64,000 bases of DNA from Lytechinus pictus. Its lineage: Eukaryota. The translations under genes were made by a program, and so were the position numbers. The stretch lies in NCBI RefSeq assembly GCF_037042905.1, contig NC_087251.1, positions 48,486,001-48,550,000 on the forward strand. The letters are read 5' to 3'. Shown here in pieces: positions 1-64,000 of this stretch; position 1 is the first letter of the stretch; every line of letters begins with the position of its first letter. Below the pieces are notes generated by a model, which was not told the DNA's origin, did no database searches, and saw only the letters and a list, made by a program, of their open reading frames with translations.

Positions 1-15700: not shown

Positions 15701-17080
15701 TTCAATTTTTTTTTCAAAGCAAGGATGAATTAATGGGACATTTATAGTTATCTCGAAATTACCTGTTTAATCTTTGCTCGTGTAAGCATTTAACTCTGCA
15801 TCAATGAAGTAATGAACTTCAAATAAGAGTGAAAGTAATTACGGTTGTACACAAATTATTCAAACAGAATGCATGCACAGTGAATATCGAAGAAATACGT
15901 GTATTGTAATGGGAGTTAGGCCTACTAATATAAACTATAATTGATGTTGAAGCTCACAATTTATATTTCTACACATCATAATGTTCAAGGGGACCATGAA
16001 TATATTTTTTTCCCATTTCTTAAGTTTTTCATATTTTGAAATAATAAGTCATCATTTTTAGCTACAAAAATAATTTCTCTCAAAAAGGCAATGACCGTTA
16101 TACTATACCCGTCAGCAGAAAAATCTCCTCCAAATAAAATATATATTTGTTGTCATCTCAAATTGTTATATTTATTCAAATTACTATCGGTTTCACTATG
16201 GTGGACGATGGATACAACCGCCAAAGAAATATTGCCAAATCATTTCAACTCGTTGTTAATTTGCACGTTCTTATCCTCGTGTTTTCAGTTATGGACACCC
16301 CCGGTGGACACCACGCAGTTGAACAATTATAATTACGAAGTGTTTGCTATTAAAGAAAGCCATACAAAAAACATGATGAGTCTATATCTCTGATGTGAAC
16401 AGTCGTACTAAATTAACCCAACCAAAACAGCTGATTGTTGTCAAGAGTTTGTCATGTTCTTTGTTCTGCGGTTATTAACCTTATTACAGTTCCCCATATT
16501 CACATCTACTTTAGATGATGCCATATAAAAAACGGCAATCGTCAATTTTCTAGGAAATCGGATTGAAGAACATCTTCTAGACCAAGGCACATAGCTAAGA
16601 TTGATGGCAATTTCATGCCTACACAATACTATATACATTTGACAAGACAAGGGATCATATCAATTATGATTTAAAAAATGGTTATAGTTAATTTCCTGTC
16701 GCCGAAACTACGCAAGGATTGGTGAATTAAGAGAAAATTATTTTCAAATTTTCCATTTTAGGAACATATACCTGATATTAATTTGCCATACATTTACATG
16801 AATGCACTGGCAACATATTGAACATTCTCTATTATTTGTCCACTCTTCATCAGTGCATGCAGAAGATTTTTTTTTTCAGTTTTAAACAACCGTTCTTTTT
16901 TTTCCACTAACGACTGGCGGCAGGGCCGTAGCTAGAGGGGGGGGTATGGGGGGGTGTGACACCCCCCCAACATTCATGGCAGTCGGCAAAATCATGTACC
17001 AGTTGGCAAAATGGAGGATAGGGGAGAAAAAGAAAGAGGGAAAGAAAGGAAGAAAAAAAAGAAAGGAGAGAAGGGGAGAG

Positions 17081-17190
<110 letters not shown>

Positions 17191-17465
17191 AAAAAAGGAA
17201 AGAAAAATAGAGGTATCAACTTCGAAGAAGGTTACGACTTATGGAGTAAAGACAACCAGTTGGCAAATCCAAGTCCATGTAGCCAGGCTTAGAGTCCTAC
17301 TAGTCAGCAAAATACAAAGGACAAAACAGATGGAGCTATAATAACGCACAAAGTAAGCCCCCGGTCCTCCCCTAATATAAACAAGCTTGTGAGTTTGCAA
17401 ATTATACCACAATTATTGACGATTTAACAAACACATTAGTTTTGTACAGGGAGCCGTTTTGTGGA

Positions 17466-17826
17466 GGAGCCGTGGTGTAGTGGTTCTGACTCTCGCCTTG
17501 TAAACAGAGGGTCGTGTGTTCGAATCCCACCGCGGTCTGGCGTCCTTTGGCAAGGCGTTAATCCACACTTTGCCACTCTCGACCCAGGTGCTAAATTGGT
17601 ACCCGGTAGGATGTGAAAGTCATTGTAGCTTGTCCAGTACTGTGTGCGCCTCACCGGCGACTGACTGGAATACTCCCCAGGGAGTGGAGGATGTGCACAC
17701 ATTGTGTGCGGGAATGACTGATTGAATCCGATGACCGGGGTAATAATATATCTGTAAAGCGCTTAGACACGTCGTCCGATGTATTAAGCGCTATATAAAA
17801 AACGGATTATTATTATTATTATTATT
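17466..17826 (+). mobile_element. tRNA-derived SINE
   Basis: A box (TGGTGTAGTGG) and B box (GTTCGAATCC) at the 5' end. Body motif CGACCCAGGTG...GGTACC is shared with the 34612 copy. (TAT)n tail. Confidence 0.85.
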
Positions 17827-18129
17827 TGTAAAATTAGAGGCAAGACAAAGTGATGTACAAGTACTGCCCCGTTTCAGAACTGAAAAGAACAGAACTCTGC
17901 AGTTGGCAAATTCATGAAGACAAGTGTACAACTTGTAGACTTGTCTACAAGTTTGCAATTGGCAAAAACACAAGTTATTATTGTTTTGTGTAGTGATATA
18001 TGCTCTTTTCATGAATATATACTTGAAGTGACTGGCCCCTTTCCAGTCTGTGTTTACGTTTGCATTGGTGTGGACCGATATAGGTACCGGGCTGGTGTTA
18101 AATCAACACCAGCGTTTTTTTTTGCAGTG

Positions 18130-18810
18130 CACAAATTCCTAAAGACAGTCCTTAAAATGTCCCTTTTTCTGATCTAATTATAACAAATTTTCAGCTCGCA
18201 CTTAGCGCTCGCATCACTTGATTAGTGAAATAGTAAATTCCTACAAACAAGCCATAGAATGCCCCTCTTCAGGTCTAAATTTCAAAAATTGTCAACTCGC
18301 GCTTCTGGGCCGCAATATTTCATTAGTGAAATACGTATCATGTTCATGATTACAATGACCACAAAAAGTGCTTCATGTGCTTAGTTGTGATTATAACAAA
18401 ATCAGCAAGCGCTTGGCGCTCGCATTAGATGACTATGATGAAATACGTACGCACTTCATGAATTCCAAAAGATAGTCCTTAAAATGTCCCTTTTTAGGGT
18501 CAAGTTATACAAAAAATTTCCGCTCGCGCTTCGCGCTCGCATTGTTTGTTTTGTGAGACAGGTACATATCATGATTACAAAACTTTGCTTATAATGTCCC
18601 TTTTTAGGACTGAATATCAAACATTTTCAGCTCGCGCTTCGCGCTCGCATTATTTGATCACTAAGATACATATCCGTTTAATTGCATAGTCCTTAAAGTG
18701 TCTCTATTAGGTCAGTATACCTGGCAATTGAGCGCGCTTCGCGCGCCCACTTAATGACTCAAAATTTTTGCTGCCCCCCCCCCAATGCCGCGACCCACGG
18801 TACGCCACTA
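18130..18810. mobile_element. Fragment of GCGCTTCGCGCTCGC-motif DNA-transposon family
   Basis: Recurrent CTCGCGCTTCGCGCTCGCAT sub-repeats. Terminus GGTACGCCACTA resembles the CAGTGGCGTA TIR of the 41873 element. Left end not found. Confidence 0.6.
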
Positions 18811-19711
18811 TTAGCAGTAGCACTCTTGAAATTTTAGTTGAGTGTCTTGCACAGAAGGTCAATTAAAAATTAAAAAATCTTTGATTTTGATATTATTAAT
18901 GCATAGGGTATATAATTATACTGCAAGTTAGCAACTACGGCACACTAGCCTTTCTATTTTGATCCAAAATTTTTATTTTTACAGTGCAAATATCTTTGTA
19001 TATCTTTGTATAATTTACCTTAAAGTATTCACCAAATGCCACTAATTTAATTATAAAAATTCAAAATCTTTTGGCATGTGATTATTGTAGGGGGGGGGGG
19101 GGCACATCCCCCATCAGACTCCCCCTGTGCTCACGTTGGTGCGATCACGCCAAATTTAGTTGGCAAATTTAGCTGGTACACCCCCCCAACAAAATGCTTC
19201 TGGCTACGGCCCTGACTGGCGGCATTCTTCCGTTAACCCCTTTCCGATATTATGCGCGGCTTTCAGTCAGATATACAGGGAGCGCTGGTGCATGCAACAG
19301 ACGTGGTCACGATGCATCGCTCTTAGCAGCCCGGGAGCGCTGGTCTTGAACGGATAACCGATGAGAAGTTAAATGGAAAGAAATATGTTCTACGCACCGC
19401 CAGTTAAGCGATAAGATTCTACATTTATAAGATCCACAGTGGGGAGAGATAAAGTGTAGAAAGGGGTTGTTTATGGCATATGGACCACCCGTTGATAAAC
19501 TATGCATAGGCAATTTCACACATATAAAATAGATGTACCATAATTTTCTACAGTTCGGTCTTTAAAGGATTATTATAATAAATGTGCAATGTTTATATTT
19601 TGGGGGAAATGCATGATGCACTATTTTTTAAAGACGCAAGCCTTTTTCCTTCACATGGTGCTTTTGCATTTAGAACATTTCAATAATTGAGGCAGTTTTG
19701 TCAATGTACAG

Positions 19712-19873
19712 TGGGCCGTTTCCTAGGAGATACAACAAATGGTAACTTTGCCGTTATGAAGAATTCCATGGTAACGGGGCTCATTAGCCAATGACAATCA
19801 AAGTTTCCACGGTAGTTACAATAATGGCAAAGGTACTACAGTTGTACATGCAAGTCTTTCTGAAACGGGTCCA
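19712..19873. mobile_element. Short degenerate palindromic MITE
   Basis: TGGGCCGTTTC...GAAACGGGTCCA termini with internal symmetry (ACAAC/GTTGT, CTTTGCC/GGCAAAG). Confidence 0.55.
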
Positions 19874-22800
19874 ATATTAGTAGATGGTTGTTTTTCGCAA
19901 ATGTTGTGATCGTCGGTAGATCTGTAAAAAAAAAACTATTTCTCAAACGCTATACATAACTATACCTGACTCAACAATTTGATAAATGTGAACCACAGAA
20001 CAACATTTCGATGCTTGAACATGGTTCCACATTTCACCCATTCATGCTGAAAATCATGTCTTATATCATAGCTAAATGTTTCTTAGGCCTAAGTGAATTT
20101 CTGCTCTGGATACAATCGCAAAGATCGGCCAACGCAGTCACATTTTGTACACTTTTAGTGGGTTATGAAAACCTTTGCTGGCATGGTTGGAAGTCGGAAA
20201 CCTGAGTACGCTTTCATTGCATTTCTTGTATGAAGAAAAAAAACATGGATATCATCCATCATGCTGCCGAAAGTGTATCATTGAGAAACTCAATTGACGG
20301 AATAAGTAGGGAAATGAGATGGCATTGCAATCTCGACTACCCATATTTCATTGACTTCCTCCTCCAGAAATGGAAAATACGCGTATTGAATTATGAATGA
20401 GAATTGATCCCTGCAGCATGTAGCGCGCCCCCAAATAAATGGATAAATCCACTTTGTTAGGGTGAAAACGCTGTAGCTATAACGATTGAATTTTTATTTG
20501 ATGGAACCTAATGCTATCAATTTTCCCTCTTTCAACTAGCCCCCCTCTCTCTCTCTCTCCCCCTCCCTCACCCCCTCCTTCTCAACCCCCCTTTCTCAAA
20601 ATATTTCTTCATTTCTCTTTCTCCGCCGTTTTCAAAATTGTTCATGTATTTTTATTTATCTCCTTTATTATGTATTTCCACGTCTCTCCATATAGCTGTT
20701 ATTCATATTATGGATATATATTAGTAAACGTATTTTTTTATAGCCTTCTGTGACATCAGGCATGATAATTTTTAAATTCACTTAGAGCTCTTTCATTCTA
20801 AAGATTTCATCTTTTGAAATGAATGAAATAACGGGCGAGATTGCTCCATTCTGCTTATGCAAAATCATATCTTGCATTGTTCCGCTCTTTGAAATATTTT
20901 TGTCCTATTCTCCCTCTCTAGCTCCCCCTATCTCTCTCCCTCTTCTCTCTCCAAAAGAGTAGGACGTAATCCACATTGATTACGTCATACAATGTACCTG
21001 TAATCTTTGGACCTTATATAGCCCACGTGACCTTTCGGCGGTCTGTGTTATATGGTCGTGACTCAGTCAATCAAAATAAAATGCAAAAATGGCGAATGAG
21101 GATGGAATGTGGTGACTCATTTGGCTCCTTCAAAATGGACTGAAAGATATAAATAAATGAAGCAGACACTCATTTAATACATCAGCTGTCTCGTCTTGAT
21201 GGAATATGATTGTGTATGCAATTACCTGATTTATTTTGAGATAGAGAGATCTTTAAATGGATTTCAAACGTGCTTCGTGAATGAAAGAAGTACTTGCTTT
21301 TTAAACATCGAACAAATATTTTGTTTTTTCGAAGATGCTTTTTAAAGGTAAAACAACCGCGCATACCTTACAGCAGAAACACGATTCTCGTCCTTTTTCG
21401 TGTCTAAAACTATCGCTTTTTAATTTCTAAGAGTTTGATATTTAAGAAATAGAATTCAATTAAATATTTCCAATTCATTAAAACAAGATGACAATAGCAA
21501 TTAAAATATAAATGAATACAATGACAGTGTTGTTGGGAAATAATTATAACAATATATTTATAGCAAATTGGAAGATAGATAAATGGAAAATATGAATGCA
21601 CTAAAAACCAAGAGAGAAATTATTAAACGCAGACACCAAAGGTAAATTTGATATCAATCAATCAAATACCATTATTCTATTCGCGTGTGGAGAACATTCT
21701 ATTAATAGAAAATTGATCAAAAAGAATAAGATATTCCTTTGTTCCTTGGGGAAGTTAACTTTGCTGACAAGAATAGCGAAAAGCCACACAAGTATTTCCT
21801 ATTTATAACCACAGATTAAACAGCAATATTTATCATTGCATATACATATGCTTTCCTTCCATGCGGTTGTCTTAGTGTGAATTAGTGTGAAGAGAAAAAA
21901 AATTATTGAGGCGTAAAAAGTATGAAAAAAGTAGAGAAGCAGAGAAAATAGAAGATGGCTATATAGATTGATAGCGAGCAAGAAAACATGCGTATTCACG
22001 TGTGCGTGTTTGAGTGTTTTGGGAGGGTGTGCGTTTGTGCTCGAGAGTGATTGAAAATGTGCGTGTGTGACAAAAAGATAACACAAATGCTTTTTCTTTT
22101 ATACAGATAGAACGAGGCAGAGAGAAAGAGAGAGAGAGGGGGGGGGGCAAAGAGAGATAGAGATTTAAGAAGTGGGAGGTTCGAAAAGACGAATGCAATT
22201 AGCGGGTAGATTCCCACTGTAAGGCCAAAGTTTGTGTTCCGTCTTTCGTAATATTAAGTGCATACTCCACATGCAAGGCGAAATACTCCCAGTCAATGTC
22301 CCCTTCTTCTGGGCAAATGAAATCTAATGACAGTCCAAACAGTCCGATGTGTTTGGTGAAGGAAAAAAAACGAAGGCCTCTGAAAAAAAAGAAAGGTCTG
22401 CGTTTGATTAATCAGCAGATGACGGTGGAATAATTTTTCAATTATAGGAGAAGTGATTAGGCTGTTTGCATACAAATACAGCGACTATATAGCTTCTATG
22501 CGAATGACATAAAACAAAAAGTCACATTGTTTGCCCAGTCTCTGTCGCTATGTTCAATCTTGGACTCATTTCGATAGCAACGGTATAGAAGAAGTAAAAA
22601 AACACTGGATGACATGGAAATTTTACTTTCACAAAAATGAATTAGCTTAATGATTCTGATTATTTATCTCATGTCATTCAACATGAATTTTTTTTTTAAC
22701 AGTAATTTCTGTTTGGAAAATATTAAAAATAAATGGTTTTAATATACCAATCTTAAACACTATTTTTTATAGACCCATGGAAAAAACAATAAAAAGTCAG

Positions 22801-24578
22801 TCAATGTAAAAACCAATACTCTTTTCACGGCTATAAAATGATTCGCTTAAATTTGTATAAAATAAGTTTATGAGAAAAAGTAATTGCATTTTGCCCTCCG
22901 CTATATATCGATGCATCAAAACTTCACATGCATGAAATAGAAGATAAATTACACATTATTGGATGGGCTGGTGCTATTCAATTTTTATAATTCTATCCGT
23001 TGATAAGGCAAAAACCTATGCTTAATCTGCATTCTATCTATGTAACATGAATAAAATGGTTACCAGTACAATATATATTTCAATCATTTGGATCGTTCTC
23101 ATGCACAAAACATATACATAGTACATACATTTGGGAGTTACGAATTGTTCTCCAATTAGCATATCTGACCAAAAAATCATTGTTAACTGTGTCTACCGAC
23201 CGTCATATTGTCTGCTTATTTATTAGATTAGACCTATCCATTTTTACAAAATGAATTGCCATATTAAGACGATTTCATGTAATTTTATATTTCTTTTGGT
23301 GGATATATTATATTGTATGTAAACAATTTGACAGAATTAATGGTCTTGCAATGGAAATGAATAATTTTCATTCTTTTTCTATCAAATTAAACCTTTCATT
23401 TGATATATTTTGGGGGAATTTTTTTTCCAGATGATTTTCCAGACAGAGTATGATTTATTGTTTACTACCTGGGAGATGAAGAAAATACTAATATCCTGCA
23501 AGGGAACACAGCTACATGTTACTGTAAATATTCCATGATCAATGTCATACTGTAATTTTGGTTAAACCAAAACCAACCAAAATATTTTCGTTTTTTGTTT
23601 ATGTTCATGCCATTATGCGTTTTGATTTTTTTTTCGTATATAAAGATTCAATGAGCCCATCACATATCAAAATAGAATGTTCCGATTTATCTACCGCATG
23701 TTTCAACGAGAGAAGGGGATGTAGGAAACACTCGCGGTAAAAAGTCAGTCCACTGACAAATGCGTACTAAGTTACGTAAAAGATATGTTGTAGCTTTACT
23801 AATTCACTCATGAAGAGATTAATAAATCTTAGTGGAATTAATATTCAAGGATTGAATAAAACAAAATAGGAGTTGCAAATGCGCGACGTCTGAACAGATT
23901 CATGTTTAATCCGCCTTTTCTCAAATAACACATGTTCATGAATCCTCGGTGTTTTCTGTACCCTTTTATCATTCCATGCGGAAAATAGAAAATGAAAACG
24001 ACGTATAAGAAAACCCTATAAGAGCCGGCGATTTACAATACAAGTGAATAAATTGATAAGGTAATCCAGTGCGATTCATCACTCTCCGGCGTGAGATCCT
24101 CACGAATATTTCTCACCGATTTGTTGTCTACGTCTTAAGTTGCTAAGCAACCGCGCTACGGTCTCTTGTTTCAGATTTCTCCCCCTCACGTGCACTTTTC
24201 CTGTTTTCCCTCCCTGTCCTCTCCTCTGAAATGCAATATCACCTAGACGAGTGGATTATTACGAGCCTGTCATAGAGGAAAGAAAGATACGAAATACACT
24301 TGAACAGAAATTGATTGATAGTGGATGATATAACAAGTCACAAAAGACACGACCATGAATTCATGCATATGCGACCTCGCCATATCCCTCTCTCGCCTAC
24401 GTATAATAAATTCACTTACAATAATTCTTGATCCCATTACGAATTTTAGCGGAATGTATAATTGTCCGGCTGAATTAGTACAATGGAACTCTAATTCGAT
24501 TTCGTTTAAGGAGATTTGTGTTAAAATACGCCCAGAGATGCTGAAGGCCAAAGTGCTCAATGTAAAACTGGATGCGAT

Positions 24579-24713
24579 CAGGGCCCCGTATCACAAAGCT
24601 TAGCAATGATCGTATAACAAATTTTAACGATTGATTGCATTGACTAGAATGTACAATCAATCGTAAAAATCAAGCGTATGATTGATCGTTAAGCTTTGTG
24701 TTACGGAGCCCTG
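24579..24713. mobile_element. Short palindromic MITE
   Basis: CAGGGCCCCGTATCACAAAGCTTAGC...GTTAAGCTTTGTGTTACGGAGCCCTG inverted ends. Confidence 0.75.
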
Positions 24714-27700
24714 GTCAAGTGATAGTGTTTACAGACCAACGATTTAATTGAAATCAGTGGAGTAAAACAATAAATAAACATTAAAAATAAAAATCAACAT
24801 TTTGGCTTGAAACACAAGCAAAACCAAATAAATAAATAAATAGCACCTGATTTCAACTTTAAATTCAAATTTGAGTTTGAAGATTACCCTGTAAACCATT
24901 GAAATAGTCTGCCTAATATTAATTTTATGGAGTATTATTTATTATTATTATTATTATATTACTTTATCATTTTTCCTTTTTACTTAAAAAAATGTTGATA
25001 TGAGTCCCAGGCCTCCACTGGACATGAAATCACTACAATGTTCATAAAATTTTGAACATTTTTATATTAAATTCCATGCAACTTCCATGTAGCTCAGTGG
25101 ACTTGTCCTTCAATGCTAATGCCTTCAAAATGTGTATTCAATCGAATGACCGATTCAAACTTGGAGAAATTAACAAATATTTTGTTCTCTGAAATCAGGA
25201 CTATAAAGGCCATAAATAGGCAAAGTTATAATTAACTTTTAGTTTGAAAAAGTTTCCAAGCTTTATAAGAGAATACTGCGTGTGTTTTGCTATCATCAGG
25301 AGATATCGTAACTTACCAAAGGCAGCTTAGATATTAACCAGATTTTCTATAATTCGTCCTTCCCTTTTCCTGCATTGCTTGATCATGTGAATAGCTTCAT
25401 CATAATTTGAAATACCCCTCCCCCACATCTCTGAGTATATACCCACTCTCCTTTTGTCACTTATGAAATATTCCCTTTCCATCCAATCGTCCCGGCTGAG
25501 AAATGAGTTTGCCTCGAGGCTGTGTATTCAGGGAGCGAGTAGTGACGGGCAGATAACATTTTCATGTCTCCTCTTCGAAAGCCGCGGAAATATTACATTA
25601 TTTGATAGATGTTTTATTGGATGCTCGAATGAAGGGGGAAAAAACCTAACCACCGAGTGGTGACGGATGGTATGATAACACCACGCATTTCCCGAGATTT
25701 ATAACCCCTTCCCATTACATGGGACATGATTTCTGATGAACTTGGACATGGCAAAATTCAACAGTCACACCAACTCGAAACCGACCGATAATTTGTGATT
25801 GGAAACAACGTCATACATTTGGTCATTCTGAGGCGGTTTCGCAAATGTGACAGTGTCGTTCTTCTTGAAGCGCCACGAAAGAAAGCAAATATTAGGACAT
25901 TGAACATGCTCCACAAAAAGAGTAATGTTCTACACGAATGCACGGTACATGTGCTGTTTAGTAATGAGAACCTGAAACGGAAATCAGATGAATCTGTTGC
26001 TGTTTTCTCTTGAGTTGTTGTAGCATTACCGCTATGGCATTATTAAACAAAATTGTGTACACGTTTCAGCAATATATGTACAAAATGTACATTTCGGAAT
26101 TAAAGATCTCTCGTCCATCAAAATTAATGATATGCCTAAATGCTTTTTAAAGGAAGATAACATTTTATACATGATCATAATATTCTTTATCGGAAATACG
26201 GACATGTTGCTTATAAATCGATTTTTTATTCATTATCTTTAGATTCCAGCCACTTTTATACAGGCTTTCGATCAATTCCCATTGATACTAATGTTTTTCT
26301 CAATAGATTATTCCTCCTATATGAATGTAAAAATATGTCCTTAGCTTGAGCTATCCTGATTTAAAATCTGACAACCCAAAAAAATATACAGTTATTTAGC
26401 GGTCATTGCATTCGTCGGACAAAATTGCATTTGTGTATATAAACAAAAATCAATTTCATGTAAAATCTTTACAAAAGTCATGTCTCGGTATGAAATTTGG
26501 TTTTTCAGTACACATGTAGTTGGCATAACATGGAGAGCTTTTGTGAATAACCCGGAACTGGAATTGTTTGTGATTTTTCTGATCTATATGCTATAGGATT
26601 ATTTGTATATTGGTCCTTATTATTATGTCACAGCCACACCAAATGAAACCCATTCTAAATCAATTGATGGTATATTACTTAAAATAAAAGTAACTTAACT
26701 TTCATCGTTCTGATATCATTTTATTAGTATGACTGATGCATTGTTCAGACAGCTTTACAGACAAATATTGACTCGATTGATTTTTCTGTCTTTACAGACT
26801 TTCTATCCCCACTTTTTAATCATTTCTTGTCATGATTCGATCTTTTACAGTTTTTTGTGGTTATTCTTTAAGCTAGCTCTATTTTCTAAAAGGAAATAAT
26901 GACAAAATAAATATAGTAAAATTCATTCACAACGTACGATTAAAATTTTCTTATCTAAACAGCATAAGAATAATGAAAAGGCAGCAAAGATATGGAAGTA
27001 ACGAAATTTGTTTTAAATTCTCCATTACCTAAGGTAAAGTCATTTAAAAAGAACTTTCAAAGTTTATATGATTCAATTAAAGCTCATCAAATATCAATTA
27101 TAAATAAGGTCTAGTTAAGTGGTCTATGAAATATTGTTGATAAAATGTTAAATTTTGTTGATAATTTTATGAGTGTTGCTGAAATATTAAAACAAATATT
27201 TGATTCAGATATGAACTAGGGAATTTCATATTTCGAAATGACAGATATTATTGTTATCAACTTGTCTATGACCATGGAGGTACAGAGTAAAACTCCTTGC
27301 TGTGGCAAAAATAATGAATAAATAACGTACCCATTTATATTCTGGAAGAGAACAATCATCTTGAAATTCTAGTTACTTGAACATTTTGACATCGTTTGAA
27401 GCATCTTTTAATACGTTTGTAGCATGTAGTCTTGGAGCTCGTTACATACGACCTTACCAAATCACTTTAAATAACGTGCATTGCGTCATATTATGGTGTA
27501 TTGGAAACTAGATAGGCATAATTATGAAGAAAGTAAGAGGTGCTTGTATTTTATTCATGCTTTGAGGGACGTACAGAAGATAATTTCTTTCGTGGTTAAG
27601 TAATTTACGATGTCATTCTACAATAGCTCTGATATAACGCGAGATAGAGGCCAGGGCTGATACTGCTTCAGCCTTCAGCTAGCAATTACTTCTCTATTTT

Positions 27701-28058
27701 GTTGTAATAGGAAAGATGAGTCGTGTCGAGTGAAATATATATATATTTTCAAGTGGTGTAGAAGTCTGGATATGTCGAATTAAGATATCTGTTTCGATCT
27801 TGATCTTTCTTTTCTTCCCTTTTTTGCTTAATTTTTTGTTTCTTTCTTCTTTCTCCTCCCCGTTCTTCGTAAATGCTCATTCTCTCTGTTGCTGTTAGTG
27901 ATATTGTTGTTGATGTCGTTGTTCTATTGCTCCTGCATTTCTCTTTCTTTCTCCCTTTGTTCTTATATTTAAAGATATACATATACGCCATCTAGGAATG
28001 TTTGAATTTGTATTATCTTCCACTTTATTGTAATATAGGCCTATCCCCCAATCCGACA

Positions 28059-28337
28059 CACTGTTAGAAAATCTATCCTTAAAATGAAAGAAGTTCCTGC
28101 AGCAGAGTCTCGAGAACACCTGAAATCTTACCAGATTGTGTAATCTTACAGGAAATTGGTATTTGGTGTATGGAATCTTCAAATTTCCTTGAATAAAACA
28201 CCCTTTTCCCCTTTTTAAACAGACCTGTTCTGTTAAATTGCAGAAAAATTCCTGTTCATGAATTTACAGAATGATTCTGTTATTGCTTTCTGCAAAATCT
28301 TCGTTTTTTCTGTAAAATCACGGGTTTTTTAACAGTG
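28059..28337. mobile_element. CACT-terminated MITE
   Basis: CACTGTTAGAAAA...TTTTTTAACAGTG termini, CA dinucleotide on both flanks, internal TTACAG/CTGTAA motifs. Confidence 0.65.
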
Positions 28338-29319
28338 CAGTTATACTTGTTATTTGTTAATGAAATTGGTATCACAACACTTACATCATAACGGAGAAAT
28401 TGAAGGGAAAAGATTAACATGCACATTTGAAAAAACCTATTGTTTTCTGTCTTCTCTTTTGCATCTCCCCCTGTCTGAAACCGTGATATACATGGATGTC
28501 CTCCGAAGCCAACGTTTATGCTCATTCACACCAAAGAAACCGATATCAAACCTACCAATGGTATACCATTCAAAATATCGGAAAAGGAATGTGGAGTCGG
28601 TCTTGTGTGGTGTGGCTGTAGCATTAGGATCCTTGCATTAATCTCCTTCCATTATACGCGTTATACTCCATGGCATTATCCACCTTTTCTCTATTAGTCC
28701 CGGATGTGTGAGGCCTCCAGTCTCCCTCTCTCCCTCCCCTCCTTCTCAGTATTGATCATATTCGTTTCACTTACTTCATTCACATTTTATCCACCTGCGG
28801 CACCAAATAATTTAATACCTCGTTCATCTCTGTCCCCTTCTCCCACTTTCCATTGCCTCTCGCGTGGTTTATGATGGCGTCTCTTCTTCCTCTTCTCATT
28901 CTTTATTCAGCTTACCCTTTCATCCCCACTTGCTCCTTTTTCCTCCCTCGCACTCAACCAGTTTTAATCAGAAATTCAATCCATCTCTTCCTCTCTCTCC
29001 TTTTCTCAATCTCCATCTCTCCTTAACGTTACCCTTTTCCCGCCCCCTCCTAGCACTTATTTTTTTTCTCACATTCTCCTGTCTCTCATAAAATTGTGCT
29101 TCGAATCTTCTTGTGTATATGAAATTAAAAAATATGGTGTAACGATATGAAGAAAGGAATAAATAAACAGAGTGGAGGAAGTGCCGATATGATGATAATT
29201 ATGATGATTATGATGATAATGATAATGATAATATTTACATGGCGCTTAATATATTGCGTCTCTAAGCGCTTTACGTGTACATATTATATTATTATTACTT
29301 TATTATTAAGTATTGGTAT

Positions 29320-29386
<67 letters not shown>

Positions 29387-31088
29387 AGGGTGTGTGTGTG
29401 TGTGATGGTGTGTGTGTGTATATATAATGATAATAATAATAATAATAAATGAATATTATGATATAGAAAGAAAGGGGAGACGGAGAGTGGTAGACCATGA
29501 ATGAAATGACATATATAGCAAGCTTCATGCATCCAAGTTGGATTCCTTCGATTTTTATTTGCTCTTACTTCACTTAACTAATGCACATAGATCCAGAAGA
29601 TTTGAGCATTTTGCTGATCCATGATATCCATTATTCTAACGCTATCCATTGCACAAGCAAAGTAATGAAACGATTGGTTATTCTATGAGAGCAAATTAAA
29701 ACAGTATTAATGTTATTTTCAATAACAATAAGCATGAGGTATTTAACATTGATGTTAAAGTTTATATTAAAAATAGCACTTTTGCTTAATGTTTAAGCAA
29801 TATCTGTTCAGTTCCTATGGTAAACCAGGTGTTATCAATCGTTTTACATTACATGGGTAATCTTACAAAGCTATGACAATGAAGCAAACAAAATAGAAAT
29901 AATAATTTTGCCAGGGATTTTCCCTACAGCTACGTCCCATATAGCCCATAAATAAAATAACTTCTTCAGCAATACTTTTATAGATCTTATGTAGTGATCT
30001 GATATATTTGTTTATGAGATCTTGACTATATGGAGAATAAGGGAAAGACGGGATTTTACGGGCAGAATTTAAAAAATCTTTTAGTAAGAGATTTTGCTTT
30101 ACATAGAGAAATTCATCATGTTACTTATATTCAATCTTTCTAAATTATTTTGATATATGCTTTCATTATGAAAACTTTAGTTTTTTTTACTTCAGCGAAG
30201 TAAAATGTGATAAATCCTTTTGGCCCTTATCAGATTTGATGTACTCTGATAATAGGACGCTCTTTATCAAGACATAAAATAATTTGGATTTGAAATTCAT
30301 TCAAACAACGTCTGCATTATTATAAGCAATATCATGAATTCGATAGGAAAGTACTTTTGTTTTACCGACGAACGTTGAAATAACACTCATATATTTCAAA
30401 TCAGATTGACTTATGTGAATGTTGACGTTAATCTTGTTACAGAAGGTGCGTGTGTTTGTACGTCCTAGTAACCTCTCCGTATATTCATTTCATTTTGACG
30501 GGGCCATTTTATGAGATTCCGTATTTTATTCTTGGCACAACCCGAAGCGACAGGTATTATGAGCCACTGAAACATATTTGACAGGTAATAAGTGCTATTT
30601 ACACTCTCTACTGAGCGAGCCATAACGATAGAGTTAATATTTCAGACCTATATGAGAATACATACTATCGAACAACGATGGAAGTGAAATGAAAAAGTGT
30701 TAAGCAAAGCGTTTTCACCAACCGGTAAACCCGTTAAGTAGATTTGTACGAATCGCGCCAGGGAAAGATTTTAATTTTGATATATAGAATTATTCACCTA
30801 TAATCACACTTAGCATAAAGATCATTTACACGGATCCACTGTCTTTGAACAGAGGACACTAAAAACTAGGTTATACTTCTGGATTCTCGGTAATTGCTTG
30901 CGAAAGTGATATTTTGTTTAAAAAAAGAATTTATCTATGGAGAGAATGTGTGACGTTTTGTATATTGTGCGTGTGTCATTTAATTGATTTATTATTACAT
31001 ATATTATATTAGTATATGTTTAAACAGATTGCTCTGTTGATAAAATCATACGGGAAAGTAAAGTGTGCGTGGGTGTGTGGTCAAGATG

Positions 31089-31742
31089 TATGGCAGTGAG
31101 TCCAAACTTCGCGCGTGTCCATACTTCGCGGACGGTCATTATCTAAAAAAACTAGCCAATATCCTTAAAATCTGACATAATCAACGTGCAAAGCGACCTA
31201 AAATTACCCTTTGATGTAAGTTTCTTTAGGATGAGTTCAGTATTCATGAAAATATTGACAAAAGATCGGCAAATTTGTCACCGTTAGCGCCCGTTTTGAA
31301 GAAATCTGATATTCTCAACAAGCATCACGATATCACGATTTTGCAAGCAGAAATCATCAAAAATGTGAGTTAAATGTGGTATTAACCGATTCTATAGCAT
31401 TTTGCCGTCAATCTGATATAAATATTTCACTTTTTGAGCTTGAGTTTTTGTTTAAATCTCCACAAAAACTTTGGTCCGCGAAGTTAGGTCACACTTTTTC
31501 AGAACGGTTTTTCCAGCACAGCGCGCATTCGCCGATCGGAATAGAATTTTGAGATAGCGAAAACGGCGAAACCCCTTGACCTACTTTACATTTTCGTACA
31601 TGATTTTATAGTTTACGATCTTGCCGTCAATGTGGTAACTATTTCTTGAATTTGTTTTGTATAAATTATGAATATTTTGTGAACAAATTTAAGCCTGATG
31701 AATATTTTTGAAAAGTCCGCGAAATTTGGACACCCCATCATA
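31089..31742. mobile_element. Probable MITE with GTCCAAACTTCGCGGAC terminal motifs
   Basis: Two direct copies of the motif at the left end. Inverted copies at ~31473 and ~31715-31731. Confidence 0.55.
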
Positions 31743-31802
31743 TACATATATATATGTAGAGAGAGAGAGAGAGAAATGGAGAGAGCAGAAATATTGCTTG
31801 TG

Positions 31803-32046
31803 CACTCTAAAAATATTGGGTAAAAGTGCTCCATGAGGGTAATTATGTGTCCAACCAACATGGGCATTTCTTTTGGGCAAGTTTATCGAGTGTGATGAAA
31901 AGTTTGCCCATTCTAAAGTAATTGCTGCTTATTTTTTCCTTACTGGACAATATGTTTTCCGCATTGGGTAAAATACTGCCCCAAATTGGTGGGACACATA
32001 ATTACCCTCGTGGTGATAAAAAATTTACATAACATTTTTTACAATG
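31803..32046 (+). mobile_element. CACT-terminated MITE (same family as 48023-48254)
   Basis: CACTCTAAAAATATTGGGTAAAA...AGGGTAATTATGTGTCCAACC. Aligns in opposite orientation with 48023-48254. Confidence 0.75.
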
Positions 32047-34611
32047 CACATGTAGATCCCATGCTATCACATGCTTCATTTGAAATTTACATAATTTTTT
32101 TCCCTTTGAAGATGCACTACCTCTTGAAATCAAGGCAGCGTGAAGGGTTATTGAGCTATCTTTCTCTTAGAAATCAATCAATTTCATGTTTCCTTGAGAG
32201 TTGCGGAAGATATACGTTTTGTATTCGTCGCATCGTTGCTTATCTCTCAGCGACTTCATCATCTCTCTCTCTCTCTCCCTCTCCTTCTGTCTCTTTCTCT
32301 ATTTCTAGCTGAATCTCTTTTTTCTTCATCGTTTATTCACAACGCGACAAAAAATAAAAGCGCCAATTTTTCAGCCACTTAACAAGTCTGCCTGGCTGAG
32401 AAATTACTAGTTATTCTCTACAGAGTATGCTTACCTATTTTCAAAAGCTCTTTTCGCACACGGCTGCCATGGCAACGGAAGCTCTTTTTTTATATATACA
32501 TGATGCCTGATTCCAAAAAGAAAGGACAATGCACGAATCTGGACGTCTGCATGAATTGACATTTCGATTTTTTCCCCCTTCGTCTTTCTCTTAGATTTTT
32601 TTTCTTATCTCGTCTCACAATACTAGATAACAACACTCTGTTATGGCGCCTTGTAAATTAGCTTCGACTTTATCTATTCATGTAGATCCTATCAGATATT
32701 ATGATAAATCTTCAAAATGTGTGGTCACAGCTGACATTTATGAAAATAAGACTACGCATTCTGATGATTTTTATATTTTAATCCAGTATACCATAAGCAT
32801 TATTTCAACACTTACTGATACGATAAGTATACCTATCCATGTGTGATTGAAAACTCAAATAATCACTAATTTAGCTGATAGTCTATCCCTTACAATCCTT
32901 TGGTCAGATAGGAAAGGCCAGAATTCAAAGCCAAGCTGTAATTTGTTTTACATATATATACGATATCGCGATATTACGGCAGGTATAGGGTCTCACAAGT
33001 CGCTGTGCTGCACCATCCATTTTAAAGAACATCTGATCAGGATGTTAGAGTATTTCAATTGGACGTTAAGCATATTTTTCTGTATAAGGACGTGCTGTAA
33101 GTTGTAGGCTACAACTCAATATTCTTCATTCTGGTAATATTTGGCAATGTTCTAAAAATAGCAATATTTACAAAATTCGCCACCTTTAAAGTTTAATATT
33201 TGATTTAAATGCTATTTCGGCGAATTAATTATGTTTTTTTACTGAATTCATCCTTGTTTCTCAGCTAAATCGTGTATGATTAGAGGTTGGTATTTTGTAG
33301 AGAGAGAGAAAGAAAGAAAGAAAGAAGGAAGGAAATAAAGAAAGAAAATAAAGAGAGAGGGAGAGAGAGAGAAAGAAAGAAAGAAAGAAAGAAGGAAAGA
33401 GAGAGAAAGAAAGAGTTTATAAGGAGATATTTTATTAGCATGATGTATAACGGTTACACAACCTCGAGGTAAGATGCGATAGCACCGATATATCATGAAT
33501 GCTTAATAAGATTGAGATGAATTAGGGCTAACCGCCGGACCGCTGTAATTGAAATGTCAGCCTCTTATTAATTACATTGCACTTATGTTCTCTTATGAAT
33601 TTCGTGTGCAGCTTATTTCTTACTCTAAATTACGTTCATTCGATTTGAATTAGTTTTCCTAAAATTATCACTTTAGTTCTATTTAATTTTGTAACTAAAA
33701 ATTTGGAAGAAACAATTAAATCAAAAGAATACTCTCATTAGTCCCCTTTTTTCCAAAGGATACATAACGATTTACCAAAAAAGAATAGAAAACAGTCATC
33801 ATTGTATAGTACATACTCGTCTTTACAATAATGAACGTGAAATAACCCCCAAACACAATGAAATGATATGAATTTTGATATCATTAATACAGAGCTCAGT
33901 ACTAAATTTAGTTTTACTATTTGTAGTAAAACGTATAATTTTCATTTCAGAATTTAGTATGAATAATTCCATTCACCCAGTTTTACGAATATTGGATTAC
34001 AATATTTCCTGTAAAGCCACTGTAGAAATTAAATTCCTCGTTTGCAAAGGAAAATAATCTTCAAACATTTACAAGTAGAACCTTCATAGTGTGATATATT
34101 TAGATCGAGCGAGCACCAAAGAAACGGAGAAATTGAAAAGAATGAATTTGAAAGAGAGAGAAATGGTGGGCGATCGCTAGAAAGTGATGAGGCATGATGG
34201 CATTGGTATGGTGTTTTCACAAAAGAGTATGGGTAATATGAGACAAGAATATCCCTCCAAAAACTGGGCTACTGCCCTATCTCTTTCAGGTCTTTTGGCT
34301 TCTCCTCGCCTCAGACACCAAGTCGGAAAGATTCCTGCCTGCCCGTGAACATTTGGTATGGTTTTGCAGCGCGACTCAGAACGGATTCAAGAACAGAGTA
34401 ATTGTATTGAAAACGCCTGTCAATTGACAAAGAACCGCTGACAAGTCTTTGTCGAAAGTGGTTGAACTGGAAGAGAACTTCGTCCTATGGTTTGGCGCTG
34501 ACGAACAAAATGCAAATATGTAGTTTGTCAGGGGCCCAGGACTAATCTACTGTTTTGATTAACCCTTTTTTCGACAAAAAACATCTTGGTTACCCTTTAT
34601 CATGACAATAC

Positions 34612-34897
34612 GGGTGCGTCGTGGTCTAGTGGTTCTGGCTCTCGCATTTCAAACAGAGGGTCGTGGGTTCGAATCCTAGCCATGGCGTGTTTTCCTTCAG
34701 CAAGAAATTTATCCGCACTGTGCTGCACTCGACCCAGGTGAGGTAAATGGGTACCGGCAGGAAGTAATTCTTCAAAAAGCTGTGCGCACCAGAATCGGTA
34801 GACTAGCTTAGCCGGTGTAATATAGGGGCGCCTTGAGCACCTAGCAAGGTGGATACGTGCGCTGTACAAATCCTATATTATATTTATATTATTATAA
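34612..34897 (+). mobile_element. tRNA-derived SINE
   Basis: A box TGGTCTAGTGG, B box GGTTCGAATCC, body CGACCCAGGTGAGGTAAATGGGTACC, TAT-rich tail, possible AATAC(G) TSD. Confidence 0.85.
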
Positions 34898-37800
34898 TAC
34901 GTTTTCTATGATCTTCAACCCATTCTGCGTCGCGGTGCCAAAACTTGTTATTGTCAATCTTGACAGGGTTGATGATTCGGAATAAAAACAGGCAAGCGTT
35001 TGGCTCTAAACAGAATAATTACTTACATTGGCATTAACAAAATAGAAGAGCATTTTTTTGATAATGCATTCAGAAAGGTTTTTTAGGGTTAGATCTCTAA
35101 AACAAAATGACATATATTTCAATGAAATCTCTTTTTGATGAGATATATAACTTTAAGTTGACCAAAATAAGATATTGTAAGTTTTCTTTGAATAAAAATA
35201 TATAATTTTATGGCTAAAATCTTCTTTTTTTTCGGAATAAGGAATGGATAACTTCAAAATGGGAAATATTTTTAGGCCAATGTTAAGAAAATTGTATGTT
35301 TCATTTCTATCAACAGAGAGCGTGATCGAAGTCGAAAAAATACGATATGGGGGAGGTTGTTTCTTTTCTTTTAATTCGGTAACGTCTAATGACCTAATTT
35401 CATAGTCTCCTCTGCACCCGTCCTCCTCATATACCCTTCCCTGTTCTATCCGACCTTCTCTACCCGAATTTCTGCCGATAAGCCACCGCGCCCCCACAAT
35501 TCACCCCATGTCAACCCTCGAGTCTTCCCCTTCTAACTGACGAGATTCCATCGATACATGGCTCGGAGCTGTAGCCGTTGTCATAGCGTCACACGATCTT
35601 CCCTTTTCACTTCGGCTTGACATCGACAGGAAGACCTCGTTCACTATGTCTCGCAGATAATCGAACACATCTTTCCCGCCATGCCACCAACAAAAGAAAA
35701 TTAAGAAAGGTATAATGGGAGAAAAACGAGAGAAAACCCTCTGAAAATTAAATTGACTGTTCGACGTTTTAGAACTGTAATGGTTGAGATAGGTTTTCCA
35801 AGTTGTATGTATGATGTCTGCGAAACAATCTTGAATTTAGAAGTGCAGGACAACCAGGGAAATGTGTATTATATTTGTTTCAAATATCTATTTTGAAAAA
35901 AAAACGTCTTCCATTTAAAACTGAATTGCTATACAAGATAACTTTTCAGAAGAACTGTAGCGCCAGTAATAAAACCAGTGGTCATTCATTAAGCACTAAA
36001 GAATAATTATATTGTACAGCGTCTACTCAACGACATTGTGAAGATCATTTATTCACTTTACATTATTAATCAAATGGTATAGTGTGTGTTTGTGTGTGTA
36101 CATCATTATGTGTGTATTGGGAATTATTTCAGTGGCAAAATTTGGTATATCTTTCTTTAAACTTTGCATTCATCATTTTTAAAACATGGAACAGGAAAGG
36201 CGGAGGTTTATTGCATATTCATAAATGTTTGCAGTGAAATGCATTTAACGCGATTTAGCAAATAGCCAAGTTTCGACAGGTTACACAACGCGTGGCAATG
36301 TGTATTCGTATTAACTATAGCATATTCACCAAAAACTAAAAAGATATGCAGCAGCCCTATGTTCAATCAAGGCGTACGTTAAAAATGGTGTTATGTGTAA
36401 TCTCACTTCCTTGTTACAAGTTAAAGATGTTTTATGGGATATTGCAAAATTCTAGACTGCGAAAAAAGATCATCCAGTGAAAATAGGAAAATTTGTTTTC
36501 TTTTGTGAGATGTGATTTGACATTGCAATGTCGAATGGTTAGAAACGCAGTGCTCTCCACCGGGTTGTTTTTATATATAGCTGGAATAGGGGGTAGTAAA
36601 CACTCAATGTCACTTATGAAAAAGGTCATGAGCAAATTACTTGCTATGCAGGAAATGTCTATTTCTTTTTCGTCTTCCCTCTCCTTCCATCCAACCTCTT
36701 TCTATCTTCCCTGCTCTTCTACACCACTCTCTTTCTTTCTCTTATTTTATTTTCTTCTTCTCTCCCTCGCTTCTCTTTGCGTTGATTCTTCTACAGTCAT
36801 GTATGTTTGTGTTGGGCAAGCGAGAGTGGAAGACGGCGAATGCCGTAGACGAATTCCCAGCCGACTTGGCTGATCACATTTAATTTGGCTGCTAATTTAA
36901 TGTGCGCTTAGTAATAATTGCTAATCGAATCGAGGGAAATCAACTGAGTGTTGGAGTCCTCGAGAGCCCGGCATCATACCCCATGTCTTGTTATTGCAGC
37001 TAAATCACCAGTCCCACACGCAAGCAATCCCGTTGGATTTTGCAAAAGGGGGAGAAGATATCGAGCCTGCATGCGTAATCCCTTCCCATTTTCATTTTCG
37101 GTCAAACCTTACCAGTTGACTTTCGACTGAAATGTTTATTGAATGTCCTGACAGCTAGAGCATACGTCTCTACACCCTCTTGAGGCTTGTTGATTGAAAG
37201 TCAGCAACGCAGTCATCTTGAAGTAATCCTTGATCATCATACAGGCTTACCCTAAATTAGAAAACAGAGGAAGCACTAGATCTTAGTCCATCTATATTAC
37301 CGGTAGACGTACGCATACCGTTCCAATTTCCGCGTCCCTCAAATCAGGATCAGCATTTACATATGATGCTAGAGATAGTTAAAAGCAAGGACAGGTTGTC
37401 AAGCATTATCCTCTGCAATTTCGCGCCTTCGAATTTGATTACGCGCCGTTTGTTGGTTGCTTGACATCATATCAGTGCTTGGCTACATGCAATGTGTTTG
37501 GTAGTCTCACTTTTCCATATACTTGTCACTGGTCCATTTGGGTGGACAAATCGATACAGAAATGCTACATCACAGACTTGATGCACCATCTCCTGACACT
37601 TCTCAAGGCAGTTCATTACTGATGCACCGAATGAATTTGAGATGAGCCGTCTTCTCTGACCAATCCGAAATGCCACCTTGTCGTTTACGCGGGTAGGTCA
37701 GGCTGGGATCATTGCAACCGACTCGAAGGCCCCAACACTTCTCGGAAATGCAATCCTAATTGAATTAATGTATGTGAATTTTAACTGTTGACAGCACCAT

Positions 37801-37936
37801 AAAAACAAAGAACCGGATTTATATGCATACAGACTGTTGACTATCATGATATGAAAACAAGATAAAGGCCGTACTACTTATTTATTTGTGGTCTTTTATC
37901 ATGTTAATAGGCAACTTTTCCTTGTACAGCTGCATC

Positions 37937-38122
37937 AACTTGGCGTTGTGGTGTGCGCTGGTAATCCAAGCTACATCGGGGAAGTTAAAATGCTGAAGTT
38001 CGATGTTCGAGCCTTGGTCAAGTCTTTAGGATGACGACGTTAAATGTCATTTCCAAACGTAAATAGTCATATGTGATTGAGACACTTCTGTTAAAAACCA
38101 AAACACACACACACACACACAC
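37937..38122 (+). mobile_element. Decayed SINE-like element with 7SL/Alu-domain-like head and (CA)n tail
   Basis: GGCGTTGTGGTGTGCGCTGGTAATCCAAGCTACATCGGGGA resembles the SRP RNA 5' end. It is followed by a B box-like GTTCGAGCC, then GTCTTTAGGATGACGACGTTAAA, then (CA)n. Confidence 0.55.
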
Positions 38123-38887
38123 TTACAGACTAATAAAAATAAGTAGCATATTTGGAAATAACCGTAACCTAAATTCATAATTCCAATAATTCCAGTATTT
38201 CACTGCTCATCTCTTCGTAACCCATGCAGATGGTGACGTCAAGGTTCCCCTTCTTGGTAATTTTGCGCTCTTTGACTGCAGTAATGTAAGTTTGCCCTGC
38301 TAACCATTCCATGCACGTGCAACTACTTTGTCAGACTGTTCGCTTGATGAATCCGTAATCTAAATTCGTGATTTGCCTTAATTCTGAAGAGGACCCTTAA
38401 GAAAGCATTTTCAAGACGACCCATTATGTTTACATCAAAAGCTGTTTCATGGAATCGTTGCTATTCTTGTATAATCTCCAACACTAGCCGGAGAATGGAG
38501 AAAAAAAATTATCATCCCAAATCTCGCCATTAAATAGCTGTGGTCTTATTCATGGACATTATCTTTATTATAGCATTACTTGCATAATTAAGTCGTATAT
38601 CGTGTATAAAATGCAGTCTTTGTAAACTGGACTGTACTTTTTGTATTTATCATAGTCCATAACATGGCACAATATCGTCACTTATCTTATGGCATGAACA
38701 CCACTATAGCCTTATATGAGAATCGATGGTAATTATGTATTTTAAAGACAATAATATATTGGTAGTTTTGTTCTTAAATCAAATGATGATAAAATTATTT
38801 GCGAATGTTTCGTATTGTTAACTATACAAATAACTTGACACATGTAATCAAACAGTCATGAATTTGAACTTAATAAAAGTCAACCTA

Positions 38888-39086
38888 CACTCTTAAAAAT
38901 GTTGGGCAACATACTGTCCACACAACAATAATGGTTAAAACGTTATCAAATTCTTGGTAGTTTTAAACCAATAATGTGTGCTTTGGGTGAAGACTACACA
39001 GCATTGGTTGAAAACAACCCAGAGTTGGATACAATTTTTAACCAATTGTTGTGTGGACAGTAGGTTGCCCAACAATTTAAGAGAGT
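38888..39086. mobile_element. Palindromic CACT-type MITE
   Basis: CACTCTTAAAAATGTTGGGCAACATACTGTCCACACAACAAT...ATTGTTGTGTGGACAGTAGGTTGCCCAACAATTTAAGAG. Confidence 0.8.
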
Positions 39087-41074
39087 ATGATGTAACTCAA
39101 AATAATTATAACGAGCGAGTGGGGTCAATAAAAAACGATGGTATTGCGCTTAAAAACGGATTTTAATCGAATGTGGTTGTTACTTTCGCTAGTATTTACA
39201 TTTAAATCTATTTTGTATGATTTGATTGTGATTCTGTTCTTGAAATTATCAAAATGGTCACAAAGATATACTCGGTGTGTATAGTGAGTGCACTCCCACA
39301 CAGAAACAAGAGCACCCAGCATATGATTATCGTAAGCAGATGAGACATTATAATTTGATTAAATAAATTCTTCATTGGAGTTATATTAACTTACGACATT
39401 ACACATCAGTATGCAATAAAAACTACAATCGAATTAATGGCGTCATATACATTATGAATCATACTTTGTGACTTGTTGTCCTTATAGTACAACTAGTGCA
39501 CATTACATACTCTTGTTATGTTGTCAGGTGGGAACTCCCCTAATGACCATGGGGAAGAGTAGCCATGGTCGGATCTTGAACTTTGCATTGATTCAATTAA
39601 ACTTGATTATTTTTCTTTTCCCGACTGAATGTCTTATGATAAATTTATGTGACTATTCATGAGGAGAATGGAATTGCGTTGACCAAAATAGCACTGCTCG
39701 CTTCTTTCAATTCGCATGTCAACGCCACATTTTCCCCTGTGTTTATGATCTTCGGAATTCGGAAACAGTCACAAATCATCAAAACCTTTTTAATAAAGAC
39801 CTACTAAATGAGAAAACATTAGAAGATATTTAGTAAAATAATTCCATACGATGTTTTTTTAGGGATTCGTTCTTGTCAACGAAAAACGCTGTTCTTTTGC
39901 GAAATGAAAACAGTTTATCAAACACATGAACGATTACATTTTCCTATTCATTTGTATCTACCTTTTCAGGAGGAAGGGTGGTGCGGGGGCTTTCATGCGC
40001 ATCATGAAAACGTCCAGTTTGGATGTCCCTTCATGTGCACAGCTGAACAATCTAATCATAATCATTTTAAAAGATCAAAACTGGATTGAGTAGCATTTCT
40101 AATGTGAACATTCTGACTCCCGCATTCTCTGCCGTATGAGACCATCACAATCAACGTGCAGTATCCCCTCGAATAATCGAATTACTTGAGAAATGGCGAA
40201 TACAGCTTTCACCGTTTATCCCTAGTGTTTGGCAACATTACCGTGTCATGATGCATCATAATACCCTTTTTTGTGACAAAATCTAGAGGAATATTCACAC
40301 GGAAATGGATGGAACTCAGTAGGCTTAACATCGATGGCGATATCTTTTTTTTATTTTTATAAATGTTGGAAACAACCATGTCTGGTGTCGACCTAACGTC
40401 ACTGAGTTCTTTTCAATATTGTCGGTAACAGTTTTCATAGTTCCCCCCGAGGCAACTGATTATTGTACAGGTAAGAGGCACCCTGATAATAAATTAGAAT
40501 ATTAATTGGCAGAGACGTCGAGCAAGATGATGGGCCATGTTGTCGGTAGTAGGTGATGAAGGTGACATCATAACAATGTTATACCATGCAAACTGGTTAA
40601 AATCCAGCTTATATAAATATAGTCCTGTTGCTATTCTGCTATGTGACCACTGAATCTACGGACATTTTCTCTAATTCTTCCTCTTTCTCCACCTCTCCCT
40701 CCCTGTCTCTCTCTCTCTCTCTCTCTCTCTATTATCCCCCTCTCTTTCTGTCGGTCTCTCTCTCTCTCTCTAACATCTTCTCATACACACGTATATTTTG
40801 TTATTCCATGCACACATATACACACGTACTTCCACATTCTTTCTCCATTACTCATACACACCCACACATACAACTGCCACACTAACACAAACATATATGC
40901 AATCTTCCTATAACCCCAAGAATAATTACACCCCCTACACAGCCTTTCGCTCTGTGTTCCTTTTCTATCTGAATTGATGCCAGAATTGTTACGTAAGACT
41001 GTCTAAAATCCTGTAAGTCCATATCTAACTTAGATGTCTCATTATGAAAAGGTGGTCATATTTAGTAGTTTTAC

Positions 41075-41845
41075 CCCCTCCCTTTGTCTTGCTCTCTGAA
41101 TTTCTCCCTTCCTCTAATCCTATATTGCTTTTCATAATTATTATATATCCTTCGAAGTGTTCCTGTCTATTCCCCTTTTCTCCCTATCTGCTCTTCTACT
41201 CACGTACAACCCAGCAGATTCGCAGTCAGAGTTACTGATGTATTTGAAAAAGATTTAATACAATTGTTATTAAAAAAAAACTAGAAATCCTTATTATTTC
41301 GAAATGAAACCCTAAAAAGTATTCGTCGTGATCGGCTATGATATAAAAATAAATGTCATTAGTATTTTCATCGTAAATATGGTTAATGATCCAGGTTTAA
41401 AACCATACAAGTGTTATTAAATTTGATTTGGAAAATAGTGGACAAAGTGAGAAAAACCTTAAAACCCTCCATTGTTCTCGAAAAAGTTGTATCCCCTGCC
41501 TCTCTTTTGTTGTCTTATTTTCTTTCTCTATCATCCTATATTGATTTTCATAATTGTTTCTAAACCCTTCGTAGTGTCCCCCGTCTATTTTCCTCTTTTT
41601 ATCTGCTTTTCGATGCAATTACAACACAGCGGATTCATGGTCAGAGTTACTGAGATGTACTTGAAAATGTTTAAATACCATTTTGATAAAAAAAACACTA
41701 AGAATCCGATTTATTTCGCAATAAAAACACATATCAAGTATTTTTATCGTAATAATGCTAATGATATAACTTTCAAACCATTTAAGCGGTATTCAATATT
41801 GATTAGGAAAATATTGGACAAAACTGGTAAAATCTTGAACCCTTT
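41075..41845. repeat. Diverged tandem duplication, ~415-bp period
   Basis: Shared blocks TCCTATATTG...TTCATAATT, GTCAGAGTTACTGA and TGGACAAA...AAAA(C/T)CTT occur twice in the same order. Confidence 0.75.
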
Positions 41846-41872
41846 AAATACGCGATTGGTTGCTATTAAGTC

Positions 41873-43176
41873 CAGTGGCGTAGCTAGGATTTTTTTCCCG
41901 GGGGGGCACTGGGGGGTCCTTGCTTTTTCAGGGGGGGCACCGACTATTTTTCCGGTGTGTGTGTGTGTATGTGTCACAAGGGCGGATCCGAATTTCGCCA
42001 ATAGGGGACGGGGCCCGAAATTATCTTCACCTATATCAGTCACTTCTTAGTTTTATTCTTATAAAACAACATAAACATGAAATAATCTCATAAGTCTGAT
42101 AAAAAGTGCGAGCGCGAAGCGCGAGCGATTTTTTTTTTTACATTCATGTATTTTTAATTTAATTTTCTGGGCAATGTTATGTGTGATCCTGAACAAGATT
42201 CGTATGTAACTAGATGGCTACTGCGAACGCCAAGCGCGAACAGAAATTTTCATCAACTGTTCTAGCATTATCGAAAAGGGACCTGTTAAGGACTGCTTAC
42301 AGTTACCCACGAAGACGTTATATATTTCGATAATGCGAGTGCGAAGCGCGAGCAAATTTTTTTTTACATTCCGACCTAAAAAATGGTCATTCTAAGCACT
42401 TTTTGTATTAATAAATGGGATAGGTATGTTACTAAACAATTGATGCGAGCGCAAAGCGCGAGAGGAAGAAAATTTAGATTTTAGACCTAAAGCGGGACAT
42501 TCTATTCATATTTTGTAAATCATAAATAGGATATAGTCAATTGGGTATCATTAATAATGCGATCGTGAAGCGTGAGCAGACAATTATTGATTTTCTGATG
42601 TGAAACTGGATAATTCAAGTACATGTACATTTCAAATAAAGAACATGCAGGCTATCGCGCGTGTTGTAGATGTAGACCTAGAATCTGGGCATTCTGAATA
42701 CATTTGTTTAATGGAACATTATGGAATACACGTAGACAATATGAACTTCGCAAATCAAACAATGTGACCACGCAGCGTGAGCTTAAAATGCTGATATATT
42801 ATATGTAGACCATAAAACGGACATTTTACAATGTATTCAGAATGCTCCATATCAGCCTATCGAGCAAGATATGAATTTAATCGAACAGGCAATTCTGGCG
42901 CAAAGCGCCAGCAAAAATTTCATATAGTAACATAAATAGATTTGTTTTTTTAATTACATTATTTCATTCACTCGTCTTCCTCCTTTTATTTTCTTCTTCT
43001 TTTTTTCTTCTGTCTTTCTTCTTCTTTTCCTTTTTCTTTTTTTCTTTTCTTCTCCCTTTTTTCTTTCCTTTTTTTTTTGCTCTGCCAATTTTTTCTGGGG
43101 GGGGGGCACCTGGGGGGGCACACCAAATCTCAGGGGGGGCACGTGCCCCCCCAGGCCCCCCGTAGCTACGCCACTG
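41873..43176. mobile_element. Non-autonomous hAT-type element
   Basis: TIR CAGTGGCGTAGCTA / TAGCTACGCCACTG. Perfect 8-bp TSD ATTAAGTC at 41865-41872 and 43177-43184. Internal GCGAGCGCGAAGCGCGAG sub-repeats. Confidence 0.92.
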
Positions 43177-44265
43177 ATTAAGTCTAACCAATCTTCGGCC
43201 ACAAATTTTCAATTACATTTTGTGGAAACGAAAGGAACGTGTTGACACTGAAATGAAAAATCATGTTTACTGCAGCAGTGGTAGATGTGGTTGCCTTAAT
43301 GAACGGTTTCCCCCAGGGTTAGAGGCCTACTATTCTATGGCCGACCATCAAAATGGGAATTGCAGTGCCCCTGTCAATATTGCAGAAGTGTGAATAAATG
43401 TTTAAAGTTATATTATTATTTGTACCCGATGTCGGCTTCCTCCTGAATACACACCAACGAAACCGACTCAATGTCTTTCATCGGTCTGGAGTCGGTTTCG
43501 TTTGTGCTTTGACATCGGGAAGAGAGAGGGGGTTGGGCGTGGGCTAGATGTCTTTTCCCTAATACACAAAGAGTACACGATATCATATCATACAAGCTGT
43601 TGCTGCCGGGTCGTTGCCATGGTTGTCCATACTTCTTGATAGCGAGAGATGATATAGCGTACAGGATTTAGCCCAGAGATCTATGAGTTTAATACTTATC
43701 TGAATTGGTATTGTTGATAAGCTGGGCCACACATTTTTCAAGCAAGATATTAGTTCAATAATGATGAAAGTCAGAATGAGCCCTCTTCTTAAAATCAATT
43801 AGGAATAATCTTTGGATTTGTCGGATGGAGCTAAACCCTACAATATACTTTGTTATATAGCGTAATGACTTTCCGTTGCGGCTGTTGATCTTGTTTTGAT
43901 ATGTACAACTATTCCACAGTTGTGTTAAGCAAACATCGGCCAATGTTTTTCGACCCCAAGTTGTCTAATGGACTAAAACATCGAATAGGATATGGATATC
44001 CTCTCTTTCATATAGCAGACTGATTAAATGTATACAGGTTTAATATGTTTTTGTCTCTCCCGACCTTGAATTTATTCATCCCGCTTGCGACCGAACGTTG
44101 GTGATAGTAATCCTATCCCCCGACTCCATTCCTTTCGCGCTTGGAGAATGCACTCGTAATCTATTATGATAATGACTGACTGGTGTATGGTCGCGTTGAA
44201 TTATTTGCCGGTGGCTATCGTCACGGTCCTATATATATATGTATTTGTATATATATATATATATA

Positions 44266-44366
44266 TAAATGTGTAAAGTTATACATGTACAACAGCTTTT
44301 GGCAACTCTTTTTTATTTAAATATTGTAAAGAAATGGATGAAGAGAACAAAGGTAGGCGTAGCTTA
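44266..44366 (-). mobile_element. Inverted 3' fragment of the tRNA-containing repeat
   Basis: Reverse complement of TAAGCTACGCCTACC...TGTACATGTATAACTTTACACATTTA, adjacent to (TA)n. Confidence 0.85.
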
Positions 44367-44415
44367 CCGGATAGAGAAGATATATATATATATATATATA
44401 TATATATCTTCTCTA

Positions 44416-45265
44416 TCCGGCCCGCGAGACTGCTGTCTTTTTTAAAATGCACTTTTAAGTCACAATATGAAGCATAGCTCAATATGATTACATTGTGTAT
44501 CCAAGTAAACCGTAATAAAAGTAATGGCAGTCAAATTAATTTGACTATTAAACAAAGTTTAGTGGAGTCTTTTCTGTCCGTTTTATTAATAAATGAACAG
44601 CACGGCGCTACATTGAAAAAGTAGTTTCATGTCAAACGTTGATAACACGTGCGCACACATTCCAACACCCGAACAATTTGGTTAAAACGTAAACTTAATT
44701 GCCGGTTCAGTTCTGCGGATTTTCTCAGGGTTAAATTAGTCATCATTCATTGTTAGCCAGGTCAAGATGGCATCAAATTCTGCAAAGAAAAGAAAGGTGG
44801 ATGCTGAAAATCGTGTTTTCCGTGAAGAATGGACAGACAAGTATGCATTCATTTTGCCGCAATCGAGCACAAGGCCAATGTGTTGGCCAATCTACTTTGA
44901 CTACAAAAAATATTGATAGGCCTATACTACAAAACATTATCGGTTAAAATTGACATCGGTACAATCTACACTCACACTCCTTTTAACAAAGTACTAAAAT
45001 TTAGTTGTCATTACTATTGACTCTCGCTGTATTTTGAAATCTTTTCTAATTTTGCCTGTGTTCCATATGAAACTGTTATCAATTTGTTGGATTAAATTCT
45101 CCCAAAATAAGGGCCAGATTGCACCAGAGAGCATCTGGACCCCGGCCGCAAGGGTCTTCGCACTTCCCGCTCATTTTTTTTTCTAATTTTTTTCTTCACC
45201 CTGGCCCTTTCAGGTTTATTTCGAGTCTCATCTGGCCCTTCAAAAAAAAAGTTTGAGAACCCCTG
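44416..45265 (+). mobile_element. Internally deleted hAT (Charlie/GTF2IRD2-like) transposon
   Basis: Right end GTTTGAGAACCCCTG, subterminal GGCCC motifs, transposase N-terminal remnant inside. Left TIR missing. Confidence 0.75.
44767..44916 (+). pseudogene. hAT transposase N-terminal remnant
   Basis: Hand translation gives MASNSAKKRKVDAENRVFREEWTDKYAFILPQSSTRPMC, matching the KRKVD-x-E-x-RVF-xx-EW...P-x-C start of GTF2IRD2/EPM2AIP1-like transposases. Truncated at the first Zn-finger Cys. Confidence 0.75.
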
Positions 45266-45275
45266 TCATATATCA

Positions 45276-45600
45276 TTGTCATTGTTCAAAACCCACCTAC
45301 ACCCGACAAAGGAAATTATAATTGGTATGGTGTCGAAAATCTGTCTATCTGACGGTCAATCGGATCGGGGTCGCCCTAGCCACTAACCCGTCTCTGTGGT
45401 CTAGTGGTTAAGGCTCCGGCGTTCAAAGCTGGGGGCCCGGGTTCGATTCCCGGCAGAGACATTTTTTCGGCATCACCAATTTTTCCAAAGGGCAGATAGC
45501 TCTTGGGAACCTTGATTTAAGCTACGCCTACCATTGTTCTCTTCATCCATTTCTTTCACAAAATATTTAAATAAAAGAGTTGCCAAAGCTGTTGTACATA
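45276..45600 (+). mobile_element. tRNA-containing repeat, near-full copy
   Basis: Near-identical to 7877-8200. Ends next to (CA)n(TA)n. Confidence 0.9.
45390..45461 (+). tRNA. tRNA-like gene, anticodon TCA, all stems paired
   Basis: 7-bp acceptor GTCTCTG/CAGAGAC, D stem GTCT/AGGC, anticodon stem CCGGC/GCTGG with loop GTTCAAA, T arm CCGGG-TTCGATT-CCCGG, discriminator A, then T6. Confidence 0.65.
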
Positions 45601-45608
45601 TATGATTT

Positions 45609-45649
<41 letters not shown>

Positions 45650-45897
45650 GAACCCTCTAATGAACTCATCCCCGCACACCTGACCTCACTTCACACTTAA
45701 CTTTACTGTCAACAATACACTATACTTACGGTAACAATATATTCTATACTTCGTTACATATCGACTCACCATTACCTTATATGAATAATTGATTATTATT
45801 TATGGACTATAATTACTTATCTCCGTTCTATATTGCATTGTATTGTACTTATCATTATTATTAGTAGGCCTATATTTTGTATTTCATATATTGGTTT

Positions 45898-45933
45898 AGA
45901 TCCTGATGAAGGGCATGTGCCCGAAAGCATGAT
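45898..45933 (+). ncRNA. Degenerate minimal type I hammerhead-ribozyme-like motif
   Basis: ATC-CTGATGA-A-GGGC(ATGT)GCCC-GAAA-GC-AT-GAT. Core boxes and stem II are intact. The cleavage-site triplet is non-canonical and stem I is only 3 bp. Confidence 0.5.
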
Positions 45934-48022
45934 GAAGACTGGTATTGACCTTGCTACGGCCCTCTCCATACTCTTGATATCAAATATATATATATATATA
46001 TATATTCATTATATGTGATGTGCGAACGAATACCACTGGAAAAAAATGATTGAGTGGGTCGTGTAGCTTAATTATCACTGAGGCGAACTGGACGAGGGAG
46101 AGGATCGAATCGGTGTGGATGCCAAAAAAGCTTTTGGGCGAAGTGATGGAGAAGTCATTGTGTCGTTTCAGACAAAGACCCATATTCTGATACTTGGATT
46201 ATTTTCAACCATGGTCTAATTTTAGGCTAAAATTATCTATATATTATTAGACATGTTACTACTTTCCTTACTATTCTTTTCTGATACTCAAATTCCAAGA
46301 AATATACACGAAGGATCGCCCAAACTCAGTGTGCTCAAGTCAAAGGACTAATATCATTAATTCTATGAATTAAACATTGAATTTTATACTTTTCTTCTGT
46401 CCACCGTTGAACCTCGGGCTAAAGTTAATGGTGTTCGCAAGAGATAGTTGACATGGTTGAGAGAAGTGGTGAGAATGATACAAAGGAACGTCATGGCATG
46501 TAAATAGAAACATGTGGAGTGGGATATTATACTGTTCTTAAGAAAACTAGAGCCGTAAATCATCAGAATTGTCTTTGTACTTTACACTTCGCTGAGCTTA
46601 CCTCCTGATAACCTCAAATCATACAAGACGAAGAAAAAGTGTGAGCGCACGCAAAACACACACAAACACGCACACCCTTTCACGCTCACACATCTCCACG
46701 CACACACTTCTACCTTCACTCACTCATCAAAAGACACACCTCTGCATTCCCTCACATACCTCACACACATATATACACACAAATATATATTATACAGACA
46801 CTCACATCCGTACCCTCATACACACCCACACACAAACAGCAAAAATCCATACAGACAGAAAGAGATAAAAAAAGAAAGGGAGAGAATGAGAATGAATATT
46901 GTGAAGATATTGGAAAGGCAAAAAAAAGCTGTCCGAGGAGAGAGTCGGCCGTCCAAGAGCTCAAGTAGATGTGATATGACGTCATCACGAGGGATCGTAG
47001 CTTCGCAATAAACGCTGTGCATATTTACCCACCAAGATTTGTCTATATCTCAAGAGCTGGGATGTAAACTTTTTGTCCCATTCGATATTCTCTTTTTTCT
47101 ATTACCACTGCAAGCCGCCGCGGCCTGTCAGATCGAAATATTGGGTATATTAGAATCATGCCGGCAAGCTCACATTGGTCGTGAATTCGCGGGTGTACCC
47201 CCTCCACCACCTCCCTTGAGTAGAATCCAAGTATAAATAAACATATGTTCACTTGCTTGTCTTTCGCCTGTCCCCCGCTCCTCTGTCTACCATTCTTAAT
47301 TAATTCATATAATCCTTCGAATCAATTATTTCTCTCTATTTCATATGGAAAGAAACTTAAAATTGATACCTACGAAAACATGATACGGTCTTCTTTGTAA
47401 ACCCTTGCAAGTACAATATTAACACACCGCAGAGTGCAGGGCACGTGTTTACTACATGTGTATATGGGAATCTGAGTAACAGGTTGGTGGAAGGGCAGTA
47501 TTTAACCGCTCTTGTTCTGGTATAATAAAAAAATATATATTGATTTGTTCACCGTCTTTCAAACACTGCCCCTGTACAATCATGTGTGTGTATGTGTGCT
47601 TTGCAAGCTACTCGTTAATTTTGAATTAACATTTAGATATTTCACGATATGTCACATTTTTGGATGCATGGTTGAAACCACAATGATGTTCAAGCCCACA
47701 TGATTACATTGCAAAACCCTCTCGTCATTAAAATTTGAGAGGCCATGAATATTCAAAGGAAAGAACACTTTCAAATATACCCAAGAGAAAGGAAGAGGGA
47801 AAGGAGAAGGAAAGAAAGAAAAAAAAAGAAAGAAGAAAAGAAAGAAAGAAAGAAAGAAAGAATGAAAGAAAGAATGAAAGAAAGAAAGAGAGGGAGAGAG
47901 AAAGAAATTAATGTTGGACTGTAGTCTGGTAGGGGCGAACGTGGCCTCCTGAATTTTATATTTGAAAAAAAAATGTGTCTGGGTCTTTTGGCTTTGATGT
48001 TATGTCTTATTTAAATGAATTG

Positions 48023-48254
48023 CACTGTGAAAAATATTGGGTAAAATTTTAACCAGCACGAGGATAACTATGTGTCCAACCAATTTGGGGCAATATTTTA
48101 CCCAATGGGGGAAGCATATTGTCCAGTAAGGTTTAAAATAGGCAGCAATTACTTTAGAATGGGCAAAATTTTCATCACACTGGATAGATAAAAATGGTTG
48201 GTTGGACACATAATTACCCTTATGGAACATTCTTACCCCATATGTTTTGGAGTG
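48023..48254 (-). mobile_element. CACT-terminated MITE (same family as 31803-32046)
   Basis: CACTGTGAAAAATATTGGGTAAAA...TTACCCATATGTTTTGGAGTG. Confidence 0.75.
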
Positions 48255-48457
48255 TATATGACATAGTGGGGTTTCGTAATTGATGTATTTTGCTCATCAT
48301 TTTGTCAGATCATTATTTTCAAGTGAACAAGTTTGATGAAAAAGCTTCCAAAGTCGCTCCTTCACCATTTTTAAGAGGTAGATAAAATGTAATATCTCTT
48401 AACATAATAGTTTTGTTCAATTTGACTTATTTTCTTCTCTCTTTTTCTCTTTTACAG

Positions 48458-49380
48458 GTTTTGGTATGACCTCTCCGTCCACGGAATGGGGCCGAGCAAT
48501 GCTGATCGTGTATGGGTTACCCGGATGTGCCGCTTGTATCCTCTTCTTCAACATATTCCTCGAGCGCCTTATCACGTTCCTGGCCTACGTCATGAAGCAG
48601 TGCCACGAGCGGAGGATACGCAAGATCAAGGACCAGCACCAGAACGGCCAGGCTAAAAATGGCGGACGGCGACCTTCGGAACAGTCGGACGACGACCTGG
48701 AAAACTGGAAGCCTTCAGTGTACTGGGTCTTACTATACCTGGGGATATCAGCCACCACCATTGCCTGCATCGCCTCCGCAGTTTATACCCATGCAGAGAC
48801 AGGATGGGATTTTCTGGACAGTTTCTATTTCTGTTTTGTCGCTTTCAGCACGATTGGTTTCGGGGACTATGTGACAAGTCAGGATTATACGTACGACCAT
48901 CAGTACTTGTATCGTTTTGGTAATTTTATCTTCCTTACAGCGGGAGTGTGTTGTATCTATTCTCTCTATAATGTAGTATCTATCGTGATTAAACAGTTCT
49001 TGAATTGGGCCATCAAGAAACTTGACTGTAGGTGTTGCGTCCGGAAGCGACCGCGGCCGCGGCGGAACGCAATCACCCCAGGTCATCTCCAGAGACAAAT
49101 GAACTCTGCCGGGAAACGCCACAATGGCCCGGGTAATGTGGAGGTCACTGATTATGACAGCGAGACGGACGGACGTCGGATGTCTGATGAGATGATCAGT
49201 ATGAAGGATTTCTTGGCAGCAAATAAAGTGTCATTAGCCGTCATGCAAAAGCAGCTTTACGAAACATCCCAGCACCGACACCATTCCAGCAAGAATGGTG
49301 TGGGACAAGGACTTAGCCAGGGAGTAGGGGGCCTCGCCATGCTCAATAACAAACTACAAGAGACAGACAGGCGTGATTGA
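48458..49380 (+). CDS. KCNK13: Terminal coding exon of a THIK-subfamily two-pore-domain K+ channel (KCNK13/KCNK12-like)
   Basis: Polypyrimidine tract and TTTACAG acceptor end at 48457. The exon starts in phase 1 inside the first pore motif (g|GT TTT GGT ATG = G-F-G-M-T-S-P). It has TM2 (LIVYGLPGCAACILFFNIFLER), WKPSVYWV, second pore loop FCFVAFSTIGFGD, TM4 (GVCCIYSLYNVVSIVIKQ) and the THIK-type tail DSETDGRRMSDEMISMKDFLAANKVSLAVMQKQL...GVGGLAMLNNKLQET. An invertebrate gene may be co-orthologous to KCNK12 and KCNK13. Confidence 0.95.
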
Positions 49381-52300
49381 CAATTACTGAGAAATGTCAA
49401 TCGCCTTTAGAAGAGAATGCTTCGCAGCAAAGTCATTACCTAAATTAGTTGCCTTCATCAAGCGAGGATAAACCGACGAGTGTCTAAAATTTGTTCTACA
49501 AGATGCCGCTGGGATAAAAAGCGCAGGAATACCAAAATATAATATTTCAAAATATATCCTACCCAGAAATCACATTTTACTACTATCCCGTAAACAAATT
49601 CAGCACCAAAATATCAGGAAAAATGATGAGATGATTGCATCACCTTACACACGACGAACCCTCACGTGGAGGTTGGATGCCGATCCCGTAGCCTAGGTAA
49701 CGAAAAGCAATCTACCTAATGGCCTATGCAAATGTAATCTACATTACCAAAGGAACGCGTAAAGAGCATATCTGGAAGCCCGTTGTCATGGCGTCTCCAC
49801 AACTCAACTTTGTGACTTTGATGAAAAAGCACACGTCTGGATGGTGTGTCTATTCACTAGAAATACAATCTGCAACATGAAAGGGATTATGTGATCGCGT
49901 AAATGAAGATGATAGACTCGGCATGATGATAAAACTTTAATGGAGCTATCCAGAGGTTACATAGCTCTTTGTGAATGGGAGTTCAGATACAAAATAGCAA
50001 ATTATAATTAAGAAATCAACTTGATTCACGTTTGGAAGAAAACCAGCTTAAATTAACAAAAAAAATTGAATTTCTTGTGTTGATCCGTTCATTCTGTGAA
50101 AATGTTAACGTAAAGTGTTTGGCCGATACTATCTGCATCCTACGAATTACTGCACAATCTGACCCTATATTAAGGAGCCTCTGCCTGGAATGGATTATAG
50201 AGTTAATGAAAGGATAACAAATGGTCACATTCATCTAGCGAACAAAGTTCACATCTAAAGATCAAACTAAACACTCCCCTCTCAGATCAAATATTTATTG
50301 TGTTTTTGTTACTAAAAAATGGAAGTATTCTAAATTCATCACTCAATTTCAAGGTGATCTTTACATCTGGTATATACATTGATGAATATTCGGTGGAAAT
50401 AATCCCGATTGTGATTTTAATGCACGTTTAACTTTTATAAGATATGTTGCCTGCGTAATTGCTATGAATAATGATAATGTTTAACACGGCCAATATATAA
50501 ATCACAAAAATAGAATTAGTTCAACTAAAATGCATGTCAGTTGTTCTAATTTCATATTTCCATCCCAATAAAAAAAACACTCGACAAAATTGATGTTACC
50601 CATTATTTAAAATAATTTTTATCAAGCCTCCCACAATGCCATACTATTTCAAATGCATCATTGTGATACTTGATAAGATAATTCCTCTTGCAGCTCCAAA
50701 AAGCTAAACTGGAATGAACTTTGCAATATGTCGTGATGATAACTAAAGAATATTTTTCATCAATGCGTCGACATTGGAAATATCTGTGCCATTATAATGA
50801 CACCCACATTACATTTCTAGTGATAAAATAGGCTGACGTAGGGATATCAAAAGATAGCAGAGTTGTATAAAACACGGGTATTTGTTTTGTCTCTCGCCGA
50901 CTGACGATATCACCCTCTTATCCAACTACAATTTAATGCTCATGGAAAATTAAAATGTGATATCTTAACAATGGGAAATGTCCATCCGTGATATCGAATT
51001 AATTTCTCGCATTAAAAGTTTAATTGCATTCGGCATTTCGAAATGATCATGCGCAATGTAGCGAAAAGTAGATACGCTAAGCCTATATCAGCCTTTACAA
51101 GAGTTACGTAATCAACTATATAGTATGCAAATATATTAGGGAATTTAGAAGAATGGTTCACAAAGTGACCTTATATCAATTTTTCATGAACAAACATACA
51201 TTTTCATACGTGTGTATATGTATATATTTATGAACATTTTAGAATATACTGTTAAGACCAGTGTTTCATTATTTTTTTTGCACTGAGGTCATTAATAATT
51301 ATGTAATCGAATGAAAATTTCATTATGTAGTCAGTGCAAAATGCGTTGCCATAGCCTTGAACTTTTTAATTTTAAATATCTTGAGAAGCGTTTATCAGAG
51401 AATCGTTAGATGTGTTGTGAAGATAAGAACAGCGAATTCCAAACTAAAATAAAATGTGTTATTTTCCAAATATTCATGTTCTCCTTTTTAATGCAAAATG
51501 CTCTCTTTTTTAATGCAAAATATCACTGAGTTTTGTGACTTTAGTAGAAACTTTATCAGTGAAGGAGTTGAGGCTGATCACGCTGATGTCGAGTTAATAG
51601 TAAAAAATAGTGACTAACTTAGATTTCTCGAGACATATAGAACATCATATTTCCTTCACTATTGTCCATATTATGTGGCTTGTTTGGGAAATGTACTATT
51701 TCTCTCAGGGCCAGTCAATATTGATATAATGTTCATTGTAATCCAATGTAATGTAATGTAATGACATTTTATAGAGTAAAAATCAGGTTCCATAGTTTGG
51801 CTTTCTATTTCACACTTAAGTAATTTCAATTATTTATTTGATGACCATCAGTCCAAGAGAGAGAAAGAAAGAGAGTGTGAGAAGGAGAGAGAGATTATAG
51901 CATCAATGATATAAATGCTCCCCCCCCCTGGGCCGCCGCCTATGATCACATATTTGGTTTTTTTTTCCAGATAGTATCACCATTTATATTACAATGCCAT
52001 TTTTTCAAAATATTTGGATAGATTGTGAAGGTTACACTTGTTTTAATCTCTTAGAAAATATTCCATGTAAAACAATCGTTTTTTAATCTGAGGGGGTGTA
52101 TGGCAGTATATTTCGATTAGCAAACTGAGATAGCAATATATAGTAGTTGACACTGACTTATACTAATTTAACATGTTTAAGCTTTGCCGCGTGCAAGTAC
52201 ACAACATTTAATATCATTTTCAGCTCAAAATATGCAATCTATTTTACTTGGAAATGAATGAAAATTGTCATTTTCCAAAAAATAACATGGATTACATGGC

Positions 52301-52486
52301 AATCAGCCCTGTAAGTTGGAGAATATCCGCAGGACATCATGTACTTCATTAGACAATGATATTAGAGCACGGATAACACCAATATGAGGATTTCTGTAGG
52401 TAAACCGTAGTAAAGAGATTTCTTTATATTTTTTTAACCCATATGTGTGTCCACTTGTCAGAAACTTCAGTCCACAAAGCTCATAA

Positions 52487-52600
52487 ATGGTATAGTTGCA
52501 CCAACGAAACCGACTCCATATCGACCGATAATAGAACATTCGATACAACGTTATAGCTTTGATTGGTCTGGATTCAGTTTCATCGGTATGACTGTACCAT
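52487..52600. mobile_element. Short palindromic MITE remnant in the putative 3' UTR
   Basis: ATGGTATAGTTGCACCAACGAAACCGACTCCA...TGGATTCAGTTTCATCGGTATGACTGTACCAT. The AACGAAACCGACTC arm also forms the hairpin at 43456-43502. Confidence 0.6.
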
Positions 52601-53823
52601 ACAGCGTTCAAGTGACGCGGCTTATTTTGATATTTATATTAAATGAATGTATTATTGGCTGTATTTAAGGATGAGCGCGTGGCTTGGTGGTGTGGTTATT
52701 ATAGCAATACAGCGATTTTAGATAATGCAGAATAAAATCGAAGATTACGAACTATTTTATATAACATATACCAATAGATTTATTACTTCAAGAAAACTTA
52801 TGTTATTTTTTTTCACATTATCTTATGAAAGTGATATTTTGATTAGGGATTTATGATAAATGATGTTGCGACTTGTTTGTATTTTTATTAGATATTTCAT
52901 TAACACATGATAGACATAAGTCGATTGTAATATTCTAACAGGGAAGCATATACTTCAAACTCTATATAAATAATGACCGATATATATGACTCGGAATTGC
53001 TTTAAAATGTAGTTAGAAGAAGAGGTCTAGTGTTATTTTCTATAATGATTTCAGTTTCTATACTTGTAAATATGATATATTTTCTTCCACGCCGAAATTA
53101 ACTGTTTGCTTATCATCTATTCCGATAGTTTTTACCAGATAATTATTTTGATGAATTTCCATGATTTTTATAACCTTACAAATGTGATGATTTTGTCGTG
53201 TCATGTAATGCTTGTGATTCCTTTTCGGAGTGGCATTTATTGCTTAGGAATACTTTGTCGGTGAAACCATTTCCTTTCAATGTTGGCGTATTTATCATAA
53301 TGAATAGAAAGTTTGAATATTTTGCTATCTTTCTTTTGCATCTTATCTATGGAAGGAAGAAATATACAATTAGTCATATCAAATCATGATTTTGAATAAA
53401 TATATACAACCTGCGAAAAACCAAGAAAAACCTCGCAAAAGATTTTAGTATCCAAGTTTTTTTTTAGTAGTGTATACTCCTAAGAAATTTGGTATGGACA
53501 CTGTTTCTGTATCAAATTTAGTATACTGGCCAATATTTCTAAACTGTTATAAGTTAAATATGTTGTTGAAAATTTTATGCTTTGCTGAATTAGTTTATGA
53601 AGTTACTATTTTGCTTGCACCTTGATAAGGTATGGACAAATCATACATCTCAGTTGGTAACTGATCAACTGAACATAAATGCTTCTAACTCCTATACATG
53701 TATTAAATATATTTCATATCAGCGAGGACAAATAATGAAAACATCTGAAACTGAGAGGCTGAGATAAGACATCCGTGAACAAATGGATAAAAGATCAAAA
53801 CTAATCAAAATAAATCATATTTG

Positions 53824-54074
53824 TATTTTGAAGCGATTGAACAAACAACATTTATTGATCAAATTTCTAAATATAGTTTATACTATACGCATTTATATTC
53901 ACATTTATTGATGAATGTATAAGAACGATGAATGCGACCATATTTATCGTCGAGAGTATTTTGAAATTATCGAACAATCATAACATCTATTGATCAAACT
54001 TCTAAGTATGGTTTTATACTTAACGCTTTTTATATTTTCATTTATTCATAAATGTACACGAATATTAATGCGAG
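53824..54074. repeat. Diverged ~133-bp tandem duplication
   Basis: TATTTTGAA...GAACAA...TATTGATCAAA.TTCTAA...CATTTATT...AATGCGA present twice. Confidence 0.75.
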
Positions 54075-54341
54075 TATAAAGATCACAATGTTTTTTATGA
54101 AAGGCATTATTAGGTGTAATAAATTAGAATATTGAAAGCGAAATATTTTTGGCTTTAAAAGATGATATCTAAAATGTGATTTGAGATTTCATATTGCACA
54201 AACATTTCGGAAGAGGTTATGATTCCGTCGAAAGAAGATATACAGAGTCCCTTTTCGTGTATTATTTATTAAGTCATTATGGTTGTTGAATACGTTATTT
54301 CGTATAACTGCATTATTGCTACCAATTAATTAAACCAATGA

Positions 54342-54376
<35 letters not shown>

Positions 54377-55207
54377 TATATATATATATATATATATATA
54401 AAACGATATAATTACTTCTTCATTGTTTGACATAGCAGAAATCTGATTTGTCAAAATCGACATATTTCTAAGATATTTGTTTAGATACCATCTTTTCTTA
54501 AAAAAAAACATTATATTTATCTAACTCGATTTTAATAAATGCTAGTTACCTTATCTACTTTCTGTTACTAAATGGAGAGCATCTCTCCCATTTTTGCTAT
54601 ATTTTCGATTGGTGGTATGAATTGCATAATATTGGTTTAATTGCATCTTATTATACGTCAGTGTGTGTATGTATAGATACCATAAGTATATCATCATGAT
54701 ATAGATATTTACATAAAATAATTTGAAAGCCTGCATACAATCTTATATTTCCATTCTCTACTCGCTTTGACGAGCTAGAACTTGTTATTATGAATAAATT
54801 GCTCTGTCATTTTTCAATGATATCTGCGTTGCTGGAATTTGTTTTCTTTGTTATTGTGTTTATTCATCTTTTTCTAGCTTAATCTGTGCATATATGTAAA
54901 CATTCATTCAAACTGTATCTTCCTAAGAATATTTCTGTCTTTATGACTCAAAAGGCCATTCAGCAGGCGTTACCCATGTTTAATTTTGATTGCCGTTATC
55001 TCTTCTACATTTCTCGTATAACTCATGCCAATAATTTTCATACCATCTGTAATTTCAAGTTCTCCCATGGGCATATGTATATATGTCACGTGCTTCAGCG
55101 CAAAAGATTTGTTTTGGGGGGACATCTACAGTAAAAAATTAAAAGATATAAACCTCTGCATGACGCCCATATATATGTGTATAATATATATATATATATA
55201 TATATCC

Positions 55208-55531
55208 AAAAACCCACCTTCACCCGACAAAGGAAATTATAATTGGTATTGTGTCGAAATTCTGTCTATCTGACGGTCAATCGGATCGGGGTCGCCCGAG
55301 CCACTAACCCGTCTCTGTGGTCTAGTGGTTAAGGCACCGGCGTTCAAAGCTGGGGGCCCGGGTTCGATTCCCGGCAGAGACATTTTTTCGGCATCACCAA
55401 TTTTTCCAAAGGGTAGATAGCTCTGGGGAACCTTGATTTAAGCTACGCCTACCATTGTTCTCTTCATTCATTTCTTTACAATATTTAAAATAAAAGAGTT
55501 GCCAAAGCTGTTGTACATGTATAACTTCACA

Positions 55532-55537
<6 letters not shown>
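55208..55537 (+). mobile_element. tRNA-containing repeat, near-full copy between (TA)n tracts
   Basis: Near-identical to the other copies. (TA)n on both sides. Confidence 0.9.
55311..55382 (+). tRNA. tRNA-like gene, anticodon TCA, all stems paired
   Basis: GTCTCTGTGGTCTAGTGGTTAAGGCACCGGCGTTCAAAGCTGGGGGCCCGGGTTCGATTCCCGGCAGAGACA followed by T6. Good A and B boxes. Confidence 0.65.
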
Positions 55538-55572
<35 letters not shown>

Positions 55573-56499
55573 TCGGCTGCAATATACAACCTATTGGTGT
55601 GAAGTCCATCTTTTCACTTCTGACTCTTTGCTCCTTCTCAGTAACTTAAATTATATCTCATGGATTTCAACATCTCCGTCATTCCGTATCGCCATTATCT
55701 CAGTCATTCCAGTATTCATTGTCTCCGTAATTTCAGTATTTCGGTATCTCAGTAATTTCAGTACTTTTAGTATCCTCACTCATCTCAGTATATTCAGTAT
55801 TCTCACTCCTTAGAGTCAGTACTTTCGTACTTCTGCTTTTCCGACCATACATTCACGTAGCTCCGTACAACGAAATAACGACAAGCAGAAAGCATAGTAT
55901 TAATTTCTTATAACTTTACTAAGGAAATCATGCTCATCCTGTCGCAGCAGATTCTAATAAAAATTGGAAAGAGTTGCGATCAGAAACCTCTTACAACCAA
56001 TCATATTGCATGGCTCATAGTCGAGCATGGAGCCCAATTATGCTCAACCACTATAGAGGCCGCTTGTCAGGCTGTAAACTTAGAGCTTATTTCAAAAATA
56101 GAAAAACAATGGTAATTGTCACTTCTATTCATACCCGAACAGTAAATAATAATTGAAAATACATATCTAACCTAATCATACAGGTGTAAACATAGTTATT
56201 TCTCAGCAAGTAGTGCTTAATTAGATTCTACAGAAAATTTCGACGTGATATATTACAAACGATTACCGTTTTCCCCTATACAGTCTATATACATGGATTA
56301 AAAATTATTCTACTCCTGGAAGTATGTATGATCAATTTGTTATATAACATCAACATTTTTTTACAAAGAGATTTAAGTTTACAAAATATTCCGACACCTT
56401 TTAACAGCCGGTTATACACATTAACACGAAATATTTTTCATCAATGAATTTCTTGTGTGTTACATGAGCTAGATTGGTTTCCTTGACCTTTATAACAAT

Positions 56500-56780
56500 A
56501 TCATTAATATTTTTGTTTTCATTTGTAAAGACCATTAAGTTTTTTTAATTTCAATTCATAACAAGTTTACTATCTCAGAGCATGTTTACAAGTTCACATT
56601 CAGCATTAAAATAAGGTTTTTGTACATACATTTTATTGCGACATGAATAAGCTAGTATCATCTGCAAATTGAATCAGTGGTAAATTTCGAGACATGGAAA
56701 ATACTATTGACATATAACATAAAGAGAAGGAGCTTCGGAATTGAACCCTGGGCTACCCCGCATGTAACATTAATAACATC
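56500..56780 (-). pseudogene. Decayed non-LTR retrotransposon (CR1/L2-like) reverse-transcriptase fragment
   Basis: Minus-strand translation with frameshifts gives VTCGVAQGSI...LLFMLYVN...LIQFADDTSLF, i.e. the GVPQGS and FADD RT motifs. Confidence 0.8.
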
Positions 56781-56876
56781 TCGAATTCTTCAATTTTCAT
56801 GAATTACTGAGTTTCATTTAATTAATTCCACAATATTTTGCGTATGACTTATTATATCCGATACAGTTTTACATAA

Positions 56877-58555
56877 GGCCATGCGTTTTGAGTTGGGCCC
56901 ATTTTCGTTACAACTCAAATTTTCCTCAAAAATCGCACCGTTTCATTCATTTGCATTTTTTTCTTATGTTTGACATCCTATACCCATAAAAGTATATATA
57001 TTCTGAAAGGATATTATCTGAGAAACTTAAAAATGCAACCAGAAAAGGCATAGGGTAATTTCATAAAAAGTTAAAGGTAAAAATATGTGGAAAACTTTGA
57101 AAAAATATATTTCAACTTTTTAGAGTAAGACCTTTCCAATGATACATAACCTGTTAGGGATAACTCTTACCAAAATAGTTTTGCGCAATCAATTTTTAAG
57201 ACAAAATTTCACATCACAATTTTTCAGGTAAATATGTAGCAATACCTGATTTACACCCCAAATATTATGTAGTCTTGCCTTTAGTTGCATGAATATACTT
57301 ATAAACAGTAACCAGTATATCATAATATATTTACTGTGGTTATTATTAATAATAAATTATATTATTTGACTTAAATCGTGGGATTTGTCATCTCTTGGCT
57401 CTAAGACCGGTGGACCACAGGTTGACAACCGAGAGTCAGGTTTCACATACATATAGGAAAATGTAACTAACATGTTATAAATAAATTCATTTATATTACA
57501 CCTGGCAAAATACTTCGATTATGTTATTTATAGTATTATGTTTTAAATATACCATCTTGCTCGACATTCTGCAGGACATAGTCTCTTGGTACTGGGTTGA
57601 ATGTCAGTGCCAATAAAAACACATTCTATGGGTACAATTGCCTCCGTTTTAGTGTAAACTTTGTACCAGTGTCGTTCTCAAGCAGTTTTTTTTATAATTG
57701 GGAAAATATTCTCTGAACACATTTGTGCCAGCCAATTATGTGTCATATACGGATTCATAGACGCAGTGTGATGTAACATTAAGAACAAATAGTAAATAGC
57801 ATCAGATGAGGACTTTACTGCTACAAACAAGTTTTCAGCAATCAAAATGGTATAAAAGATGTACTGGCTATCTGTTATGTTACCAGAGTAATCTGAAGGT
57901 TCGGATACATCATAGTCATCACTGTCAGTCAAAATTGAAACCATGAGGTCATAGTTAACAATATATTGATTTCTCTCTGAAGTGTTTAATTAGTTTGTGC
58001 TTTTCCTTTATAATTTTTTGCAGCTTCTAAATTTTATGGAAGGTGTTACCAACAACTATATTTTATCTCTCCTCATTTTCTTTTCATCAGACAGCTACAA
58101 TTTCAATCGTGTTAATTCCATGATTTACATTAATTAGTTATACTGATTTTAGCTTAATTAGGTATCCTTTAAACTTAAAAGTTCAAATTTGACCCACTTA
58201 TGATTAAAGAATAAGCCAGTGAGCCCCAACTATTTCATATTAAGGTACTGTGATGTTACATATTTATTTTCTTAATGAAATAAAAATTTATGCTCCCCTC
58301 GCCATTCTCTCCTCGTCAACCACCATGCAAAAATGGCCAATTGATGTTACATAATTGCTATTTACTGGTAAATGAAGTAATCTCAGGAATTTCTGTTTCT
58401 TTAAAGGAATTGGTATAAAGATTATCTTTAATGAGATACCAAATATACCCATGTAGCACATGTATGTAAAGTTTTATACCATTAATCATTTCTGTGCTTG
58501 TCGCGCAAATGTAACGATACCACCTATGTGTGCGGCCAACATAAAACGCATGGCC
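56877..58555. mobile_element. Non-autonomous DNA transposon, superfamily unassigned
   Basis: TIR GGCCATGCGTTTTGAGTTGG / CCAACATAAAACGCATGGCC. No clear TSD or transposase seen. Confidence 0.65.
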
Positions 58556-59914
58556 ACAACAGTTTGATGTTCCCTTCATATTGATCTTTCAAAATAATCT
58601 TATTCATAACAAATTATAATCCTGCAGCCTACGCTAAATATTCTAAAGCAGACACAGATATAACTTACGTTGTCTACTAAAAAAAATCTAAATGATATGT
58701 GCTAATACTACCCATACCTTGACACGGTTTCCCAGAAGATTATTTAAACTATACCGGAGTGAGCAACTAACGAAGCCCTCGAACAATTTCCCATTTTCTA
58801 ATCCATCTCCGAGCCGACGTTCGCTCTAGGCGCCGTAATTGCAAATTCAGTTTCGACGTTTTCTTCTTTCTCATCCCATATTACCCCCTTCTCCTCTCCC
58901 CTTCCCCTCATCTTTATCCATCTCCTCTTACTCCCGGGCTAACCTGCTTATTAAAGGTGCCGAATCTCTGTTGGCATAACGTCAATACTTTATTAGCAAA
59001 TGTGACCATGGCATTCCTTATATTTATTTGCCACACAGCCGACGTGGCTCAGGTGGGGATTTAATTCTATCTGTAGATTTTAATGGGAAATGGGTATTTG
59101 TAGAAAGCTATGAATTTAATTAAAAACGATATAGTGATATTCGTTTTTGTCAAAGAAAGATAACACCGGTTATTTCACTGATTAAAGACGTATTCCAATA
59201 AACCATCAAGTTGAATGCAATTAGTATGTAAAAGGGGGGGGGGATGAATAAAGCTCAAAATTCGTCAAATTGTACGCTTATTTTTCGAAATGTAGGCATT
59301 TTCAGGTTTTATTTTGTTTTACAAAAATAGTTATATGCAGGACAAAAAGTAATACGTACACCCAGGAACTTGTGACGTCACTCGATAACTTATTCTTTTG
59401 TATTATATCATACGAAAACTTGTACATTTCAATTTATATAGATTTGATTATAAAGAAACCTTCTCGTTTTAGATTATTTCATATGTTGGATGGTAATATA
59501 TATATATTTGAAAGTTCATGATAAAATGCAGAATAAAAAAGAATTGCTTATTATATGAGCTGTCTTATACTGTCCATGTTGCTATACCTAATTTGTAAAA
59601 GCAAGAGAAACCTAAAATGGCATAACCTCTATATTCACATCCTGATTTTATTAAATTTCGAGTATATTTCCTTTTTTGTATCCAAATTGACTTAATTTGG
59701 TTAATCTGCAATCCAAATTGGTTAATCTGCATATTTGTGGTTTCGATGGTAAAATAATAAGGCAGTAATCTAATTAATAATGATGCCATTAATACAAGTA
59801 TTTTTGTTTATCTTTTGAGAATTTATTGATTATAAACTATTTGACAGGTGCACACTGTAGTAACATGAATTAATATTCAATTCAATCAAATACATACAAT
59901 TGCAATATGTATTA

Positions 59915-60522
59915 AGTTAGGGTTACACCCTAACGAATCAACTGTGAATCCATCCGCATACACATGTTCGATGGTTTCGGGAATATTCTGTTCTCCCTCC
60001 GCGAATGCGAGAAAATTCGGGAGAGATTTGGGAACATTCGCTCCAAAATACTCCCGAATGTGACCACAACAAATTTCATTCGGGCCACATTTGGTATGTA
60101 TTCGGATAACATTCGGTTGGATTAGGGGAGGCATTCGGAGTATTCTGAGCAGATTCGGACCCATCCTTATCCTTCGGGGTGTAACGGTCCGAGCTCGGCG
60201 CATTTTACCATGTTCATTCCGATTCGAGTCAACATTCGGGTCGTCATTCGGCTGTAGTCGGATCACATTCGGCTCGATTCTGGGCACCTTTGGCTCGGCG
60301 ATTCTTGCCACTATTTGGGTGGCATTCGGCTTTTTGGGATGGCCAAAATTGATTCGGGTCAATTATTGGCGATACTGCGCTGAATCGGGACCTATTCTGG
60401 ATTCATTTTTCTCTATTCGGGGGATCTCACCGAATCCACCGTAACCATCCGAATTAGGCCGTTTTCGGGCAGTATCAGTCCGAATTTATTCGGAAGAAAT
60501 TGGTCGTTGTGTAGCCCTGGCT
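59915..60522. mobile_element. PIF/Harbinger-type MITE rich in CGAAT/ATTCG motifs
   Basis: Ends AGTTAGGGTTACAC / GTGTAGCCCTGGCT with TTA on both sides. Dense ATTCGG/CCGAAT sub-repeats. Confidence 0.75.
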
Positions 60523-63500
60523 TTAAAAAATTAATCCTTCTACTTATTCTAGTGATATTAATTTTATAATACTGATGTGGCTTCTCCTGTTAAACCAAAT
60601 ACAAAATACCACTCCTTCTACATGTTCTTAAAAAAATTATGATTAGTGATAGAGCGACACATCGACTCATAGATCTGCGAACAAATATGATGCCTAATTA
60701 CCATATAACAAATATAAGATAAATAACGACACTTGAAATACGTGACAACAAACTCCATTCATGGTATAAAGAATTTCATCAAGGGTCATCAAAATGTCAT
60801 CAAATTGTAATCAAGAATGTCATCAAGAGCAAATTTTTGGCGTTGAAGTCAGTTCTTAACTGAAAAGGTGGAGAGTAGATTACACTGCCGTGTTTCTAAC
60901 ACCCTTTCAGGCTTTGCGTGCCGATATATTTAGTCTTGGTTATATTGCATCGGTACCAGGTGGGCTGGAGTTTGGAACATGAAAGCGAACGGTCACAACT
61001 TTCTAAATGCCAATTTGTCAAATGCCAGGCTCAGGTGGAGTTTCTATTGCATGCCCCACTTATCACCTGAGATGATATGACGATGGGGTAAACTAAGATA
61101 GAAGGGGTAAGGAAAATCAATGTCAGAGCGGGGACTCTTCTTTAAGAGAAGGAATAACGCAAGTAGGAGTCGACGTGACAGGAGAAGAGAGTGAAGGAAC
61201 TCGGAAGAGAGAAGATAAAAGAAAATGTGTGTTTATGGATGCGCGTGTGCGGGGGGGGGGGGGCTGGATGTTCTTATATAACCTCTTTTTTCCGAGGACA
61301 GAGCATAAGCAAAAACCCATGAGGGGTAAATAGTCCTCGAAAGTCGGACAATGCACCTTATTCCTTCGACGGTCCGAGGACGAGGGACCAATTATATAGA
61401 GGAACAATAAGCCCTACTTGTTATCGGAAATTAAGCAGTACAAAGGTATGGGATGTGAAGGTTAGTGTGGGTGTGTATGTGTGCGTATGTTTGTGTAGGT
61501 GACACAGTGTGGTCTATTATAGTAGTTGTGTGTGGAGCTGTTCTTTGAGCCGCTAATTTAACTAGATTCATGAAAGTCCGGAGTTCGATTCCCTACACGG
61601 TAGTACTGCCTTTGAAAATGTGTGTTTGTTAAAGATCACGATCTTTTACGTTTACATTAAAACAAAATAGAAAATGCTATGAGCGTCATTGGCACTAACT
61701 ATGATACGTGTTTATGAAAGAGAAGAAGTTTGTTAGTTACGCTGGTTTCATTTGCTTGCTTAATTCTTTATGTAATTCTTCTATTTAACGAGCAAACAGA
61801 ATAGCGTGAGATATTTGAATCAAGATTCATCAATTACAGTAAACTACAATTTCCCGCTTCGTAAATATTTTGTTCAAATCATCAATAGTATGACTATTCT
61901 CAAACGTAATTAATTCTTAACGAACCCCATAGTTTTTCCTCATTCAATCTCCTTCTATGAAAGTAAGTTTTAAGCCCAATACATTTAATAAGAAGAAATA
62001 AATGTCAACCTGTTTTGACAATTTTCAAAGAAAATCTCTAAACAGTTATCATTACAACTTGCTCATAAGATTTGTTGTTAGAATCAATATTTGGGATATC
62101 AATGAATCAAGGGAATGGCGTTGAAAAGAAAGGAAATATAAATTTAAGCATAGAGTATTTCTGTATTTATTGGAAATGAAATAGCGAATATTCAATTTGA
62201 GTTGTGCTCTACACACATTATATTCGACTAAACATGCCAAACATGACATGATGAAGTAAGTAAAAGAACTAACACATGTAGGCATATGCGGTAAATCGAT
62301 GCAAATACTGATTAAAGTCAATATGTACACATTACAAATGACTTTTTATACAGTTATATATCTTTTGGCATTTTGTTCGTTTTCTTTGAATCAAAAGTAG
62401 AAGTTCTGATTTGCAATATTTGTGGGTATGTTTATATCACCTTTCTTGCTATCCCGAACCTATATCCCTCACATCATTCTACCAAATACCCCAATCCAAG
62501 TTTTAACATTTCGTCAAAATATTTTCAAGGTATATGTACATGTAGGCTGTATTTACCCCCCCCCTCAATCTCTCAGGTTTTTGTTGTTCAATCCCCCGTC
62601 TCTTTGGTTTATACATACATCCCGCAACTGCACAATAACCATGATATTCAGCTGGCGGCAAAAATAGTCACATTCATCTTGTCAGCTTCAGACCTTTGGA
62701 TAAAATGCAAATCGTCATCTCTTTATGACGTCATCCATGGAGATTGCCATGGCAACTTAGCGAATGTATACAGTTCATTGGCCATCATGAATACAATGAT
62801 GAGAAATGGGTGAAAAGCAAGAAGAGGAGGTAACGTGAGAAATGGGGGATGTATAGGAGAAGTGTCGTTTCTTTGAGAGTGCGATGGGGAGGGGGGTAAT
62901 TAAAGAGGGGTGTTGATTTGCACAGGTCGGAGCGCTCAGCATGTCGGCGACAGGGTGACACATGTAAAACAAACAGAAATCAGGTAAGGAAAATAATGTC
63001 TCAGCGCTGTGTTTCATGAAAGATGAATTGCACGACAGGGTTTGTGGGTAGGTTTTTTTTTTGTTTTTTTTTTGGGGGGGGGCGGAAGGAGAAATAGATA
63101 GGGACTGGCGCAGAGGATTGTCCTTTGTTCATGGGGGGAGGACATCTGTTGTTGCCCCCCCCCCCCCACACACACACACACACATATGATCCTCAGCCCC
63201 GCCGCCAATAGATAGGGAGATTAAACCTCTATTGAAGGGCCAAGTGGACTTGGAACATGTTTCACTGGCTTTAACTCAGGGGAGGGGGGTGACGAATGCT
63301 ACAGTCACAAAAACGAGGCCGATCAAACCAATGTTATTTCCAATGGCTTACCATCGGTTTGAAATCTATTTCGCTGGTCTGACCTTAGTATCATCATGGA
63401 TTTTCAAGCAATTCACGATGCCAAAGAATTTCGTTTACAGGGAAAAAAAATAAGCGACCAGTACGAATGCATTGAGAAGAATCTCACGGAGATGACTGTA

Positions 63501-63629
63501 AAATTATACTCAATGAGCTGCTTAAAACCTCAGACCCATATTCCCTCCCAGCCCATCATGGCGTCGACAAATCGAGGACAAAGAACGATTTGATGGAAAA
63601 AGTTCAGTATGTATACATACATATATATA

Positions 63630-63749
63630 TATTGTGAAAGAAATGGATGAAGAGAATAATGGTAGGCGTAGCTTAAATCAAGGTTCCCCAGAGCTATTTA
63701 CCCTTTTGGAAAAATTAGCAATGCCGAAATAATGTCTCTGCCGGGAATC
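63630..63749 (-). mobile_element. Inverted partial copy of the tRNA-containing repeat
   Basis: Reverse complement of the T arm through the 3' body. It directly abuts the + copy. Confidence 0.85.
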
Positions 63750-64000
63750 AAAACCCACCTACACCCGACAAAGGAAATTATAATTGGTTTAGTGTCGAAA
63801 ATCTGTCTATCTGACGGTCAATCGGATCGGGGTCGCCCTAGCCACTAACCCGTCTCTGTGGTCTAGTGGTTAAGGCTCCGGCGTTCAAAACTGGGGGCCC
63901 GTGTTCGATTCCCGGCAGATACATTTTTTCGGCATTGCCAATTTTTCCAAAGGGCAGATAGCTCTGGGGAACCTTGATTTAGGCTATGCCTACCATTGTT
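63750..64000 (+). mobile_element. tRNA-containing repeat, runs off the window end
   Basis: Same sequence as the other copies. Confidence 0.9.
63852..63923 (+). pseudogene. Degenerate copy of the TCA-anticodon tRNA-like gene
   Basis: Mismatches in the anticodon stem (ACTGG), T stem (CCGTG) and acceptor (CAGATAC). TCA retained. Confidence 0.6.

What the first reader, a model, noticed from the sequence alone, without database searches (positions are those of the whole stretch)
55311..55382. Mobile repeat carries an intact UGA-reading (anticodon TCA) tRNA that is not tRNA-Sec
Seen: a 72-nt cloverleaf with all four stems paired (here and at 45390-45461), A and B boxes, and a T6 terminator right after the discriminator. 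The anticodon loop is GT-TCA-AA, and TCA is kept in all five copies that span it (7618, 8018, 45423, 55344, 63885). Established: UCA pairs with the opal stop. tRNA-Sec has a long variable arm and extended acceptor/T helix, whereas this has a 4-nt variable loop, 7/5 stems and a Gly/Glu-like T arm. SINE tRNA heads sit at the 5' end, are usually structurally decayed and read through into the body. Here the tRNA is internal, with ~100 bp of conserved leader, and terminates itself. Inference: a high-copy element that disperses an opal-suppressor-like tRNA or tRNA mimic. Caveats: G32 is atypical, and shared TCA may only reflect recent amplification.
Basis: partly seen in the sequence, partly recalled or inferred. 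Interest (0 to 1): 0.85.

Follow-up and report, generated by a model that had tools for sequence, protein, structure and literature searches.

The report
tRNA-bearing tandem repeat in sea urchin
The UGA-reading "tRNA" is real as sequence, but it is one module of a 406-base repeat copied thousands of times in a sea-urchin genome, and its copies decay like junk DNA rather than like a working suppressor tRNA.

Summary
Observation confirmed. ARAGORN and Rfam find four full 72-nt cloverleaves with anticodon TCA and one 5'-truncated copy, each followed by T6. A canonical tRNA-Sec lies elsewhere in the genome.

The context was misread. The "leader" is the rest of a 406-bp unit. This unit has at least 2,452 genomic matches. 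It forms tandem arrays, one of about 44 units at 99% identity. It also forms short, 5'-truncated, partly tandem and partly inverted insertions that end at TA-rich points next to (TA)n.

Individual copies evolve without structural constraint. Stems and loops change equally, no pair shows a change on both sides, and 16 of 27 stem changes break a pair. Variants with TCC, TCT, CCA, ACA or A33 exist, and TCC is enriched in an older subfamily.

RNA-seq shows even coverage of the whole unit on both strands, with no tRNA-sized signal. That library type cannot detect tRNAs.

Best reading: a tRNA-derived module carried by a satellite-like, probably retroposed repeat. It is a new member of a known kind, like the newt PolIII/TAN and Xenopus OAX repeats. 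A sequence look-up of earlier scan notes found no look-alike.

The parts
55311..55382 (+). 72-nt tRNA-like module (unit positions u1-72), anticodon TCA at 55344-55346, all four stems paired
   Evidence: ARAGORN. Rfam RF00005 scores it 60.9 bits with no mispair. It is identical to the family consensus.
55383..55388 (+). T6 run directly after the discriminator base (a Pol III terminator-like signal)
   Evidence: Sequence. The same run follows the other four copies.
55209..55310 (+). It is the last 102 nt (u305-406) of the 406-bp unit, cut on its 5' side by (TA)n.
   Evidence: BLAST against the unit. Upstream conservation continues in other loci.
55389..55541 (+). Body of the unit (u79-231), ending at the recurrent 3' end point u231
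55542..55568 (.). (TA)n run at the 3' end of the copy. A second (TA)n run lies at 55169-55205 on the 5' side.
7617..8214 (+). 1.5 units head to tail: u33-406 (7617-7984), then u1-231 (7985-8214) with the tRNA module at 7985-8056. Flanked by (TA)n at 7551-7617 and about 8206-8341.
45276..45614 (+). Copy spanning u293-406 plus u1-223, with the tRNA module at 45390-45461. It ends in (CA)n(TA)n.
44262..44366 (-). Strongly 5'-truncated copy (u129-231) ending in (TA)n
63622..63756 (-). Inverted, 5'-truncated partial copy (u50-181) abutting the next copy head to head
63748..64000 (+). Copy spanning u303-406 plus u1-149, with the tRNA module at 63852-63923 (three mispairs). Cut by the end of the window.

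Best explanation
The 72-nt cloverleaf is the tRNA-derived module of a 406-bp non-coding repeat unit. Earlier scan notes call this 812-Mb genome sea urchin (Lytechinus-like). In it the unit exists in two forms. One is satellite-like head-to-tail arrays. The other is many short insertions of 0.3 to 3 units.

The short insertions start at almost any unit position. They end at a few TA-rich points followed by (TA)n, and often carry an inverted truncated copy at their 5' side. That polar pattern, plus one clean 13-bp target-site duplication, points to copying primed from the 3' end at (TA)n targets. The most likely route is reverse transcription of array transcripts by a retroelement enzyme. The pattern resembles what is described for Penelope-like elements. 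This step is inferred, and no partner element was found.

The tRNA module descends from a Glu/Gly-type tRNA gene and is a passenger. Its sequence still looks Pol III-competent. However, the TCA anticodon is a feature frozen by recent amplification, not a selected one. Individual copies lose base pairs, U33 and the anticodon at the same rate as flanking DNA changes.

Shown: anatomy, copy number, tandem and inverted organisation, end-point asymmetry, and lack of covariation.
Inferred: the RNA-mediated route and the lack of suppressor function.
For: Copy number and arrays:
- A 36-nt pattern from the anticodon loop to the T arm (up to 3 mismatches) has 1,468 + 984 matches. The reversed control has 0.
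- The array at C2:8866017-8883728 has a 406-bp period, 99% matches and about 44 units. All 14 units in the fetched parts are called tRNA(tca).
- Of the 49 places listed on contig C1, 15 lie 405-419 bp from a neighbour on the same strand.

End points, from 34 blocks in the window and 27 loci:
- 39 of 45 outer 3' ends fall at u170-181, u223 or u231.
- The 21 outer 5' ends fall at 18 different positions.
- A TA run adjoins 32 of 45 3' ends and 12 of 21 5' ends.
- 12 of 34 blocks have an inverted part, so that both outer ends are 3' ends.

Target-site duplication: the L013 insertion is 2.3 units long, has a (TA) tail of about 20 repeats, and is flanked by a 13-bp direct duplication inside a Tc1-like transposase frame.

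Neutral decay, from 59 independent copies chosen only by leader anchors:
- Singleton differences are 31/4087 in the tRNA against 128/13534 elsewhere (p = 0.30).
- Stems differ at 27/2390 and loops at 18/1697 (p = 0.88).
- 16 stem changes break a pair, 11 leave a wobble pair, and none is compensated.
- The formal count on 62 rows (33 distinct) gives 0 pairs changed on both sides. All five measures equal the shuffles.

Anticodon variants:
- 56 of the 59 copies could be read at the anticodon: 54 TCA, 1 CCA, 1 ACA.
- Among 100 flank-anchored copies I counted, by eye, 1 TCT, 2 TCC and 6 with A33. The A33 copies sit in arrays.
- 56 genomic sites match a TCC-type pattern. By eye, 29 belong to this repeat and 27 are real tRNA-Gly-TCC genes.

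Origin: the D arm and the variable-plus-T arm equal those of real tRNA-Glu genes. The T arm and most of the anticodon loop match real tRNA-Gly-TCC genes.

Precedent in print:
- tRNA-like tandem families are listed in PMC10702118 (Background section read).
- Passages of PMC8557442 describe 5' truncation, partial tandems, an adjacent inverted truncated copy, (TA)n insertion bias and TSDs that are hard to see.

Penelope-like elements are present in this genome:
- GIY-YIG hits occur, several as inverted pairs.
- The C-terminal 153 aa of one RT-plus-GIY-YIG frame has at least 150 near-identical genomic matches.
Against: - Total differences from consensus are lower in the tRNA (45/4087 = 1.10%) than in the rest (337/13534 = 2.49%; naive p = 1e-8). 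No tRNA site has a minor allele at 10% or more, against 9 of 253 sites elsewhere (p = 0.22). The cells are not independent, so the test is weak. It still leaves room for constraint on the copies that get amplified.
- The consensus is a flawless cloverleaf that scores like real tRNAs (60.9 against 62.2 and 59.5 bits). Its acceptor and anticodon stems differ from tRNA-Glu yet are fully paired. The ancestor was therefore a structurally sound tRNA, not a decayed SINE head.
- The retroposition step rests on one clear TSD among 80 complete blocks. Otherwise the flank-match distribution equals the shuffled control.
- The repeat unit shows no similarity to 9 sampled Penelope-like loci, and no hammerhead ribozyme was found in the unit.
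- Whether TCC or TCA is ancestral is unresolved. All four combinations of the -11 variant and the anticodon exist. A related SINE head also has TTCAA at that place.
Confidence: 0.7

Rival explanations
1. One reading: the repeat spreads a working opal-suppressor tRNA or a tRNA mimic. The UCA anticodon and cloverleaf would be kept by selection because the RNA is made by Pol III, matured and used on the ribosome or by another tRNA-binding machine.
For: - The consensus is a perfect cloverleaf at 60.9 bits, equal to real tRNAs.
- The A-box region is identical to that of real tRNA-Glu genes, and the B box and T6 are intact.
- TCA is found in 54 of the 56 unbiased copies readable at the anticodon.
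- Among the rows shown for four sequencing runs under three organism labels, none shows another letter at the anticodon (21 further rows were not shown).
- Fewer shared variants occur in the tRNA than in the flanks.
Against: - No covariation: 0 pairs change on both sides and all measures equal the shuffles.
- 16 of 27 stem changes break pairs, and stems and loops change at the same rate.
- Singleton changes are as common as in the flanks (p = 0.30).
- Copies with A33, TCT, TCC, CCA or ACA exist, and A33 copies were themselves amplified.
- G32 is atypical for tRNAs (recalled knowledge).
- Thousands of active UGA suppressor genes would be expected to harm translation termination (inference).
- Another transposon repeatedly sits in the anticodon stem.
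Confidence: 0.04
2. The repeat is the same, but it spreads purely at the DNA level. Breaks in fragile (TA)n microsatellites would be repaired by microhomology-primed copying from arrays or from circular DNA excised from arrays. No reverse transcription would be involved.
For: - The 3' end points are several internal TA-rich sites (u170, u181, u223, u231), not one terminus with a tail. This fits annealing of a (TA)n end.
- (TA)n lies on both sides of many copies.
- Insertions of more than one unit fit rolling copying from a circle.
- No partner retroelement was found.
- Short satellite arrays dispersed by insertion or recombination are described in molluscs (PMC5139131, abstract read).
Against: - The L013 case shows a 13-bp target duplication, 5' truncation and a simple-repeat tail. 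That trio is the classic mark of target-primed reverse transcription (established knowledge).
- The tandem, inverted and (TA)n pattern matches published Penelope-like insertions point by point (PMC8557442).
- RNA-seq reads span tandem junctions, so array transcripts may exist. DNA carry-over is not excluded.
Confidence: 0.2
3. The tRNA module serves the repeat or the chromosome rather than translation. It could act as a Pol III/TFIIIC-binding site that keeps source arrays open or acts as a boundary. It could also act as an RNase P/Z cleavage signal that cuts multimeric array transcripts, the role hammerhead ribozymes play in retrozymes.
For: - Shared, amplified variants are 4-5 times rarer in the tRNA than in the flanks, although the share of variable sites is similar: 32/72 against 41/77, 30/67 and 59/109.
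- The unit has no hammerhead or other Rfam motif.
- Tandem non-autonomous relatives of Penelope-like elements with a cleavage motif are known (bioRxiv 10.64898/2026.07.22.740005, abstract read).
Against: - Insertions contain uncut tRNA modules with both junctions intact.
- Their ends do not fall at the tRNA borders. No 3' end was seen at u72 or u406, and no 5' end at u1 or u73.
- The deficit of common variants is not significant by sites (0/72 against 9/253, p = 0.22).
- The old and young subfamily consensuses differ at 1 of 72 tRNA sites against 4 of 208 flank sites.
Confidence: 0.08

Closest known systems
PolIII/TAN (Hirt) tandem family of the newt Cynops pyrrhogaster, together with Xenopus OAX / satellite I, Rana/polIII and Hy/polIII (as listed in PMC10702118; Background section read)
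   Same: These are tandem repeats of a few hundred bases (about 360 nt in the newt) that contain a tRNA-related segment. The cited 1991 title says the newt family derives from tRNA-Glu, and it can be transcribed in vitro. The unit here is 406 bp, and its tRNA module shares its D and T arms with tRNA-Glu.
   Different: - The host is an echinoderm, not an amphibian.
- The module is a complete, perfectly paired cloverleaf with its own T6 and a UCA anticodon.
- The family also occurs as hundreds of short, polar, (TA)n-associated insertions.
- Transcription by Pol III was not tested here.
Penelope-like elements (Naiad clade) and their non-autonomous derivatives (PMC8557442, passages read). Also animal non-LTR retrozymes (bioRxiv 10.64898/2026.07.22.740005, abstract read).
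   Same: Shared features are high 5' truncation, partial tandems or multicopy head-to-tail insertions, an inverted 5'-truncated copy at the 5' side, insertion bias for (TA)n, and target duplications that are hard to see.
   Different: - The unit encodes no reverse transcriptase or GIY-YIG endonuclease.
- It has no hammerhead ribozyme.
- It shows no sequence similarity to the 9 Penelope-like loci sampled in this genome.
- A tRNA module has not been described for these elements in the passages I read.
tRNA-derived SINEs and SINE-derived satellites (PMC10702118)
   Same: Both have a tRNA-related segment with A and B boxes, a simple-repeat 3' tail, 5'-truncated copies and tandem amplification of the unit. 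A separate dispersed SINE family in this genome has a related head.
   Different: - The tRNA is not at the 5' end of the inserted copies.
- A T6 directly after it would stop a Pol III transcript before the body.
- Copies exceed one unit.
- The SINE heads in this genome fail ARAGORN and Rfam, while this module scores like a real tRNA.
Tandem clusters of real tRNA genes, such as the Arabidopsis Ser/Tyr (SYY) cluster (PMC12308677; search listing only)
   Same: Both have many head-to-tail units, each with an intact tRNA gene. The Arabidopsis cluster is reported as largely silenced.
   Different: The anticodon here matches no sense codon. Copies are dispersed genome-wide and decay without constraint.
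tRNA-Sec and natural or engineered opal suppressor tRNAs
   Same: The anticodon is UCA.
   Different: - The module is 72 nt with a 7/5 acceptor/T helix and a 4-nt variable loop.
- It matches RF00005, not RF01852.
- The genome's own tRNA-Sec is at C2:54020026 and C25:889015.
- There is no evidence of charging or use.

Membership tests
tRNA (Rfam RF00005) | Covariance-model score at or above the 29-bit gathering score, with a cloverleaf of four stems | tested here: met
   The four window copies score 60.9, 58.7, 55.4 and 38.1 bits. Array units score 60.9 bits.
tRNA-Sec (Rfam RF01852) | Long variable arm, extended acceptor/T helix, about 86-90 nt, and a score of at least 47 bits on RF01852 | tested here: not met
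   The module is 72 nt with a 4-nt variable loop, and its best model is RF00005. Real tRNA-Sec genes of 86 nt score 76.9 bits at two other loci.
Functional (selected) suppressor tRNA | Base pairs kept by compensatory change, with anticodon and invariant bases protected from mutation | tested here: not met
   No pair of 21 changes on both sides, and all measures equal the shuffles. 16 of 27 stem changes break a pair. Variants with A33, TCT, TCC, CCA and ACA exist.
Functional (selected) suppressor tRNA | A mature, CCA-tailed, aminoacylated RNA exists and reads UGA | not testable with these tools
   Only standard 150-nt paired RNA-seq reads were available. They show even coverage of the whole unit on both strands, with no pile of read starts or ends.
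Satellite / tandem repeat | Long head-to-tail arrays of a defined monomer | tested here: met
   The period is 406 bp with 99% matches. The C2 array has about 44 units over 17.7 kb.
tRNA-derived SINE | The Pol III head sits at the 5' end, and the transcript runs through the body to the tail | tested here: not met
   Insertions start at 18 different unit positions among 21 outer 5' ends, none at u1. A T6 follows the tRNA directly.
tRNA-derived SINE | The 3' region is shared with a partner LINE | not tested
   No LINE library was available, and DNA search of the genome skips very common words.
Non-autonomous element moved by a Penelope-like element | 5' truncation, partial tandems, an adjacent inverted truncated copy and microsatellite insertion bias (PMC8557442) | tested here: met
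   5' ends are variable while 39 of 45 3' ends recur at a few points. Copies span more than one unit. 12 of 34 blocks have an inverted part. TA runs adjoin 32 of 45 3' ends.
Non-autonomous element moved by a Penelope-like element | Sequence similarity to an autonomous family at the 3' end | tested here: inconclusive
   No similarity to 9 sampled loci. Only a small part of the genome's Penelope-like copies could be fetched.
Retrozyme | A hammerhead ribozyme in each tandem unit | tested here: not met
   An Rfam search at E-value up to 1 on three units finds only the tRNA and sub-threshold tRNA-like hits.

The most novel reading that the evidence does not exclude
The module is not a fossil. Source copies would keep a flawless, Pol III-ready cloverleaf with a UCA anticodon because it is used. 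When arrays are opened, for example in the germ line or early embryo, thousands of genes would yield a tRNA that reads or competes at UGA, giving regulated stop-codon read-through. Alternatively, the tRNA would stand in for the hammerhead of retrozymes in the repeat's own life cycle. The deficit of amplified variants inside the tRNA is the only hint in favour.
Probability: 0.04. Interest if true: 0.9.

Novelty: new member of a known kind. Interest (0 to 1): 0.3.

Why it matters
Automatic tRNA finders will report thousands of high-scoring "SeC/suppressor" genes in this genome, so annotators need to know they belong to a repeat. The family is also a clean, young example of a tRNA-bearing tandem repeat that is satellite and mobile element at once. 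Its polar, (TA)n-linked, tandem and inverted insertions look like those of Penelope-like elements, whose transposition cycle is poorly understood. If the module were expressed, it would be a natural test of how a cell tolerates many UGA-reading tRNA genes. Nothing here shows that it is expressed.

Tried and rejected
- **DNA search of the genome** with the 72-nt sequence found nothing, because very common words are skipped. Patterns were used instead.
- **Leader control pattern.** A first version with a 68-nt gap found only 2 copies, each with a 1-nt insertion. The correct gap is 67 nt.
- **Autonomous element.** The 4.2-kb tandem at C1:2.834-2.852 Mb that holds a diverged copy is a segmental duplication of part of a 7tm_1 receptor gene. 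It has no reverse transcriptase.
- **Partner search.** None of the 9 Penelope-like loci fetched resembles the unit.
- **A link between the UCA tRNA and UGA-containing retroelement genes.** One Penelope-like copy has an in-frame TGA in its endonuclease motif. The other 149 of the 150 scored copies have no stop there, so it is a private mutation.
- **Target-site duplications in general.** Across 80 complete blocks, the longest shared word between flanks has the same distribution as in shuffled pairings, apart from L013.
- **Other RNA motifs in the unit.** None was found.
- **First covariation count (alignment A2).** It showed 7 cells changed on both sides. All came from rows where the tRNA is replaced by (TA)n or an insertion (L044, L054, L091). 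The count was repeated without L044, L045, L054, L089 and L091.
- **Sequencing runs.** No RNA holder was listed.
- **Literature searches** found no description of this family in sea urchins.
- **Earlier scan notes** hold no look-alike sequence.

Full report
**1. The observation**

ARAGORN calls four 72-nt tRNAs with anticodon tca on the + strand of the window, at 7985, 45390, 55311 and 63852. Rfam's tRNA model scores them 55.4, 58.7, 60.9 and 38.1 bits against a gathering score of 29. Mispairs number one, none, none and three respectively. A fifth copy begins inside the anticodon loop at 7617, directly after a (TA)n run.

All five copies keep TCA, and all five are followed by TTTTTT. The T-arm motif occurs 6 times in the window against 0.12 expected. 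Two real tRNA-Glu genes of the same genome score 62.2 and 59.5 bits, so the consensus module is as good a tRNA as the real ones. On its own the strand folds at -30.4 kcal/mol (z = -2.0). The minimum-energy fold forms the acceptor, anticodon and T helices but not the D stem.

**2. It is not tRNA-Sec**

The genome holds two 86-nt loci that score 76.9 bits on the tRNA-Sec model, at C2:54020026 and C25:889015. The repeat module is a 72-nt type-I tRNA.

**3.

The window lies in an 812-Mb assembly of 368 contigs. Earlier notes of this scan call it a sea urchin, Lytechinus-like. I did not test that.

A 36-nt pattern from the anticodon loop to the T arm, with up to 3 mismatches, has 1,468 forward and 984 reverse matches. 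The reversed control has none. Many matches are spaced by 405-419 bp. On contig C2 one run spans 8866017-8883728 with a period of 406 bp and 99% matches, about 44 units. All 14 units in the two fetched ends are called tRNA(tca).

The "leader" is therefore the remainder of a 406-bp unit, laid out as follows:

| Unit positions | Content |
|---|---|
| u1-72 | tRNA module |
| u73-78 | T6 |
| u79 to about u231 | body |
| u232-406 | the stretch that precedes the next tRNA |

Upstream conservation runs on beyond 100 bp wherever the copy is not cut. An Rfam search at E-value up to 1 finds nothing else in the unit.

**4. How the copies lie**

I mapped the unit onto the window and 27 fetched loci, which gave 34 blocks.

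- Blocks are 0.3 to 3 units long.
- Their outer 3' ends recur: 39 of 45 fall at u170-181, u223 or u231, all TA-rich spots. A TA run follows 32 of the 45.
- Their 21 outer 5' ends fall at 18 different positions. A TA run precedes 12 of the 21.
- In 12 of 34 blocks an inverted, truncated copy abuts the 5' side, so both outer ends are 3' ends. Window 63622-63756(-) with 63748-64000(+) is one such case.
- The big array also begins and ends in (TA)n.

One insertion is clean. In L013, 2.3 units plus a (TA) tail of about 20 repeats interrupt a Tc1-like transposase reading frame and are flanked by a 13-bp direct duplication. Among 80 complete blocks it is the only clear duplication. For the rest, the match between flanks is no better than in shuffled pairings. 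That is expected if most copies sit inside pre-existing (TA)n, but it also means the evidence for target duplication is a single case.

**5. Mechanism of spread (inferred)**

The observed features are variable 5' ends, fixed 3' ends with a simple-repeat tail, a variable-length target duplication and adjacent inverted truncated copies. These are marks of copying primed at the target from the 3' end.

The whole set, including partial tandems and (TA)n bias, is described for Penelope-like elements, especially Naiads. That paper also mentions non-autonomous families with multicopy head-to-tail insertions (PMC8557442, passages read). A preprint describes tandem non-autonomous relatives, the retrozymes (abstract read).

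This genome has such elements:
- GIY-YIG hits occur in inverted pairs.
- One frame carries reverse-transcriptase-type motifs (my recognition from the translation, not a family scan) followed by a C-terminal GIY-YIG domain. The C-terminal 153 aa of that frame has at least 150 scored matches at 95-99% identity, in open frames of up to 981 aa.
- (TA)n follows 4 of 7 sampled 3' regions.

Yet none of the 9 loci I could fetch resembles the unit, so no partner is named. A DNA-only route, with microhomology-primed copying at broken (TA)n from arrays or circles, explains the several internal TA-rich end points at least as well. It remains a live rival.

Pol III cannot make the template. The T6 would stop it after 72 nt, and copies include sequence upstream of the tRNA.

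**6. Is the tRNA under selection?**

To avoid choosing copies by their tRNA, I anchored on two leader motifs. That pattern has 653 genomic matches. I fetched one copy from each of 59 separate places on contigs C2 and C3. The 23 places listed on C1 were not used.

| Measure | tRNA | Rest of unit | Test |
|---|---|---|---|
| All differences from consensus | 45/4087 (1.10%) | 337/13534 (2.49%) | naive p = 1e-8 |
| Private (singleton) differences | 31/4087 | 128/13534 | p = 0.30 |
| Variable sites | 32/72 | 41/77, 30/67, 59/109 | not tested |
| Sites with a minor allele of 10% or more | 0/72 | 9/253 | p = 0.22 |

The first test treats inherited variants as independent, so it overstates the contrast. 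The contrast comes from a handful of variants that were amplified in the flanks.

Inside the tRNA, stems (27/2390) and loops (18/1697) change equally (p = 0.88). Sixteen stem changes break a pair, eleven leave a wobble pair, and none is compensated.

I ran the formal count on 62 rows, of which 33 are distinct. The rows were four window copies, 54 of the 59 anchored copies, one old copy and three TCC copies. I dropped L044, L045, L054, L089 and L091, whose tRNA is interrupted or has an indel. The count gives 0 pairs with a change on both sides, and every measure is reached by 390-500 of 500 shuffles. A first count that included the interrupted rows gave 7 spurious cells.

Individual copies therefore decay freely. 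Whether the few copies that seed new ones are constrained cannot be settled.

**7. The anticodon**

- Of the 59 anchored copies, 56 can be read at the anticodon: 54 TCA, 1 CCA, 1 ACA.
- Among 100 listed copies chosen by flanks on both sides (769 matches in all), I counted by eye 58 identical to the consensus over the 63 nt shown. I also counted 1 TCT, 2 TCC and 6 with A at position 33. The A33 copies lie in arrays and so were amplified after the change.
- The matching leader control listed about 20 of 100 identical to the commonest form, again counted by eye.
- A pattern for TCC finds 56 sites. By my reading of the list, 29 belong to this repeat and 27 are real tRNA-Gly-TCC genes, 26 of them clustered at C13:22.08-22.16 Mb.
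- The TCC repeat copies are older. Their median divergence from their own consensus is 5.5% (n = 12) against 1.1% for the anchored set (n = 57). Most of them share variants at -90, -44, -11 and +104.
- With the old-type base at -11 there are 17 copies: 11 TCA, 5 TCC and 1 TCT.

TCC is thus enriched in the old subfamily, which fits a C36-to-A change in a source copy. However, all four combinations exist, and a related SINE head also reads TTCAA there. The order of events is not proven.

**8. Origin**

- The D arm (positions 8-21) and the variable-plus-T arm equal those of the genome's tRNA-Glu genes.
- The acceptor and anticodon stems differ but are fully paired.
- The T arm and six of seven anticodon-loop bases of the TCC form match tRNA-Gly-TCC.
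- A separate dispersed SINE family has a related but degenerate head and a different body. ARAGORN finds no tRNA in 5 of 5 such loci, and Rfam none in the 2 scanned.

**9. RNA**

No listed run that holds the stretch is on record as RNA. Two raw RNA-seq runs under the same species label cover the whole unit on both strands about equally.

| Measure | Result |
|---|---|
| Depth over the tRNA bins in X23, per strand | 199-326 |
| Depth over the body peak in X23, per strand | 374-469 |
| Piles of read starts or ends | none |
| Reads spanning a tandem junction | 267 in X23, 8 in X24 |

These libraries cannot show a mature tRNA, and DNA carry-over is not excluded. Runs under three organism labels hold the family. 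Among the rows shown, none has another letter at the anticodon at 10% or more (21 rows were not shown).

**10. Comparison and verdict**

tRNA-like tandem families are known. PMC10702118 (Background section read) lists the newt PolIII/TAN family (about 360 nt, from tRNA-Glu), Xenopus OAX/satellite I, Rana/polIII and Hy/polIII. This is a further, echinoderm member. It is unusual in three ways: the intactness of its tRNA, its stop-codon anticodon, and its Penelope-like insertion pattern.

My searches found no description of it. I could not consult Repbase or Dfam, where it may already have an entry.

Noticed in passing
L005, L025, L091, L120, L125 (unit positions u28-32). Small insertions at the same spot in L045, L113, L114, L122.: A different transposon, with ends CACAGTGGGCC... 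and ...GGCCCACTGTG, sits repeatedly at the CGGCG of the anticodon stem. In L005 it has a 5-bp duplication. Short extra bases at the same place in other copies look like excision footprints. The ends and the 5-bp duplication recall Transib-type elements (recalled, not tested).
   Followed up: partly
window 8338-8360; flanks of L021 and L029: A Tc1/mariner-like terminal sequence (TA-CAGTGCGTCCCAAAAAAAA) abuts the (TA)n run. So (TA)n tracts in this genome collect several kinds of mobile element.
   Followed up: no
window 1350-3970: A long array of 9- and 12-nt periods (about 170 copies, 84-89% alike) is open in several frames as Thr/Ser/Leu/Val runs. It also shows a very strong negative GC skew (-0.48).
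   Followed up: no
window 48403-49380 (+): A 325-aa open frame contains a TIGFGD pore motif and looks like an exon of a two-pore-domain potassium channel (my recognition; no family search was run).
   Followed up: no
G000 C1-C12 (listing); L097, L099, L103, L107, L108: A dispersed, diverged tRNA-derived SINE family has a head that shares the D and T arms and a TTCAA loop with the repeat's tRNA. Its body is different.
   Followed up: partly
G000:C13:22080297-22158142: A cluster of 26 tRNA-Gly-TCC genes on both strands within about 78 kb.
   Followed up: no
G000 genome-wide; L140 243-2876: A very young, abundant Penelope-like family. At least 150 scored copies are 95-99% identical over the C-terminal 153 aa, with open frames of up to 981 aa. 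Copies often lie as inverted pairs.
   Followed up: partly
L130/L131 (G000:C1:2834000-2851999): A segmental tandem duplication with a 4.2-kb period (about three units). It contains part of a rhodopsin-family receptor gene and one old copy of the repeat.
   Followed up: yes
window 7800-8205 as laid: Two RNA-seq runs of one study and species label differ sharply. X23 carries a set of variants at 45-80% and 267 tandem-junction reads of a 399-bp period. Those variants are at most about 15% in X24, which has 8 such reads. One array variant seems to dominate in one sample, through either expression or copy-number difference.
   Followed up: no
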